Shown here: positions 1 through 64,000 of the stretch, one piece after another | How the letters are laid out: the number at the start of each line of letters is the position of its first letter | How positions within the stretch are numbered: the first letter of the stretch is position 1 | From: Asaia bogorensis | Lineage (GTDB): Bacteria; Pseudomonadota; Alphaproteobacteria; SHVZ01 | Assembly: GCA_945897335.1 (NCBI GenBank) | Contig: CAMDFP010000001.1 | Coordinates: 2,143 to 66,142 of the forward strand | Direction of reading: 5' to 3' | Length of the DNA stretch: 64,000 nucleotides | Notes under the pieces: generated by a model | What the model was told of the DNA's origin: nothing | The model's database searches: none | What the model saw: the letters and a program-made list of their open reading frames with translations, nothing else | Made by a program: the position numbers and the translations under genes

Positions 1-998
1 GGATACTGGTAGCCCGGCTGCAGGTCGTAGGCGCCGTCGGAGGCGACCTCCATGATCTCCTCCATGTCGAGGCCGATCTGCATGGCGCGGCGCACGTCGA
101 GCTTGTCGAAGGGCGGGTTGGCGTGGTTCACGAACGCCATCTGGATCCACCAGCGCTGCACCGGATGCAGCACGATCGACTTGTTGTCCTTCAGCCGCTT
201 CGCCGCCTTGGTCGGCACGTCCTCGACCAGGTGGAGCTGGCCGGTCTCGAGGCCGGCGACGCGGGCGACGCCCTCCTTGGTGTAGCGGAAGTCGAGCTCG
301 TCGAGATACGCGGTCTTGTGGCCGCCGAAGCCCGAGGTGCCCTTGTGGCGGGTGTCGGCGGTGTAGCCGTCATAGCGCTTCAGCTTCACATGGCTGTCGG
401 CCCGCCACTCGACATGCTGGTAGGGGCCGGTGCCGATGGGGTCGGCCTTGTTGGCCTCGCGGTCCTTCTGGTCGGCCGGATAGATCACGATCGGGTTGGC
501 GAAGGAGCTGATCTGCTCGAGGAAGATCGGCACCTTGTTCTTGAGCACGATGCGGAAGGTGTCGGCATCGGGGGCCGACATCTCGGCGATCGGATCGAGG
601 TCGGAGCGCAGGATGCCGACGCGCTTGAAGCGCTCGAACGAGGCCAGCACGTCGGCCGAGGTCAGCGCCTTTCCGTTATGGAACTTGATCCCCTTGCGGA
701 CCTTGAAGGTGTAGGAGAGCCCGTCCGGCGCCTCGACCAGGCTCTCGGCCAGCTCCAGCATCGGCGCATTGTTCTCGTCGCGGGTGATCAGCTGCTCGTA
801 CATCTGCATGACGACGTTGCGCGCGGCGATGTTGGTGGTGGTGTGCATGTCGAGCGTCGGCGGCCCGGCCTCCTGGCCGATCACCGCGGTTCCGCCCTTC
901 TTCTGAGCGTGCGCCGGCGCGGCGGCGAAGGCCGCGGCGCCGATCAAGGCAAGGCTCAGGATGGTGCTGCTCAAATACGCTCCCGGTCGGTACGCCAT
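1..998 (-). CDS. ABC transporter substrate-binding protein, family 5 (DppA/OppA-like), truncated at the window edge
   Basis: Minus-strand translation from the ATG at 998 gives MAYRPGAYLSSTILSLALIGAAAFAAAPAHAQKKGGTAVIGQEAGPPTLDMHTTTNIAARNVV..., a signal peptide followed by a family-5 solute-binding fold. The ORF runs off the window start, which is why the track omits it. The overlapping plus-strand 884-aa ORF (123..2777) is an off-frame artefact. Confidence 0.8.
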   Translation of the reverse strand, partial: MAYRPGAYLSSTILSLALIGAAAFAAAPAHAQKKGGTAVIGQEAGPPTLDMHTTTNIAARNVVMQMYEQLITRDENNAPMLELAESLVEAPDGLSYTFKVRKGIKFHNGKALTSADVLASFERFKRVGILRSDLDPIAEMSAPDADTFRIVLKNKVPIFLEQISSFANPIVIYPADQKDREANKADPIGTGPYQHVEWRADSHVKLKRYDGYTADTRHKGTSGFGGHKTAYLDELDFRYTKEGVARVAGLETGQLHLVEDVPTKAAKRLKDNKSIVLHPVQRWWIQMAFVNHANPPFDKLDVRRAMQIGLDMEEIMEVASDGAYDLQPGYQY

Positions 999-1118
999 GT
1001 CGGTTCCCCTTCGAGACTGTTGGCCAGCAAGGTCTTAAAGGCGCCGGGCATCCGGCCCCCTCGGACAGCCTGTTCCTCGATTTTCCGATCGTCAACAAGG
1101 GTAGGCCAAGCACGAAAG

Positions 1119-2336
1119 CTAGCGCTCCTCCGGCGGCTTCACATGGCGGAACTGGTACAGCAACAGCAGGTCGTAGACGGTCTTGATCGTGCCGGCGAGG
1201 ACCAGCGGCAGCGCCTGGAATCCTGCGGCGAACAGCGCGCCGCCGATCGAGGGCGTAATCGCGGACGCGATCGAGCGCGGCACCACGGTGAAGCTCGCCG
1301 CCGCCGGCCGCTCGGCCTCGGTCACCACCGCCATGACGTAGGAGGTGCGGGTCGGCACGTCCATCTGCGAGAGCGCGGCGCGGATCAAGAGAAGCACCAG
1401 CACGATCGGCAAGGACGGCGCGAAGGCCGCGGCGATCAGGCAGAGATTCGCCGGGATGTGGGTGAACACCATGGTGTTGATCAGTCCGATGCGGCGCGCC
1501 AGCCAGGCCGCGACCGGAAAGGAGAAGGCCGAGAGCACGCCCGACCAGAAGAAGAAGAGGCCGGCGGCCGTCAGCGACAGGTCGAACCGCTCGAACAGCC
1601 AGAGCGCCAGCAGCGACTGCACGACGAAGCCCGAGCCGAAGGAGTCGATGCTGAAGATCATGGCGAGCCGGATGACGATGCCCCGCGACGGTCCCAGCGC
1701 CGCGACCGGCCCGGCAACCTTTACCGGCGGCCGCGGCGGGATCCGCCCATAGATGACGCCGCCGACGAGGCCGAGGATGGCGTAGAGCACGAACATCGCG
1801 CGGATCGCCGGGAGCTGGTCGAGCCCGAACGGCGCCAGGTAGTCCGGCGTCGCCGCGGCGAGAGCGCCCAACGCCCCGGCAAAGGCACCGGCCAGGCTGT
1901 AGCGGGCGAACATCCGCGTGCGCTCGCCGGCGGCCGCCTCGCGGGTCAGGATCGTCTGCTCGAGCGGCGCGAAGACGCTGACGCTGCCGGACGACGGGTT
2001 GATCGTGCCGGCGAAGGCCACCAGCAAAAGCAGAGCGAAGTCGTGGACGACGGCGAATGCGACGCCGCTCGCGATCATCAGGCCCGATGCCGCGATCAAG
2101 AGCCGGCGCTGATCGTGGCGGCCGCCGATCATGCCGACGCCGAGCGTGAGCAGCGAGGACCCCAGCAGCGCCACGGTGGCCAGCATGCCGACCTCCATGG
2201 CCGAGAACCCGAGCGCCGTCAGGTGGACCGGCAACAGCACGGCGACGAAGCCGTCGCCGAAATCACGGACGGCCCTGGCCGCGAAGAGAGACGCGGTGGG
2301 CGAGATCGACGCGGGAGAGATCTTCGGTTCGTCCAT
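1119..2336 (-). CDS. MFS transporter
   Basis: 405-aa protein with about 12 predicted hydrophobic helices and MFS-like composition (…GFSAMEVGMLATVALLGSSLL…). Confidence 0.8.
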   Translation of the reverse strand: MDEPKISPASISPTASLFAARAVRDFGDGFVAVLLPVHLTALGFSAMEVGMLATVALLGSSLLTLGVGMIGGRHDQRRLLIAASGLMIASGVAFAVVHDFALLLLVAFAGTINPSSGSVSVFAPLEQTILTREAAAGERTRMFARYSLAGAFAGALGALAAATPDYLAPFGLDQLPAIRAMFVLYAILGLVGGVIYGRIPPRPPVKVAGPVAALGPSRGIVIRLAMIFSIDSFGSGFVVQSLLALWLFERFDLSLTAAGLFFFWSGVLSAFSFPVAAWLARRIGLINTMVFTHIPANLCLIAAAFAPSLPIVLVLLLIRAALSQMDVPTRTSYVMAVVTEAERPAAASFTVVPRSIASAITPSIGGALFAAGFQALPLVLAGTIKTVYDLLLLYQFRHVKPPEER

Positions 2337-2444
2337 GGGCGCGCACCTCGCGAGGCGGGTTTGCGCAGAGCTTGGACGAGAAGTCTTGAGGGGAGTCTGC
2401 GGCCCCCGCCGATCAGATACGCCGGTCGGAAGGCGCGCGCAAGC

Positions 2445-4934
<2,490 letters not shown>

Positions 4935-4935
4935 G

Positions 4936-5421
4936 TCAGCCTCGCTTCGTCAGACGGAGCACCAGGCAACCATCGACGAGCTCGTTGTGGTCCAGCCGCA
5001 GCCGCGCCGAGACGAGCTGGATGCGGCGCTCGAAGCGTCCGTGCGGGATCTCCAGGCGGTGGATGGCGGCTCTGCGGGCCGCCGCCGGCAGCGGGCGATG
5101 GCCGGACAGCACCAGCGTGTCGCCCTCGACATGCACGGCGAGATTCCGGGGTTCGACGCCCGGAAGGGCGGCCTGGATCCATACCTCGGTGTCGGTTTCG
5201 AAGATGTCGACCGGCGGCGACCACGCGCTCGTCTCCCCGGGCTCGAAGAAACGACGATTCAGGCGCTCCGCGCGGTCGAGAAGGGCGCAGGCCTCCGTCC
5301 ACATCCAGGTCCGCGGGTCATCTGCTGCCATGGTCTTGCGCTGCGGCCTTCCGAAATCACTGCCCATCCTCCTACCAACCACCTCCGGAGGCCGTGGTTG
5401 CAGCGGAATTGATTCAATCAT
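4936..5421 (-). CDS. Hsp20/alpha-crystallin family small heat-shock protein
   Basis: The alpha-crystallin core (WSPPVDIFETDTEVWIQAALPGVEPRNLAVHVEGDTLVLSGHR…IPHGRFERRIQL) is present. It lies 1 bp upstream of lon on the same strand. The start codon is uncertain; in-frame ATGs at 5421, 5367 and 5331 are all possible. Confidence 0.8.
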   Translation of the reverse strand: MIESIPLQPRPPEVVGRRMGSDFGRPQRKTMAADDPRTWMWTEACALLDRAERLNRRFFEPGETSAWSPPVDIFETDTEVWIQAALPGVEPRNLAVHVEGDTLVLSGHRPLPAAARRAAIHRLEIPHGRFERRIQLVSARLRLDHNELVDGCLVLRLTKRG

Positions 5422-5486
5422 GAGGTGCAGCTCTCGGAACCGCCTTGATCTGCGTCAATGCCGGCAGATTCCGCGGGGCGTTCGGT

Positions 5487-6651
<1,165 letters not shown>

Positions 6652-6664
6652 GTCGGCCTCCGCC

Positions 6665-7462
6665 TTAAGGATCGTGCATCACCGGGACGCAGAGATATTG
6701 CCCGATCGCGGGCCCCGCGGGCACCCGGATCACGTCGATCGGTGTGTCGTAGAGCGCCGCCAGCGCCGCCGCGTCGAGCAGCGTCTCCGGTGCCGCCGGC
6801 CCGGCCAGCCGCCCGTCCTTCAGCAGCGCCACGCGGCCGCCGGCGGCGAAGGCGTGGTCGGGCAGATGCGTAGTCATCAGGATGCTGTAGCCCTCGTGGG
6901 TCAGCTGCCGGATGACGCGGATGATCCTCACCTGATTGCCGATGTCGAGCCCGGCGCAGGGCTCGTCCATCACGAGGATGGTCGAGCCCTGGGCCAGCGC
7001 GCGGGCGACCAGCACCATCTGCCGCTCGCCGCCGCTGAGCTCGAGGAAGGACCGTTCCGCCAGATGCCCGATGCCGAGCCTGGCCATCGCCGCCAGCGCG
7101 AGCCGGCGATCCTCCGGCGTCGGGCTCGCCATGAACGCCAGATGCGGGCTTCGCCCCATCAGCACGACGTCGAAGGCCTGGAAGGCGAAGACCGTGGAGG
7201 TATCCTGCGGCACGTAGGCGACAAGCCGCGCCGACTCGGCCGGGCTCAGGCTGGCGAGGTCGCGGCCGAAGAGCTCGATGCGGCCGCGGGCGACGCGCTC
7301 CAGGCCCAGGAGGCAGCGGAGCAGCGTGGTCTTGCCGGTGCCGTTGGGCCCGAGCAGGCAGAGCGACTGCCCGGCTTCGAGAGCGAAGGAGACGCCGTCC
7401 AGCAGCAGCGGTCCGCCGGGATAGCCGAAGCCGATGCCCTCGGCCTTGAGGCTCAGAACCAT
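6665..7462 (-). CDS. ABC transporter ATP-binding protein (FecE/HmuV-like)
   Basis: Walker A GPNGTGKTTLLRCLLG, signature LSGGERQMV, Walker B ILVMDEP. Confidence 0.9.
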   Translation of the reverse strand: MVLSLKAEGIGFGYPGGPLLLDGVSFALEAGQSLCLLGPNGTGKTTLLRCLLGLERVARGRIELFGRDLASLSPAESARLVAYVPQDTSTVFAFQAFDVVLMGRSPHLAFMASPTPEDRRLALAAMARLGIGHLAERSFLELSGGERQMVLVARALAQGSTILVMDEPCAGLDIGNQVRIIRVIRQLTHEGYSILMTTHLPDHAFAAGGRVALLKDGRLAGPAAPETLLDAAALAALYDTPIDVIRVPAGPAIGQYLCVPVMHDP

Positions 7463-8498
7463 TGACGACGCGTGCGGGCGAGAACCAGGGCGAAGAACGG
7501 TGCGCCGATCAGCGCGGTCAGGATGCCGAGCGGGATCTCGGTGGTGCCGGGAAAGCGCGCCAGGTTGTCGATGCCGAGCAGGAAGCCGCCGCCGATCAGC
7601 GCCGACATCGGCAGCACGGCGGGAAAGCGCGGTCCCACCAGCATGCGGACGATGTGCGGGATCAGGAGGCCGACCCAGCCGACGATGCCGCTGATGCTGA
7701 CGCAGGCGGCCGTCATCAGCGTCGCCGCCAGGATCAGAGCCAGGCGCACGCGGCGGACGTCGATGCCCATGGTGCGGGCCTCGTCCTCGCCGGCGGCCAG
7801 CGCATGCACCTGCCAGCGGAGCGCATGCAGGACGAATCCGGCGATCGCGATCGGGATCAGGGCTGAGAGCAGCGTCGCCGCGCTCATCCGGTGGAGGCCG
7901 CCCAAGAGCCAGAAGGTGATGGTCGGGAGCTGGTTCAACGGATCGGCGGCGATCTTGATCAGCGAGATCAAAGCCTGGAAGAAGGCCGAGACGACGAGGC
8001 CGGCGACCACCAGCACCAGGGTCGCGTGGCGGTCGAAGGACCGCCCGAGCCAGACGGTGAAGGCGACGGCGACGAGGCCCAGCAGGAACGCCATGCCCTG
8101 GATGCCGAAGCCCGGCATGCCGAGGATGATGCCGAGCGCAGCACCGAAGCCGGCACCGGCCGAGACGCCGAGCACGCCGGGCGAGACCAGCGGGTTCCGG
8201 AACAGGTTCTGGTATGTCGCCCCGGCGCAGGCGAGCGCGCCGCCGACCAGGAGCGCCGCTGCGACGCGGGGGCCGCGCACGTCGAGCACCACCATCTCGA
8301 CCGCGTCGGTCCAGGTCTTTTCGACCAGGCCGAGGCGGCTGAGGAACACCGATACCACCGTCCCCGCCGGGATCGGATAGGGGCCGATTGTGAAGGAGAA
8401 CAGGAAGAGCGCCAGCACACTCAAGCCGCTGCCCAGCAGGAGCAGGTTCAGCCGGGCATTGCCGGCCGCGGCGATCGGCGCCGCGCGACTGTCTTGGG
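7453..8498 (-). CDS. FecCD-family ABC permease (iron complex/B12 importer)
   Basis: About 10 TM helices with the FecCD-family pattern (…LLVGGALACAGATYQNLFRNPLVSPGVLGVSAGAGFGAAL…). It overlaps the ATPase start by 10 nt. The track ORF extends to 8778 with a non-membrane R/G-rich N-terminus. I place the start at the GTG at 8498 (VSLSQDSR…); start is uncertain. Confidence 0.75.
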
Positions 8499-8628
8499 AA
8501 AGGCTCACGACGGTTTCCGGATTTCGGGGCCTGGCAGGGAGATCCGGCGACCCTATCGCCGTCTCGCGGGTTCGTGCAAGCCGGCGGCGACCGGAGGTAA
8601 CCTTAAGCCGGAAGATGGAGATTTCCCC

Positions 8629-9663
8629 ATGAGCCTGACCCTCGGGATCGCCGGCGCCGGCCTGATCGGCCGCGCCCATGTCGACCGCATGCGCCGGTCC
8701 GCCGAGTGCCGGCTGGCCGCCATCGCCGATCCCGGGCCGGAGGCGGCGGCCTATGCCGGCTCGCTGGGCGTCGCGCATTACGCCGACCTCGACGCCATGC
8801 TCTCAGGCGAGCGCCTGGACGGCGTGATCGTCGCCACCCCCAACGCCGCGCATGCGCCCAACGCGCTCTCCTGCATCGCGCGCGAGCTGCCGGTGCTGAT
8901 CGAGAAGCCGCTGGCGGAGTCTCTCGCCAATGCCGAGCGGATCGTCGAGGCGGCGGAGCGCGCGAACGTGCCGGTGCTGGTCGGCCATCACCGGAGGCAC
9001 AACCCGATCCTGCAGCAGGCCCGCGACATCGTGCGACGCGGCGAGATCGGGCGCATCGCGACGGTCGCGGCCCTTGCCGCCTTCCTCAAGCCCGATCCCT
9101 ATTTCGACACCGCCTGGCGCCGCGAGCCCGGCGGCGGCCCGGTGCTGATCAACCTGATCCACCTGATCGACGACCTCCGCTTCCTCCTGGGCGAGATCGC
9201 CGAGATCAAGGCGATCGGCTCGAACGCGATCCGCGGGTTCCCGGTCGAGGACAGCGCCGCGGCGGTGCTGCGCTTCGAAAGCGGCGCGCTCGGCACCATC
9301 GCGCTTTCGGACGCCGCCGCGGCGCCGTGGAGCTGGGAGCTGACCGCGGGCGAGAACCCCGCCTACCCGCAGCAGCCCGAGGATTGCTACCTGATCGCCG
9401 GCACCGCCGGTTCGCTGGCGGTGCCGAGCCTGCGCCGCTGGCGCTACAAGGGGACGGCAAGCTGGACCGCGCCGCTGACGGCGGAGCGGACGGAACGCCC
9501 GCTGGCCGATCCGCTGGACCGGCAGCTGGCCCATTTCTGTGCGGTCATCCGCGGCGAGGCCGAGCCGATCATCGACGGCCGCGACGCGTTCCGCACGCTC
9601 GCGGCGACGCTCGCGATTCGTGAGGCCTCCGATCCGGCGCGGAGCGGCGACGGCCGCGCCTGA
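8629..9663 (+). CDS. Gfo/Idh/MocA family oxidoreductase
   Basis: MSLTLGIAGAGLIGRAHVDRM… gives an N-terminal Rossmann motif GxGxxG, followed by the EKP motif (VLIEKPLAESL). GGAG lies 8 nt upstream of the ATG at 8629. The track's 590-aa ORF is an upstream in-frame extension. Confidence 0.85.
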   Translation: MSLTLGIAGAGLIGRAHVDRMRRSAECRLAAIADPGPEAAAYAGSLGVAHYADLDAMLSGERLDGVIVATPNAAHAPNALSCIARELPVLIEKPLAESLANAERIVEAAERANVPVLVGHHRRHNPILQQARDIVRRGEIGRIATVAALAAFLKPDPYFDTAWRREPGGGPVLINLIHLIDDLRFLLGEIAEIKAIGSNAIRGFPVEDSAAAVLRFESGALGTIALSDAAAAPWSWELTAGENPAYPQQPEDCYLIAGTAGSLAVPSLRRWRYKGTASWTAPLTAERTERPLADPLDRQLAHFCAVIRGEAEPIIDGRDAFRTLAATLAIREASDPARSGDGRA

Positions 9664-9709
9664 AGCTGTTATTCATCAGGGAGTCGCTTCCCCTCCCCAT
9701 GGTGCGCCC

Positions 9710-10477
9710 ATGTCCGATCCGATCCGCCTCACCCGCCGCCTCCTGCTCGGCGTGCTGCTGGCCGCCCTGCCCGCAACCGCGAGAGCCCAGGGCACCCTGC
9801 TCGATCGCGGACGCAGCCTGCTCGGCGGAACCGGAAGCCCGACAGGCGGCGCCACGGGAGCGGGTGCCAGCCTGAGCGAGGGCGAGATCGGCGGCGGGCT
9901 CAAGGATGCGCTGAAAGTCGCCACTCAGCGGGTGGTCGGCCGCACCGGCAAGACCGACGGCTTCAACGGCGATCCAGCGATCCGGGTGCCGCTGCCCGGC
10001 CCGCTCCAGCAGATCCAGGGGCCGCTGAAGTCGCTCGGCGCTGGCGGCCTTCTCGACGACCTGCAGCTCAAGATGAACCGCGCGGTCGAGGAAGCGGCGC
10101 CGAAGGCGCTCGACATCTTCGTCAATGCCATCTCCAGGATGTCGATCGCCGATGCGCGCGGCATCCTCACCGGGCCGAAGGATTCGGCCACCCAGTATTT
10201 CCGCCGCACCACCTCCAGCGACCTCACCGGCGCCTTCCGGCCGATCGTCGACAGGAGCCTCGCCAATGTCGGCGCCGTCGGTGCTTACAAGGCGGTCGAG
10301 TCGAAGACGGCCAGCCTGCCGCTCGGCGGCGGTGGCCTTTCCGGCTTCAACCTGACCGACTTCACCGTCGGCAAGGGCCTGGACGGGCTGTTCCATTACC
10401 TGGCGGTGGAAGAGGACCAGATCCGCACCAACCCGGCGGCACGCTCGACCGACCTCCTGAAGAAGGTCTTCGGCTGA
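9710..10477 (+). CDS. secreted DUF4197-family protein (recalled from memory, not searched)
   Basis: Signal peptide MSDPIRLTRRLLLGVLLAALPATARAQG. The body (…GGLKDALKVATQRVV…DLLKKVFG) matches my recollection of DUF4197 proteins. I chose the in-frame ATG at 9710. Confidence 0.55.
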   Translation: MSDPIRLTRRLLLGVLLAALPATARAQGTLLDRGRSLLGGTGSPTGGATGAGASLSEGEIGGGLKDALKVATQRVVGRTGKTDGFNGDPAIRVPLPGPLQQIQGPLKSLGAGGLLDDLQLKMNRAVEEAAPKALDIFVNAISRMSIADARGILTGPKDSATQYFRRTTSSDLTGAFRPIVDRSLANVGAVGAYKAVESKTASLPLGGGGLSGFNLTDFTVGKGLDGLFHYLAVEEDQIRTNPAARSTDLLKKVFG

Positions 10478-10573
10478 GGCTCCGGACGTTCCGCCGGACG
10501 CGCTGAAAGGTCGGCGCGTCGCCCCGTCGCCGCGTAATCTTCCGCCGAGATCAGATCCTCGGGGAGAGAGACC

Positions 10574-11596
10574 GTGAATACCAACCAGACGATCGGCGTC
10601 GGCCTCATCGGCGCCGGCATCATGGGCCAGGCGCACGCAGCCGCCGTCGCCCTCGATCCTCGCGCCCGCTTCGTCGGCGTCGCCAGCCTGGAAGGCGCCC
10701 ACGAGATCGCGGGAAAATACCCCGGCACTTTCGCGACCAGGGATTACCGCGACCTGCTGGCGCGGAAGGACATCACGGTGGTGATCGTGGCCACGCCCGA
10801 TCACGCCCATTTCGCCATCTGCAAGGAAGCGATCGAAGCCGGCAAGAACGTGCTGGTGGAGAAGCCGCTGACGGTCGACCTGGACGAGGCCGACAAGCTG
10901 ATCGAGATCGTCAGGCGCTCCGGCCTCAAGCTGATGACCTGCTTCAGCCATCGCTGGATCCCGCCCTACTGGGCCGCGCACGAGGCGGTCGAGGCGGGCC
11001 GGCTCGGCCGCCCGGTGCTGGCCTATGCCAGGAAGAACGACACCATCTTCGTGCCCACCAAGATGCTGTCCTGGGCCGCCGGCACGACGTCGGCCTGGTT
11101 CCTCTCCAGCCACGACATCGACCTGGTCAGCTGGTACATGGGCGACCGCGCGGTCGAGGTCTATGCGACCGCGGTCTGGGGCGTGCTGCGCGGGCGCGGC
11201 ATCGAGACGCCGGATGCGATCCAGGCCCAGGTGCGCTTCGCCAAGGGCGGCGTCGCCACCTTCGAATCCTGCTGGATCTACCCCAACAGCTTCCCGACCA
11301 TGACCGACAGCTTCATCGAGATCGTCGGCGAGGCCGGCGTCATCCACCTGGAGCGCAAGGCCGAGCAGCTCGAGATCGCGACCGAGCAGGGCTATGAATG
11401 GCCGCGCACGCTGATCAAGCCGATCATCGCCGGCCGCCAGCAGGGCGCCCTGACGGAGATGGTGCACCACCTGATCGCCTGCGTCCGCGACGACAAGCCG
11501 CCGCTGGTGACGCTGGAAAGCTCGCGCGAAGTCACGGCGATCCTCGATGCCATCCACCGCTCCACGTCCAGCGGCAAGCCCGAGACGGTGAACTGA
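10574..11596 (+). CDS. Gfo/Idh/MocA family oxidoreductase
   Basis: GTG start at 10574 preceded by GGGGAGAGAG. IGVGLIGAGIMGQAHAAA Rossmann motif and VLVEKPLTVDL. Confidence 0.85.
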   Translation: MNTNQTIGVGLIGAGIMGQAHAAAVALDPRARFVGVASLEGAHEIAGKYPGTFATRDYRDLLARKDITVVIVATPDHAHFAICKEAIEAGKNVLVEKPLTVDLDEADKLIEIVRRSGLKLMTCFSHRWIPPYWAAHEAVEAGRLGRPVLAYARKNDTIFVPTKMLSWAAGTTSAWFLSSHDIDLVSWYMGDRAVEVYATAVWGVLRGRGIETPDAIQAQVRFAKGGVATFESCWIYPNSFPTMTDSFIEIVGEAGVIHLERKAEQLEIATEQGYEWPRTLIKPIIAGRQQGALTEMVHHLIACVRDDKPPLVTLESSREVTAILDAIHRSTSSGKPETVN

Positions 11597-11683
11597 CGCC
11601 GCATTTGCCGGGTGCAGCCTGCCCCGGACGACCGTATCTTCCGCCATGATGGCCGGATCGACCGGCAGGCTGGGGGACGTCGG

Positions 11684-13213
11684 ATGAGATCGCTGCAGGC
11701 CGTTACCTATCGCGCGACGCCCGCGGCGCTGGCCTCCCAAGCGCCTTTGCGCCGCTTCGCCGGCCCCTGGTCGCTGTGGGCGCTCGGCGTCAGCGTCGTC
11801 ATCTCGGGCGAGTTCTCCGGCTGGAACACCGGCCTGACCGTCGGCGGGTTCGGCGGCCTGCTGATCGCAACCATCGTCATCTCGGTCATGTATCTCGCCC
11901 TCGCCTTCTCGCTCGCCGAGATGTCGGCGGCGATGCCGCACGCGGGAGCGGCCTACAGCTTCGCGCGCACCGCCCTCGGGCCGATCGGGGGATGCGCCGC
12001 GGGCCTTGCCCAGATCATTTCATACGTGATGGCCGGTGCCGCCGTGGTGGTCACGCTCGGGGCCTATCTGCAGTCGCTCCTCTCCGCGCACTCCACCCTG
12101 AGCCTGCCCGAGCCGGTCTGGTGGGCCCTGCTCTACATCCTGTTCGTCGGGCTCAACATGCACGGCGCGGCGACGACGTTCCGGGTGGCGATCGTCCTCT
12201 CCATCGCCGCGCTCAGCGCCCTCGCCGGCTTCTGGGTGATCGCCCTGCCGGCCTTCGACCTCGATCTGGCGCTCAACGTGCCGGTGACAGCCGGCGGCAC
12301 GATCTACCTGCCCCACGGCCTGACCGGAATCGCCTGGGCGATCCCTTACGCGATCTGGTTCTATCTCGCGATCGAATCGGTGCCGCTCGCCGCCGAGGAA
12401 TCGGCGCGGCCTGCGTACGGCGTGCCGCGCGGCCTCGGCTGGGGCATCGTCACGCTGGTCGTCGCCGCCCTCGTCACCCTGGTGCTCAACAGCGGCGCGC
12501 CGCCGGGCGCTGCCGTGATCGGTGCCTCGCTGGAGCCGCTGGTGGCCGGGTACACCGGCATCCTCGGCGAGGGCAAGCGCCCCGCGCTGCTGGCGGCGAT
12601 CGGCATCGCCGGCCAGGCAGCCAGTTTCCACGCCACGATCTACGCCTTCGGCCGGGCGATCTTCGCCATGGCCCGGTCCGGCTACCTGCCGACGGCCCTG
12701 GCCCTGACCCTGCCCGGCCGCGCCACGCCGCACTACGCCCTGATCGCCGGCAGCGTGATCGGCTATCTGGTGGCGCTGGCCGGCAGCCTCATTCCCGAGG
12801 AGATCGGTCTCGGCGCGGCGCTGATCAGCATGTCGGCGTTCGCCGCGGTCATTTCCTACATCCTGCAGATGCTGGCGTTCGCGCGTCTGCGCCGACGCAA
12901 CCCCGATCTGCCGAGGCCCTATGTGAGCCCGCTCGGCGCGACCGGCGCGGTGACCGCGCTGGTCATCGCCATCGCGGCTCTCCTGTTCATGTTCCTGGAT
13001 CCGACGCTGCGCGCCGGCATGTTCGGCTGCGCCGCCATCCTCGCGGCCGGGCTCGCCTACTTCCTGCTTTTCGCGCGGCACCGGCTGATCCGCTCGCCCG
13101 AGGAAACCTTCGCTCTGGCCCAGAGCGGCCACGAGCGCGACGCCCTGGAACTCACCGGCGAAGCCGCCCCGGCCGAGACGCCGACCCGCACGGACACGCG
13201 CGCCCATGGCTGA
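11684..13213 (+). CDS. APC-superfamily amino acid/ethanolamine-type permease
   Basis: About 12 TM helices with ethanolamine-permease-like N-terminal composition (WSLWALGVSVVISGEFSGWNTGL…). ATG at 11684 with GGGGGA 7 nt upstream; the track ORF starts earlier at 11612. Confidence 0.75.
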   Translation: MRSLQAVTYRATPAALASQAPLRRFAGPWSLWALGVSVVISGEFSGWNTGLTVGGFGGLLIATIVISVMYLALAFSLAEMSAAMPHAGAAYSFARTALGPIGGCAAGLAQIISYVMAGAAVVVTLGAYLQSLLSAHSTLSLPEPVWWALLYILFVGLNMHGAATTFRVAIVLSIAALSALAGFWVIALPAFDLDLALNVPVTAGGTIYLPHGLTGIAWAIPYAIWFYLAIESVPLAAEESARPAYGVPRGLGWGIVTLVVAALVTLVLNSGAPPGAAVIGASLEPLVAGYTGILGEGKRPALLAAIGIAGQAASFHATIYAFGRAIFAMARSGYLPTALALTLPGRATPHYALIAGSVIGYLVALAGSLIPEEIGLGAALISMSAFAAVISYILQMLAFARLRRRNPDLPRPYVSPLGATGAVTALVIAIAALLFMFLDPTLRAGMFGCAAILAAGLAYFLLFARHRLIRSPEETFALAQSGHERDALELTGEAAPAETPTRTDTRAHG

Positions 13214-14249
13214 TCCGCTGCTCCCCAACACGCTGAGCGAGGTTCTCGACCTCACCGCGATCATCGTCTTCCTGCTGACCACGCTCTCGGCCGCGCTGTC
13301 GGCGCTGCTCATAAAGCGCGACAACCTCTTCTATCTGGGGTTCCAGCTCATCGGACTGACCGCCGCGTTCATCCTGTCGCACGACTGGCTCTACGACATG
13401 ACGTTCAGCGCGGTGCTGGGCAGCCCGCAGACCTATCACGAGCTGATGACCTCGGCGCTCATCCTGTCGATCGCCTTCACGGTCGACATGGGGCTCAAGG
13501 TGATCGTCTGGCAGGGCATCCTCGTGCGCAACGGCCGCGCCGCCGTGCCGCCGCTGCTGGTCGGCGTGGTGCGCTTCCTCGTCTACCTGGTCGGCGGCCT
13601 GACCATCCTGCAGTTCGTCTATGGCCAGTCGATCACCGCTCTCGCCACCCTCTCCGGCGCCTTCGCCATCGTGCTCGGATTGTCGGCCCAGTCGACGCTG
13701 GGCGAGATGTTCGCCGGCATCGCGATCGCGCTGTCGCGCCCGTTCCGCATCGGCGACTGGGTCAAGGTCGGCCACTTCGACGAGGGCAAGGTGATCGACA
13801 TGACCTGGCGCCTGGTGCGCCTGGAGATGCGCGACCGCAGCATCGTCAACCTGACCAACCGTATGTGCGCGGACTCGCCGATCAAGAACTTCAGCTACCC
13901 GAACGAGAAGATCCGCCTGTCGGAGGACATCTACTTCCAGCGCGGCACCGATCAGGAGCAGGTCAAGAAGGTGATCCGCCGGGCCATCGCCACGGTGCCG
14001 ACGGTGCTCGCCGAACCGGCGCCCAATGCCGTGTTCATGAGCGTTCGCGACGGCGTCGACCACTACGCCATGCGCTTCTATGTCAGGGAGTACAACATCC
14101 GCCGGCGCATCGTCGAGCAGGTCTGGCGCGCCGTCACCGCGCATCTCGACGGCGCCGGCATGCCGATCGCCCAGCCGCGCCGGGTGGTCGACCAGTATCA
14201 AGGAGAGTCGGCGCAACCGGACCCGGCCGGCGTCACCGGACCGCCATGA
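13206..14249 (+). CDS. mechanosensitive ion channel, MscS family
   Basis: TM helices followed by the MscS beta-domain signature (…FAIVLGLSAQSTLGEMFAGIAIALSRPFRIGDWVKV…). It overlaps the permease stop by 8 nt. Confidence 0.8.
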   Translation: MADPLLPNTLSEVLDLTAIIVFLLTTLSAALSALLIKRDNLFYLGFQLIGLTAAFILSHDWLYDMTFSAVLGSPQTYHELMTSALILSIAFTVDMGLKVIVWQGILVRNGRAAVPPLLVGVVRFLVYLVGGLTILQFVYGQSITALATLSGAFAIVLGLSAQSTLGEMFAGIAIALSRPFRIGDWVKVGHFDEGKVIDMTWRLVRLEMRDRSIVNLTNRMCADSPIKNFSYPNEKIRLSEDIYFQRGTDQEQVKKVIRRAIATVPTVLAEPAPNAVFMSVRDGVDHYAMRFYVREYNIRRRIVEQVWRAVTAHLDGAGMPIAQPRRVVDQYQGESAQPDPAGVTGPP

Positions 14250-14349
14250 GCGGACGGCGCGGCGCCTGAAGAGATCCCGGACCGCAATCACCGCTCGACC
14301 GCCGGCGGCAAGCCTGAGAAGGTGGACCGGAAGACCTCGGAGGTTCGCG

Positions 14350-15063
14350 ATGACCTTCTCGTCCATACGCCACGTCCTGTTGCCGGCCTTGATCCTGCTC
14401 GCTGCCGGGATCGGCTTCACCGCCGTCCGCTCGGCAGCGGAAGAGCCGCGCGAGATCCCGCCGCCGGCGCAAGATGCCGCCGCCTCCGCCGCGGCGACCG
14501 AGGTCGCGGTGCTGGCCGGCGGCTGCTTCTGGGGCGTGCAGGGCGTGTTCCAGCACACCACCGGCGTCAGCATGGCCGTCTCGGGATATGCCGGCGGCAC
14601 CGAGGCCTCGGCGAACTACGAGATGGTGAGCACCGGGCGCACCGACCACGCCGAGGCCGTGCGCATCACCTTCGATCCGCGCGTCATCAGCTACGGACGC
14701 CTGCTGCAGATCTTCTTCTCGGTCGTCCACGACCCGACCGAGCTCGACCGCCAGGGGCCGGACGTCGGCCCGCAGTATCGCTCGTCGATCTTTCCCGAGA
14801 ACGCCGAGCAGGCGCGGATCGCCAAGGCCTACATCGCCCAGCTCGACCAGGTCCGCGTCTATCCGAAAGCGATCGTGACCAGGATCGAACCCGGCCACGC
14901 CTTCCACCCGGCCGAGGACGAGCACCAGGATTTCATGACCCGCTATCCGAGCCACCCCTACATCGCCTACCACGACCTGCCGAAGGTCGCGGCGCTGAAG
15001 CGCTTCTTCCCGGCGGCATGGCGGGCGGAGCCGGCGCTGGTGCGGACGGCGACACGAGGCTGA
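14350..15063 (+). CDS. msrA: peptide-methionine (S)-S-oxide reductase MsrA, secreted form
   Basis: Catalytic GGCFWGV motif and a signal peptide MTFSSIRHVLLPALILLAAGIGFTA. GGAGG lies upstream of the ATG at 14350; the track ORF from 14080 is an extension. Confidence 0.9.
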   Translation: MTFSSIRHVLLPALILLAAGIGFTAVRSAAEEPREIPPPAQDAAASAAATEVAVLAGGCFWGVQGVFQHTTGVSMAVSGYAGGTEASANYEMVSTGRTDHAEAVRITFDPRVISYGRLLQIFFSVVHDPTELDRQGPDVGPQYRSSIFPENAEQARIAKAYIAQLDQVRVYPKAIVTRIEPGHAFHPAEDEHQDFMTRYPSHPYIAYHDLPKVAALKRFFPAAWRAEPALVRTATRG

Positions 15064-15082
15064 GGGATCAGGCTGCGGCGGA

Positions 15083-17758
15083 TCACGATGCGATCGGTTG
15101 ACGCAGCGCCGCTCGAACACAGGCGGCCAGCGCGGACTTGCGATACGGCTTGACGATCATGCTGGCAGAGAGCGTCGTCATCTCGCGCTGCAGCTCGGCG
15201 GGGTCGGAGAACCCGGTCGTGAAGACGATCGGCAGCTTCGAAAAGCGCCGCCGGACTTCACGCGCGAGGCCGATGCCGCTCATCTCTCCCGGCATGATCA
15301 GGTCGGTGAAGAGCAGATCGAATCTCTCGCCGCGGTCGAGAATCTCCAGCGCCGCTGCGGCGTTCTCCGCCGCCATGGTGCGGTAGCCCATGCTGGTCAG
15401 CAGCGTGATCGCCATGCGTCGGACGTCGGGCTTGTCTTCGACCACCAGAATCCGTTCGGTACCGGTCGAAGCCGATTGGCTCGCGGTCCTGGCCGAGTCG
15501 GGGACGGCGGTGCCGTGGGCTCTGGGAAGGCAGAGACGGATGTCGGTCCCATGTCCGACTTCGCTGTAGATCCTGACCCTTCCGCCCGACTGCAGGGCAT
15601 AGCCGTAGACCATGCTCAGCCCGAGACCGCTGCCCTTTCCGACCTCCTTGGTCGTGAAGAAGGGCTCGAACACCCTGGCCAGTACCTCGGGCGGGATGCC
15701 GATTCCCGTGTCCGAGACCGTCAGAGTGACGTAGTCGCCCGGAACGAGGTCGCTCATTTCGGCGGCACTGTCGTCGATGGTTTCATTCGCGCAGCTGATC
15801 CCCAACCGACCGCCGTCAGGCATCGCATCGCGCGCATTGATCGCCAGATTCAGGATGGCGTTCTCGAACTGCGCCTGGTCGGCCAGGACCGGCCAGATGT
15901 CGTCCTCGATGTGCATCTCGATCACCAGGCGCTCGTCCAGCGCCTGGCGAAGCACGGGCTCCATGCCCCGAACGAGTTCGGCCAGGTTCAAGAGTTTCGG
16001 CGCCAGCGGCTGGTTGCGTGAGAACGCCATCAGCCGGCGGACCAGTTCGGCCCCTCGCAGCGCCGCGTCGAGCGCGGCGGCGCCGAGGGTCTTCACGTCG
16101 GGCTGCGCCTCGCACACCTCGATGAGCTGATCGAGGTTGCCGACCACCAGCCCCAGGATGTTGTTGAAGTCGTGAGCGATGCCGCCGGTGAGCTGACCGA
16201 CCGCCTCCATCTTCTGAGCCTGGATCAGTTTTTGCTCGACGACCTTCTTGTCCGTCACGTCCTCAAGGACGTGGACGACGCCGATCATCTTCCGATCGGC
16301 GTCGTAGAGTGGCGATCCCGAGAACATGATGTCGAGCATGCTGCCGTCCTTGTGACGTAGCTGTATCGGGACGTCCTGGACGTGCTGCTGATCGGTCTCG
16401 ATGCTGCGAAAGAGTCTTTCGAAAGTTTCGCGGTCGCGATCGGGGAACAATGGATAGGGCTGGCCGACGATTTCGGACGCGGTGTAGCCGAAGATGCGCT
16501 CCGCCGCCCGGCTCCAGGTGCCGACTCTGCGGTCGACGTCCAGCTCGATGGTCGCCAGGGGCGAGGAGTCGACCAGCGCCTTCATCTTCAAGGCTGTCGC
16601 TTCCAGCTCGGCGGTTCGTTGCTCGACGAGATGCTGGGCCAGGGCGGTCTGCCACTTCTCTCTGGCGACGAACGCGGCCGACACAGCCGTCAGCAGAAAC
16701 CCCGCCAGCAGCCATGCGTAGGGGTTGCGGCTCCAGATCGCATCGAACGTCGCGATCGGGAATCGTAATGAAACCACCCATTTCTGGCCGAGAATGTCGA
16801 CGGTCCGGGCCGTCGTGTAGCCGCTGGCCGTGGGCGAGGCCTGGTTCCACGGCTCGAAGCTCGGTGATTGCGCCGTGTGCATCGCGCCGGGAAATGACGA
16901 CGGTGCGCCGTCTTCCGCTAGCCGAACGGTGAACGTGGCAAAGACGGCCGGGGTATTCGCGATCGCCTGATTCAGCAACGTCATCAGGTCGAAGCTGCCG
17001 ACGACATGGCCGCGCAAGCGTTGCCGGCGCTCCTCGACCGAGACCGGCGTGGAGCCGTCGGCGAAGATCGGAACGAACACCTGCAAGCTCGGCGTCGGGC
17101 TCCTGGAACCGAAGAGCTGAACGATCGATGTGGCGACCGGCTTCCCTTCGTCGCGCGCCCGGTCGGCCGCGCGACTGCGTATCGGATCGGAGCTCAGGTC
17201 GAGTCCCAGGGGCGAGGCCTGGCTCTCCAGGGCCTTTCGCATCCTCACCGGAAGGTATTCGTCCCTTTGGGGCGCGGAAACGGTCGACTCCTCCGGACCG
17301 CGATCCATGATGGAGAATTCCGGCAATCCGGAGCGGCGCGCCTCGTCCTCGAATGCCTGTCGCTGACCGCCTGTCAGTCGGGGGGCCCAGGCGATCGCCC
17401 GGGTGGAACGGCTGAGCCCCCAGGCATTGTCGACGACGCGATCGAACTCCGAGTCGGTGAACGTATCCTGCGAGGAGACGAACACGGCGACGGCGCGCAC
17501 CGGGTCCATGGCGTTGTCGATCTTGAGCTTGAGGTCCTGGGCGAGCCAGTCCGCCTGCGGCGCGAGCGCTTCTTCGGTCTGCCGGTCCTGAATGAACTGA
17601 GCAGTTCGAGAAACGAGCCCGGTGACGAGCAGGCCGACGGCAATCGTCGCGGCGAGCGGCCACCATGGAATCAGTCTCTGCGTCAGCGTGAGCAGAGGTT
17701 CCGACTCGATGTCGTCGGCGCTTCGGCTGGAAGCCGGCATTGCCGTGGCCATCTTCAT
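15083..17758 (-). CDS. hybrid sensor histidine kinase/response regulator (CHASE-like periplasmic domain, PAS, HisKA, HATPase_c, REC)
   Basis: H-box AHDFNN, G-box GSGLGLS, and a C-terminal receiver (…LFTDLIMPGEMSG…). The N-terminal periplasmic domain sits between two TM segments. The ATG at 17758 overlaps the upstream gene's stop as ATGA. The track extension to 18334 is in a frame that clashes with that upstream gene. Confidence 0.85.
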   Translation of the reverse strand: MKMATAMPASSRSADDIESEPLLTLTQRLIPWWPLAATIAVGLLVTGLVSRTAQFIQDRQTEEALAPQADWLAQDLKLKIDNAMDPVRAVAVFVSSQDTFTDSEFDRVVDNAWGLSRSTRAIAWAPRLTGGQRQAFEDEARRSGLPEFSIMDRGPEESTVSAPQRDEYLPVRMRKALESQASPLGLDLSSDPIRSRAADRARDEGKPVATSIVQLFGSRSPTPSLQVFVPIFADGSTPVSVEERRQRLRGHVVGSFDLMTLLNQAIANTPAVFATFTVRLAEDGAPSSFPGAMHTAQSPSFEPWNQASPTASGYTTARTVDILGQKWVVSLRFPIATFDAIWSRNPYAWLLAGFLLTAVSAAFVAREKWQTALAQHLVEQRTAELEATALKMKALVDSSPLATIELDVDRRVGTWSRAAERIFGYTASEIVGQPYPLFPDRDRETFERLFRSIETDQQHVQDVPIQLRHKDGSMLDIMFSGSPLYDADRKMIGVVHVLEDVTDKKVVEQKLIQAQKMEAVGQLTGGIAHDFNNILGLVVGNLDQLIEVCEAQPDVKTLGAAALDAALRGAELVRRLMAFSRNQPLAPKLLNLAELVRGMEPVLRQALDERLVIEMHIEDDIWPVLADQAQFENAILNLAINARDAMPDGGRLGISCANETIDDSAAEMSDLVPGDYVTLTVSDTGIGIPPEVLARVFEPFFTTKEVGKGSGLGLSMVYGYALQSGGRVRIYSEVGHGTDIRLCLPRAHGTAVPDSARTASQSASTGTERILVVEDKPDVRRMAITLLTSMGYRTMAAENAAAALEILDRGERFDLLFTDLIMPGEMSGIGLAREVRRRFSKLPIVFTTGFSDPAELQREMTTLSASMIVKPYRKSALAACVRAALRQPIAS

Positions 17759-18708
17759 CGCACCTTCGTGCCGGAGCTTGGCGTCGCATCGTGCCGGTAC
17801 GGATTGGCGTAGATGTTGCGCGCCTCGAAGTGGTAGCCGTCGACGGGCGCATCGACCACCGTGGTGATGACGTCGCCGTCGATGTAGTCGAAGCCGGCAC
17901 CGACCGCAGCCGTCGTCAGGCTCACCGATCCCGATCCGTGGACATAGCATTTGAGGCTCGACTTGGCGGCCGCCGCGACGAACCGATTCATGTCCTTCAT
18001 CAGCTCGCCCTCCCTCCGGTCGCTGCCGCTGAGATCGGCCCCGATGGCGAAGATGCCGGTTTCCCAGGGCGGATAGACCTGAGAGCTGGTGACCGACGTG
18101 CGCAGGATCACCGCCCGCGAGTAGCTTCGCAGCTGGGCTGCGAGCCCTGACAACCGTCCCGCCGGAATGCTGTCCGGCGCGGCGACCAGCTCGAAGATCA
18201 CCAGCTTGCGGCTCTCTTCCGGGATCGCTTTGCACCATCTGATGTACTCCTGCCGGCGATGGCCGGAGGCGAGGGTCTCGAAATGGACGGGCGCGATAAG
18301 CAGAAGTTTGCGGCCTGTGGACTGCAGTACCCACAGGTCCTGAATGACGCGCTGCAGAACGAGCTTGTCCAATTCGAATGCCATCTTCGGATTGTCGAAG
18401 CCGGGAATCGCCGCTTCGCCGGCCATCGCCGTGCCGCCGACGGCATCCGCAGCCGGGACGCAGATGTAGGTGGCGAGGGCATTACGCCGAACGTCCCACA
18501 TCGGTCGGTATACCAAGCGTAGGGTGGCGAGCTCCTTCTCGCCGGAGGCGGCGCCTTCGTTCTCCGCGGCGACCGCGGCCTTCTCCGCCTCGGCCAGAAA
18601 GAACTCCGCCGTGAGACTGGCGACGCGCGGCGCGGTTTCTCGCACGACGTCGGCGGTCGGTCTCTGGCCGCCGGCTTGACGGCCGAGACGCTTGTCATGT
18701 GGGGCCAA
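17755..18708 (-). CDS. degenerate EAL-domain protein (catalytic residues missing)
   Basis: By memory, residues about 60-317 align to an EAL fold, but the EAL and DDFGTG motifs are replaced (VPAAD…, RTSVTSSQ). It is translationally coupled (ATGA) to the hybrid kinase. GC3 is high. Confidence 0.5.
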   Translation of the reverse strand: MAPHDKRLGRQAGGQRPTADVVRETAPRVASLTAEFFLAEAEKAAVAAENEGAASGEKELATLRLVYRPMWDVRRNALATYICVPAADAVGGTAMAGEAAIPGFDNPKMAFELDKLVLQRVIQDLWVLQSTGRKLLLIAPVHFETLASGHRRQEYIRWCKAIPEESRKLVIFELVAAPDSIPAGRLSGLAAQLRSYSRAVILRTSVTSSQVYPPWETGIFAIGADLSGSDRREGELMKDMNRFVAAAAKSSLKCYVHGSGSVSLTTAAVGAGFDYIDGDVITTVVDAPVDGYHFEARNIYANPYRHDATPSSGTKVR

Positions 18709-18861
18709 CTGGTTAGCCTCCGGGCTGCAGCAGACCCGCCCTGGTGTGCGGCGCGCTCAACGTGCCCGTGTGCTCGCGCTGCTGCGACCCGGGATTGCTT
18801 AAACAAACGTTCGACGGGGCAGCCGGTTGCGCCCTGTTTTACGAAATATTTAAACACTAAT

Positions 18862-18877
18862 TAACTTAATTAAGTTA
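18862..18877. promoter_or_regulatory. perfect 16-bp palindrome TAACTTAATTAAGTTA in an AT-rich divergent promoter region
   Basis: Seen directly. It lies in the 340-bp AT-rich spacer (18709..19049) between the EAL-like/kinase operon (minus) and the receiver gene (plus). Confidence 0.35.
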
Positions 18878-19049
18878 GATTTGGTTTTTCTAAATACCGC
18901 GGAATTGTAAGTGCAATTTTCGGTTGCGAAACAACCATGAGTGGGCGCTTCACCTCTTCGATCTCCGTCGTCGTGGCCGACTTGATCCGGGGATCCGGTG
19001 AAAGCGCGGCGCCCCCACACCGTCGCCGTCGGGAAGAGGGCCGTGCGCA

Positions 19050-19472
19050 ATGAGCACGATTTTGCTGATCGACGACGATCCCCGCATGCTCGCCATGATC
19101 CAGCGGATTCTCCAGTCGGAGAACTACCAGGTCGCCACGGCGGCGAGCGGCGCGCTCGGGCTCGAGTTGTTTCGGCAGCTCAAGCCGAATCTGGTGATCA
19201 CCGACATCCTGATGCCGGACAAGGACGGCATCGAGACGCTGAGGGAAATCCGCAATCTCGATCCCCACGCCAGGATCATCGCCATCTCCGGCGGCGGACG
19301 CGCCAAGTACAGGAACTTCCTCGAGATCGCGCAGGAGTTCGGGGCGACCGAGGTACTGGAAAAGCCGTTCCGCCGCGAACAACTGCTGACAGCCGTGTTC
19401 CGCGTGCTGAAGGGAGTCAGCGTGGCCCGCTACCGGTCAGATCCGCGCGGCGGTGGCAGGGACAAGGCTTAA
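19050..19472 (+). CDS. single-domain response regulator (CheY-like receiver)
   Basis: LLIDDD…D (phospho-acceptor context ITDILMPDKDG)…K; it has no output domain. GGGAAGAGGG lies upstream of the ATG. Confidence 0.9.
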   Translation: MSTILLIDDDPRMLAMIQRILQSENYQVATAASGALGLELFRQLKPNLVITDILMPDKDGIETLREIRNLDPHARIIAISGGGRAKYRNFLEIAQEFGATEVLEKPFRREQLLTAVFRVLKGVSVARYRSDPRGGGRDKA

Positions 19473-19557
19473 GCCGCAGGCCGTGGTCGCGATGCTCGAG
19501 ATCGGCCGGTCGTGGATGCGGGCGGCTCGATAGGCTGGAGGTGTCGCTTCGGCCGCC

Positions 19558-20529
19558 TCAGAAGTATCGGCTCAGATTCCGCCGGATGCGCTGGAGCACC
19601 GGCTCATCGGCCGGAGGGAACACGAAGCTCTTCCCGGTGATGGTCTCGTAGGCCTGGATGTAGACGGCGGCGGTGTCGAGGATGAGCTGCGGCGGGATCT
19701 CCGGGATCGGGTCCTTGTAGGGATCGCAGCGGGCGGAGACCCAGCTCCTGACGAAGTCCTTGTCGAAGCTCTCCGGCCGCTCGCCCCTGGCGAAGCGATC
19801 CTCGTAGCTCCCCTTCAGCCAGTAGCGGCTCGAGTCCGGCGTGTGGATCTCGTCGGCGAGCACGATCTTGCCCGACTTGTCGGTGCCGAACTCGTATTTG
19901 GTGTCGACCAGGATCAGGCCCCGCTTCGCCGCCAGCTCGCGGCCGCGGGCGAACAGCGCGTGGGCATAGTCGGAAAGTACCCGCCACTGGCCGGACGACA
20001 ACAGGCCGCGGTCGATGATCTCGCCCGCGGTCAGCGGCGCGTCATGGTCGCCCTGCCCGGCCTTGGAGGTGGGGGTGATGATCGTCGCCGGCAGCTTCTG
20101 GTTGGGCTGGAGACCGTCGGGCAGCCGGATGCCGTACATCTCGCGCTTGCCCGCCTTGTACATGGTCAGGATCGAGGTGCCGGTGGTGCCGGCGAGATAG
20201 TCGCGGACCACGATCTCGACCGGCAGGATGTCGAGGCGACGGCCGATCACGACGTTGGGATCGGGGTAGTCGAGCACGTGGTTCGGGCAGATGTCCTGGG
20301 TCGCCTCGAACCAGTAGCGCGCCGTCTCGGTCAGCACCTGGCCCTTGAACGGGATCGCCGCCAGGTTGAGGTCGAAGGCGCTGAGGCGGTCGCTGGAGAT
20401 CAGGATGCGCCGGCCGTCGGCGAGGTCGTAGTTGTCGCGCACCTTGCCGCGGTAGTGGTTCGGCAGCTCCGGAATCGTCGCGTCGGCGAGAACCAGGTGC
20501 GCGCGCGCCTGAAGTGCCGTCATGTCCAT
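19558..20529 (-). CDS. purC: phosphoribosylaminoimidazole-succinocarboxamide synthase (SAICAR synthetase, long form)
   Basis: 323 aa with conserved SAICAR-synthetase blocks (…[11 protein letters not shown]…[12 protein letters not shown]…[11 protein letters not shown]…). Confidence 0.9.
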
Positions 20530-20626
20530 GAAAGTCGCCTAACCCGTTCCGCGTGATCGTGCGTCGCGATTGTAGGAGGGTCCGCCCGGGTGGCAAGCTT
20601 TGCCGAAGACGAGGAAGGAACGAGCC

Positions 20627-22654
20627 ATGCCTGACGATTCGGTGAAGATCCTCGACAGTTTCCCTCAGAAGGTCCGAGAGGTCTTCAACCTGTGGATCCC
20701 GCTGAAGGACGGGAGCCGGCTCGCCGCCCGCATGTGGCTGCCGGCGGATGCCGAATCGAAGCCGGTGCCGGCGGTCCTCGAATACATCCCCTATCGCAAG
20801 CGCGACGCCACGGCGCCGCGCGATTCCAAGCTGCATCCATATTTCGCCGGGCACGGCTATGCCGCCGTGCGCGTCGACATGCGGGGATCGGGCGATTCCG
20901 ACGGCGTGCTCACCGACGAATACCTGAAGCTGGAGCATGACGACGCGCTGGAGGTGATCGAGTGGCTGGCGAAGCAGCCCTGGTGCACCGGCGCGGTCGG
21001 GATGATGGGCAACTCCTGGGGCGGCTTCAATTCGCTGCAGGTGGCGGCCCGCCGGCCGGCAGCGCTGAAGGCGATCATCACCTCATGCTCGACCGACGAC
21101 CGCTATGCCGACGACATCCACTACATGGGCGGCTGCCTGCTCAACGACAACATGAAGTGGGCGGCCAACATGTTCTCCCACAACTCGCGCCCGCCGGACC
21201 CGGAGATCGCCGGCAACCGCTGGCACGAGATGTGGCTGGAGCGGCTGGCCGGCAGCGGGCTCTGGATCGAGACCTGGCTGAAGCACCAGCGCCGCGACGC
21301 CTTCTGGAAGCACGGCTCGGTCTGCGAGAATTACGCCGACATCCAATGCGCGGTCTTCGCCGTCGGCGGCTGGGCCGACGGCTACACCAACGCGATCCCG
21401 CGGCTTATGGAGCATCTCAAATGCCCGCGCATTGCCTGGATCGGCCAATGGTCGCACCAGTATCCGCATGACGCGGCGCCGGGACCGGCCGTCGGATTCC
21501 TGCAGGAGGCCGTCCGCTGGTGGGATCACTGGCTGAAGGGCAAGGACACCGGGATGATGAAGGAGCCGATGGTGCGCTCCTACATCCAGGATTACGTGCC
21601 GCCGGTCTCTAAGCCGACGCGGATCGAGGGGCACTGGGTCGCCGATCCGTCCTGGCCGCCGCCGGGCGTGAAGACCCGCCGGCTCCATCTCAACCGGGGC
21701 ACGCTCGGCGAGACGGCGGAGGCCGAGGCCGCGCTCTCGATCCTGTCGCCGCTCACCCCCGGCCATTACGGCCGCTGGTGCGCGCATGGGCGGGGCCCCG
21801 ACCTTCCGACCGACCAGCGCGAGCTCGACGGCAATTCGCTCAACTTCGATTCGGCACCCTTCACCGAGCGCGTCGAGCTTCTGGGCGCGCCGGTGGTCGA
21901 GCTCGACATCGCCTCCGACAAGCCTAACGCGATGATCTGCGTCCGGCTCGGCGACATCGCGCCCGACGGCCGCATCACGCGCGTGAGCTACGGCCTCCTC
22001 AACCTCACCCATCGCGACAGCCACGAGTTCCCGGAGGCGCTGGTGCCGGGCAAGCGCTATCGCGTGAAGGTGAAGCTCAACGACATCGGCCAGCGCTTCG
22101 AGCCGGGACATCGGCTGCGCGTCTCGATCTCCACCAGCTACTGGCCGATCGCCTGGGTCTCGCCGGCCTCGGCGACGATCACCATCCGCACCGGTGCCAG
22201 CCACATCGACCTGCCGATGCGCCCGCCGCAACCCGCCGACGCGAAGCTGAAGCCGCTGCCGCGGGCCGAGCGGCCGGCGGAGCTGCCGGCGAAGATCCTG
22301 GAGACCGGCGGCGAGACCCGCGAGGTCATCCGCGACATCGAGACCGGCCGCGTCGTCTCGCATGCGACCGAGGACGGCGGCACCATCCGCTACGACGACA
22401 CCGGCTGGACCATGCGGGCACGCCAGGACCAGTGGTATTCGATCCTGCCGGACGATCCCTTGTCCGCCCGCGCCGAGGTCGCCTGGACGGTGCGCTTCTG
22501 GCGCAACGCGTGGAACGCCGAGACCCGCACCCGCACGGTGCTGACCTCGACCGCGACGCATTTCCAGCTCGCCGCCACCCTCGATGCCTTCGAGGGCGAG
22601 AAGCGCATCTTCAGCCGGAGCTGGAACGTGGAGATCCCGCGCGACCACGTGTAG
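20627..22654 (+). CDS. CocE/NonD family alpha/beta hydrolase (X-Pro dipeptidyl-peptidase S15-like)
   Basis: Nucleophile elbow GNSWGG and a C-terminal beta-sandwich domain. I chose the ATG at 20627 (preceded by GAGGAAGGAA) over the TTG at 20600. Confidence 0.85.
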   Translation: MPDDSVKILDSFPQKVREVFNLWIPLKDGSRLAARMWLPADAESKPVPAVLEYIPYRKRDATAPRDSKLHPYFAGHGYAAVRVDMRGSGDSDGVLTDEYLKLEHDDALEVIEWLAKQPWCTGAVGMMGNSWGGFNSLQVAARRPAALKAIITSCSTDDRYADDIHYMGGCLLNDNMKWAANMFSHNSRPPDPEIAGNRWHEMWLERLAGSGLWIETWLKHQRRDAFWKHGSVCENYADIQCAVFAVGGWADGYTNAIPRLMEHLKCPRIAWIGQWSHQYPHDAAPGPAVGFLQEAVRWWDHWLKGKDTGMMKEPMVRSYIQDYVPPVSKPTRIEGHWVADPSWPPPGVKTRRLHLNRGTLGETAEAEAALSILSPLTPGHYGRWCAHGRGPDLPTDQRELDGNSLNFDSAPFTERVELLGAPVVELDIASDKPNAMICVRLGDIAPDGRITRVSYGLLNLTHRDSHEFPEALVPGKRYRVKVKLNDIGQRFEPGHRLRVSISTSYWPIAWVSPASATITIRTGASHIDLPMRPPQPADAKLKPLPRAERPAELPAKILETGGETREVIRDIETGRVVSHATEDGGTIRYDDTGWTMRARQDQWYSILPDDPLSARAEVAWTVRFWRNAWNAETRTRTVLTSTATHFQLAATLDAFEGEKRIFSRSWNVEIPRDHV

Positions 22655-22829
22655 CTCACACGTGTAACCGAGACGTCTCACCGCCGCGGTTGACCCCCGC
22701 CCCTGCGACCGGCTAGGGAGGTCTATCCCCGTTCGAGATCTGGAGACGTCATAGCTTGAGGCCCTGTCCGGCCGTCCCCGTCGTCGTCGCTGCCATACCC
22801 GCTCCGCCGGCGCGGCCAAGGGCGTTGCC

Positions 22830-23516
22830 GTGAGACGCGAGACCCATGTGCCGCTGCCGCCGGGCGTGCAGTTCAGGCTGTCGGCGACGGCGCGGCGCGT
22901 CAGCCTCCGCGTCGACGCGGCGCTGGGCGTCGTGCTCCTGGTGGTGCCGAAGCGCGTGTCGCTGGTCCGCGCCGCCGCCTTCGCCGAGAAGAACCGCGCC
23001 TGGATCGGACGCAAGCTGGCGAGCCTGCCGCCCTCGGTGCCCTTCGCCGACGGGGTCGAGGTGCCGTTGGGCGGCGTGCCCTATGTCGTGCGCCATCGCC
23101 CGGGGGTACGCGGCACCGTCTGGCTCGAAGGACGCGAGATCCATGTCGCCGGCGCCATCGAGCATCTCGCGCGCCGCCTCACCGACTGGCTGAAGGCGGA
23201 GGCGCGCCGGCAGATCCAGGCGCTGGTCGACCGCCATGCCGAGGCCGTGGGAAAACGCCCGACCCGGATCACGCTCCGCGACACCACCACGCGCTGGGGC
23301 AGCTGCACGCCGACCGGACGGCTCGCCTTCTGCTGGCGCCTGATCCTGGCCCCGGTCGACATCATGGATTACGTCGTCGCCCATGAGGTGGCGCATCTGG
23401 TCGAGCTCAACCACGGCCCGCGCTTCTGGCGCCTGGTGGCCCGCCTGGTGCCGGACATCGATCATCCGCGACGCTGGCTCGGCGATCACGGCATTCGCCT
23501 CCACCGCTACGGATGA
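22830..23516 (+). CDS. M48-family/YgjP-like (DUF45) metal-dependent hydrolase
   Basis: HEVAHLVELNH zinc motif and the RWGSCTP block. GTG start. The stop overlaps the next gene's start (ATGA). Confidence 0.75.
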   Translation: MRRETHVPLPPGVQFRLSATARRVSLRVDAALGVVLLVVPKRVSLVRAAAFAEKNRAWIGRKLASLPPSVPFADGVEVPLGGVPYVVRHRPGVRGTVWLEGREIHVAGAIEHLARRLTDWLKAEARRQIQALVDRHAEAVGKRPTRITLRDTTTRWGSCTPTGRLAFCWRLILAPVDIMDYVVAHEVAHLVELNHGPRFWRLVARLVPDIDHPRRWLGDHGIRLHRYG

Positions 23517-24718
23517 CCGCCGCGTCCGCGCCCCGTTCCGGCTGGCCGGTCAACCTGCTGTTGACCGGCCTGGTCGCCTTCCAGGCGATCTCGACCGATC
23601 TCTACCTGGCCTCGCTGCCGACCATGCAGCGCGTCTTCGAAACCGACGAGGCCCGGGTCCAGCTCACCTTGAGCGTCTTCCTGCTGGGCTCGGCGGTGAT
23701 GCAGCTGGCCTATGGCCCGATCTCCGACCGCTTCGGCCGCCGGCCGGTGCTGCGCTTCGCCATCGCGCTCTATGTTCTCGCCAGCCTCGCCTGCGCGCTG
23801 GCGCCGACCATCGAGGCGCTGATCCTGTTCCGCCTGCTGCAGGCGATCGGCAGCTGCGCCGGCGTCACGCTCGGCCGCGCGGTCGCGCGCGATCTCTATG
23901 CGCCGACGGTCGCGGCCAAGGTGCTGGCCTATATGGCATCGGCGATGGCGATCGCGCCGATCCTCGGCCCGATGCTGGGCAGCTGGATGACCGTCGCCTT
24001 CGGCTGGCAGGCGAATTTCCTCTTCCTCTCCGCCTTCGGCGCGCTCTGCCTGATCGGCCTCTACACGCTCCTGGACGAAACCAACCTCCGGCGGGACGCG
24101 ACGGCGACGTCGCCGAGGCGCATCCTCGCCAACTACGCCCGCCTGCTCGGCGACCGCACCTACCTGGGATACGCTTTCGCCGTCACCCTCTCCTATTGCG
24201 GCATCTTCTGCTTCATCTCCGGATCCAGCTTCACGCTGATCGGCGTGCTGGGATTGCCGACCGCGTATTTCGGCTTCTGCTTCGGCGCCGCGGCGGCGGG
24301 ATACTCGGCCGGCGCGCTGATGGCCGGGCGCCTGATCGCGCGCTTCGGCATTCAGCGGATGGTGACGGCGGGAACGCTGCTGTCCGCGGCCTTCGGGCTC
24401 CTCGGCGCCGCGCTTGCCTGGGCCGGGATCGAAACGGTGGCCGCGGTGCTGCTGCCCTTCATCGTGGTGATGGTCGGGATCGGGCTGGCGCTGCCGGCGG
24501 CGATCGCTGGCGCGATCGGCCCGTTCCCGCAGATGGCCGGTGCCGCGTCCGCGATGGTGGGCTTCCTCCAGCTCGGCGTGGCGGCCGCCGTCGGCATCGG
24601 CGTCGGCCATCTCCTCGACGGCACGACGCGGCCGATGATGACCGCGATCGCCCTGGTCACGCTCGCCGACCTCGTCCTCTTCTGGGCGCTGGTTTTGAAG
24701 GCGCCGAAGGCGTCTTGA
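23513..24718 (+). CDS. MFS transporter, Bcr/CflA drug-resistance subfamily
   Basis: 12 TM helices with motif A-like GPISDRFGRRPVL. It is translationally coupled to the upstream hydrolase gene. Confidence 0.85.
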   Translation: MTAASAPRSGWPVNLLLTGLVAFQAISTDLYLASLPTMQRVFETDEARVQLTLSVFLLGSAVMQLAYGPISDRFGRRPVLRFAIALYVLASLACALAPTIEALILFRLLQAIGSCAGVTLGRAVARDLYAPTVAAKVLAYMASAMAIAPILGPMLGSWMTVAFGWQANFLFLSAFGALCLIGLYTLLDETNLRRDATATSPRRILANYARLLGDRTYLGYAFAVTLSYCGIFCFISGSSFTLIGVLGLPTAYFGFCFGAAAAGYSAGALMAGRLIARFGIQRMVTAGTLLSAAFGLLGAALAWAGIETVAAVLLPFIVVMVGIGLALPAAIAGAIGPFPQMAGAASAMVGFLQLGVAAAVGIGVGHLLDGTTRPMMTAIALVTLADLVLFWALVLKAPKAS

Positions 24719-26051
24719 TTCCGGCTAGCAGCCGTTCGAGATCCTCGGTCTTGATCAGCGCCTCGTCGAGCTTCTCGATCGGCCACTCCATATATTTGAG
24801 CCGGGTCATCCTCTCGAAAAGCGAACGGTTCTCCCGGAAGAGCTCGAGCCGCGCTGCGTCGGTTGCCTGACGAAGCCGGAAGTGATCGTCCAGCGTTTCC
24901 CGGCTGACCGCACAGCGGACCGACTCGCCATTCGCCTCGCCTCGAAATGTCACGACATCGCGTGCGGAATCGTACCTGGCGACGGGCGCCGCAAAAGTGA
25001 GGTCGAGGCCGTCGACGACGGAGCGTGCCATGCCGACGCTCTTCAACAGAGAGTCCCGCACGTCCGCGGGGATCAACGCCATGCTCTCGCCGAGAAGCTT
25101 CCGCCATTTCGGACCACGGCCATAGGCTTCCACCCACGCGGATTTGAGCTCATGCGGCCGCTTGCGGATCAGCGCTTCCAACAGGCTGGATGCTTGCTGG
25201 ACGTCCTTGTCGCTTTTGGCGGCGCCCGGGCGGCGGCGCCTGGCGACGATGAGCTTGTGAACGGCATAGCGCTGCGGCGCGGGAACGGTGACGTAGATAC
25301 CCGTGCCATGAAGGACAACCGCTGGCTCGGGATCGCGGATGAGGAAGGCCAGGAACCGGAGCTGAGCCGCGTCCGTATGAAATGCCGGCAAGGAGGCGGG
25401 CTGGTCGGTGTCCGGGCCTCTGTTGGGTGTGAGAAAGTCGACCCGGAGCCCGTTGGCCGCCCGATACTTTGTCGTTCGACGATTGTCGGTCTGCTCCGAA
25501 ACCGGCCGAAAGGACGCGTCTACCTCCCAGAGGATCTCCAGGGCCGTTGGCGTCTTATCTTCGACGGCAACCGACACGGCCGCGAACTGTGCGATGTCGA
25601 CATCTTCGGTTTGGAGCCCGGCAACAGGCAGACGCATGCCGAGCATGGCCGCGTAGGTCTGATACGCCGACGTCCCGACGAGCACCCCGCGCAGGCGGAA
25701 GACACCGGCCTTCGCGAGCGCCGCCACGATCTCCCCGATTTCAGGCTGCGGGCTCGGCAGATGACCGGATCGAACGAGTGTCGAGACTAGACTCTGCCGG
25801 TCGCGCCGATCCTGGCGGTCTCTCTTGTGATGCTTGATGCGATCGAGGAGTTCCGGCGTTTCCGGACCGACGTAACGCTGGGCGCGGCCCTTCTGGGTCG
25901 ACATCTGGAAATACCAGTAGCGCCGCCCCCGGACGGTTTTCGGGACGAAGGTTCCGTCTTCGGCGAACGCCTCGTCGAAGGCGTCCGAAGCAGCCCGATC
26001 CACCAGTTCCGCATAGAGCGTCTGTAATGCGAGGGGGACATCGGCAGCCAT
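24657..26051 (-). CDS. nucleotidyltransferase-fold (AbiEii/GSU2403-like) protein with a DUF1488-like C-terminal domain
   Basis: A GTS…(21 aa)…TEDVDI arrangement resembles the NTase hG[GS]…[DE]h[DE]h motif. The C-terminal 90 aa (…VTFRGEANGESVRCAVSRETLDDHFRL…) resemble a small DUF1488-type domain; this is from memory and not verified. GAGGG lies 5 nt upstream of the ATG. Two AT-rich palindromes lie in its promoter. Confidence 0.5.
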   Translation of the reverse strand: MAADVPLALQTLYAELVDRAASDAFDEAFAEDGTFVPKTVRGRRYWYFQMSTQKGRAQRYVGPETPELLDRIKHHKRDRQDRRDRQSLVSTLVRSGHLPSPQPEIGEIVAALAKAGVFRLRGVLVGTSAYQTYAAMLGMRLPVAGLQTEDVDIAQFAAVSVAVEDKTPTALEILWEVDASFRPVSEQTDNRRTTKYRAANGLRVDFLTPNRGPDTDQPASLPAFHTDAAQLRFLAFLIRDPEPAVVLHGTGIYVTVPAPQRYAVHKLIVARRRRPGAAKSDKDVQQASSLLEALIRKRPHELKSAWVEAYGRGPKWRKLLGESMALIPADVRDSLLKSVGMARSVVDGLDLTFAAPVARYDSARDVVTFRGEANGESVRCAVSRETLDDHFRLRQATDAARLELFRENRSLFERMTRLKYMEWPIEKLDEALIKTEDLERLLAGIKTPSAPSKPAPRRGRGRRA

Positions 26052-26060
26052 CAGGCCCTC

Positions 26061-26147
26061 GTGTTATACGCAATCCGCTGACTGCGTATAACACGAACAA
26101 ACCTCGCGACCAAGATCGTTATACGCAAATTGCGCTTTGCGTATAAC
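26061..26147. promoter_or_regulatory. two inverted repeats sharing GTTATACGCA half-sites
   Basis: Seen directly: 26061..26094 (12-bp arms, 10-bp spacer) and 26118..26147 (12-bp arms, 6-bp spacer). They lie between the dps stop and the NTase-like gene start, and the first overlaps the RBS region. They are AT-rich in a GC-rich genome. Confidence 0.4.
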
Positions 26148-26156
26148 TCTGACAGG

Positions 26157-26603
26157 TCAGTCCGCCAGCGTGCTCTTCAGCATCCAGGCGTGTTTGTCGT
26201 GGCTCTCGGTGCGGGTGATCAGCAGGTCGGCGGTCGCCTCGTCGCCGGCCTTCTGCGCGCTGGCGAGCGCCGCCTTGATCGTCTTCAGCGCCGCCTGATG
26301 CCCGTCATAGAGTTCGCGCACCATGGCGTTGGCTTCGAGGTTGCCCTTGGCTTCGGGAATCGTGCTGAGGCGGGCGAGCGCGGACGACGCGCTGGGGGGC
26401 GTTCCGCCGATGGCGCGGATGCGCTCGGCGATTACGTCCAGCGCCGTCCAGATCTCGTTGTACTGGGCGCCGAACATCTCGTGCAGCGAGAAGAAGGTCG
26501 GGCCCTGGACGTTCCAGTGGAAGGCGTGGGTCTTGAAGTAAAGCGCGTAGGAATCCGCCAGCACTTTGGTCAGCGCATCGGCAACGGCATCGGCCTTCGG
26601 CAT
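26157..26603 (-). CDS. dps: Dps, DNA starvation/stationary-phase protection protein (ferritin-like)
   Basis: Ferritin-like dinuclear site residues (…HAFHWNVQGPTFFSLHEMF…). I chose the ATG at 26603, which has GGAGAGAGAGAG upstream. A TGGAATAATTCCA palindrome lies just upstream at 26625..26637. Confidence 0.9.
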   Translation of the reverse strand: MPKADAVADALTKVLADSYALYFKTHAFHWNVQGPTFFSLHEMFGAQYNEIWTALDVIAERIRAIGGTPPSASSALARLSTIPEAKGNLEANAMVRELYDGHQAALKTIKAALASAQKAGDEATADLLITRTESHDKHAWMLKSTLAD

Positions 26604-26721
26604 GCTCTCTCTCTCCACCTTTGGAATAATTCCAGGCTAGCAGGTAGATGGTTACCGCTGGAAGTCGGATCAAGTCTGACAGCGCGCGCCGGCGCCGGCA
26701 TTGACCGGGATCAAGCCCGGC

Positions 26722-28818
26722 CTAGTCCTTGCCCTGCGGCCCGACATTGGCGGGCGGCGCGCCGCGCGGGGCGCCGCCGGCCGGAGACGTGATCGCCCGC
26801 CAGGGCGCGTACCAGGGGGCCGGGGCCGCCGGGGCCGCGGCGATCTCCCCGCCCGACGGCATCTTCAGCGGCTTCGGCGGCAAGCCCTCGCTCGCCTTCT
26901 TCATGAACGCGCCCCACAGCTCGGCCGGAAGCGCGCCGCCGGTGACGCCCTTCATCGGCTGGCCGTCATCGTTGCCGAACCAGACACCGGTCGTCATGTC
27001 GGCGGTGAAGCCCACGAACAGCGCGTCCTTGGAGTTCTGGGTGGTGCCGGTCTTGCCGGCGGCCGGACGGTCGAGCCGGGCCGCGCGTCCGGTGCCGGCC
27101 TGGACGACGTTGCTCAGCATCTCGGTCATGCGGCGCGCATTTTCCGGCGACATCACCCGCTCGGTCGCCGCCTGGCGGCGGTAGAGCACGCGGCCTCCGG
27201 TATCGCGGACCTCGCTGATGCCGAAGGCATGGACCGACTCGCCGCCGGTGGCGAAGGCGCCATAGGCCTGGGTGAGGTCGAGCAGCGTCACCTCGCTGGT
27301 GCCGAGCGCCAGGCTGGGGTTGTCGTCGAGCGCCTGCGGGATGCCCAGCCGATGGGCGACGTCGATCACGCGTGAACGCCCGGCGCGCTCGGAGACGCGG
27401 ACCGCGACCGTGTTTATCGACTGGGTGACGGCGTCCGACACCCGCATCGGTCCGCGGAACTTGCGGTCGAAGTTCGACGGGCTCCAGGTGCCCATGGTCA
27501 ACGGCGCATCGTCGACGATCGTCTCCGGCCCGATGCCGGCTTCCAGGCCGGCGAGATAGACGAAGGGCTTGAAGGCCGAGCCCGGCTGGCGGAGCGCCTG
27601 GGTCGCGCGGTTGAACTGGCTGTCGCGGTAGTCGCGGCCGCCGACCATGGCGAGCACGCGGCCGTCGGGTCCGAGCGCCACCAGCGCCGCCTGGCTGGCG
27701 TCCAGCCTTTCGCCGTTCTTCGCCAGGATCGCCTCGACCTCGGCCTCGGCGATGCGCTGGAGCTTCGGGTCCAGCGTCGTCGTCACCACCAGGTCGCGGT
27801 CGACATAGCCGATCTGCGATCCGACCTGGTCCAGCACCCAGTCGACGAAGTAGCGCCCGCCGAGCCCGCTCGCGGCATAGCTGCCGCGCCCGACCGGAAG
27901 GCGCTTCGCCTTCTCCGCATCCGTCTCGGTCAGGTAGCCGGCATCGACCATGTTGGCCAGCACCTGCTCGGTGCGAAGCCGCGCGCGCTCGGGATTGGCC
28001 GACGGGCTGTAGCGCGCCGGCGCCTTCAGGAGGCCGGCGATCAGCGCGCTCTCGTAGACGTTCAGGTCCTTCGGGTCCTTGGCGAAGTAGCGCTCGGAAG
28101 CGGCGGCGACGCCGAAGGTGCCGGCGCCGAGATAGACCCGGTTGAGGTAGATGGTGAGGATCTGCTCCTTGGTGAAGCGCCACTCGAGCCAGACCGCCAG
28201 GATCAGCTCCTGGATCTTGCGTCCGTAGCTGCGCTCGCTGGTGAGGAACAGGTTCTTGGCCAGCTGCTGGGTGAGCGTCGAGCCACCCTGGCGGATGGCG
28301 CCTTCGCGGAGGTTGACCACCAGCGCGCGCACCAGGCCGATCGGGTCCAGGCCGAAATGGCCGAAGAACCGCCGGTCCTCGGTCGCCAGCACCGCCTGCG
28401 GCAGACTCTGCGGCAGCTCCGCCAGCTTGACCGGCCGGCCATGGACCTCGCCCGAGCTCGCAAACACCGTCCCGTCGGCGAGTGCCAGGCGGATCGAGGG
28501 CTTGCGGCCGGTCTCTTCCAGGCCGGAGATGTCGGGAAGGGTGAAGGCGAAATAGGCGACGATGGCGGCGACGACGACGCCGCCCCAGATCGCCGCGACC
28601 AGACCCCAGCGCAGCAGCGCGCCCAAGATCGGACCCATCCGGAAGGCCGGACGGCCGCGGCGCTTGCGCTGGGGGGTTCGAGCCCGGGAGCCGCTCGTCG
28701 CGATGGCCATGGGCTCCCGGATATCATGATTCGCGCGCACGCCGGAATCTTGCGCGGGAATGAGGCGGTTTGACGGCGTGACGGCATTGCCGGACGCAGA
28801 TGACGGATCGTTAGGCAT
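26722..28818 (-). CDS. class A penicillin-binding protein (transglycosylase/transpeptidase)
   Basis: GT51 motifs EDRRFFGHFGLD and RQGGSTLTQQ, and transpeptidase motifs SAFKP and KTGT. Confidence 0.9.
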   Translation of the reverse strand: MPNDPSSASGNAVTPSNRLIPAQDSGVRANHDIREPMAIATSGSRARTPQRKRRGRPAFRMGPILGALLRWGLVAAIWGGVVVAAIVAYFAFTLPDISGLEETGRKPSIRLALADGTVFASSGEVHGRPVKLAELPQSLPQAVLATEDRRFFGHFGLDPIGLVRALVVNLREGAIRQGGSTLTQQLAKNLFLTSERSYGRKIQELILAVWLEWRFTKEQILTIYLNRVYLGAGTFGVAAASERYFAKDPKDLNVYESALIAGLLKAPARYSPSANPERARLRTEQVLANMVDAGYLTETDAEKAKRLPVGRGSYAASGLGGRYFVDWVLDQVGSQIGYVDRDLVVTTTLDPKLQRIAEAEVEAILAKNGERLDASQAALVALGPDGRVLAMVGGRDYRDSQFNRATQALRQPGSAFKPFVYLAGLEAGIGPETIVDDAPLTMGTWSPSNFDRKFRGPMRVSDAVTQSINTVAVRVSERAGRSRVIDVAHRLGIPQALDDNPSLALGTSEVTLLDLTQAYGAFATGGESVHAFGISEVRDTGGRVLYRRQAATERVMSPENARRMTEMLSNVVQAGTGRAARLDRPAAGKTGTTQNSKDALFVGFTADMTTGVWFGNDDGQPMKGVTGGALPAELWGAFMKKASEGLPPKPLKMPSGGEIAAAPAAPAPWYAPWRAITSPAGGAPRGAPPANVGPQGKD

Positions 28819-28905
28819 GATTTAACCAAGCTGGATTAAGGTGGTGTGGTCGGGCCCGAGGCGCCCGGCCCCAGCCATCGGATCTAAGCAAACGGATTTG
28901 GCGAG

Positions 28906-29874
28906 ATGTCGGCAGCGATCATGGAAACCCGGGCCCCCAAGGTCCCGTTCCGGGTCAAGCTCTTCGCCTGGTGGCGGGGCTACGACCCCGCCGACGTCTA
29001 TCCGGGCGATCCGGTGGAGCTCGAATTCGATACCAGGCGGCGCAGCCCGGATGCCCAGGTCGCGGGCGTCGCCAAGACCAGCAAGACCCAGGTGCCGCTA
29101 TGGACCGCCGACCGCATCCAGGTGGTCGAGCGCCTGTGGGGACCCGGCCTGCACACGCCGGGCGGCGACGAGCACATCAAGACGCTGGTGAAGCCGTTCG
29201 GCCTCAATCCGACGATGACCGTGCTGGATCTCGGCGCCGGTCTCGGCGGCTGCGCCCGCGTCATGGCCAAGGATTTCGGCTCGTGGGTCACCGGCATGGA
29301 GCAATGGCCGGTGCTGGCCGAAGCCGGGATGGAGCGCTCGCGCATGGCGGGCCTCGAGAAGAAGGCGCCGATCGAGCTCTACGATCCCGAGACCACGGTG
29401 CTGAAGCCCCGCGGCTACAACTGCGTCTTCGCCAAGGAGGCGTTCTTCACGCTCGCCGACAAGGCGCGCCTGTTCGATTCGATCAACCAGTCGCTCAGGC
29501 CCGGCGGCCAGCTCTGCTTCACCGACTACGTGATGCCCGACGCCGCGCGGGCGACACCCGCGGTCGACGCCTGGATGAAGAGCGAGCCGCTCCGTCCCTT
29601 CCCCTGCTCCTCACAGGACACCCTCGACCTGCTCGCCCACAACCAGCTGGAAGTGCGCATCGCCGAGGACATCACCGACATGCACCAGAGCCTGATCCTG
29701 CAGGGCTGGCGCGACCTGACCCAGGCTCTGGCCCCCGGCTCGGTCGCGCCCGAGACCGTGCCGCACCTGGTCCAGGAGGCGGAGCTGTGGGCGAGACGCG
29801 GCGCCGTATTGCGGTCCGGCGACATCCGGGTCTACCGTTTCTATGCGACCAAGGCGGGCGAAGCGATCTGCTGA
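28906..29874 (+). CDS. class I SAM-dependent methyltransferase
   Basis: Motif I VLDLGAGLGGCARVMA. The start could instead be METRAPKV at 28921. Confidence 0.7.
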   Translation: MSAAIMETRAPKVPFRVKLFAWWRGYDPADVYPGDPVELEFDTRRRSPDAQVAGVAKTSKTQVPLWTADRIQVVERLWGPGLHTPGGDEHIKTLVKPFGLNPTMTVLDLGAGLGGCARVMAKDFGSWVTGMEQWPVLAEAGMERSRMAGLEKKAPIELYDPETTVLKPRGYNCVFAKEAFFTLADKARLFDSINQSLRPGGQLCFTDYVMPDAARATPAVDAWMKSEPLRPFPCSSQDTLDLLAHNQLEVRIAEDITDMHQSLILQGWRDLTQALAPGSVAPETVPHLVQEAELWARRGAVLRSGDIRVYRFYATKAGEAIC

Positions 29875-29899
29875 TCCCTTTCTTCCGCCGACCCTTCAC

Positions 29900-31246
29900 A
29901 TGAAAGACGGACGGCGGATGCTCAAGGACAGGCGCGGACTCGACGTTTCCACGGACAGCGCCGAGGCGGTGGCCTTGCTCGACGACGCGGTCGACGGCTA
30001 CGTCACCTTCCATGTCGACACCACCAGACGGCTCGCCGATTCCCTCAAGGCCGATCCGGAGTTCTTCCTCGGCCACACGCTGAAGGGCGGCATGGCGCTG
30101 CTCTCCTTGAACGCGAAGAATCTCGACCGCGCCAAGGCGGCGCTGGAGAAAGCGGCATCGCTCGCCGCCAGCGCGACGCCGCGCGAGCGCCGGCATCTGG
30201 AAGCGTTCGGCGCCTGGGCCGAGGGCGATCTCGACCGCGCGCTCCGCGCCTGGGAGTCGATCCTCGCGGTACATCCAACCGATCTGCTGGCGCTGCGCCT
30301 TGCCCATTTCCATTACTTCTGGCTCGGACGTTCCGCCCGCATGCTGGACTCGGTCGTCGCTGCCAAGCGCGGCTGGAGCAGCGACACGCCCGGGCGCAGC
30401 TGGCTCGCCTCGATGGAGGCCTTCGGCCGCGAGGAATGCGGCGAGTACGAGGAGGCCGAGCATCTGGCGCGCGAGGCCGTTGCCTACGATCCGTCGGATC
30501 GCTGGGGCGTGCATGCGGTCGCCCATGTGCTGGAGATGCAGGGCCGCGCCGCCGAGGGCATGGCGTGGCTCGACCAGAACGTCGGCTGCTTCGAGGGCGC
30601 CAACAACTTCGCCTTCCACCTGACCTGGCACCACGCACTGATGCAGCTGGAGAAGGACGGGCCGGAGGGACTGCTCGACTGGTACGACACGCGCGTCCGC
30701 GATCTCTCGTCGCCCTTGGTGCAGGCGCTTCCCGATCTCTACATCGACCTGCAGAACGCCGCCTCGCTGCTCTGGCGCCTCGAGCATCTCGGCGTCGACG
30801 TGGGATCGCGCTGGACCGAGCTCGCCGACAAGGCCGAAGGGCGCATCGGCGACGGCTCCAACCTGTTCACCTTGCCGCATCTGGCGATGGCGCTGGCGGC
30901 CGATGGCCGCTTCGCTGCCGCGGATCGGCTGATCGAAGCGATCGGCGCGATGGACGGCGCGACCTTGGGACCCGTCGCCAGCGGCCTGGCGCAGCCGGTC
31001 TGCCGCGCCGCGGTCCATCACCGGCGCGGCGAATGGAAGGACGTGGTCCGCCTGATGATGCCGTTGCGCGGCGATCTCTGGCGGCTCGGCGCCAGCCATG
31101 CGCAGCGCGACGTCCTCTGGCAGATGCTGGTCGACGCCGCCCGCAAGGCCGGCGACACGCAAGCCGTCGCGGCACTGATGATCGAGCTGACGGCGAGCCG
31201 CCCGGTCGCGGCCGAGCAGCGCCGCGCCTACGTCCGCGCCGCCTGA
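29900..31246 (+). CDS. tetratricopeptide-repeat protein (TTC38-like)
   Basis: Repetitive helical TPR-like composition with no enzymatic motifs. I chose the ATG at 29900. Confidence 0.55.
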   Translation: MKDGRRMLKDRRGLDVSTDSAEAVALLDDAVDGYVTFHVDTTRRLADSLKADPEFFLGHTLKGGMALLSLNAKNLDRAKAALEKAASLAASATPRERRHLEAFGAWAEGDLDRALRAWESILAVHPTDLLALRLAHFHYFWLGRSARMLDSVVAAKRGWSSDTPGRSWLASMEAFGREECGEYEEAEHLAREAVAYDPSDRWGVHAVAHVLEMQGRAAEGMAWLDQNVGCFEGANNFAFHLTWHHALMQLEKDGPEGLLDWYDTRVRDLSSPLVQALPDLYIDLQNAASLLWRLEHLGVDVGSRWTELADKAEGRIGDGSNLFTLPHLAMALAADGRFAAADRLIEAIGAMDGATLGPVASGLAQPVCRAAVHHRRGEWKDVVRLMMPLRGDLWRLGASHAQRDVLWQMLVDAARKAGDTQAVAALMIELTASRPVAAEQRRAYVRAA

Positions 31247-31914
31247 GGGCGATAGACCACCGCGTAGACGGCAAGCCCGGTCGCGGCCGCGATCAGTCCG
31301 GCGAAGATCACGTCGGAGAGGAAGTGGCCGCCCGCCGCCATGCGGGCGACGGCCATGATTCCTCCGAGCGCCAGGCCCGGCACCAGCGCGAGCAGGCGCC
31401 GGCGGCGCACCAGCAGCGCCAGCACCACCAGGCCGAAGCCCATGGCGACCTCGCCCGAGGCGAAGGAGCAGTTGCGCCGGCACTGGTCCGTAGGCTTGAG
31501 CGCCGGGGTGAAGACGCGGTCCCGGCCGAACTCGACGATCTGCGAGGGGCGTGCTCGGCCCCAGTGATCCTTGAAGCCGAGATTGACGATAAGCCCGGTG
31601 CCGAGCGCCATGGTGAGCACCAGCACCAGCGCCGCGCGCCCCCCGCCCGGCCGGCCGATCAGGCGGCCGAGCAGCCAGAACAGGATCGCCACCACCGGCG
31701 CACCGAAGGCGAGGATCGCAGCGAGGCGCCGGAACCCTTCGACGCCCGGATGATCGGAAGCGATCCAGCGGCCGTCCTGGAAGAACAGGCGCGCGGCCCA
31801 GAGATCGATCTCCGGCCACAGGGTGAAGACGATCCCGGCAAGAAGGAAAAGAGCGCCGAGCGTGAGCACCCAGATCCGGATGACCGCTCCTGGGCTAGCG
31901 CTGCTCATACCCAC
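31228..31914 (-). CDS. PAP2-family membrane phosphatase (lipid A phosphatase LpxE/LpxF-like)
   Basis: PAP2 motifs KDHWGRARP, SFASGE and ARMAAGGHFLSD between TM helices. It overlaps the upstream glycosyltransferase gene by 20 nt. Confidence 0.75.
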   Translation of the reverse strand: MGMSSASPGAVIRIWVLTLGALFLLAGIVFTLWPEIDLWAARLFFQDGRWIASDHPGVEGFRRLAAILAFGAPVVAILFWLLGRLIGRPGGGRAALVLVLTMALGTGLIVNLGFKDHWGRARPSQIVEFGRDRVFTPALKPTDQCRRNCSFASGEVAMGFGLVVLALLVRRRRLLALVPGLALGGIMAVARMAAGGHFLSDVIFAGLIAAATGLAVYAVVYRPQAART

Positions 31915-33338
31915 GGAACCCTTCGAGCAGGAACAGGTGATGGGTGCGGTCGACGTCGCGGTAGAGCGGCCGGCCGGCGGTGCCGAGCGGCGTCACCTTG
32001 GCGAAGCGCGAGGTGACGTCGTCGGGGTTGCGGGTCGGCGTCGCCAGCAGGACGGGCGCGGAGGCATGGTCGCGGAGATCGGCGGTCAGGTCCCAGTGGT
32101 CGCGGATGCGGCCCGACGGGTTCCACTTGGCCCAGGCCTTGGGGCGGGCCCAGTAGATCATCGTCGCCAGGTCCATGCGGTCTTCCATCAAGAGGACCGC
32201 GCCCGGATGCCGTTCCAGCTCGCGCGCGACGTCGCGGCCGAGCGATCGCCAGCCTTCAAGCCGCTTGTATGGATCGGTGCGGCCGGTGAGCTCGATGCCG
32301 GCGAGACGCGCGAAGCGGTGGTAGTCCGCCATGACGACGGCCCCGGCGAGATGCATGGCGAAGGCGGTCATGAGGAGCCAGGCGCGGCCGCGCCCGATCG
32401 CCCAGGCCACCACCAGCACCGTCGCCGAGACATAGAGCGGTGCCGCCCAGTTGGCGTTGGCGCGCGACAGGAAGGCGACGACCACCATCATCAGGGCGAG
32501 CGGCAGGAACACGGAGAGGAGCAGCCGCGAGCGCCGGTCGGCGAAAAGCAGCCACGGCCGGGCCAGCGCCACGAGAAGGATGGCGAAGGGGATCGGCCCG
32601 AAGACGCCGAACTGGCTCAGGATGAATTCGACGCCCTTGAACGGGCTGGACAGGGCACCTGAGAGATTGGCGTTGTCGGCGGTGTGGCGATAGCTGACGA
32701 AGCTGTGCTGCAGGTTCCAGATCAGGTTCGGCAGATAGATGAGGAACGCGATCGCCGCCGCCAGTACCGGCCCCTGCCAGGAAAGCCGCCGGCGCTCTTC
32801 GGGGCTCACAAGGAAGAACAGCGCCAGGCCCACCGGGAACATCATCATGGCGTATTTCGCCAGCGTGCCCAGGCCGACGACGAGGCCGAGCAGGATCCAC
32901 CAGCGCGTCTCCCCGCTCTCGCCCAGGCGCACGCCGGCATAGAGCGCCGCCGACCAGAACAGCAGCAGGAACGGGTCGGTCGAGATCAGCTGCGAGGAGA
33001 GGAAGACCCCGGGCAGGGTCACGTAGATGAGCGCCGACCAGACGCCGACGCGCTCGCCATAGAGCCGGCGGCCGGCGGCGAAGAGGATGAGCGCGGTGAG
33101 GCCGTGCGCGACCGGCGAGGCGACACGCACGCCGAAGGTGCCGTCGCCGAAGATGTGCGTGGTGACGCCGATGATCCAGGCGACCAGAGGCGGCTTCGAG
33201 TAGTAGCCGAGATCGGGAGTGAGCGACCACACCCAGTACTGGGCCTCGTCGCCGGAAAGATCGAAGCGGTCCTGGGCCAGCACCCAGATGCGGACCAGCG
33301 TGGCGAGGGCGACGAGGGCGAGGGCGAGGCCCCCCACC
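31895..33338 (-). CDS. ArnT/PMT_2-type GT-C glycosyltransferase (undecaprenyl-phosphate-sugar:lipid A/glycan transferase)
   Basis: N-terminal DEAQYW motif followed by more than 10 TM helices. The track's 741-aa ORF has a P/R-rich N-terminus that reads through a repeat element. I propose the GTG at 33338 (VGGLALALVALATLVRIWV…), which uses GGGAGGG of the repeat as a Shine-Dalgarno sequence; the start is uncertain. Confidence 0.7.
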
Positions 33339-33420
33339 CTAACCCTCCCCCACGAAGGGGGGAGGGGATACGACGCCTCGTACCCCCTCCCCCTTGATGG
33401 GGGAGGGAGGGGTGGGGGTG
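33332..33420. repeat. nested-palindrome intergenic repeat (GGGGAGGG/CCCTCCCC type), copy 1
   Basis: The near-palindromic outer arm CCCCCACCCTAACCCTCCCCC (33332..33352) has its partner GGGGGAGGGAGGGGTGGGGG at 33400..33419; inner hairpins and a central GATACGACGCCTCGTAC lie between them. Related copies sit at 50821, 53427 and (divergent) 38885. Confidence 0.7.
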
Positions 33421-33432
33421 ATCCGCTGGCCG

Positions 33433-33714
33433 TCACGCCGCCTCGGCCTGGCGCTCGCGGTAGATGAGCCAGAGGTTGCGGGCATAGACGACGAGGCCGC
33501 CGGCTTGCCCGGCAATGATCACCGGATCCATGCGGTGGATGGCGTAGGCCAACAGCGTCACGCCGCCGAGAACCGAGAAGATCCAGAAACCGAGGGGAAT
33601 GATGCTGCGTCCCACCTTCTCGCTCATCACCCATTGGATGAGGAAGCGGGCCGAGAACAGCGCCTGGCCGGCGAAGCCGATCGCCAGCCAGATCGGCTCG
33701 ATGTCGAAGCTCAT
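33433..33714 (-). CDS. small membrane protein, lipid-A-biosynthesis N-terminal (LAB_N) domain family
   Basis: 93 aa with 3 TM helices. It is adjacent to, and coupled with, the GT2 stop. Confidence 0.6.
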   Translation of the reverse strand: MSFDIEPIWLAIGFAGQALFSARFLIQWVMSEKVGRSIIPLGFWIFSVLGGVTLLAYAIHRMDPVIIAGQAGGLVVYARNLWLIYRERQAEAA

Positions 33715-34431
33715 TTAGGTCTCTTCTCTCGCGTCGATGGGAAGGCGGGAGCGGCGGATCAGCCACCATACGCCGAGGAGGTCGAGCAGGCCGGCGCGAA
33801 GCCGGCCGAGATTGGTGTAGTTGGATTGCCCCGCCCCGCGCGGGCGATGGTTGACCGGCACCGACACCACGCGGGCGCCGTGACGGCGGGCCAGCGCCGG
33901 AAGGAAGCGGTGCATATGGTCGAAATAGGGGAGCTCGAGGAAAAGCTCGCGGCGGAAGATCTTGATGCCGCAGCCCGAGTCCGGGGTCTCGTCCTTGAGC
34001 AGGCCGCCCCGGATTCGGTTGGCGAGGCGCGACGCGATCTTCTTGGATGCCGTGTCTTTCCGCTGGACCCGGTGGCCGGCGACCATGTCGGGCCGGGGCT
34101 CGACGTCCAGCCTCGCCCACATGGCCGGCAGGTCGGCCGGGTCGTTCTGGCCATCGCCGTCGAGGGTGGCGATCCAGGCCCCCTTCGCCCGCCTGACCCC
34201 GGTCCAGACCCCGGCGCTCTGGCCACGATTGGCAGCATGGCGGATCACACGGAGCCGCGGCAGGCGGGATTTGGCCGCCTTTAGCCTCTCTAAGGTGGCG
34301 TCCGACGATCCATCATCAACCACCAGTATCTCGAAATCGAAACGGCCGGCCAGGGCCGCCTCGACCTCGTCGACCAGGGGCACGATGTTGTCGGCCTCGT
34401 TCTTGACCGGAATGACGACGGAGAGCTGCAT
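33715..34431 (-). CDS. GT2 polyprenyl-phosphate glycosyltransferase (ArnC/DPM1-like)
   Basis: LSVVIPVKNEADNI, the VVDDGSSD DxD-type motif, and a C-terminal TM. The chosen start is MQLSVVIPV at 34431; the track's 34488 start is possible. Confidence 0.85.
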   Translation of the reverse strand: MQLSVVIPVKNEADNIVPLVDEVEAALAGRFDFEILVVDDGSSDATLERLKAAKSRLPRLRVIRHAANRGQSAGVWTGVRRAKGAWIATLDGDGQNDPADLPAMWARLDVEPRPDMVAGHRVQRKDTASKKIASRLANRIRGGLLKDETPDSGCGIKIFRRELFLELPYFDHMHRFLPALARRHGARVVSVPVNHRPRGAGQSNYTNLGRLRAGLLDLLGVWWLIRRSRLPIDAREET

Positions 34432-34543
34432 CGGATGCTGCGGGTCTGGGGCGGCCCGGCTTGTCGCATGACGGCCCCGGGATGACAACCGCGGCCAGCC
34501 TTGCCTTGCGGTTGTTCAGGCAACGGTCTACTGTCCATTTATT

Positions 34544-34804
34544 GTGAGTGTCCAGCTTCCCCAGGCCCCGCCGCCGATTCCGCAGGTGAGTGCGTTCACT
34601 GCGCGTCCGGTGGAAGTGCGCGAGCCCGCCGCCCGCACGGTGACGCGGACGGCCGTCGGCTCCTCGCGCGAGGCGCAGGAAAACCGCGACGATCGCAACA
34701 ACCGCGCCGAGACGACCGAGAACAACCGCGTCGCCGACCAGTCGCGCTCGGTACGATCCGCCCCCCGCGGCGGCCGCGGCGCCAACGTCGACATCGAAGC
34801 GTAA
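34544..34804 (+). CDS. small highly charged hypothetical protein (86 aa)
   Basis: GTG start, about 88 % GC3 (coding-like), followed 30 nt downstream by an intrinsic terminator. No homology is recognised. Confidence 0.35.
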   Translation: MSVQLPQAPPPIPQVSAFTARPVEVREPAARTVTRTAVGSSREAQENRDDRNNRAETTENNRVADQSRSVRSAPRGGRGANVDIEA

Positions 34805-34834
34805 GGCTTCCCTCTCCCCCTCGACGACGGCCCG

Positions 34835-34858
34835 GCCCTCCCCGACGGAGGGCTTTTT
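34835..34858 (+). terminator. rho-independent terminator
   Basis: GCCCTCC-ccgac-GGAGGGC hairpin (7-bp stem) followed by TTTTT. Confidence 0.6.
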
Positions 34859-34888
34859 CATGTCAACCTCTCGTGCCCATCGAGGCGA

Positions 34889-35410
34889 TCAACCCGTCGA
34901 CCGTCGGATCTTGAACCGCAGGATGGGGCCGTTCCAGGCGGCGGAGCTGTGCTCGGTCTCCTCGACATTCTCGACCCGCGGATGGCGCCTGACCGCGTTC
35001 CGCCAGAACACCAGCGCGCCGACGTTCTTTCGCGCCACCGCCGCCTCCCATTGGCCCGGATAGCCGCTGAAGATCGCGGTCGCGGCGACGGTCCCGACCC
35101 CGTCCCGCCGGTATTTCCGGACGATGAAGAATTCGGCCATGTTGCGGTCGATGGGAAGGCCGCTGTGCGAAGACGCGTTCAGCAGCGCGAATCCGATCAG
35201 GTTGCCACCGAGCCTCAGCAGCAGCGGGACATGGCCCGCGTCGCGCCAATAGGCATCCAGCGGATAGGGCTCGAACCGGCCGTCGCTCGCGAGTTCGCCC
35301 TTCGACGTCCTGGCCCAGTGCTCGGAGAAGTCGTGGACGTAGAGCTGCATCAGGTTCTCGAGCGTCGCCCGCTCACCGGGCCCCGCGACCGCTGCATCGA
35401 AATCGGCCAT
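34889..35410 (-). CDS. GNAT family N-acetyltransferase
   Basis: GNAT acetyl-CoA binding block (…FIVRKYRRDGVGTVAATAIF…). The ATG at 35410 has GAGGGCGGGG upstream. Confidence 0.7.
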   Translation of the reverse strand: MADFDAAVAGPGERATLENLMQLYVHDFSEHWARTSKGELASDGRFEPYPLDAYWRDAGHVPLLLRLGGNLIGFALLNASSHSGLPIDRNMAEFFIVRKYRRDGVGTVAATAIFSGYPGQWEAAVARKNVGALVFWRNAVRRHPRVENVEETEHSSAAWNGPILRFKIRRSTG

Positions 35411-35478
35411 ATCCCCGCCCTCGTCTTGCTCGCGGAGGCTTGTCGCCGGCCCAGCGCTCCGGCGCAAGGGCGGCGGCG

Positions 35479-36543
35479 TCAGCCCTTCGCCGCCTCGCGT
35501 CTCTCACGCGCCAGGAGCGCTTCCTTCCGCTTCGCCCCCCAACGATATCCCCCGACCTGGCCGTCGTCGCGCACCACCCGATGGCAGGGAACGACCAGCG
35601 GCACCGGGTTGGCGGCGCAGGCGTTGGCCACGGCGCGGACGGCCTTCGGATTGCCGATGCGCGCCGCCACGTCCTTGTAGCTGGCGGTCGTGCCGGCGGG
35701 GATGCGCTGCAGTTCCTGCCAGACGCGGCGCTGGAAGGCGGTCGCGCGCACGTCGAGCGGCAGCGAGAGATGCGGCAGCTTGCCGGAGAGGTGGCGGACG
35801 ATCGGCTCGACGAAGGCGCCGAGACCGGATTCGTCGCGGCTCAACGAGGCGCCGGGGAACTCGCTCTGGAGTGCGCGGGAGAGAACGCCCTCGTCGTCGC
35901 CGAGCGCGATCATGCAGACGCCGCGCGCGGTCGCCGCCACCAGGAGCAGGTCGAGCGGCGATTTCCGGATGGCGAAGCGGACCGCCTCGCCGACGCCGCC
36001 CTTGCGATATCGCGCCGGCGTCATGCCGAGCTCGGCCTGGGCCTTCTCGTAGAGACGGCTGGCGGAGCCGTAGCCGGCGCCGTACATGGCCTGGGCCACC
36101 GGCTCGCCCTTCTTCAGGTCGGCCTTCAGCCGCTCGACGCGCCGGGCCTCGCCATAGGCGCGCGGGCTGACGCCGACGATCTCGGTGAAGAGGCGCTGCA
36201 GGTGGTGCGGGCTCATGCCCACCGTCCGGCCGAGCGTCGGCAGCGTCGGGATGCTGTCGGCCGCATCGATGGCGCGGGCGGCCTTCCGGACCGCTGCCAT
36301 GCGCGGATCTGCGGCCTCCGCCCGGTCGGGCCGGCAGCGCTTGCAGGCCCGGTAGCCGGCATGAGCGGCCGCCTCCGGCACCGGATAGAAGCGGACATTC
36401 TCCCGCTTCGGCCGGCGCGCCGGGCATGACGGCTTGCAGTAGATGCCGGTCGAGGTGACGGCGACGACGAAGCTGCCGTCGGCGTCGGCGTCGCGGGCCT
36501 CGAACTGGGTCCAGAGCTGGTTCGAATCCATGGCGGTCTCCAT
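35479..36543 (-). CDS. ada: bifunctional Ada: AraC-type regulator plus methylated-DNA-protein-cysteine methyltransferase
   Basis: N-terminal Ada Zn cluster (CKPSCPARRP…CKRC) and AraC HTH. The C-terminal PCHRVV active site is present. Confidence 0.9.
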   Translation of the reverse strand: METAMDSNQLWTQFEARDADADGSFVVAVTSTGIYCKPSCPARRPKRENVRFYPVPEAAAHAGYRACKRCRPDRAEAADPRMAAVRKAARAIDAADSIPTLPTLGRTVGMSPHHLQRLFTEIVGVSPRAYGEARRVERLKADLKKGEPVAQAMYGAGYGSASRLYEKAQAELGMTPARYRKGGVGEAVRFAIRKSPLDLLLVAATARGVCMIALGDDEGVLSRALQSEFPGASLSRDESGLGAFVEPIVRHLSGKLPHLSLPLDVRATAFQRRVWQELQRIPAGTTASYKDVAARIGNPKAVRAVANACAANPVPLVVPCHRVVRDDGQVGGYRWGAKRKEALLARERREAAKG

Positions 36544-36872
36544 GGCCTATACCTAGGGGCCCCTGGCCCCCTTAGCTATCCGATGCTTGCGCCGAATAGG
36601 TCTTCTTTGGTGTCACGCAACCGTCATAAGATGGCAAGAGCCGCGCCACAAAAAGGCCGCATAACAAGGGCCGACCAGGCCGCACTCTAGGGAGACATGC
36701 TCATGATATCTCGCCGGAACATCATCGCCGCCCTCACCGGAGCCGTCTTCGGGCTCTCGGCCGGCGCCGCCAGCGCCCAGACCGAGATCCAGTGGTGGCA
36801 CGCCATGGGCGGCAACCTCGGAGATGCGGTCAACGCGCTGGCCGACCAGTTCAACAAGGAGCAGAAAGACTA

Positions 36873-37720
36873 GGGCGTGTCCTCAATTAGAGGATTCCCA
36901 AGAGTAGAGATGCGTGATTCATAGGAGGTCGGCCTGAAGGGGGGGCTGACCGATGCGACGTTATGGCTTGCGTGATGACCAGTGGGATCGGATCAAGGAT
37001 TTGCTGCCCGGTCGCGCGGGGCATGTCGGGGTGACGGCGAAGGACAACCGGCTGTTCATCGAGGCGGTGCTGTATCGGTATCGTGCCGGCGTTCCGTGGC
37101 GTGACCTTCCGGAACGGTTCGGCGATTGGAAGGCTGTGCATACGCGGTTCACCCGATGGGGTGAGGGCGACGTCTGGGCGCGGGTCTTCCGGCACTTGAG
37201 CAGCGAGACCGACAACGAGTACGCGATGATCGACAGCACCATCGTGCGCGCTCACCAGCACAGCGCCGGCGCGCCAAAAAAAACGGCGCAGACGAAGCGA
37301 TCGGGCGCAGCAAAGGCGGGTTGAGCACGAAGATCCACGCGCTGGTCGACGCGCTCGGCAACCCGATCGGGTTCCTGCTCACCCCTGGACAGGCGCATGA
37401 CCTGGCGGGTGCTGACGCGCTTCTGCCGCTGGTCGTCGCCGACATCGTGATCGCCGACAAGGCGTTCGATGCCGATGCCCGCGTGATCGAACCGCTTGCC
37501 GCCGCCAATAAGATCGCCGTCATCCCGCCGAAGAGCAACCGCACGACGCCGCGTCAATATGATAAAGAACTCTACAAAGCTCGGCATCTCATCGAAAATT
37601 TCTTCTGCAAGCTCAAGCAGTTCCGAGCCATCGCCACGCGCTACGACAAACGTGCCAGAAACTTCCTCGCCGCAATCTATCTGGCCTCGATCGCCATTTG
37701 GCTTAATTGAGGACACGCCC
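36873..37720 (+). mobile_element. IS5-family (IS427-group) insertion sequence, 848 bp, TA target duplication
   Basis: Terminal inverted repeats GGGCGTGTCCTCAATTAG (36873..36890) and CTTAATTGAGGACACGCCC (37702..37720), flanked by TA at 36871-72 and 37721-22. Confidence 0.85.
36953..37710 (+). CDS. IS5/IS427-type transposase, orfA-orfB with programmed -1 frameshift
   Basis: orfA 36953..37324 (MRRYGLRDDQWDRIKDLLPG…) and orfB to 37710 (…KSNRTTPRQYDKELYKARHLIENFFCKLKQFRAIATRYDKRA, a DDE-transposase C-terminus). The slippery A8 run is at 37276..37283. Confidence 0.85.
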
Positions 37721-38884
37721 TACAAGGTAAACGCTGTCTTCAAGGGCTCGTACACCGAGACCCTGACCGCGGCGACCGCGGCCTTCCGCGCCAAGCAGGG
37801 CCCGCACATCGTCCAGGTGTTCGAGGTCGGCACCGCCAGCATGATGGCGGCCAAGGGCGCGGTCTATCCGGTCCACCAGCTGATGGCCGACACCAAGGAG
37901 AAGTTCGACCCGAAGAGCTTCATCGGCCCGGTCTACGGCTACTACTCGACCACCGACGGCAAGCTCCTGTCGATGCCGTTCAACTCCTCGACCCCGGTGT
38001 TCTACCGGAACAAGGAGATGATGAAGAAGGCCGGGCTCGATCCGGAGAAGGCGCCGGCGACCTGGCCGGAGCTGATCGAGATGTCGAAGAAGGTCGTGGC
38101 CTCCGGCGCCAAGTGCGGCTTCACCTCGCAGTGGCAGACCTGGGCCTTGATCGAGAACTTCGGCGCGCTGCATAACCTGCCCTACGCCACCAAGGCCAAC
38201 GGCTTCGGCGGCGCCGACATCGAGCTGAAGTTCAACAGCCCGAACCACGTCAAGCACATCCAGGCGCTGCTCGACATGACCAAGGACAAGTCCATGGTCT
38301 ATGGCGGCCGCGAGGGCAAGTCGACGGCGCTGTTCACCGCCGGCGATTGCGCCTTCCACATCGCCTCCTCGGCGACCGCGTCGGCGATCGACAAGGCGCT
38401 CGGCGCCGGCACCGCCGGCATCTCGATGATGCCCTACTGGCCCGACATCAAGGCCAAGCCGCAGAACTCGATCATCGGCGGCGCCACCCTCTGGGTGCTT
38501 AAGGACAAGCCGAAGGCCGATTATGTCGGCGTCGCCAAGTTCCTGACCTTCCTCTCCCGCGCCGACATCCAGGCGAAATGGCACCAGGAGACGGGCTACG
38601 TTCCCGTCACCATCGCCGCCGCCGAGATGACCGCCAAGGCCGGCTTCTACGAGAAGAATCCCGGCCGCGACATCGCGGTGAAGCAGCTCGAGCTCAACCC
38701 GCCGACCGAGAACTCGAAGGGTCTCCGCATCGGCAACTTCGTGCAGATCCGCGACGTGGTCGACGAGGAGCTGGAAGCGGTTTGGGCCGGCACGAAGACT
38801 CCCAAGGTCGCGCTCGACGACGCGGTCAAGCGCGGCAACGAGCTGATCAAGCGCTTCGTCGCCGCCAACAAGTAAGGCAATTCA

Positions 38885-39023
38885 GCCCCCTCTCCCGGCG
38901 AAGCCGGGGGAGGGTTGGGGAGGGGGCGCGAGCAAGGCGAGCGGTGCGGACGTAGCGAGAAGAGGCTCGCTTCGCTCGCGCCCCCTCCCCTCCCTCCCCC
39001 GCGCTACGCGCGGGAGAGGGGGC
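38885..39023. repeat. nested-palindrome intergenic repeat, divergent copy
   Basis: Outer arms GCCCCCTCTCCCG…CGGGAGAGGGGGC. Inner arms GGGGGAGGGTTGGGGAGGGGGCGCGAGC / GCTCGCGCCCCCTCCCCTCCCTCCCCC. It lies between ugpB and ugpA. Confidence 0.6.
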
Positions 39024-39060
39024 AAGAAGCCATCAACGGATGATCCAGCAGCCCTGAACG

Positions 39061-39942
39061 ATGGAAAAGCGCGTCACCTTCGATCAGAAGACGCTGCCCT
39101 ATCTGCTGGTCCTGCCGCAGATCATCATCACCATCGTCTTCTTCTTCTGGCCGTCGGGACAGGCGATCTGGCAGTCGATGCTGCTGGAGGACGCCTTCGG
39201 CGGCAACACTCAGTTCGTCTGGTTCGAGAACTTCGAGGCGCTGTTCAGCGAAGCCGCCTATTTCAACTCGGCGCTGCTGACACTGGGATTCAGCGCCGCG
39301 GTCGCCGGGCTCGGCCTTGCCTTCTCGCTGCTGCTGGCGGTGATGGCGGATCGCATCATCCACGGCGCCGGCATCTACAAGACCTTCCTGGTGTGGCCCT
39401 ACGCGGTCGCGCCCGCCGTCGCCGGCGTGCTGTGGGGCTTTCTCTTCAACCCCTCGGTCGGCATCGTCGCCTGGGCGCTCAAGGTGGTGGGCTACGAGTT
39501 CAACTACGTCCTCAACGGCGGCCAGGCGCTGCTGCTGGTCGTCCTCGCCGCGGTCTGGGGCCAGGTGAGCTACAACTTCCTCTTCTTCCTCGCAGGCCTG
39601 CAGTCGATCCCGAAGTCGCTGATCGAGGCGGCCGCGATCGACGGCGCCGGGCCCGGCCGGCGGTTCTGGACCATCATCTTTCCGCTCTTGTCGCCGACCG
39701 GCTTCTTCCTGCTGGTGGTCAACGTCATCTACGCCTTCTTCGGCACCTTCGGCGTCGTCGACGCGCTGACCAAAGGCGGCCCCGCCAAGGCGACCGAGAT
39801 CCTGGTCTTCAAGGTCTACAACGACGGCTTCCGCGGCGGCGACCTCGGCAGCTCGGCGGCACAGTCGGTGATCCTGATGGCCGTGGTGATCCTGCTCACC
39901 GTCGTCCAGTTCCGCTTCATCGAGCGGAAAGTCCATTACTGA
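39061..39942 (+). CDS. ugpA: sn-glycerol-3-phosphate ABC transporter permease UgpA
   Basis: 6-TM MalF-type permease with the EAA loop ([14 protein letters not shown]). Confidence 0.9.
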
Positions 39943-39946
39943 GGGC

Positions 39947-40798
39947 ATGATGGTCGAGAACAGGCCCTGGCTCACGATCCTCAGCCATTTCGTCGTCATC
40001 GTCGGCGTGCTGATCATCGCCTTTCCGGTGTGGATGACCTTCGTCGCATCCACCCATGACGCCGGGACGATGCTGCGCTCGCCGGTGCCGCTGCTGCCCG
40101 GGCCCTACCTGATCCAGAACTACACCGAGGTCCTGACCCAGGGTTACGCCCGCGCCGGCGCCGTCCCGCTCACCACCGCCTTGATGAACAGCCTGGTGAT
40201 GGCGCTCGGCATCTGCATCGGCAAGATCGCCATCTCGATCATCGCCGCCTTCGCCATCGTCTATTTCCGCTTTCCGTTCCGGATGTGGTTCTTCTGGGCG
40301 ATCTTCGTCACCCTGATGCTGCCGGTCGAGGTGCGCATCGTGCCCACCTACGGCGTCGTCGCCGGGCTCGGCATGATCGACACCTATTCAGGGCTGATCA
40401 TCCCGCTGATCGCCTCCGCGACGGCAACGTTCCTGTTCCGCCAGTTCTTCTTGAGCGTGCCGGACGAGCTCGCCGAGGCGGCCCGCGTCGACGGCGCCGG
40501 CCCGATGCGCTTCTTCTTCGACATCCTGCTGCCGATGAGCCGGACCACGATCGCAGCATTGTTCGTGATCCAGTTCATCTACGGCTGGAACCAGTACCTC
40601 TGGCCGCTGCTGGTCACCAACAGCGAGGGCTTCTACACCGCGGTGATGACGGTGGCGCGCCAGGCGACCGCCGTCGACGCCACGCCGAGCTGGAACCTGA
40701 TCATGGCGATGGCGATGCTCGCCATGCTGCCGCCGGTGCTGGTGGTGATGTTCATGCAGCGCCTGTTCGTGCGCGGACTCGTCGAGGCGGAGAAATAG
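39947..40798 (+). CDS. ugpE: sn-glycerol-3-phosphate ABC transporter permease UgpE
   Basis: MalG-type permease with the EAA loop (EAARVDGAGPMRFF). Confidence 0.9.
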   Translation: MMVENRPWLTILSHFVVIVGVLIIAFPVWMTFVASTHDAGTMLRSPVPLLPGPYLIQNYTEVLTQGYARAGAVPLTTALMNSLVMALGICIGKIAISIIAAFAIVYFRFPFRMWFFWAIFVTLMLPVEVRIVPTYGVVAGLGMIDTYSGLIIPLIASATATFLFRQFFLSVPDELAEAARVDGAGPMRFFFDILLPMSRTTIAALFVIQFIYGWNQYLWPLLVTNSEGFYTAVMTVARQATAVDATPSWNLIMAMAMLAMLPPVLVVMFMQRLFVRGLVEAEK

Positions 40799-40801
40799 GG
40801 C

Positions 40802-41857
40802 ATGGCCGAGGTTACGCTCAAGGACGTGCGCAAGAGCTACGGCAACAACCAGGTGATCCACGGGGTCAGCTGCGCCATCGCCGACGGCGAGTTCGTGGTC
40901 ATCGTCGGTCCCTCGGGCTGCGGCAAGTCGACCCTGCTCCGCATGGTCGCGGGCCTGGAGAAGATCACCGGCGGCGAGATCACCATCGGCGATCGCGTCG
41001 TCAACGATCTGGAGCCCAAGGACCGCGACATCGCCATGGTGTTCCAGAACTACGCGCTCTACCCGCACATGTCGGTCTACGACAACATGGCCTATGGGCT
41101 CCGCATCCGCGGCATGAGCAAGGCCGAGATCGAGACCCGGGTGCAGAAGGCGGCCGCCACGCTCGAGCTCGGCCCCTTCCTCGCCCGCCAGCCGCGCCAG
41201 CTCTCCGGCGGCCAGCGCCAGCGCGTCGCCATGGGCCGTGCCATCGTGCGCGAGCCGAAGGCCTTCCTGTTCGACGAGCCGCTCTCCAACCTCGACGCCA
41301 AGCTTCGCGTGCAGATGCGGGTTGAGATCAAGAAGCTGCAGCGCGCGCTCGCCGTCACCTCGATCTACGTGACGCATGATCAGGTGGAAGCCATGACTAT
41401 GGCCGACCGGCTGATCGTGATGAACAAGGGTGTCGCCGAGCACATCGGCACGCCGATCGACGTCTATGCAGAACCGGCGACCCTCTATGTCGCCGGCTTC
41501 ATCGGCTCGCCGTCGATGAACTTCCTGACGTCGCGGGTAGAACCCGACGGGTCGCTGAAGCTGGACGGTGCCGCGATCATGCCGACGGCGAGACTCGATC
41601 CCGGCCGCGCCGTCACCATCGGCATCCGGCCCGAGCATCTGGTTCCGGGCGGCGACCTCGACATCCTGGTGGAACTGGTCGAGCTGCTCGGCGCCGACAC
41701 CCTCGTCCATGGCCGCCTCTCCGACGGCAACGCCCTGATCGTGCGCCTGCCGGGAAGCCAGGTGCCCAAGGCCGGCGACCGCATGCCGTTCCACGCGCCG
41801 CAAGGCGCCTGGCATCTGTTCGACACCGAGACCGGCAAACGCCTGGGGACTGCCTGA
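40802..41857 (+). CDS. ugpC: sn-glycerol-3-phosphate ABC transporter ATP-binding protein UgpC
   Basis: Walker [18 protein letters not shown] signature, and a MalK-like C-terminal regulatory domain. Confidence 0.9.
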
Positions 41858-42696
41858 TGGCCCGCTTCGCCTATTGCCAAGTCGACGTCTTCACCCAGAC
41901 CGCGCTGAAGGGCAATCCGCTCGGCGTCGTCATCGGCGCCGACGATTTCACCTCCGAGCAGATGGCCGCTTTCGCCAACTGGACCAATCTCAGCGAGACG
42001 ACGTTCCTGCTGAAGCCGACGAAGGCGGGCGCCGACTATCGGGTGCGCATCTTCACGGTGGCGCGCGAGCTGCCCTTCGCCGGGCACCCGACGCTGGGCA
42101 CCTGCCATGTCTGGCTCGAAGCCGGCGGCAAGCCCAAGGGCGAGGAGGTGGTTCAGGAATGCGGTGCCGGCCTCGTCCGCCTTCGCCGCGACGGGAAACG
42201 CCTCGCCTTCGCCGCCCCGCCGCTCAAGCGCTCAGGCGCGGTCGAGTCCGACGTGCTGGCGCAGATCGCCCGCTGCCTCGGCGTCGCACCGGCGGCGATC
42301 AAGGCCTCCAACTGGGTAGATAACGGTCCGGGCTTCGTCGCGGTGCTGCTGGCGTCGCGGAAGGACGTGCTGGCTCTCAAGCCGGACTTCGCCCAGATGG
42401 GCGATCTCCGCATCGGCGTCGTCGGGCCATGGCAGGCTGGCGACGGCACCGAGGCCCAGTTCGAGATCCGCGCCTTCGTTCCGGGCGAAGGCGTGAAGGA
42501 AGATCCGGTCACCGGCAGCCTGAATGCCGGCGTCGCCCAATGGATGATCGCAGCCAACCTCGCGCCCGCACGCTACGTCGCCAGCCAGGGCACCGCGCTC
42601 GGCCGCGCCGGCCGCGTCCATGTCGAGAAGATCGGCGACGACGTCTGGGTCGGCGGCGAGACCGTCACCTGCATCGAAGGCACGGTCACGCTCTGA
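41857..42696 (+). CDS. PhzF-family (phenazine biosynthesis-like) isomerase
   Basis: [13 protein letters not shown]…GNPLGVV (the PhzF N-terminal signature). The start overlaps the ugpC stop. Confidence 0.8.
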   Translation: MARFAYCQVDVFTQTALKGNPLGVVIGADDFTSEQMAAFANWTNLSETTFLLKPTKAGADYRVRIFTVARELPFAGHPTLGTCHVWLEAGGKPKGEEVVQECGAGLVRLRRDGKRLAFAAPPLKRSGAVESDVLAQIARCLGVAPAAIKASNWVDNGPGFVAVLLASRKDVLALKPDFAQMGDLRIGVVGPWQAGDGTEAQFEIRAFVPGEGVKEDPVTGSLNAGVAQWMIAANLAPARYVASQGTALGRAGRVHVEKIGDDVWVGGETVTCIEGTVTL

Positions 42697-42712
42697 ACAG
42701 TCATCGCTTTGG

Positions 42713-43120
42713 CTAGCTTGCTCGTCCGAACGGATTCACGATGCGCAGCCGTTCGGCAAGCACCGCGCCGTCCTGCATGTCTTCGGACCAGAGCGTGTCG
42801 CAGTCGGCGTGCAAAGCCGATGCCGCGATCATCGCATCGAAGACCGAGAGGCCATAGCGCTCGGCAACTGCGAGCCCGGTTTCATGAACGTCAGCGGTGA
42901 GGGGCTGAACGTCGAGCAGGCCGCGGACCATAGACAGGAAGGCATGCGTCTCCGTCCAAGACATGCCCATCTTGCGACGGGCGACATTGGTGACCTCGTT
43001 CAAGACCTGAACGCTGATCGTGCCGCCGGCGCGGATGAGCCCTTCAGCCCGCTCCGCCTTGCTTGCATCTGCCGACGCGACATAGAGCAAGACGTTGGTG
43101 TCGAAGAAGCTACCGGGCAT
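42713..43120 (-). CDS. vapC: PIN-domain ribonuclease toxin VapC
   Basis: MPGSFFDTNVLLY… PIN N-terminal acidic motif. It overlaps the antitoxin stop. Confidence 0.8.
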   Translation of the reverse strand: MPGSFFDTNVLLYVASADASKAERAEGLIRAGGTISVQVLNEVTNVARRKMGMSWTETHAFLSMVRGLLDVQPLTADVHETGLAVAERYGLSVFDAMIAASALHADCDTLWSEDMQDGAVLAERLRIVNPFGRAS

Positions 43121-43340
43121 TCGCCTCATCCCGGTCGAACTTGAAGTCCGCCGGAAGCCGTCCACGAAACGCGCGAAGACGCTTCAGCAGCTCCTCCCGC
43201 CCCGGCTTCCGCGTGACGGCGAACTCGCGAGCGTCGGCGACGTGGATTTCGATTTCATCGCCTTCACGCAGTTCCAGCGCCTCGACCACGGCGGCGGGAA
43301 GGCGGACGGCGAGGCTGTTGCCCCACTTCGCGACCTGCAT
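43110..43340 (-). CDS. vapB: AbrB/MazE-type antitoxin VapB
   Basis: MQVAKWGNSLAVRLP… swapped-hairpin signature. The ATG at 43340 has GGAGGTG 6 nt upstream. Confidence 0.75.
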   Translation of the reverse strand: MQVAKWGNSLAVRLPAAVVEALELREGDEIEIHVADAREFAVTRKPGREELLKRLRAFRGRLPADFKFDRDEANAR

Positions 43341-43352
43341 GACGCACCTCCA

Positions 43353-43379
43353 GATATACGTAACGAGAAATGTATATCT
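43353..43379. promoter_or_regulatory. inverted repeat AGATATAC-N11-GTATATCT upstream of vapB
   Basis: Seen directly, 13 nt upstream of the vapB start. It is a candidate autoregulatory operator. Confidence 0.35.
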
Positions 43380-43393
43380 AAGGGCGCTTGAGA

Positions 43394-43585
43394 TCAAACG
43401 GGAGCGGTCGGCGCCGCGAGTTCCTTCTTCACGTCGGAGACCAGCGTCCCGACCTTCTTCACCGTCTTCTTCAGGAGTGCCGGGGTCGTGCCGAGGCGCT
43501 TGGCCCAGCCGGCGAGCTCGAACTCTTCTTTCGGGTTGATGCGGTCGCCGTCGGACGCACCGACCTTGGTCTTGTTGTCGGCCAT
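43394..43585 (-). CDS. DUF3606-family small protein
   Basis: MADNKTKVGASDGDRINPKEEFELAGWAKRLGTTPALLKKTVKKVG… matches my memory of the DUF3606 pattern. Confidence 0.55.
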   Translation of the reverse strand: MADNKTKVGASDGDRINPKEEFELAGWAKRLGTTPALLKKTVKKVGTLVSDVKKELAAPTAPV

Positions 43586-43661
43586 GTCATTGACTTTCGT
43601 ATGACGAGATTTCCGGACGACAGGGATCGTCGCGGATCGTGCGGCAATGGCGAGACGGCCG

Positions 43662-44912
43662 TCAGGCCACCTTCACCACGGCGTGTCGCTTGCGGCCGGC
43701 GGAGAGCTTGACCACGCCCTCGGCATTCAGGTCCGCCTGGGTGATCTGGCGGTTCTCGTCGTTGCAGGCTTCGTCGTTGATGCGAGCACCGCCGCCGCGC
43801 ACCAGGCGCTTGGCCTCGCCGTTGGAGGCGGCGAAACCGGCCAGCTTCAAGGCCTCCCATATGGGAACGCCGGCCTCGAGTTGCGAGCGCTGGACGCTGA
43901 CGGTCGGCAGCACGCCGCCGGCCTCGCCCTCCTCGAAGGTCTTCCGCGCCGTCTCGGCGGCATCCTTCGCCGCCGCTACGCCCCGGCACATGCGGGTCGC
44001 CTCGAAGGCCAGCACCTTCTTCGCCTCGTTGATCTCCGAACCCTTCAGCGCCTCCAGCTTCACGATCTCGGCGATGGAGAGATCGGTAAAGGTGCGGAGG
44101 AAGCGGCCGACATCGGCGTCCTCGGTGTTCCGCCAGAACTGGTAGTAGTCGTAGGAGGAGAGCCGGTCCTCGTTCAGCCAGACGGCGCCCGACGCGGTCT
44201 TGCCCATCTTCGCGCCCGAGGCCGTCGTCACCAGCGGCGTGGTCACGGCGAAGAGCTCGACCTGCTCGACCCGGCGGCCGAGATCGACGCCGGCGACGAT
44301 GTTGCCCCACTGGTCGGAGCCGCCCATCTGCAGCCGGCAGCCGTAACGGCGGGCCAGCTCGACGAAGTCGTAGGCCTGGAGCACCATGTAGTTGAATTCG
44401 AGGAAGCTCAGCGGCTGGTCGCGGTCGAGCCGGAGCTTGACCGAATCCATGCTCAGCATGCGGTTGACCGAGAAGTGCCGGCCGTAGTCGCGCAGGAACT
44501 CGATGTAGTTGAGCTTGGACAGCCAGTCGTCGTTGTTGGCCATCAGCGCGTCGGACGCGCCGTCGCCGAACGCCAGGAACTTGCCGAAGGTCGCCTTGAT
44601 CGACGCCATGTTGCGGGCGATGTCGGCGTCGGTCAGCAGCTTCCGCATGTCGTCCCGTCCGGACGGGTCGCCGACCTTGGTGGTGCCGCCGCCGATCAGC
44701 ACGATCGGCCGGTGGCCGGCCTGCTGGAGCCGGCGCAGCATCATGATCTGGACGAGGTTGCCGACATGGAGGGAGTCGGCGGTCATGTCGAAGCCGATGT
44801 AGCCGGTGACCACCGACTCCGCCGTCAGCGCCTTGAACGCAGCCTCGTCGGAGCACTGGTGCAGGCAGCCGCGCTCACGGATGGTTTCGAGGAAATCCCG
44901 CGTCGTCGACAT
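43662..44912 (-). CDS. tyrS: tyrosine--tRNA ligase
   Basis: HIGH-like motif ([14 protein letters not shown]), KMGKT (KMSKS-class), and a C-terminal S4 domain. Confidence 0.95.
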
Positions 44913-44916
44913 GACG

Positions 44917-45582
44917 TCAGCCCGCCGCCTTGGCCTTGGCCGGCGCCTTCAGCACCTCGTCGAGATAGGCCCCGACGGAGTTGCCCATCTGCTCGATCTT
45001 GTTGGTGAAGAAGTGGTTGGCGCCGGGGATCGACTTGTACTTCACCGTGATGTCGCGCTGGTTCGACAGCTTGTCGACCAGCTTCTGCACCGACTCAGAC
45101 GGCACCACCTCGTCGACGGTGCCGTGCACGATCAGGCCCGAGGACGGGCAGGGGGCCAGGAACGAGAAGTCGAACAGGTTCGCCGGCGGCGCGATCGAGA
45201 TGAAGCCCGAGATCTCCGGGCGGCGCATCAGGAGCTGCATGCCGATCCAGGCGCCGAAGGAGAATCCGGCGATCCAGCAGGCCGGCGCGTCGGGATTGTA
45301 GGTCTGCAGCCAGTCGAGCGCGGCGGCCGCGTCCGAAAGCTCGCCCTCGCCCCGGTCGAAGGTGCCCTGGCTGCGTCCGACGCCGCGGAAATTGAAGCGC
45401 AGCGTGCCGAATCCCCGCTGAGCAAACAGGTTGTAGAGCGTGTAGACGATCTTGTTGTTCATCGTCCCGCCGTGCTGCGGATGCGGATGCAGCATCAGCG
45501 CGATCGGTGCGTTCACGACCTTCGGCGGCAGGTACCGGCCCTCGATGCGGCCGGCAGGGCCATTGATGATGATCTCGGGCAT
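44917..45582 (-). CDS. alpha/beta-fold hydrolase
   Basis: Nucleophile elbow GFSFGA and an esterase-like topology. Confidence 0.7.
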
Positions 45583-45741
45583 GCGGTTCGTTTATTTCCG
45601 ACCGAACTGATGGGACAAAGGGGCACTTCGCACGGGCACACTCCCGCTCAATCTTGACCAGGCTAGTAGGGGATACTATATGCAGGAGCGAGGCTGGTCG
45701 CCCGACTTTCCAGCCTTCTTCACAATAGCATAGTCAGTGCC

Positions 45742-46443
45742 ATGACTTTCAAGACGTTACGAGAGGACATCGACTCCGTCATCGCCCGCGACCCGGCTGC
45801 CCGCAGCCGTCTCGAGGTGGTGATGTGCTATCCTGGTTTCCAGGCTATCCTCTTGCACCGCCTTGCACATTCGGCCTGGAACAGGGGCTGGCGGCTGACC
45901 GGCCGGTGGCTTTCCCAGCTGGGCCGGTTCCTGACCGGAATCGAGATTCACCCAGGCGCCACCATCGGCCGTCGGGTCTTCATCGACCACGGCATGGGCG
46001 TGGTGATCGGCGAGACCGCCGTCGTCGGCGACGACGTCACCCTCTACCAGGGCGTCACCTTGGGCGGCACCAAGCTGCACAAGGGCAAGCGCCACCCGAC
46101 GCTCGAGCGCGGCGTCATCGTCGGCTCCGGCGCCCAGATCCTGGGGCCTTTCACCGTCGGCCAGGAAGCCCGGATCGGCGCCAATGCCGTGGTTCTGGCC
46201 GAGGTTCCGGCCGGCGTCACGATGACCGGCATCCCGGCCAAGCCGGCGCTCACCCGCGACAAGGGCCGCGCCGCCGAATTCCAGGCCTATGGCACGCCGA
46301 CCGACGGGCTTCCCGACCCGGTCGCCCGCGCCATCGAGGCCCTCCAGACCGAGGTTGCCCAGCTTCGCGGCCGCGTCGTCGAGCTCGAGTCCTCGCAACA
46401 GCCCGTCGATGCCCGCTCGACCCTCCGGATCACCGGCACCTGA
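45742..46443 (+). CDS. cysE: serine O-acetyltransferase
   Basis: N-terminal SAT helical domain followed by hexapeptide repeats (…[44 protein letters not shown]…). Confidence 0.9.
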
Positions 46444-46465
46444 ACCCGCAAAGGGAGACGGACCC

Positions 46466-46939
46466 ATGAAACTCAGCACCAAGGGCCGCTACGCCGTGAT
46501 GGCGATGGTCGACCTGGCCCGACACGGCGCCGGCCACCCGGTCTCGCTCGCCGACATCGCCGAGCGCCAGGAGATCTCGCTCTCATATCTGGAGCAGCTG
46601 TTCGCGCGGCTTCGGAAGAACGAGCTGGTGCGCAGCGTGCGCGGACCCGGCGGCGGCTACCTGCTGGGCCGCGGCACCGATGAGGTGAAGATCTCCGACA
46701 TCATCCTCGCCGTCGACGAGCCGATCCGCGTCACCCGCTGCCAGCCGACCTCGGCCGTCGGCTGCAAGGCCGACCGCTCGCGCTGCCTCACCCACGACCT
46801 GTGGGAGGAGCTCGGCAACCAGATCCACCTGTTCCTCCGCTCGGTCAGCCTCGCCGACGTGGTCGAGAACCGCGTCGTCGGCTCCGCCTGCGTCCGCCGC
46901 GAGGCGCCGGCCAGCCCGGCCGCCGTCGCCGCCGAGTAG
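46466..46939 (+). CDS. iscR: Rrf2-family Fe-S cluster assembly regulator IscR
   Basis: MKLSTKGRYAVMAMVDLA… Rrf2 HTH. Cluster-ligand cysteines at C…C…C (RCQPTSAVGCKADRSRC). First gene of the isc operon. Confidence 0.9.
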   Translation: MKLSTKGRYAVMAMVDLARHGAGHPVSLADIAERQEISLSYLEQLFARLRKNELVRSVRGPGGGYLLGRGTDEVKISDIILAVDEPIRVTRCQPTSAVGCKADRSRCLTHDLWEELGNQIHLFLRSVSLADVVENRVVGSACVRREAPASPAAVAAE

Positions 46940-46961
46940 CCAAGAGACACGAACTCAAGAC

Positions 46962-48068
46962 ATGACCGTCAGCGCCTATCTCGACTGGAATGCGACCTCG
47001 CCGGTCCGGACCGAAGCCCGGCTGGCGATGTCGCATGCGCTCACGCTGACCGGCAATCCGTCGTCGGTGCATGGCGCCGGCCGGGCCGTGCGGGCGCTGG
47101 TCGATGACGCCCGCGAGGCGGTCGCGCAGCTGGTCGGCGCCGGGCCGGGCCAGGTCGTCTTCACCTCCGGCGGCAGCGAGGCGAACGCGCTGGCACTCGC
47201 CGGCAGCGGCCGCCGCCTGCTGGTCTCCGCCATCGAGCATGACTCGGTTCTCGCTCACGCCGGCGCCGAGCGCATCGCCGTTACATCGGAAGGCGTCGTC
47301 GATCTCGACGACCTGGAGGCAAAGCTCGCTTCGTCCGACCGGCCGGCCCTGGTCTCGGTGATGCTGGCCAACAACGAGACCGGCACGCTGCAGCCGCTGG
47401 CCGACGTGGTCCGCATCGCGCGCGCGCGCGGTGCCCTGGTCCACACCGACGCCGCCCAGGCCGCCGGCCGAATGGCCGTTGATTTCCTCGGCCTCGGTGC
47501 CGATCTGATGACCGTTTCGGCGCACAAGCTCGGCGGCCCGCAGGGCGTCGGCGCCCTGGTCATCGGCGAGCGCGCCAGCGTACTGCCTGTCATCAAGGGC
47601 GGCGGCCAGGAACGCGGTCGCCGTGCCGGCACCGAGAACGTGGCGGGGATCGCGGGGTTTGGCGCTGCCGCCACCGCGGCCCCGGCGATCGACTGGAGCC
47701 GTGTGCAGTCGCTCCGCGACGACCTGGAGCAGCGCGCCGTCGGCCTCGGCGCCGAGATCTTCGCCGACCAGGCGCCGAGGCTGCCGAACACCAGCTGCCT
47801 CAGGCTGCCGGGCCTGTCTTCGGAGACGCTGGTGATCGCGCTCGATCTGAAGGGCGTCCAGGTGTCCGCCGGCTCCGCCTGCTCGTCGGGCAAGGTCCGG
47901 CCCTCGCCGGTTCTGCGCGCCATGGGCGCGGCCGACGATGTCGCCGGCGGAGCCATCCGCGCCAGCTTGGGATGGACGACGACGGCGGAAGAGATCGATC
48001 TGTTCATCGCGGCGCTCGGCGAGATCCGGGACCGCATCGGCCGGCGCGATCTGCGCTTCGCCGCGTGA
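46962..48068 (+). CDS. cysteine desulfurase, NifS-like (class V aminotransferase)
   Basis: PLP lysine in [10 protein letters not shown] and active-site Cys in SAGSACSSG. At 368 aa it lacks the IscS C-terminal tail. Confidence 0.85.
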
Positions 48069-48079
48069 AGGAGAGCAAC

Positions 48080-49357
48080 GTGACTACGCAAGCCCGCGTT
48101 CGCGAGACGCCCGAGAAGAAGGACGCCGCCCCCGGCCGCAACCGGCCGGCGCGCCCGATCTATCTCGACTACCAGGCGACCACGCCGATGGACCCGCGCG
48201 TGCTCGAAGCGATGATCCCTTACTTCACCGAGAAGTTCGGCAATCCGCATTCGCGCAGCCACGTCTATGGCTGGGAGGCCGAGGAAGGCGTCGAGAAGGC
48301 CCGCGCCCAGGTCGCCCACATCATCGGCGCCGACGAGCGCGAGGTGATCTTCACCTCCGGCGCCACCGAGTCGAACAACCTCGCCCTCAAGGGCGTGGCG
48401 CATTTCTACAAGGACAGGAAGGACCACATCGTCACCCTGGTGACCGAGCATAAATGCGTGCTCGACAGCCTCCGCCACCTCGAGGAGGAAGGCTTCAAGG
48501 TCACCTACCTGCCGGTGAAGCAGGACGGCCTCGTCGATCTCGCCGAGCTCGAGAAGGCGATCACCGACAAGACCGTGATCGTCTCGATCATGGCGGTGAA
48601 CAACGAGATCGGCGTGATCCAGCCGCTGGCCGAGATCGGCAAGCTGTGCCGGGCGAAGGGCGCCTTCTTCCACACCGACTGCGCCCAGGCCGTCGGCAAG
48701 ATCCCGCTCGACGTGGAAGCGATGAACATCGACCTGATGAGCATCTCCGGCCACAAGATCTACGGGCCGAAGGGCATCGGCGCGCTCTATGTCCGCCGCC
48801 GCCCGCGCATCCGTCTGCAGGCCCTGATCACCGGCGGCGGCCAGGAGCGCGGCATGCGCTCGGGCACGCTCCCGACCCCGCTCTGCGTCGGCCTCGGCGA
48901 GGCCTGCGCGATTGCCGAGCGCGAGATGGGCGAGGAGGCGAAGCGCCTGATCAAGCTCCGCGACCGCTTCTATTCCCAGATCAAGGAGAAGCTGCCCGAG
49001 GTCTATCTCAACGGCAGCCTCGAGAACCGGATCCCGGGCAACCTCAACCTCAGCTTCGCCTATGTCGAGGGCGAGTCCCTCATCCTCGGCATCAACGACC
49101 TGTCGGTGTCATCCGGATCAGCCTGCACCTCGGCATCGCTGGAGCCGTCATACGTGCTGCGCGCGCTCGGCGTCGACGAGGCGATGGCGCATACCTCGCT
49201 TAGGATCGGCCTCGGACGGTTCACCACCGAGGAAGAGGTCGACTACGCGGTCCAGGACATCGTCGAGCACGTGACCAAGCTTCGCGACATGAGCCCGCTC
49301 TGGGAGATGTTCCAGGACGGCGTCGATCTGAAGAGCATCAAGTGGGCGGCCCACTGA
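48080..49357 (+). CDS. iscS: cysteine desulfurase IscS
   Basis: GTG start preceded by [21 protein letters not shown] site, SSGSACTS active-site loop, and the IscS C-terminal tail. Confidence 0.9.
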
Positions 49358-49383
49358 CCCGCTGCCGCCTTTAGGAGAGTGAC

Positions 49384-49776
49384 ATGGCCTATTCCGAAAA
49401 AGTCATCGACCACTACAACAACCCCCGCAATGTCGGCTCCTTCGACAAGGGCGCCGAGGATGTCGGCACCGGCCTGGTCGGCGCGCCGGCCTGCGGCGAC
49501 GTGATGAAGCTGCAGATCAAGGTCTCGGCCGACGGCGTCATCCAGGACGCCAAGTTCAAGACCTTCGGCTGCGGCTCGGCGATCGCGTCGTCGTCGCTGG
49601 CGACCGAGTGGATCAAGGGCAAGTCGCTGAACGAGGCCGAGACGATCAAGAACACCGAGATCGCCCAGCATCTGGCGCTGCCGCCGGTGAAGATCCACTG
49701 CTCGGTCCTGGCCGAGGACGCGATCAAGGCGGCGATCGCCGACTACCGCGCCAAGACGACGAAGGTCGCCGAGTAG
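49384..49776 (+). CDS. iscU: Fe-S cluster scaffold IscU
   Basis: GAPACGDVMKLQI…FGCGSAIASSS…HCSVLAED; three conserved Cys and the LPPVK motif. Confidence 0.95.
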   Translation: MAYSEKVIDHYNNPRNVGSFDKGAEDVGTGLVGAPACGDVMKLQIKVSADGVIQDAKFKTFGCGSAIASSSLATEWIKGKSLNEAETIKNTEIAQHLALPPVKIHCSVLAEDAIKAAIADYRAKTTKVAE

Positions 49777-49808
49777 GTCCGCGTTTCACGCATTCGAGGT
49801 TTCAGGGA

Positions 49809-50207
49809 ATGTCCGACGTAGCCACCCCGACGACGACCGCTCCCGCGCCCACCCCGGCCAAGCCGCCGCGGGTGAAGCGGCAGGCGATGACGCTGACCGA
49901 TGCAGCGGCGGCGCGGGTGAAGGCGCTGCTGGACAAGCGCGGCAAGCCGTCCGCCGGCATCCGCATCAGCGTCCGCACCAAGGGCTGCTCGGGCCTCTCC
50001 TACACCCTCGAATACGCCGACGAGCGCGGCAAGTTCGACGAGGTGGTGGAGGACAAGGGCGTCACCATCCTGATCGACCCGAAGGCGTCGATGTTCATCT
50101 TCGGCACCGAGATGGACTTCGTCGAGGACAAGATGGAAGCCGGCTTCAAGTTCATCAATCCGAACGAGAAAGGCCGCTGCGGCTGCGGGGAGTCCTTCCA
50201 CGTTTGA
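49809..50207 (+). CDS. iscA: Fe-S cluster carrier IscA (A-type)
   Basis: C-terminal CGCGESF motif. The N-terminal extension is uncertain; an alternative ATG lies at 49884. Confidence 0.85.
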   Translation: MSDVATPTTTAPAPTPAKPPRVKRQAMTLTDAAAARVKALLDKRGKPSAGIRISVRTKGCSGLSYTLEYADERGKFDEVVEDKGVTILIDPKASMFIFGTEMDFVEDKMEAGFKFINPNEKGRCGCGESFHV

Positions 50208-50800
50208 CCGCGCCCCTCGCCTGCTGGTCCTGCCGCGGGCCGGTGCCGGCGGCAGAGCCCTTCTGTCCGACCTGCAAGGCGGTGCAGCCGCCGGGTCAGG
50301 GCGATCATTTCGCCCGGCTCGGGCTCGATAGGACCTACGACCTCGATCCGAAGTCGGTCGAGAGGAAGTATTTCGAGCATCAGCGCCGGCTTCATCCCGA
50401 CCGTTTCGCGACCAGGAGCCCGAAGGAACGGGCACTCAGCCAGGCCCAGGCGACGAGCCTGAACGACGCCTACGAGACCCTGATGGACCCGCTCGCCCGC
50501 GCGGTCTATCTGTTGCGCCTTTCCGGGATCGAAACCGGCGGCGACGGCAAGACCATCGACGATCCGGCGCTCTTGATGGAGGCGATGGAGATGCGGGAAG
50601 CCCTGGCGGAGGCACGGACACCGGCGGATGTGGACGCCGTGGTCCAGCATGCACGCGCCGAGGCCGAGACCTGCCGCGCCCAGCTCTCCCAGGATTTTTC
50701 GGCTCCCGATCTCGCTGCCGCGAGGAAGAGCACGCTGCGCCTCACCTACCTCGACAAGCTGGTCGAGGACGCGCGCTCGCGTCGGCTGAACGTGGCATGA
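50204..50800 (+). CDS. hscB: Fe-S assembly co-chaperone HscB
   Basis: N-terminal CxxC…CxxC zinc-finger-like extension followed by a J-domain-like region with HPD (RRLHPDRF). TTG start overlapping the iscA stop. Confidence 0.8.
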
Positions 50801-50820
50801 CGATGATCTTGCCCTTGGCT

Positions 50821-50915
50821 CCACCCCCACCCTGCCCTCCCCCATCAAGGGGGAAGGTTTACAAGGGGACCTCGTGTCCCCTCCCCCCTCCGTGGGGGAG
50901 GGTCAGGGTGGAGGG
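50821..50915. repeat. nested-palindrome intergenic repeat, copy 3
   Basis: CCACCCCCACCCTGCCCTCCCCCA…CGTGGGGGAGGGTCAGGGTGGAGGG, between hscB and hscA. Confidence 0.7.
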
Positions 50916-50939
50916 CGATGCCGGACTGGATTCGTCCGC

Positions 50940-52856
50940 ATGACCCTCCTCCAGCTGCACGAGCCCGGCGAGACGCCGCTGCCGCATGAGGGCGACCAGG
51001 CGCTCGCGGTCGGCATCGACCTCGGCACCACCAATTCGGTCGTCGCCATCTCGACCTCCGGCAAGCCCGAGGTGCTGCGCGACGCCGCGGGCCGCGGCCT
51101 CGTTCCCTCGGTCGTGGCCTACACCGACGAGGGACCGATCGTCGGCGTTCAGGCGCAGGCGCGTCTCGTCGCCGAGCCCGATTCCGTCGTCTCCTCGGTC
51201 AAGCGCCTGATGGGCCGGGGATCCGCCGATGTGAAGGCGCTGGCCGGCACGCTGCCCTATCAGCTCGATGCCGCCGAGGGCGGCATGGTGCGCCTCCTGG
51301 TCGGCGGCCGCCGGCTGACCCCGGTCGAGATCTCCGCCGAGATCCTGAAGGCGGTGAAGGACCAGGCCGAGCAGCATCTCGGCCGCGAGGTCACCCGCGC
51401 CGTCGTCACCGTGCCGGCCTATTTCGACGATGCCGCGCGCCTTGCCACCAAAGACGCCGCCCGGCTCGCCGGGCTCGAGGTCCTGCGCCTGGTCAACGAG
51501 CCGACCGCGGCGGCTCTCGCCTACGGCCTCGATAAGGAGGCCGAGGGCGTCTATGCCGTCTACGACCTCGGCGGCGGCACCTTCGACGTCTCGATCCTGC
51601 GGCTGGAGAAGGGCGTCTTCCAGGTTCTGGCGACCGGCGGCGACGCCTCGTTGGGCGGCGACGATTTCGACCATGCCATCGCCGAGCACTGGCTCGCCGA
51701 CCGCCGCTCCGAACTCGGCGGCGAGCCGATCACCGCCGGCGAGGTCAAGCAGACGCTGAAGAGCGCGCGCGCCGCGAAGGAGGCCCTCACCACCCGCGAA
51801 GCCGGCGACTTCCCCGTCATGCTGCGCGGCAAGACCACGCTGCACCGCCTGACCCGCGAGACGCTCGACAAGCTGATCCGGCCCTGGATCGAGAAGACCG
51901 TCAAGATCGCCCGCCAGGTGGTCGACGACGCCCGCCTGGAGCTTCCCGAGATCAAGGGCGTGGTGCTGGTCGGCGGCTCCACCCGGGTCCCGCAAGTGCG
52001 GCACGCGGTCGAGGCCCTGTTCGGCACCAAGCCGCTGGCCGACATCGATCCCGACGAGGTGGTGGCGCTGGGCGCCGCGCTCCAGGCCGAGGCGCTGACC
52101 ACGGGCTCCGACACCCTCCTCCTCGACGTCCTGCCGCTGTCGCTCGGGCTCGAGACCATGGGCGGCCTCACCGAGAAGGTGATCGACCGCAACACCCCGA
52201 TCCCCGTCGCCAAGGCCCAGGAGTTCACGACATACCAGGACGGCCAGGGGGCAATGCTGATCCACGTCGTCCAGGGCGAGCGCGAGGCCGTGACCGACTG
52301 CCGCTCGCTGGCCCGCTTCGTGCTCGCCGGCATCCCGCCGATGGTGGCGGGCGCCGCCCGCATCCGGGTCACTTTCCAGGTCGACGCCGACGGGCTCCTG
52401 ACCGTCTCCGCCCAGGAAAAGACCACCGGCGTCGAGCAGCGGGTCGAGGTGAAGCCCTCCTACGGGCTTTCCGAGGACGAGATGGCGCGGATGCTGGAAG
52501 AGAGCATGATCCATGCCCGGGACGACATGGAGCGCCGCCTCCTGGTCGAGAACCGGGTCGAGGCCCGCCGCGTCCTTTTGGCGCTGGAGTCCGCCTTGGC
52601 CGCCGATGCCGGGCTGCTGGACGCCGGCGAGGGTGACCGTATAGAAGAGGCCCGCCGCCGCTTGGGGGCCGCGATCGAGGGTGAGGATCGCGACCTGATC
52701 AAGGCGGCGGTCGAGCGGCTGGAGGAGGCCGCCCGGCCGTTCGCCGAGCGGCGCATGGACCGGGCCATCCGGGCCGGCCTCGCCGGCCATTCGATCGATG
52801 AGTTCAAGGGCGATCCCGGCGGCTGCCTGGCGCCCGATCCTGAAGAGAAGAGCTAG
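50940..52856 (+). CDS. hscA: Fe-S assembly chaperone HscA (Hsp70 family)
   Basis: [11 protein letters not shown]…GIDLGTTNS…DLGGGTFD Hsp70 motifs. I chose the ATG at 50940, after the repeat. Confidence 0.9.
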
Positions 52857-52876
52857 GCTTTCGGAGTTTTGTCGAC

Positions 52877-53212
52877 ATGCCGAAGATGACGTTCGTCGAT
52901 CCGGACGGGACCCGCCACGAAGTCGATGCGCCGGTCGGGCTCTCGGTCCTGGAGATCGCGCATAAGAACGGGATCGAGCTGGAGGGGGCCTGCGAAGGCT
53001 CGCTCGCCTGCTCGACCTGCCACGTCATCGTCGATCCGGAGGATTACGAGCGCCTGAAGGACGCGACCGAGGACGAGGAGGACATGCTGGACCTGGCCTT
53101 CGGCCTCACCCACACCTCGCGCCTGGGCTGCCAGATCATCATCACCGAGGAGCTGGACGGACTCAGGGTGACGCTGCCGTCCGCCACCCGCAACATGATG
53201 GTCGACAAGTGA
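52877..53212 (+). CDS. fdx: [2Fe-2S] ferredoxin of the ISC system
   Basis: Cys ligands in [11 protein letters not shown]…C (adrenodoxin type). Confidence 0.9.
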
Positions 53213-53415
53213 GCAAGCCGCTCAAATGGACCGATGTCCACGACATCGCCATTGAGCTGGACGAGGCGCATCCGGACGTCGACATCATGTCCATCCGGTT
53301 CACCGATCTGCACGCCTGGGTGATGGCGCTCCCGACCTTCAAGGACGACCCCGAGCGGTCGGGCGAGAAGATCCTGGAAGCGATCCAGATGGCCTGGCTG
53401 GAAGAGCGGAAGTGA
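53209..53415 (+). CDS. iscX: Fe-S assembly protein IscX
   Basis: 68-aa acidic protein, [17 protein letters not shown]…, coupled to fdx. Confidence 0.8.
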
Positions 53416-53426
53416 CATCGAGTCTC

Positions 53427-53526
53427 GCCCCCCACCCCAACCCTCCCCCACGCGCCGCGGGGGGAGGGAGTACGACGCACCTCGTACCCCCTCCCCCCTC
53501 CGTGGGGGAGGGTTGGGGTGGGGGGC
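53427..53526. repeat. nested-palindrome intergenic repeat, copy 4 (most perfect)
   Basis: Outer arms CCCCCCACCCCAACCCTCCCCCAC / GTGGGGGAGGGTTGGGGTGGGGGG are exact reverse complements. The inner stem is GGGGGGAGGG/CCCCTCCCCCC around GTACGACGCACCTCGTAC. Confidence 0.75.
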
Positions 53527-53546
53527 GCAGCCGGACTCGCTGACCG

Positions 53547-54662
53547 ATGGATCCCCTGCGTCTCGGGGGTGATCCGTCCGACCATCTGGTCGCCGTCGCC
53601 ATGTCCGGCGGCGTCGATTCCTCGGCCGTCGCCGGCATGCTGGTCGAGGCCGGATACCGGGTCGCGGGATTCACGCTGCAGCTCTACGACCACGGTGCGG
53701 CGGTGGCCAAGAGCGGCGCCTGCTGCGCCGGCCAGGATATCCACGACGCCCGCCGCGTCGCCGCCCGCCTCGGCATTCCGCATTACGTGCTGGATTACGA
53801 GAGCCGCTTTCGCGAGCAGGTGATGGCGCCCTTCGCCGCCTCCTATCTCGCGGGCGAGACCCCGATCCCCTGCGTGCTCTGCAACCGCACGGTCAAGTTC
53901 GCCGACCTGCTGGGCATGTCGAAGGATCTCGGCGCCGCAGCCCTGGTCACCGGCCATTACGTCCGCCGCATCGAGGGCCCCACGGGGCCGGAGCTGCACC
54001 GGGCGGCCGATGCGTCGCGCGACCAGAGCTATTTCCTCTTCGGCACCACCAGGGACCAGCTCGCCCGCCTCCACTTCCCGCTCGGCGACAAGCCGAAGAG
54101 CGAGACCCGCGCCATTGCCGGCCGCCTCGGCCTCGCCGTAGCCTCGAAACCCGACAGCCAGGACATCTGCTTCGTTCCGGGCGGGCGCTATGCCGAGGTG
54201 GTGCGGAAGCTCCGCCCCGAAGCCGACGCGCCGGGCGAGATCGTCGACCTCTCAGGCCGCGTCGTCGGCAGGCACAAGGGCATCGTCGACTTCACCGTCG
54301 GCCAGCGGAAGGGCCTCGGCCTCGGCGCCACCTCCGACGGCACCGAGCCCTCCTATGTCTTGCGCCTGGAGCCCGAGACCCGCCGCGTCGTGGTCGGGCC
54401 GAAATCGGCGCTGGCGGCGAGCCGGGTCGATCTCCGCGACGTGAACTGGCTGGACGACGCGCCGATCCCGGCCGACGGCCTCGCAGTCGAGGTCAAGCTG
54501 CGCTCGGCCTCGCCGGCGGCGAAGGCCCGGCTGTTCCCGCTCGACGGCGGTGCTGAGCTGGCGCTGGACGAGCCCCAGCACGGCGTCTCGCCCGGCCAGG
54601 CCGGCGTGCTCTACCGCGGCGACCGCGTGCTCGGCGGCGGCTGGATCTCGCGGGCGGCATGA
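53547..54662 (+). CDS. mnmA: tRNA 2-thiouridine(34) synthase MnmA
   Basis: PP-loop SGGVDSS and the catalytic Cys context (IPCVLCNR). Confidence 0.9.
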
Positions 54663-55165
54663 GCGCCGGCGTCGTCATCCGCCCGGCGACGATCGAGGAC
54701 GCGCCCGCGCTGGCACTCCTGGTGGCGGCGCTCCGGGCGCATCAGAACGACCCGATCGGCGACCTGAACGAAGCGGCGATCCGCCGCGACGGCTTCGGCG
54801 AGGCGCCGGAGTTCAGCATCCTGATCGCCGAGCGCGACCGCCGGCCGATCGGCTATGCCCTCTTCACCAACACCTACGAGCCCGCCTTCGCCGCCAAAGG
54901 GGTCTATCTCGCCGACCTCTATGTCCGCCCGGAGGCACGCCGCTCGGGCGCCGGCCGCGCGCTGGTCCAGGCGGTCGCCGCCGAGGCCCGCCGGCACAAC
55001 CGCCGTTTCGTCTGGTGGACCTCGCTCACCACCAATGCCGAGGCACATGCCTTCTACGCCGCGCTCGGCGCCATCACGCATGAACTCCAGGCGCATGTGC
55101 TGGGCCTGGATGCCTTCGGCCGCCTCGCCGACGCCCATGGCGGCCCCGACCCCGCCTCCGCTTGA
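54659..55165 (+). CDS. GNAT family N-acetyltransferase
   Basis: Acetyl-CoA block (…[13 protein letters not shown]…). ATGA overlap with mnmA. Confidence 0.75.
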
Positions 55166-55238
55166 CGAGGCCCCCTCGGGCGGCCTATAGGCACGCTCTC
55201 TCCGCGGCCGGCCTTTCCTCGAGGCCGGTACGCCCGGT

Positions 55239-55312
55239 GGCGGTGTAGCTCAGCGGTAGAGCAGGGGAATCATAATCCCTTGGTCGGCGGTTCAAATCCG
55301 TCCACCGCTACC
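55239..55312 (+). tRNA. tRNA-Met (anticodon CAT); elongator Met or a lysidine-modified tRNA-Ile2 cannot be distinguished
   Basis: Cloverleaf read directly: acceptor GGCGGTG/CACCGCT, anticodon loop AUCAUAA, T-loop GGTTCAAATCC, encoded CCA. G1-C72 is paired, so it is not an initiator tRNA. Confidence 0.85.
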
Positions 55313-55315
55313 ATT

Positions 55316-55560
55316 AGGCTCCTAATTCGGGGAACGAACGCGGACCGGCCCTCGGTCTTACCGCGGGTAGCGTTGAAGAGGTCGGCAAAGCGGCTGTCCA
55401 GCTCGACTCGGACCTCATCTCGCTCTTCCTCAGGATAGACGACCACCTTCTCGACAATCGCTCGGATCACCCGCGCGGCCTTCTTGCGCGTCGTCGCATC
55501 CTCGGTGGTCGACGCCCGGAAATCCCTCGGCAGAGAGTGCGAGGGAGTTACCGGCACCAT
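55316..55560 (-). pseudogene. possible recombinase/integrase C-terminal remnant
   Basis: The ORF MVPVTPSHSLPRDFRASTTEDATTRKKAARVIRAIVEKVVVYPEEERDEVRVELD… runs into the tRNA antisense. It weakly resembles the C-terminal region of large serine recombinases. Very uncertain. Confidence 0.2.
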
Positions 55561-55739
55561 CTGTTTTAGGTTATGGAAAACGCTCGGTAGAACCCCAACA
55601 TCCCCTCAACGAGCATGAACCAGTGGACCACAGGAGCGTTACCTTCTCGCCAGGAGATAGTAACGGTAGCTGGACACGCGCTCGGTTAACGTGCTGATGT
55701 AAAGAGGCAGTCTTTGAGAATAATTATCAGTTGTGAAGG

Positions 55740-56486
55740 ATGACGAGACCGGTGGCAGACCGCGTTTGGGAGACGATGCAGGCTAGGATCACTCTGTTCT
55801 CAGAAGGGATCGAGAATGAGCCTTGGCTTCCCGCCCTCTTTGAAGCGATCGCAGAGAACAAAGCTGACAAGGTCGAAAGTCAACCAAAGACCGGCGTCAC
55901 AATTTCACGTGGCAAGTGGCGCGAGGGAGAGCTTCGCGTAAAAAGTGGTCCAGGTCGTTTCGATCTCATCCTCGCGCCGGAGATGGTTCAGACAGTGCAA
56001 CCCTTTCCGGTCATCGGCAGCATCGATGAGATGGATGTGATGATCGAGAAGGTGGAGACATACGTCGCTCCGAACCTGAAGACCACAGAGCGTGTCGCTC
56101 TCGGCATCGGCGTCATAAGCCGATGCGAGAATGAGGATGAAGCGACAAAGGTGGTTACCGAACTCGCGGGAGTGACGACCGACCTGACTAACGCCTCCGA
56201 CTTCATTTTTCAGATCAATCGGTATCGCCAAGTCGATGGGAGACGCGTCAACCGTATTTTGAAATGCTTGTCGTTCTCGGTGCAGGACATAGTCGCGAAT
56301 GTGGCAGCTGATGAAGCGCAGATTACACTTGCTGCGAACTACGCCCGCTGCGACTTCGATTTCAACACACATCCGAGCGGCACTGCCATGCCAGCAGACC
56401 CAATTCCGGCTAAGGAAGTCGCGCCCTGGCTCCGCCGGCTGAGCGGGATGGTTCGTCAAACCCTAACCGAAGGCTTTGCGTCGTGA
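55740..56486 (+). CDS. hypothetical protein, islet gene 1 of 3
   Basis: 248 aa with no recognisable domain. Lower GC. Its stop overlaps the next start (GTGA). Confidence 0.55.
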   Translation: MTRPVADRVWETMQARITLFSEGIENEPWLPALFEAIAENKADKVESQPKTGVTISRGKWREGELRVKSGPGRFDLILAPEMVQTVQPFPVIGSIDEMDVMIEKVETYVAPNLKTTERVALGIGVISRCENEDEATKVVTELAGVTTDLTNASDFIFQINRYRQVDGRRVNRILKCLSFSVQDIVANVAADEAQITLAANYARCDFDFNTHPSGTAMPADPIPAKEVAPWLRRLSGMVRQTLTEGFAS

Positions 56487-57238
56487 TTTCAATCGCCGCC
56501 TATAACGCTGCCGAAGCGGCATTGAACTCTATGGCGGGTGACCATTCGCGCGTGTCCACGGACGCTCACGGGTTGTTTGACTATCGACGGACCTTCAAGC
56601 GCGTACGCTTCGAGGCCGCTGGGACGCGAGGCGTCCCTATTGCCAACGTCACCGTCGTCCATCACGGAGATTTGGCGGATTCCGAGCCAGGCATTTGGGG
56701 CATTGCCACGCCCTCCGAGGCAATGATTGGCTGGACGCGCCGGGCAGTGAACGTTTTGTATTCCCACCCCTTGGCAGTCGTCAGCGCCACGGCGACTACT
56801 CCACATGATTTCTACACGGTCACGGAACTTGCCGCTGCCGTATCGATAGTCGGAGTGCTCGAGCATGGAAACGATCCGGTCGTTACATTGCGAGCCCCTC
56901 TCGCGATTGCCTCGCGTCGGCCCCCTGTGCGCTTTGCTTGGCTTGAAGCTGCCGCTCAGTTCGCAGCAGATGGCAACACTAAGATCGCCTTTCGAAGGGC
57001 CATAGCGGAGCTGGACCTACTGGTTACGAGTGCCGAGTGGGCGGCGATCGGAAGTATTCTTGAGTTATCGTCGACCAATAACCACCCGTGGACGTTCCGT
57101 GTAGGCGTGCTCCGGCTCCTCTCGAAATTTTCGGCGCAAATTCCTGGGTGGAATGACGCACTGAAGGACGTCACCAAGCGGATTAAGGCCGCCGGTAGAA
57201 ATCCCCACGTGGTTCTGCGAGGGCTGTCCCGAGTCTGA
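56483..57238 (+). CDS. hypothetical protein, islet gene 2 of 3
   Basis: 251 aa with no recognisable domain. Coupled on both sides (GTGA upstream, TGATG downstream). Confidence 0.55.
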   Translation: MISIAAYNAAEAALNSMAGDHSRVSTDAHGLFDYRRTFKRVRFEAAGTRGVPIANVTVVHHGDLADSEPGIWGIATPSEAMIGWTRRAVNVLYSHPLAVVSATATTPHDFYTVTELAAAVSIVGVLEHGNDPVVTLRAPLAIASRRPPVRFAWLEAAAQFAADGNTKIAFRRAIAELDLLVTSAEWAAIGSILELSSTNNHPWTFRVGVLRLLSKFSAQIPGWNDALKDVTKRIKAAGRNPHVVLRGLSRV

Positions 57239-57915
57239 TGCTAACCGAGGTTCGCGTCAGGGCACCGGCGCCCGGCCAGATCGGTATCGGATTGCCGCTC
57301 GAGCGCGGCGACGTAGTCCGGCACGTCGGGTTGATTTCTGAATCAGAGGCCGGCTCGATGATGCTGACGCATCTCCGGATGGACCGCGACTTCGAAGCTG
57401 GCGATGTTCCGCAGGACTGGCTCTGGATTAACATCGACCTGGACGGGTTCGAAGTGGATCTCGTTACCGAGCTCGTCAACAAAATCGTCGCGCGCAAGCC
57501 GCAAAAAGTTATGGGCTACTCGTTTGTCCCGCCTGGGAAAGGCTTCTCGGTCAAGGACGGCGAAATCATTGCAATCGGATTTACCTGTTCGACCTACGCG
57601 ATGGCAGTGTTCGACAGCGTTTCGATCCCCTTAATCGACGAAGCGACCTGGGAGCCGCGGGAGTCAGACAAATGGTGGCAGATCGAATTTGTCGCTCACG
57701 TAACGAAGAAAGACGCAATGCTCGGATTGAAGCTGGACGCGGAGGTTGGCGCGCTGCGGTTTCGTCCAGGTGAGGTCGCTGGTGCGGGCTCGGTCGGGAG
57801 AGTCCGACGGCCGGTGAAGTTCAAAATCGCTGAAAAGCTGGCCGAAAAGCTACTTCACGAACTCAAAAGGACCCGCGAGAACATCGAAAGGCGCGCGGCC
57901 AAATCCAAGCGATGA
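57238..57915 (+). CDS. hypothetical protein, islet gene 3 of 3
   Basis: 225 aa, with a basic C-terminal tail KLAEKLLHELKRTRENIERRAAKSKR. No recognisable domain. Confidence 0.55.
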   Translation: MLTEVRVRAPAPGQIGIGLPLERGDVVRHVGLISESEAGSMMLTHLRMDRDFEAGDVPQDWLWINIDLDGFEVDLVTELVNKIVARKPQKVMGYSFVPPGKGFSVKDGEIIAIGFTCSTYAMAVFDSVSIPLIDEATWEPRESDKWWQIEFVAHVTKKDAMLGLKLDAEVGALRFRPGEVAGAGSVGRVRRPVKFKIAEKLAEKLLHELKRTRENIERRAAKSKR

Positions 57916-58033
57916 TTGGCGGTGACGTTCTGGCCAAAATGCTCCACCGCTACCATTCTTTCCTCTCCTCGATTGACCGCGCCCGGCTGGGATCCCTAGG
58001 CTTGGGCGGCACCGTGGCCTAAAAGGGGCGCGT

Positions 58034-58432
58034 ATGGACTTCATCGGCATCAAGAAGGTAATGCTCGCCCTCGGCGCGGTGGCGACGGTGGTGATCTTCT
58101 TTCGCCAGGCCGGCACGATGGCCGCGCTGATCCATCCGCCCACCATGCTGCTGCTGGGCTGGTGCCTGCTGCCGATGGCGCATCTCGGCATGTTCGGGCG
58201 CGAGGACGACCGGAGGATCGTGCATCTCCTGCTGCTGGCGGCGACCGCGATCGCCGTCGTCTCCGGCGTCTGGGTCTATGTCGACGTGCTGGTGCTCCAC
58301 GTGCACGCGTCGAGCCCCATCGCCTTCATGGTCGTGCCTCTGATGCAGATGGCGGTGGTGGTGCTGGCGATCGGGGCCGCCTGGCAGATCCGGCGCCGGG
58401 CCCGCGCGGCACCGGCCGGCGCGAGTCCGTAA
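58034..58432 (+). CDS. small integral membrane protein (about 4 TM), hypothetical
   Basis: The hydrophobic helices are seen directly. AAAAGGGG lies upstream of the ATG. Confidence 0.5.
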   Translation: MDFIGIKKVMLALGAVATVVIFFRQAGTMAALIHPPTMLLLGWCLLPMAHLGMFGREDDRRIVHLLLLAATAIAVVSGVWVYVDVLVLHVHASSPIAFMVVPLMQMAVVVLAIGAAWQIRRRARAAPAGASP

Positions 58433-58477
58433 AAATATATATGGCGGGCTGCCCCTTAATATGGGGATGCGGTGTTT

Positions 58478-58491
58478 CAATACGCGTATTG
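58478..58491. promoter_or_regulatory. perfect 14-bp palindrome CAATACGCGTATTG upstream of the HWE kinase gene
   Basis: Seen directly, in an AT-rich stretch (AAAATATATATGG…). Confidence 0.3.
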
Positions 58492-58519
58492 GTACCTGCA
58501 CCATGTCAGCCTGCCCCTG

Positions 58520-60247
58520 ATGACCGGCGCCCTGCCCCGCCCCCCGACAGCCGGGCGTGGTTTCGCGCCTAGGCTCACGCTGGCTCAGCGGCTGTTCTTG
58601 CTGGCGCTGATCGCCCTGCTGCCGGGAACGCTGGTGCTCGCCTACAACGAGATCGAGCTCCGGCGCGCGCGGCTGGCCGAACTCCATGTCGAGGCGGCGC
58701 GGAACGCCCGCCTGGCCGCCTCCGAGGTCGAGCAGATCTTCGAGGGCGTACGCGGCATCCTCGCCACCATCGGCGTGTCTCAGGAGGTGCGGAGCTTCGA
58801 CGCCTCGGCCTGCCACGCCTTCCTCGCCGAAGTCGCGACCCGCCTGCCGCAGCTGGACGCGATCGTCGTCGTCGATGCCGCGGGCGAGCTCAAATGCCGG
58901 AGCGGTACCACCGCGACACTGACCAGCTATGCCGGCAATTCCTTCTTCAAGGAGGCGGTCGCGGACCGGAAGTTCGCCGTCGGCCAGTACGTCATCGGTG
59001 CGGTCTCCGGACGCCCGCGCCTGCCGGTGGCGCTGCCGGTAGCCGGCGCCGGGGGCAGCATCGAGCGCGTGATCATCGCCTCCCTCGACATGGCGTGGCT
59101 GGGCGCCCGGGTGCGCGAGCGCGGCCTCGATTCCGGCGGCGCCATCGCGATCGCCGACCGCAACGGCATCCTGATCGCGCGTGAGCCTGATCCCGAGCGG
59201 TTCGTCGGCACCCGTATCCCCGACGCCTACCAGCCGCTGGTACGCGCCGCACAGCCCGGCACCGAGGAGGTCGTGAGCCAGGACGGAACCCGGCGGGTGC
59301 TGGGATATGTGCCGGCGAGCGTCTCGCCGATCGGCCTCTACGTCAGCACCGGCGCCGCGTCCGGCGACGCCTTCGACGTGATCGAACGCTCGACCCGCCG
59401 GAGCCTGGTCTTCCTCGCCATCGGCGCCATCGCCACGCTGCTGCTCGCCTGGTGGTTCGGGCGGACCTACATCACGCACAAGGTCATGCGCGTGGTCAGG
59501 ACGACGGAGACATGGCGGAACGGCGATCTCAGCGCGCGCACCCTCATGGACGGGCGCGACGGCGAGATCGAGGCCATCGCCCAGGCGTTCGACCTTCTGG
59601 CCGACGAGCTCGCCGCTCGCCAGCGCGAGCGCGACAAGGCCGATCACCAGCGCGAGCTGCTGCTGAACGAACTGACCCATCGGGTCCGCAACGTGCTTGC
59701 CACCGTCCAGTCGGTGGCCGCGCTCAGCTTCCGCAACGCCCAGGGGCCCGACGCCTTCCGCGCCTTCAACAGCCGCCTGCAGGCGCTCGCCCGCAGCCAT
59801 GAGCTGCTGACCCGCAAGCAATGGGACTCGGCCGAGATCGGCGAAGTGGTCCGCGACGCGATCGCACCCTTGCGCGGCGACGACGATCGCCGGTTCGCGG
59901 TCTCCGGGCCGCCCGTCCACCTGTCCTCGGCCGGGACGGTGTCGGTCTCGATGATGCTGCACGAGCTCTGCACCAACGCGGTGAAGTACGGCGCGCTCTC
60001 CAACGAAAGCGGTCGGGTGTCCATCACCTGGACCGCCGAGGCCAGGCGTGACGACATCGACTTCGGCCTCCACTGGCTGGAATATGGCGGCCCGCCTGTA
60101 GTGGCGCCGACGCGCGTCGGTTTCGGCTCCCGCTTGATTCCGGCACTGGCGCAGGAGATGGGCGGCGAGGTGCAGATCTCCTACCTCCCGGAAGGGGTGA
60201 GCTGCACGATCCGGCTCCGCCTGGCGAAGCTTCCGGGCAAGACCTGA
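58520..60247 (+). CDS. HWE/HisKA_2-family sensor histidine kinase with periplasmic Cache-like domain and HAMP
   Basis: H-box HRVRNVLATV and HWE-type ATPase HELCTNAVKYGA…GGEVQISYLPEG. There are two TM segments. The start is either the ATG at 58520 or the GTG at 58472. Confidence 0.8.
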   Translation: MTGALPRPPTAGRGFAPRLTLAQRLFLLALIALLPGTLVLAYNEIELRRARLAELHVEAARNARLAASEVEQIFEGVRGILATIGVSQEVRSFDASACHAFLAEVATRLPQLDAIVVVDAAGELKCRSGTTATLTSYAGNSFFKEAVADRKFAVGQYVIGAVSGRPRLPVALPVAGAGGSIERVIIASLDMAWLGARVRERGLDSGGAIAIADRNGILIAREPDPERFVGTRIPDAYQPLVRAAQPGTEEVVSQDGTRRVLGYVPASVSPIGLYVSTGAASGDAFDVIERSTRRSLVFLAIGAIATLLLAWWFGRTYITHKVMRVVRTTETWRNGDLSARTLMDGRDGEIEAIAQAFDLLADELAARQRERDKADHQRELLLNELTHRVRNVLATVQSVAALSFRNAQGPDAFRAFNSRLQALARSHELLTRKQWDSAEIGEVVRDAIAPLRGDDDRRFAVSGPPVHLSSAGTVSVSMMLHELCTNAVKYGALSNESGRVSITWTAEARRDDIDFGLHWLEYGGPPVVAPTRVGFGSRLIPALAQEMGGEVQISYLPEGVSCTIRLRLAKLPGKT

Positions 60248-60327
60248 TCCGAGGGCCGGCACTTCGTCGTTTCATGGCCTCCGCGAAGCCTTGGCGGGTT
60301 CGACTGAGCGGCCCCTAGGGTCCGGCC

Positions 60328-60963
60328 ATGACCCTCGACCTCGCCCAGACGGCGTCGGTGCTGTCGGCCATCTCCGTCATCTGGTTCGTGGCCCATCTGT
60401 CGCCGGGCCCCGACTTCCTGGTGACGGTCCGCGTCGCCGTGACCCAGTCGCGGGCGGCGGCGTTCCGCACCGTGCTCGGGATCGCGGTCGGCACGGTGAT
60501 CTGGGCGGTGGCGGGGTTCTTCGGCATCCATGCGCTGTTCTCGTCGATGCCGGCGTTCTACACCGCACTCAAGCTCGCCGGCGGCGCCTACCTCGCCTAT
60601 CTCGGACTCCGCATCGTGATCGCGAGCTTCCGCCCGCCGGCGGACGCAGGAAGCGGATCCGTGCCGATGTCGGCGGGATCGGCCTTCCGCCTCGGCCTTC
60701 TCACCAACCTCGCCAATCCGAAGGCCGCGCTGTTCACCGCCAGCGTCTTCGCCACCACCCTGCCGCCGGATCCGCCGGCTCTCCTCGGCCTCGCCGCGAC
60801 GATCGTGATGACCGTGATCTCGATCGTCTTCTACGGCCTTCTCGCTGGCCTGCTCACCACGCCCGGCGCCTCGGCCGCCTACGCCCGGGCCCAGGCCTGG
60901 ATCGACCGGGTGGCCGGCGTCGCCTTCATCTACTTCGCCGTCGACTTCGCGCTTCGCGGCTGA
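60328..60963 (+). CDS. LysE/RhtB family amino-acid exporter
   Basis: 6 TM helices and the N-terminal LysE pattern (…HLSPGPDFLVTV…). Confidence 0.85.
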   Translation: MTLDLAQTASVLSAISVIWFVAHLSPGPDFLVTVRVAVTQSRAAAFRTVLGIAVGTVIWAVAGFFGIHALFSSMPAFYTALKLAGGAYLAYLGLRIVIASFRPPADAGSGSVPMSAGSAFRLGLLTNLANPKAALFTASVFATTLPPDPPALLGLAATIVMTVISIVFYGLLAGLLTTPGASAAYARAQAWIDRVAGVAFIYFAVDFALRG

Positions 60964-63133
60964 TCGCCGGCCCAGCGCCGCCAGAGGTCCCGGAACATCG
61001 CGTCCACGCTCCGCGCATAGCCCGGCCGGTCCATCAGCGGCGAGGCCAGCAGCCGGTCGCGAAGCGTCGCCCGCAGCTCCGCCAGGCGCTGAGGATCGCC
61101 CGCGAGCCTGACGGCGATCTCGACGAAGTCGTCCGGCGTCTTCGCCACCAGGTCGCCGAGGCCGATCGGGATCAGATGCGAGGCGGTCATCCGCCGTAGG
61201 TATGAGTCGCCGAGGAGGGTGACGACGGGAACGCCCATCCACAGCGCCTCGAAGCTCGTGGTGGCGCCGGTGAAGGGATAGCTGTCGAGGGCGATGTCGA
61301 TGGCACCGTAGCGCGCCAGATGCTCGCGCTCGAACTCTCCGGCGGCAGCGAACGACACGCGATCGGCCCCGACGTTCCCGCCCACCAGCGACGACAGAAC
61401 GGCATCCTTCAGCGCGGGGCGCGCGAAGTCGTCCTTGTACTTGAGGACGAGCCGGGCCTTCGGCAATCGGGCGAGAACCCGCTGCCAGAGGCCGAGCACG
61501 AACGGCGTGAGCTTGGCCGGGTTGTTGAAGGAACCGAAGACGACGGCCCCGTCCTCTGCCGGCGGCCGAACCTCGACCGGAAGGGATGCCGCCGGGCCGT
61601 AGTTGTAGACGAGAGGAATCCGCGCCACCTGTTCGGTGAAGGGTTCCGTGGTGTCGTCGGGCACCAGGATGGGATCGCCGACGAAGTAATCCATGCCGGC
61701 AATGCCGCTCGTTGCGCCGTCATGCATCGACAGCTGGACAGGGGCGGCCCGCCATGAGGCGACCATGGGGCGGTTGAAGTCGAAGTTGCCGGCGAGCACG
61801 ACCAGGACGTCGATCCGGTCCCTGCGGATCAGCTCCGCCACCTCCCGATCCGTCAGGTCGCGGATGTTGCGCCAGCCATCGGCCGCGTCGCGGAACCAGT
61901 CGGTGTGCTCGTCGTTCCGCCGCTCATGCGCGTAGCAGATGAAATCGGAGTTTGCCCGGTCCCGGTGAGCGAAGACCGCGCGCATGATCCGGGTCGCGGG
62001 ATGATTGTGGAAGTCGGAGGAAAGGAATCCGATCCTGAGCCGGCGGTCGGGATCGGGGTCGTTGTCCGGCGGCGGAAGCGGCACCGCCTGCCCCTCGCTC
62101 GCCGCACCGGCGATGGCCATCCGATACAGGTCGGCGGGACTGGTCCGGTCTGAATAGAAATTCGCCGCGAGTCGGTTCCGCCAGAGATTGGGCAGGCGCG
62201 GCGAGATCGCGGCGGCACGGTTCATCGTCGCGATCGCGTGGTCGCGAAGACCGATGCCGAGCAGCGCGATGCCGGTGTTCTGCTGTGCCTCGGCGAAGTC
62301 CGGCCTGAGAGCGAGGGCGCCGCGATAGCTTGCAATCACTTCGTCGGGCCGGCGCAGGTCACCGAGGGCGAGCCCGCGGTTGAAGCGGGCGTCGGCGAAG
62401 TCGGCGCGGATCGCAATCGCGCGGGTGAACCAGGCCAGCGCCTCTTCGGGACGCTCCAAGCGGCGAAGCGCGATGGCGCCGCCGTTCATCGCCTCCGCCA
62501 GGGCAGGGGTGAGCGCGAGCGCCTTCGCATGGTTCGCCAGTGCGGGCTTCGGACCCTCGACCTCGAATGTCAGCCGGCCGAGATCGGTCCAGGCATCGGC
62601 GAGGTCGGACCGCACCCTCAGCACCCGACGATGCTCGATCAGCGCCTGCTTCGGGCGCTTCAAGGCCTCCAGCGCTCTCACCCGGATGTTGAGGCCGCGA
62701 AGATCGTTCGGCGCCAGCACGATCACCCGCGCGCCGGCACGCAGCGCCTCTTCCGGCCGCTTGAGTCCGAGCAGGGCATAGCCTCGCCCGGCCTGGCTCG
62801 GCACGTCTGAGCGATCGATCGCCAGCGCCTGGTCGTAGCGCCTGAGCGCCTCGTCCAGGCGGCCGAGCTCGCGCAGCATGTTGGCGTGGTTGGAGAGAAC
62901 GACAGCCGACCGCGCGTCGATCGCCAGCGCCTTGCCGATCAGGCGCTCGGCCTCGGCGAAGCGTCCGCGCTGCCCCTCGAGCACGCCGAGAAGCTGCAGG
63001 GTATCGAAGTGGCGGGGCACGCTGGCAAGGACCCGGCCATACAGGGCGGCGGCCTTCGCCAGCTGACCCGCCTGGTGCTGCTCGACCGCGTTCTGAAACG
63101 TCTTCGCGAGGGCCGCCTGAGTGGCCGGTCCCT

Positions 63134-63137
<4 letters not shown>
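60930..63137 (-). CDS. TPR-repeat protein with C-terminal O-GlcNAc-transferase-like (GT41) domain
   Basis: N-terminal TPRs, then a GT41-like C-terminal half (…[27 protein letters not shown]…). The ATG at 63137 overlaps the upstream reductase stop (ATGA). The track's 884-aa version has an R/P-rich artefactual N-terminus. Confidence 0.7.

Positions 63138-64000
<863 letters not shown>

Follow-up and report, generated by a model that had tools for sequence, protein, structure and literature searches.

An integrase-less, repeat-bounded 2.6-kb islet at the 3' end of a tRNA-CAT gene carries a three-gene operon that is conserved at prophage ends

The analysis covered a 64-kb stretch of DNA, referred to as the window. 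A tRNA gene with the anticodon CAT is located on the plus strand at 55239..55313 (ARAGORN and Rfam), and the Rfam scan returned nothing besides this tRNA. ARAGORN assigns it to Met, a call which does not separate elongator Met, initiator Met and Ile2. The adjacency of mnmA and tRNA-CAT is kept in many Alphaproteobacteria. On the left, the tRNA is flanked by a gene for a GNAT acetyltransferase (55165 being its last position, 54659 its first, plus strand), a host gene of host composition whose protein is 84 % identical in the metagenome contig L117. On the right lies a second host gene, encoding a membrane protein of 132 AA (58034..58432, plus strand), which directly follows the tRNA in relatives with an empty site. 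An islet containing three ORFs (ORF1 to ORF3) and one unassignable antisense ORF is inserted between the tRNA and the membrane protein gene. The tRNA served as the integration target and was left intact, including the encoded CCA.

The 15-mer TCCACCGCTACCATT is present in exactly two copies in the 64-kb window, also when two mismatches are allowed. The left copy, the putative attL core (55301..55315, plus strand), corresponds to the one copy that the L117 empty site holds. It begins with the last two T-stem nucleotides and continues through the acceptor-stem 3' strand and the discriminator base to the encoded CCA and TT; the preliminary description had likewise recognized the 13 terminal tRNA nucleotides plus two further ones, but had placed this copy one base too low (55300..55314). 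The position given there for the right copy, the putative attR core, is correct (57943..57957, plus strand; 27 nt past the stop codon of ORF3). The DNA between the repeats measures 2627 bp (55316..57942); with one core copy added, the inserted unit amounts to 2642 bp (55316..57957). It is not unusual for 15-mers to recur in this GC-rich window, which contains 87 repeated ones, 25 within 5 kb of each other. The weight therefore rests on three points combined: the 15-mer which recurs was specified beforehand by the tRNA end, both boundaries of the compositional change coincide with the repeats, and an empty site exists.

GC content, GC3 and k-mer atypicality were determined across the region, and all favour horizontal acquisition. 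The GC content between the repeats is 57.6 % compared to 68.1 % for the rest of the window, hence the low GC described before was confirmed in direction, whereas its stated value of about 55 % was not. The GC content of the islet is the lowest in the window, with z = -5.4 when all windows of the same size that do not overlap are taken as reference. Its tetranucleotide distance of 0.406 is about 9 sd higher than the background (0.189 +/- 0.023). GC3 is 0.64-0.71 for the islet genes and 0.89-0.93 elsewhere. Both the drop in GC3 and the k-mer atypicality, which is the strongest of the window, stop exactly at the repeats. The islet thus has the foreign composition of an integrative element.

The entire islet is covered by the contig L009, the attL junction is spanned by L002 and L005, and the attR junction by L010, L013 and L014. 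Since both junctions are found in several independent assemblies, an assembly artefact can be excluded. Look-ups of the flanking genes by exact protein matches returned exclusively contigs colinear with the window, with contig breaks at 55264/55274 and 57954. Relatives of the islet at the nucleotide level were found neither in the searches nor among the fetched loci.

An empty site, which had been predicted from the window, was recovered by scanning metagenomes with the 3' half of the tRNA. In L117, the GNAT gene and tRNA-CAT are followed by a single copy of the 15-mer and then by the membrane protein gene. The flanks share 86-88 % nucleotide identity with the window. Aligned by blastn, L117 gives two matches to the window whose overlap is precisely the 15-mer (L117 643-657), which maps to both repeat copies. 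L115 and L097 are also empty. Once the 2642-bp unit is removed in silico, the window sequence is colinear with all three empty sites (L117, L115 and L097). The synthetic attB junction reads GGTTCAAATCCGTCCACCGCTACCATTCTTTCCTCTCCTCG and the synthetic attP junction CTGGCCAAAATGCTCCACCGCTACCATTAGGCTCCTAATTCG. A scan of genome contigs with MnmA gave neither a close relative (best identity 66 %) nor an empty site, and the nearest empty site belongs to a related organism, not to the same population.

These data also bear on the opposite polarity, in which the three genes would be ancestral to the lineage and would have been lost by deletion from the relatives, with the 15-mer repeat as a coincidence or a by-product. 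Exact 15-mer repeats are fairly common in the GC-rich window, and the empty sites stem from other organisms rather than from the same strain, both of which would be compatible with such a history. Against it stand the GC3 values and the k-mer atypicality ending exactly at the repeats, four or five related lineages without the genes, and homologues of the cassette in prophages of unrelated bacteria, where its GC content is low as well. In addition, one repeat copy is the precise 3' end of the tRNA and one copy is present in the empty site. Ancestral genes are therefore strongly disfavoured, and we assign this reading a very low probability.

The same tRNA is occupied differently in other organisms. 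L108 contains a different integrase-less islet of 1.1 kb at this site, in which a HigB/HigA-like pair lies between 45-nt tRNA repeats, and L095 contains a glycosyltransferase insert. In L102, L105 and L116, tyrosine integrase genes start 150-180 nt after the identical 3' half of the tRNA. The tRNA-CAT site is an insertion hotspot.

All three genes of the islet are encoded on the plus strand. ORF1 (55740..56486, 248 AA) belongs to an unnamed family of proteins of about 250 AA, in which R118, A120, D148, N160, N171 and D207 as well as the motifs NSSDFLYQINRPR and CRLELDINT are conserved; the listed residues are invariant. An alpha+beta fold with duplicated sheets is predicted for this protein. 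ORF2 (56483..57238, 251 AA) begins with a GTG codon overlapping the ORF1 stop (GTGA). Its N-terminal part is variable, and its C-terminal domain (about 110 AA) is helical and conserved; R211, W223 and G247 are invariant in this domain, which also contains the motif LRxSF..R..LPxW....LRGL. The ATG of ORF3 (57238..57915, 225 AA) overlaps the stop codon of ORF2, so that overlaps of start and stop codons join all three genes. H29, G114, C117 (GLTCATF), W138 and R174 (RFRPEEVA) are invariant in ORF3, a predicted papain-like or NlpC-P60 (YiiX-like) Cys/His hydrolase with circular permutation. In the predicted fold, the catalytic His precedes the Cys, as is characteristic of permuted papain-like enzymes; compared to YiiX-like and PPPDE hydrolases, ORF3 has an additional C-terminal helical region with the invariant RFRPEEVA. 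No obvious signal peptide or membrane segment was recognized when the sequences of ORF1 to ORF3 were read by eye.

None of the three proteins matched a Pfam, NCBIfam or PADLOC family. For ORF3, no Pfam match and no PDB sequence match by profile was obtained, which leaves it outside the curated families. When 49 relatives of ORF3 were compared to Pfam, no papain-like or NlpC/P60 family appeared, and a single weak match to RNase_H_2 was found (E = 0.004). In PHROGs, ORF3 weakly matches a family of unknown function, and nothing else in the islet is significant. PADLOC-DB 2.0 was scanned with ORF1, ORF3, their families and the ORF2 protein of the window, and gave no significant match. The PADLOC matches obtained are isolated, concern single family members and have E >= 0.003, hence no listed defence system was recognized. 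A kinship of ORF1 to TIGR04255, suspected from a protein of L128, was rejected, since 15 members of the ORF1 family had no match in NCBIfam and the literature likewise yielded nothing. In word-indexed homologue searches, ORF1, ORF2 and ORF3 each matched itself only. The families of ORF1 and ORF3 were recovered by an exhaustive HMMER scan using the four concatenated ORFs as query; they comprise hundreds of members, which have no assignment in Pfam, NCBIfam or PADLOC, and the scan gave about 1,150 family members in all.

Upstream of ORF1, a non-coding leader (55561..55739) is AT-richer, with a GC content of about 0.52. The promoter of the cassette is presumably located here; a promoter and terminator scan found no match to the σ70 consensus in the leader. 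In the prophage homologues, the distance from the element end to ORF1 is about 390-550 nt.

The tRNA-proximal end contains the antisense ORF of 96 codons which had been described as running into the tRNA. Its presence was confirmed: it extends on the minus strand from 55560 to a stop codon at 55270 inside the tRNA, the islet-encoded part being 55316..55560, and has a GC3 of 0.77. No homologues were detected among the 150 matches listed from the HMMER scan, and this may be a spurious or hybrid ORF. The possibility that it represents the C-terminus of a large serine recombinase was also considered and found no support in Pfam, NCBIfam, PHROGs, PADLOC, a tblastn search of plasmids and phages or the integrase HMM. 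The ORF resembles neither the catalytic nor the C-terminal domains of recombinases, and its only match other than itself is noise (E = 0.9).

The absence of an intact integrase, as claimed before, was borne out by Pfam, NCBIfam, PHROGs, PADLOC, tblastn and an integrase HMM. No integrase was found in the islet with Pfam, NCBIfam and PHROGs, and searches of its six-frame translation by tblastn and with an HMM of nine tyrosine integrases gave nothing significant. Across the 64-kb window, the integrase search returned a single match (E = 0.007 at 51096-51266), which lies inside hscA. An integrase or integrase remnant was thus undetected in both the islet and the whole 64-kb window, and the islet lacks the integrase gene of its own that is expected beside the att site of a tRNA-integrated element. 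The preliminary description of an att-bounded element that has lost its integrase holds as far as the att-bounded insertion is concerned. Because no integrase remnant is left, the loss is not demonstrated, and we infer it from the homologous cassettes beside tyrosine integrases of prophages.

These cassettes were examined in 17 viral contigs having a relative of ORF3. The colinear triplet ORF1/ORF2/ORF3 is present in 11 of them, and the pair of ORF2 and ORF3 in three more. According to the position ranges, the cassette lies at most about 600 nt from the contig end in 14/17, and its GC content is below that of the surroundings in 16/17. The adjacent gene encodes a tyrosine integrase in nine of ten cases checked. 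In L130, a tRNA is followed after 365 nt by ORF1 to ORF3 and then by an integrase gene on the minus strand, an arrangement which matches the window up to ORF3; the L130 region had no match in E. coli genomes. Relatives of ORF1 and ORF3 also occur alone or with other partners. The earlier statement of three unknown, horizontally acquired genes is correct concerning the horizontal origin, but the genes are not unrelated orphans, as they form a conserved operon. Homologues of the retained genes are found in prophages at the corresponding position, as expected of a prophage remnant, while residual structural, replication or lysis genes or pseudogenes are missing from the islet (PHROGs; no other ORFs). 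Repeats flanking the cassette alone were not found in the prophage loci, and a self-contained unit of cassette plus att sites was not seen elsewhere. A specific description of a permuted-papain system at prophage ends was not found in the literature.

Taken together, the islet is best explained as a horizontally acquired, non-autonomous remnant of a prophage-type element, comparable to cis-mobilizable elements (CIMEs) and carrying a probable conflict module. We estimate the probability of this reading at roughly 0.7. The element entered tRNA-CAT at its 3' end, presumably through site-specific recombination of the tyrosine integrase type. If the incoming att site bore the 15-nt block TCCACCGCTACCATT, the tRNA would have been rebuilt at attL and the displaced copy would mark attR. 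The islet would then correspond to the attL-proximal end of a temperate-phage-like element, comprising a leader of about 425 nt and a translationally coupled accessory operon of three genes. In intact elements, this operon has the element end on one side and the integrase gene on the other; in the islet, the integrase and all remaining parts are absent. Such an islet would be immobile alone and would need an integrase provided in trans or in cis, similar to CIMEs. An addictive or protective function would account for the survival of the cassette after loss of the rest. Several points count against this explanation. If the integrase and the rest were removed by an internal deletion, both of its end points must fall in the 27 nt that separate the ORF3 stop codon from the attR core, which is unusually tidy for a random event. 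No trace of an integrase is left, the prophage homologues show no att-like repeat around the cassette alone, neither nucleotide-level relatives of the islet nor phages or contigs with either junction arm were found, and the nearest empty site belongs to a related organism.

The tight bounds of the cargo, 27 nt from the ORF3 stop to attR, would instead be natural for an active, non-autonomous mini-element (CIME- or satellite-like), a streamlined hitchhiker rather than a decaying remnant, which still excises and spreads using an integrase encoded elsewhere; a genomic integrase, an incoming phage or an ICE could act as helper. The identity of the two 15-mers, the other compact islet that lies between att repeats at this site in L108 and likewise has no integrase, and the integrase-bearing elements which target this tRNA would all agree with ongoing mobility. 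The islet would also agree with the definition of CIMEs, in which attL and attR are kept and the integration and transfer genes are lost (PMC6323972). Among the metagenome variants, no SNPs are present in ORF1 to ORF3, and the flanking host genes contain synonymous ones; this identity of the islet would agree with such mobility as well as with the remnant reading, but the SNP counts are very small, and the sole SNP of the islet is non-synonymous and within the antisense ORF part 55316..55560. The cognate integrase is absent from the 64-kb window, and no helper element was found there. The two junction arms had no match in the viral contigs, and the viral collection yielded neither an attP nor a circular junction nor a further copy of the islet. 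An empty site from the same population was not seen, and the leader has no evident arm-type repeats like those of L102, L105 and L116. Present-day activity of this kind is considered rather unlikely.

Concerning the operon, a conflict module acting in phage defence, superinfection exclusion or addiction is most likely. ORF3 would act as the effector enzyme, and specificity may come from the variable portion of ORF2. PADLOC-DB 2.0 lends no support to a defence role, and the ORF1 and ORF3 relatives which stand alone or beside other partners also count against it. Defence and superinfection-exclusion genes tend to gather beside integrases at prophage ends. An ordinary accessory function without any conflict system, for example an envelope- or peptide-modifying hydrolase with two partners or a lysogeny-related phage function, is judged possible with odds clearly below even. 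It is disfavoured by the three proteins having no obvious signal peptide or membrane segment (read by eye), by a toxin-antitoxin pair at the same spot in a neighbouring lineage, and by the location of the cassette at prophage ends beside integrases together with its low GC content and modular partners. These features are typical of morons and defence genes. Going further, ORF1-ORF2-ORF3 could represent an undescribed, widespread anti-phage or addiction system at the attL ends of temperate phages with a permuted papain-like effector, the islet being its minimal mobile form, a cassette with two att cores which is moved and maintained by integrases of other elements. This proposal is tentative, and we regard it as somewhat unlikely in its full extent.

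The genome feature itself is a clean and familiar case, an att-bounded islet without integrase at a tRNA hotspot with a documented empty site. Its value lies in the cargo, a conserved operon beside integrases at prophage ends whose ORF1 and ORF3 families are without assignment. The operon can be tested as a candidate new conflict system, for which H29 and C117 are the predicted catalytic residues. The locus is also a small natural example that cassettes can outlast the element which delivered them, with two distinct integrase-less islets at the same tRNA in sister lineages.

Among known systems, the islet resembles islands and prophages integrated at tRNA genes by tyrosine integrases in its position at the tRNA 3' end, the direct repeat restoring the tRNA, the foreign composition and the presence/absence polymorphism, the empty site holding a single core copy. 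Unlike these, it encodes neither an integrase nor an excisionase, lacks all phage and transfer genes and is only 2.6 kb long. In the classification of Williams (2002), it would presumably fall in the class with an identity block covering the tRNA 3' end; with 15 nt, this block is short compared to the 45 nt of the islet which L108 carries at this tRNA.

CIMEs were defined for ICEs of Streptococcus, are included in ICEberg 2.0, and keep attL and attR after loss of the integration and transfer genes (PMC6323972). Like them, the islet retains the putative attL and attR cores as two identical boundary 15-mers, lacks integration and conjugation genes, and has a small cargo which would be movable only with a helper element. 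The definition of CIMEs, however, refers to ICEs and involves accretion with a related one, whereas the relatives of the islet cargo are found in prophage-like contigs.

The islet shares with morons at prophage ends and with integrase-side defence hotspots that the homologous cassettes lie at viral-contig ends beside tyrosine integrases and have a GC content below that of the prophage. It differs in that the window cassette stands alone without a prophage and matched no catalogued defence system. The closest parallel in position is the HigB/HigA islet of L108, which is found at the same site, with direct repeats derived from the tRNA, no integrase and a compact conflict-type cargo. The cargo of L108 is unrelated, and its 45-nt repeat starts in the anticodon loop and lies beside a near-complete second tRNA copy, which implies that another att site, and probably another integrase, was used.

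A single tRNA gene with the anticodon CAT (55239-55313, forward strand) was detected in the whole window using ARAGORN and confirmed by Rfam; the ARAGORN label 'Met' does not separate elongator Met, initiator Met and Ile2(k2C). The 15-mer TCCACCGCTACCATT is present in exactly two copies, at 55301-55315 (attL core) and 57943-57957 (attR core), when the whole window is searched on both strands with up to two mismatches allowed. Its left copy is made up of the 13 terminal nt of the tRNA, among them the encoded CCA, and a following TT; no identity extends past the 15 nt on either side. The preliminary description had recognized this structure and its exact recurrence, but placed the left copy one base too low (55300-55314). 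It also gave a chance expectation of 6e-5, which overstates the strength of an otherwise exact and pre-specified repeat: the GC-rich window contains 87 repeated 15-mers, 25 of them less than 5 kb apart, so the repeat alone is weaker evidence. The decisive point is that a 15-mer pre-specified by the tRNA end recurs exactly at the change in composition. Separately, a 26-nt G/C-rich repeat, CCCCTCCCCCCTCCGTGGGGGAGGGT, for which no recurrence is expected by chance, occurs three times in the window, twice exactly and once with one mismatch (50878-50903 and 53488-53513, forward strand; 33342-33367, reverse strand). Copies lie a short distance 5' of hscA and mnmA, and the repeat resembles an intergenic element of the REP type.

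The insert between the two cores is termed the islet (inserted unit 55316-57957). Among the assemblies colinear with the window, L009 covers the islet entirely, attL is crossed by L002 and L005, and attR by L010, L013 and L014. As both junctions thus occur in independent assemblies from several samples, the islet is not a chimera.

For the empty site, no close relative was available among the GTDB representative genomes (best MnmA match 66% identical). A metagenome scan using the 3' half of the tRNA as query returned 28 loci, several of them from related organisms. In the locus L117, a GNAT gene (84% amino acid identity) precedes the tRNA, and 79 nt separate the tRNA from the membrane-protein gene (90%), behind which lies the gene for the HWE kinase (77%). 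Positions 1-657 of L117 align by blastn to 54663-55315 of the window with 87.9% identity, and 643-2383 to 57943-59681 with 86.0%; the two alignments overlap in exactly the single 15-mer of L117, which maps onto both window copies. After in silico removal of 55316-57957, the window is colinear with L117 and two further metagenome loci (L115, L097), and also with L108 once the latter's own insert is removed. The empty site which the preliminary description had proposed to look for therefore exists, and the islet is an insertion. The order mnmA followed shortly by tRNA-CAT (53547-55313 in the window) was found in about 36 of 80 alphaproteobacterial loci and is ancestral in many Alphaproteobacteria. 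Several contigs in this set end exactly at tRNA-CAT.

The 2,627 bp between the repeats have a GC content of 57.6%, compared to 68.1% in the remaining window. This is the lowest value of the window (z = -5.4 relative to all equally long non-overlapping windows). The low GC noted from the sequence is accompanied by k-mer atypicality, with a tetranucleotide distance to the average of the window of 0.406 versus 0.189 ± 0.023. Third-position GC is 0.64-0.71 in ORF1-3 and 0.77 in an antisense ORF, versus 0.89-0.93 in the flanking hscA, fdx, mnmA, GNAT, membrane-protein, HWE kinase and LysE genes.

The antisense ORF, described previously, has 96 codons (55560 to 55270, reverse strand), the last 14 of which, with the stop codon, lie inside the tRNA. 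It is separated by a leader of about 180 nt from three forward genes: ORF1 (55740-56486), ORF2 (56483-57238, GTGA overlap with ORF1) and ORF3 (57238-57915, start overlapping the ORF2 stop). No islet ORF had a significant match in Pfam, NCBIfam, PHROGs or PADLOC. At first sight, the antisense ORF was reminiscent of the C-terminal part of a large serine recombinase; profile and homology searches did not support this, plasmids and phages gave no match, and an exhaustive HMMER scan returned only the ORF itself among the matches listed. Using tblastn and an HMM of nine tyrosine integrases, no integrase was found in the six-frame translation of the islet, and the only match in the whole window (E = 0.007, 51096-51266) lies inside hscA and is not meaningful. 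The islet thus lacks an intact integrase, as had been proposed; a former one would have been lost.

Word-indexed searches with ORF1, ORF2 and ORF3 gave self matches only. The exhaustive HMMER scan compared the four concatenated islet ORFs to 1.84 billion representatives and yielded 1,158 proteins with E ≤ 0.001. Most are full-length relatives of ORF3 (215-235 AA, 25-37% identity), and ORF1 relatives (about 250 AA) make up a smaller share; the homologues are annotated as 'hypothetical protein'. Invariant residues are H29, G114, C117 (GLTCATF), W138 and R174 (RFRPEEVA) in the ORF3 family and R118, A120, D148, N160, N171 and D207 in the ORF1 family. The His-then-Cys order fits the permuted papain-like fold predicted for ORF3. 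The ORF3 profile hit 17 loci in IMG/VR; searching the ORFs of these loci by profile and iteratively revealed colinear ORF1-like/ORF2-like/ORF3-like triplets in 11 (e.g. L130, 464-1174/1152-1826/1819-2466; L137, 1211-2035/2032-2646/2659-3351) and ORF2+ORF3 pairs in three more, while two loci are cut off at the contig end. ORF2-like proteins have a variable N-terminal part and share a helical C-terminal domain in which R211, W223 and G247 are invariant. Because a lenient inclusion threshold was used in the iterative ORF2 search, the position of the gene, always between the ORF1-like and ORF3-like genes, is a stronger argument for homology than the domain match. No significant match was obtained in PADLOC-DB 2.0 for the ORF1 family, the ORF3 family and the window ORF2, in Pfam for ORF1 and the ORF2 and ORF3 families, in NCBIfam for the ORF1 family, or in PDB sequence profile searches for the ORF2 and ORF3 families. 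The three genes, initially listed as unknown, indeed have no library assignment, but form a conserved operon; the cargo is an uncatalogued yet widespread three-gene module.

In 14 of the 17 viral loci the cassette is located at most about 600 nt from the contig end (our count from coordinate ranges), and in 16 its GC is below that of the remaining locus, usually by about 10 points. Of ten adjoining genes checked, nine encode a tyrosine integrase and the tenth a UmuC-like polymerase. L130 matches the layout of the window: its tRNA-Ser is followed after 365 nt by ORF1-3 on the forward strand and, 44 nt further on, by an integrase gene on the reverse strand. The integrase lies directly upstream of the cassette on the same strand in L137 and L139, and L140 has the order tRNA, integrase (forward), cassette. 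In the prophage loci no repeat was found around the cassette by itself; it forms an internal accessory cassette there, at the attL end. Some relatives of ORF1 or ORF3 have other partners, such as a ParA-like protein or a HEAT-repeat protein together with a small one, and some stand alone near lysis and methylase genes of prophages. ORF3 relatives are also encoded by a single isolated phage (Acinetobacter phage phi9102) and a single Rhizobium plasmid. An ORF1-family gene heads another three-gene array, followed by genes for a 269-332-AA and a ~150-160-AA protein (L123, 6001-8184; L148, 7001-9019, middle protein HEAT_2), an indication that ORF1 is a common module whose partners can be exchanged.

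The tRNA-CAT site is an insertion hotspot. At the same place, L108 from a related organism (SXGR01067990.1; MnmA 87%, membrane protein 87% and LysE 88% identical to the window) contains two predicted tRNA-CAT genes (re-oriented 1394-2594), which lie 1.1 kb apart and are separated by an insert of ~1.1 kb unlike the islet. It is flanked by 45 identical repeated nt, from the anticodon loop to CCA, and adjoins a near-complete second tRNA copy, probably a pseudo-tRNA with a diverged 5' half. The insert contains no integrase; its genes are presumably a HigB/HigA-like toxin-antitoxin pair. More distant relatives have other content 3' of the same tRNA: L095 a 322-AA glycosyltransferase-like gene directly after it without a flanking repeat (re-oriented 10521-12034), and L104 at 7216-7577. 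A small Cys-rich ORF (MLCWFCDRTGWVCENH...) precedes the membrane-protein gene in both. In L102, L105 and L116, a tyrosine integrase gene lies on the opposite strand 150-180 nt past an identical tRNA 3' half, hence integrase-bearing elements use this tRNA. Paired 10-12-nt direct repeats in between (e.g. two copies each of GTTTTAGCACTC and GTTTATCACTCG) look like arm-type binding sites. In L101, L112, L096 and L100, only the 3' part of the tRNA, from the anticodon stem or loop through CCA, is present behind sequence that is not tRNA; these isolated copies resemble attR or attP sites, which would belong to other elements targeting this tRNA. The location, low GC, modular partners and enzymatic component of the operon, together with the toxin-antitoxin pair at this tRNA in L108, lead us to favour a conflict function for it (defence, exclusion or addiction), in which ORF3 would be the effector.

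The empty site and the foreign composition support the view that the islet is an att-bounded, horizontally acquired integrative element without an integrase. A prophage-like element of the tyrosine-integrase type probably entered the tRNA 3' end through the 15-nt identity block, and the attL-proximal leader and the accessory operon would be its remnant, with the attR core 27 nt further on. Either an internal deletion took the integrase and the rest of the element, or the islet is a streamlined hitchhiker. Neither a helper in the window, nor an attP junction, nor a second copy in viral contigs was found, which argues for the deletion. The tidy right-hand end points slightly to the hitchhiker, as do L108, where another islet without an integrase occupies this tRNA, and the variants of L002, L005 and L009 against 53486-58443 of the window: synonymous SNPs in mnmA and GNAT, none in ORF1-3, and a single islet SNP, non-synonymous, at 55484 in the antisense ORF, numbers which are very small and insufficient for a test. 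Such a hitchhiker would resemble CIMEs in relying on integrases in trans or in cis (PMC6323972).

Follow-up and report, generated by a model that had tools for sequence, protein, structure and literature searches.

Circularly permuted enzymes of the NlpC/P60 fold have been defined previously (PMC3142127), and two phospholipase toxins of type VI secretion, Tox-Act1 and TseH, belong to this permuted group, the toxicity of Tox-Act1 depending on its His and Cys residues (PMC12994826). The structures of bacterial COMMD-like ring proteins have also been solved (PDB 9q6a, MBK5214510; Liu et al. 2026, PMC13392464); their function was not reported, and the main text of PMC13392464 mentions no hydrolase partner for them. 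Here we describe a three-gene operon in a 64-kb window (the whole stretch of DNA analysed), the last gene of which is predicted to encode a permuted NlpC/P60 enzyme. Related cassettes at other loci carry a COMMD-like protein gene in the first position. No paper describing the cassette was found, and searches of the literature on TIGR04255, and on YiiX, permuted papain or COMMD proteins with phage defence, gave nothing relevant.

Operon structure and the tRNA-Met islet

The operon consists of three genes on the plus strand. Gene A (55740-56486) starts with ATG and encodes a protein of 248 aa with a pI of 5.0; gene B (56483-57238) starts with GTG and encodes 251 aa with a pI of 9.8; and gene C (57238-57915) starts with ATG and encodes 225 aa. 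All three products are predicted to be soluble, with no transmembrane segments. Genes A and B overlap by 4 nt (GTGA) and genes B and C by 1 nt (TGATG), and these coordinates, lengths and junctions were exactly those given by a first-pass annotation of the locus. Some metagenome gene callers place the start of gene B at the ATG at 56531 (P0002, 235 aa), which leaves a 44-nt gap after gene A, and that of gene C at Met41 (P0003, 185 aa). For gene C the long form is the correct one, because His29, which is invariant in the family alignment, lies upstream of Met41. All three open reading frames have homologues elsewhere and are therefore genes and not chance ORFs. The upstream region of 179 nt (55561-55739, plus strand) ends in a GAAGG Shine-Dalgarno-like motif directly before the gene A ATG, and a scan for sigma-70 consensus promoters upstream of the operon returned no sites, which is a weak test in an alphaproteobacterium of 70 % GC.

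The operon lies on an islet integrated at a tRNA gene. The target is a tRNA-Met (anticodon CAT; 55239-55313, plus strand; predicted by ARAGORN), the 3' end of which is contained in an exact 15-nt direct repeat, TCCACCGCTACCATT. The left, attL-like copy (55301-55315) overlaps the tRNA 3' end, and the right, attR-like copy (57943-57957), 100 % identical to it, forms the islet's right boundary, 28 nt past the gene C stop codon. The last 13 nt of the tRNA fall inside the repeat, which extends 2 nt beyond the tRNA end. The repeat occurs twice within the 64-kb window and nowhere else in it, while the chance expectation for such 15-nt repeat pairs in the islet region is about 0.009. Composition is deviant over the same interval: the GC content is 0.55-0.60 from about 55500 to 58000 against about 0.70 outside, returning to about 0.68-0.71 beyond 58000, and GC3 is 0.64-0.71 in genes A, B and C compared to 0.89-0.93 in the flanking genes. 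The earlier proposal that the closely spaced genes form an operon on a tRNA-borne islet gained by horizontal transfer was borne out, the islet by the tRNA-Met, the drop in GC and GC3 and the flanking repeat.

The islet is 2.6 kb long, is filled by the three tightly packed plus-strand ORFs and carries no integrase or recombinase. Its sole additional ORF of at least 60 aa, taken from the ORF list, encodes 96 aa on the minus strand (55270-55560), with its 3' end running antisense through the tRNA; the shorter listed ORFs of the islet all lie within genes A, B and C. The 96-aa ORF has an islet-like composition (GC3 of 0.72) and is called as a gene in metagenome annotations of the same locus; it had no match in Pfam and none by tblastn in plasmids, and it may be a remnant or spurious. 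Its reading as the C-terminal remnant of a serine recombinase was dropped, as neither Pfam nor the plasmid tblastn supported it. Four independent metagenome assemblies contain the islet locus in identical or almost identical form, with just three substitutions within the genes, all clustered in one contig and too few for dN/dS. A sister-species genome (L005) is about 94 % identical in the flanks, its contig ending inside the GNAT gene, before the tRNA; a more distant one (L006) did not appear syntenic, as judged by ORF and tRNA positions alone.

Homologues and the predicted enzyme encoded by gene C

Searches of Pfam, NCBIfam, PHROGs and PADLOC returned nothing significant for the three window proteins, and a word-index search gave only self-matches, by which they would have been labelled orphans. 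This label was overturned by an exhaustive HMMER search with the three proteins as query, which found 1173 representative relatives (50 %-identity clusters), most of them relatives of gene C, and which shows that a word-index homology search can mislabel proteins as orphans. The statement that the proteins have no recognisable domains holds for the curated profile libraries only. The PADLOC search proposed in the first-pass annotation (PADLOC-DB v2.0.0) gave no match to any model for 12 cassette proteins from four loci, namely the three of the window and nine from three other cassettes. None of the three proteins was assigned by profile searches to an ordinary metabolic or structural family.

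The AF2 model of gene C had a pLDDT of 94.5 and predicts a papain-like NlpC/P60 core, composed of a five-stranded beta subdomain and a helical subdomain. From this fold and its invariant residues, gene C is assigned to the Cys-His enzymes with a circularly permuted NlpC/P60 fold (papain-like; YiiX/LRAT-like). The permutation is seen in the order of the two invariant residues, His29 (123 of 123 aligned residues) being N-terminal to Cys117 (125 of 125), which lies at the N-terminus of the helix 117-127. Position 94 is Tyr in 108 and Phe in 16 of the 125 sequences, a placement that fits the conserved Tyr upstream of the Cys (P1/oxyanion stabilisation). Position 45, which is 16 residues after His29, is His in 106, Asp in 14 and Glu in 4 sequences (124 of 125 in all), and position 49 in the same alignment is His in 105, Asp in 11 and Asn in 3. 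From this conservation, His29, His45 (alternatively Asp49), Tyr94 and Cys117 are the candidate catalytic residues. The order of His29 and Cys117 fits the permuted enzymes as defined in PMC3142127; in BcPPNE, the His (His49) is oriented by a polar third residue, Glu64, which follows it by 15 residues. The first-pass annotation, which had recognised no catalytic motif in any of the three proteins, is contradicted here by the invariant His29 and Cys117, both of which can easily be mutated.

At the sequence level the family stands apart. The Pfam models of the permuted group (Peptidase_C92/YiiX, LRAT, DUF6695 and DUF4105) matched none of 46 family members at E <= 0.05, and the gene C family profile had no relative among the PDB sequences. 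As the fold and the active site fit while no sequence model matches, gene C is placed in the superfamily as a member of a new sequence family. The permuted NlpC/P60 enzymes thereby gain a new clade, beside others that include phospholipase toxins and acyltransferases. The family has invariants of its own (W138, R141, D144, R174, R176 and P177) and a long C-terminal helix. Gene C has neither a membrane anchor nor a signal peptide, and a lipid substrate is therefore proposed by analogy with its relatives only.

The tail of gene C had been described as a basic helix, and from this, nucleic-acid binding had been suggested. The helix is confidently predicted (residues 195-224), but its basic character is not a conserved feature: over the last 30 residues, net charges from -6 to +9 occur among 125 homologues. 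Binding of nucleic acids through the tail was rejected on this ground.

Genes A and B and the distribution of the cassette

Cassette loci were collected with a tighter subset of the 46-sequence alignment. An ORF occupied the first slot in all 52 loci, and a gene of the B family stood immediately upstream of gene C in 49 of them. The genes were closely spaced, their stop and start codons overlapping or almost touching: over the 52 loci the B-C spacing was between -115 and +26 nt, and A and B were most often joined by a 4-nt overlap. The nearest gene C relative carried the same type of gene A in 40 of 48 cases, compared to about 12 expected by chance, which indicates that the cassette mostly evolves as a unit.

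The best relative of gene A in the exhaustive search was P0004 (E 1.6e-27). The alignment of its family, here called A1, has six invariant residues (R118, A120, D148, N160, N171 and D207); the family has no relative in NCBIfam, and its profile has none in the PDB. Genes of the A1 type occupy the first slot in 8 of the 52 loci. This slot holds at least four apparently unrelated families, namely the window type, TIGR04255, the ring-forming COMMD-like proteins and one more, which show no detectable mutual similarity; gene A is an interchangeable first component. P0004 itself is found, at locus L012, beside two unrelated genes, and A-type proteins are therefore not exclusive to the cassette.

Two of the other first-slot families were considered for gene A and rejected. 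TIGR04255 (NCBIfam 'sporadTIGR04255') resembles gene A in its first-slot position and its length of about 250 aa, and a gene of this type precedes B and C in Burkholderia phages, a Rhizobium plasmid and 8 of the 52 loci. The slot-equivalent Burkholderia phage and Rhizobium proteins scored 153-160 bits against the TIGR04255 model, whereas gene A and 14 relatives did not match it (cut-off 30 bits). The profile-profile comparison by hhalign was likewise negative, and the short motifs shared by the two families are a lead only. The first genes of the F0 variant, found in 11 of the 52 loci, are homologues of the COMMD-like protein of known structure (PDB 9q6a, MBK5214510; profile E 4e-22 over 204 residues). 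This homology is limited to F0-type first genes at other loci and the window gene A belongs to a different family: its A1 profile gave no PDB match of that kind (HN and COMM domains), and the hhalign comparison of F0 with F2 gave a probability of 0.5 %.

In gene B, residues 141-250 form the conserved domain of the middle-gene family (about 110 residues), and the N-terminal 140 residues are idiosyncratic. A B-family profile built without the window sequence scored 42.5 bits against gene B (E 4e-15, single comparison). Gene B had no relative in the PDB and neither a signal peptide nor a transmembrane segment, and no known domain, such as an antitoxin or DNA-binding one, could be recognised in it. 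The C-terminal domain is probably helical, as suggested by a low-confidence concatenated model; this single-sequence AF2 model of A, B and C together had a pLDDT of 36 and is unusable as a structure.

Regarding its distribution, the cassette was found on several mobile elements and at chromosomal sites that are scattered. Seven P2-like Burkholderia phages carry it between the integrase and a HigBA-like pair adjoining the portal gene Q; it is also present on the Acinetobacter phage phi9102 and, together with a RelE/ParE toxin, on a 6.9-kb Acinetobacter plasmid. On a Rhizobium megaplasmid the cassette adjoins a multiubiquitin/ThiF/DUF6527 system; QueC lies about 4 kb upstream there, and IS elements follow downstream. 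Two metagenome loci have DpdF as a neighbour. Most of the 19 long metagenome loci, on the other hand, have unrelated housekeeping neighbours and lie outside recognisable defence islands. Neighbours related to defence or mobility were seen at the phage and plasmid loci, the Rhizobium locus and the two DpdF loci; known defence genes stand beside the cassette in only a minority of loci. The unrelated neighbours, together with a GC content of the cassette loci that ranges from 0.31 to 0.72, indicate sporadic horizontal spread; the homologues are not syntenic core genes. The view of the locus as mobile accessory cargo is upheld by the homologous cassettes on temperate phages and plasmids and by those scattered among unrelated housekeeping genes, a pattern that is the behaviour of accessory conflict modules.

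Function and comparison with known systems

These data are best read, though this is unproven, as a mobile conflict module serving defence or addiction, whose effector would act on lipids or acyl groups. In the window, an integrase-less islet of 2.6 kb at the 3' end of tRNA-Met carries one complete A-B-C cassette, which would act as a conflict module with C as its effector, a proposal that we consider about evenly balanced between right and wrong. The three proteins would act jointly, carried by phages, plasmids and islets, either in anti-phage abortive infection or in addiction, in the manner of a toxin-antitoxin system. Judging by YiiX, PLAAT/LRAT, TseH and Tox-Act1 as analogues, the most likely activity of C would be the cleavage or transfer of a fatty-acyl group, with a phospholipid or a lipidated or acylated protein as substrate; once released, C would damage the cell. 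B may restrain C or couple it to A, and A may be the variable sensor or scaffold that sets the trigger; we infer these two roles from position and conservation pattern only. A wider proposal is put forward tentatively, as a possibility more doubtful than true: that A-B-C represents an unrecognised anti-phage or addiction family, in which interchangeable oligomeric sensors or scaffolds (COMMD-like rings, TIGR04255) control a permuted NlpC/P60 acyl-hydrolase or transferase through the adaptor B.

Alternatively, the cassette could be an inter-bacterial toxin module, in which C would be secreted by a type VI or similar system as a lipid-targeting effector, B would confer immunity to it and A would serve as adaptor or chaperone. 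This is unlikely. The usual order in effector-immunity pairs is toxin gene first and immunity gene second, whereas the putative immunity gene B stands before the toxin gene C. VgrG, PAAR, Hcp and DUF2169 were not among the 25 most frequent Pfam families in 112 neighbouring ORFs, the annotated part of the window (47-64 kb) has none of them either, and the presence of the cassette on temperate phages and on a 6.9-kb plasmid also counts against a secreted toxin. B, without signal peptide or transmembrane segment, differs as well from the membrane-associated immunity protein of Tox-Act1 (PMC12994826).

Also improbable is an accessory acyl-transfer or deacylation pathway that would act in lysogenic conversion, remodelling host lipoproteins, lipids or acylated proteins, with no suicide or defence effector. 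Prophage accessory genes often modify the cell envelope, and papers on the LnsAB lipoprotein N-acylation system of S. aureus reportedly mention YiiX and YaeF, two points that speak for such a pathway. In the same direction, the permuted NlpC/P60 group includes acyltransferases and lipid-amino-acid amidases, namely LRAT, PLAAT and, by its proposed activity, YiiX (PMC3142127; PMC12994826). Against it, the three window proteins are soluble and lack transmembrane segments, genes of lipid or lipoprotein biosynthesis are not recurrent among the cassette neighbours, and the swapping of apparently unrelated families in the A slot is what conflict systems typically show and is unusual for a fixed metabolic pathway. 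A role in protein modification or processing, with C as a protease, deconjugase or lysine fatty-acyltransferase (PPPDE/DeSI-like or MARTX RID-like) acting on the A oligomer or on a phage protein, is quite unlikely. That the islet is the decaying, non-functional remnant of a larger mobile element, as its small size, the missing integrase or recombinase, a possible gene fragment beside attL (the 96-aa ORF) and the missing consensus promoter could suggest, is very improbable, given that the three ORFs are intact and full length for their families with all conserved catalytic residues of C present, that the four independent assemblies agree and that the promoter scan is weak at this GC content.

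If the conflict-module reading is correct, the cassette would represent a new modular defence or addiction architecture, with a swappable first component, a constant adaptor and an effector. It is common in metagenomes, yet lies outside Pfam, NCBIfam and PADLOC, save for TIGR04255, which covers one first-gene variant. The recently solved COMMD-like ring proteins are now placed in a defined three-gene operon with an enzyme, which makes their function directly testable. Should oligomeric sensors indeed control C through B, prokaryotic COMMD-like proteins would gain their first functional context, with a hint that the COMMD scaffold of eukaryotes is derived from a component of a bacterial conflict system.

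Compared to the known systems, gene C shares only about 11 % sequence identity with the permuted NlpC/P60 (YiiX-like) group, and its family is always found within the A-B-C cassette, unlike YiiX, which is an ordinary chromosomal gene of E. coli. It shows no similarity at the sequence level to TseH (DUF6695) or Tox-Act1, and the cassette differs from these toxins in that no secretion-system genes were seen among the most frequent families of its neighbours, its partner B is soluble and it is borne by phages and plasmids. Although the cassette matches no PADLOC v2 system and the window islet lacks an integrase, its settings are familiar ones: the Burkholderia copies occupy the integrase-to-Q region, like the accessory and defence hotspots of P2-like prophages, and the window copy lies on a tRNA islet with flanking repeats, as tRNA-borne defence islets do.

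A three-gene islet at the tRNA-Met gene

The ORF list and the sequence placed three plus-strand genes in the window: gene 1 (A; 55740-56486, 248 aa, ATG start), gene 2 (B; 56483-57238, 251 aa, GTG start) and gene 3 (C; 57238-57915, 225 aa, ATG start), joined by the GTGA (1-2) and TGATG (2-3) junctions that the first-pass annotation had reported. The tRNA-borne islet proposed there was also borne out. ARAGORN located a tRNA-Met(CAT) at 55239-55313, the sole tRNA in the window, and a 15-nt direct repeat, TCCACCGCTACCATT, covers its final 13 bases and the next two (55301-55315) and recurs exactly at 57943-57957, 28 nt past the gene 3 stop codon, with no third copy within the window and approximately 0.009 such pairs expected by chance. 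The GC content across 55500-58000 was 0.55-0.60, compared to approximately 0.70 outside, and GC3 was 0.64-0.71 in the three cassette genes and 0.89-0.93 in neighbouring genes. The low GC and GC3 values, together with the exact repeat of the tRNA end, thus identify the segment as a 2.6-kb islet integrated at the tRNA 3' end.

No integrase was found in the islet, where the sole extra ORF of at least 60 aa outside the three genes encodes 96 aa on the minus strand (55270-55560). This ORF runs antisense into the tRNA-Met 3' half and has islet-like composition. Neither Pfam nor the plasmid sequences yielded a match, and the ORF may be either spurious or a piece of a mobility gene since lost. A 36-aa ORF present in metagenome annotations (57912-58022), which overlaps the gene 3 stop and spans the right repeat copy, had no family match and is probably spurious. 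The islet locus was found, identical or near-identical, in four metagenome assemblies; its host is an alphaproteobacterium not yet in culture. The sole related genome in the species-level collection (L005, CAXNIC010000400.1) was approximately 94% identical in the isc/mnmA flank (aligned to window 50022-54918), and its contig stops inside a GNAT gene, just before the tRNA.

Relatives of the three proteins and the gene 3 enzyme

Searches of Pfam, NCBIfam, PHROGs and PADLOC, the last as suggested by the first-pass annotation, gave no significant match to the three window proteins; no PADLOC v2 model matched the cassette, and a word-index search of 5.8 billion clusters gave only self-hits for all three. 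In contrast, exhaustive HMMER with the three proteins concatenated recovered 1173 representatives at E ≤ 1e-3, so that it would have been wrong to call the proteins orphans on the strength of the word-index result, and the absence of recognisable domains holds for the family databases but not as an absence of relatives. Among the best 150 of these 1173 representatives, 133 matched gene 3, 14 matched gene 1 (top relative P0004, E 1.6e-27) and none matched gene 2.

Conservation in gene 3 was read from two family alignments, one of 46 and one of 125 sequences. Cys117, within the motif GLTC[AS]TF[VI], Trp138 and Arg174 were invariant (125/125 each), as was His29 (123/123 aligned residues), while Asp144, Pro177 and Arg141 were conserved in 122, 120 and 116 sequences, respectively; position 94 is Tyr (108) or Phe (16), and position 45 is His (106), Asp (14) or Glu (4). 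AlphaFold2, run with the 125-sequence alignment, gave a model (pLDDT 94.5, pTM 0.91) of five N-terminal strands followed by helices, in which Cys117 opens helix 117-127 and a long helix (195-224) ends the chain. Among the features by which Xu et al. 2011 (PMC3142127) define circularly permuted NlpC/P60 enzymes are a Cys-bearing helical subdomain, a conserved Tyr and an S1 pocket of hydrophobic, lipid-type character. Gene 3 displays the fold, the permutation and the catalytic dyad of this group, and equivalents of the remaining two residues are plausible; yet no Pfam model of the group matched any of the 46 family members, and gene 3 is therefore a new sequence clade of the superfamily. The protein is shown to be a soluble Cys-His enzyme of permuted NlpC/P60 fold, and the earlier statement that no catalytic motif is present is wrong. 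The terminal helix noted at first pass is real in the model, but its basic character is not conserved, since the net charge of the tail lies anywhere between -6 and +9 among family members, and the suggestion of nucleic-acid binding thereby loses its basis.

Public gene calls of two cassette genes were truncated: P0002 (gene 2) starts at ATG 56531 (235 aa), and P0003 (gene 3) starts at Met41 (185 aa), losing the catalytic His29. For gene 3, it is the 225-aa form that the family alignment backs.

Cassette architecture and carriers

A further 84 loci were surveyed with HMMs, and counts were taken from 52 non-redundant loci whose upstream sequence reached 1.8 kb or more. A B-family gene lies directly upstream of C in 49 of the 52 loci, with a B-C spacing of -115 to +26 nt, a first-slot ORF is present in all 52, and a 4-nt overlap is the commonest A-B junction. 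Window gene 2 belongs to the B family through residues 141-250 (42.5 bits, E 4e-15, profile built without gene 2), and B is shown to be a conserved soluble partner. The first-slot proteins formed four main clusters, namely COMMD-like (F0, 11 loci; profile E 4e-22 to PDB 9q6a), F3 (10 loci; no PDB relative), TIGR04255 (F1, 8 loci; E ~1e-45) and the window type (A1/F2, 8 loci), besides 15 unassigned; the four showed no detectable mutual similarity (hhalign probabilities < 5%), and A is interchangeable among cassettes. In 40 of 48 cases the A type was shared with the nearest C relative, where chance would give approximately 12, so the cassettes evolve mostly as units.

F0-type loci in which the COMMD-like protein is the first gene include L031:4649-5323, L063:4567-5259 and L091:4548-5237. 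Short patterns recur in three first-slot alignments (A1, A8 and A10; RxGLRY...IDSDF, RxAxG...LELDINT and AxGxNF...LKLDIKP), which hints at very distant homology, although hhalign gave no support. At L012:6001-8184, P0004, which is closer to window gene A than any other relative (37% identity), is the first gene of another three-gene block, and its partners there (332 and 154 aa) matched neither the B family nor the C family; A1-type proteins can therefore serve other partner sets.

Gene 3 tblastn matches were found in seven P2-like Burkholderia phages, where the relative ends a trio of hypothetical genes that has the integrase on one side and, on the other, a HigBA-like pair adjoining portal gene Q, and in two plasmids, where it again closes a three-gene block. 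On Rhizobium sp. CB3060 pCB3060_2 (L010:1675-6657), a TIGR04255-type cassette adjoins a multiubiquitin/ThiF/DUF6527 gene set. A CopG gene and QueC (~4 kb) lie upstream, IS110 and ISNCY transposases lie downstream, and the whole has the appearance of mobile accessory or defence DNA. The 6.9-kb Acinetobacter plasmid pAJ_082-4 (L011:4572-6643), which also has a RelE/ParE toxin, devotes approximately one third of its replicon to a complete A1-type cassette, and another of this type occupies L104:3588-5687 in the unannotated record of temperate Acinetobacter phage phi9102. Curated collections contain few copies: 1-2 of 72,556 plasmids carry the cassette, as do 8 of 50,697 phage records. The 112 ORFs flanking 19 long loci, a survey covering the most frequent families, are mostly unrelated housekeeping genes; a few mark mobile elements, namely two integrases, two ParB, TraG, one transposase and some ResIII/DEAD helicases. 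Neighbours of this kind, the scarcity in curated collections and a locus GC range of 0.31-0.72 form the pattern of a module that is self-contained and transferred sporadically, and not clearly that of a defence-island resident. PADLOC on these neighbours (alignment A6) was dominated by two DpdF-like helicases (E down to 1e-173), and since DpdF is part of a 7-deazaguanine DNA-modification system, some cassettes adjoin a Dpd-type system.

Candidate function and known systems

By analogy with YiiX, PLAAT/LRAT, TseH and Tox-Act1, C would be the effector, with a fatty-acyl bond of a lipid or of a lipidated protein as its target. B may restrain C or link it to A, and A would set the trigger. YiiX has an active site with bound fatty acid, and TseH and Tox-Act1 are phospholipase toxins, the toxicity of the latter requiring His and Cys (PMC12994826). 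That the cassette is a conflict module, for defence or addiction, is a reading we hold at about even confidence. A secreted set of effector, immunity protein and adaptor is unlikely, a non-suicidal acyl-remodelling function is likewise improbable, and we doubt rather strongly that the Cys-His enzyme is a protein-directed protease, deconjugase or acyltransferase. It is very improbable that the cassette is a dead remnant in this genome.

The literature search turned up no link between phage defence and proteins of the YiiX-like or COMMD-like kind, and no mention of TIGR04255. Bacterial COMMD-like proteins, to which the F0 variant of the A slot belongs in kind, form 8-10-mer rings, and the paper that described them in 2026 (PMC13392464) reports no function and mentions no hydrolase partner in its main text. 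As a conflict-type mobile operon whose effector is papain-like, the cassette would be of a known kind, with an enzyme clade that is new and a modular architecture that is undescribed.
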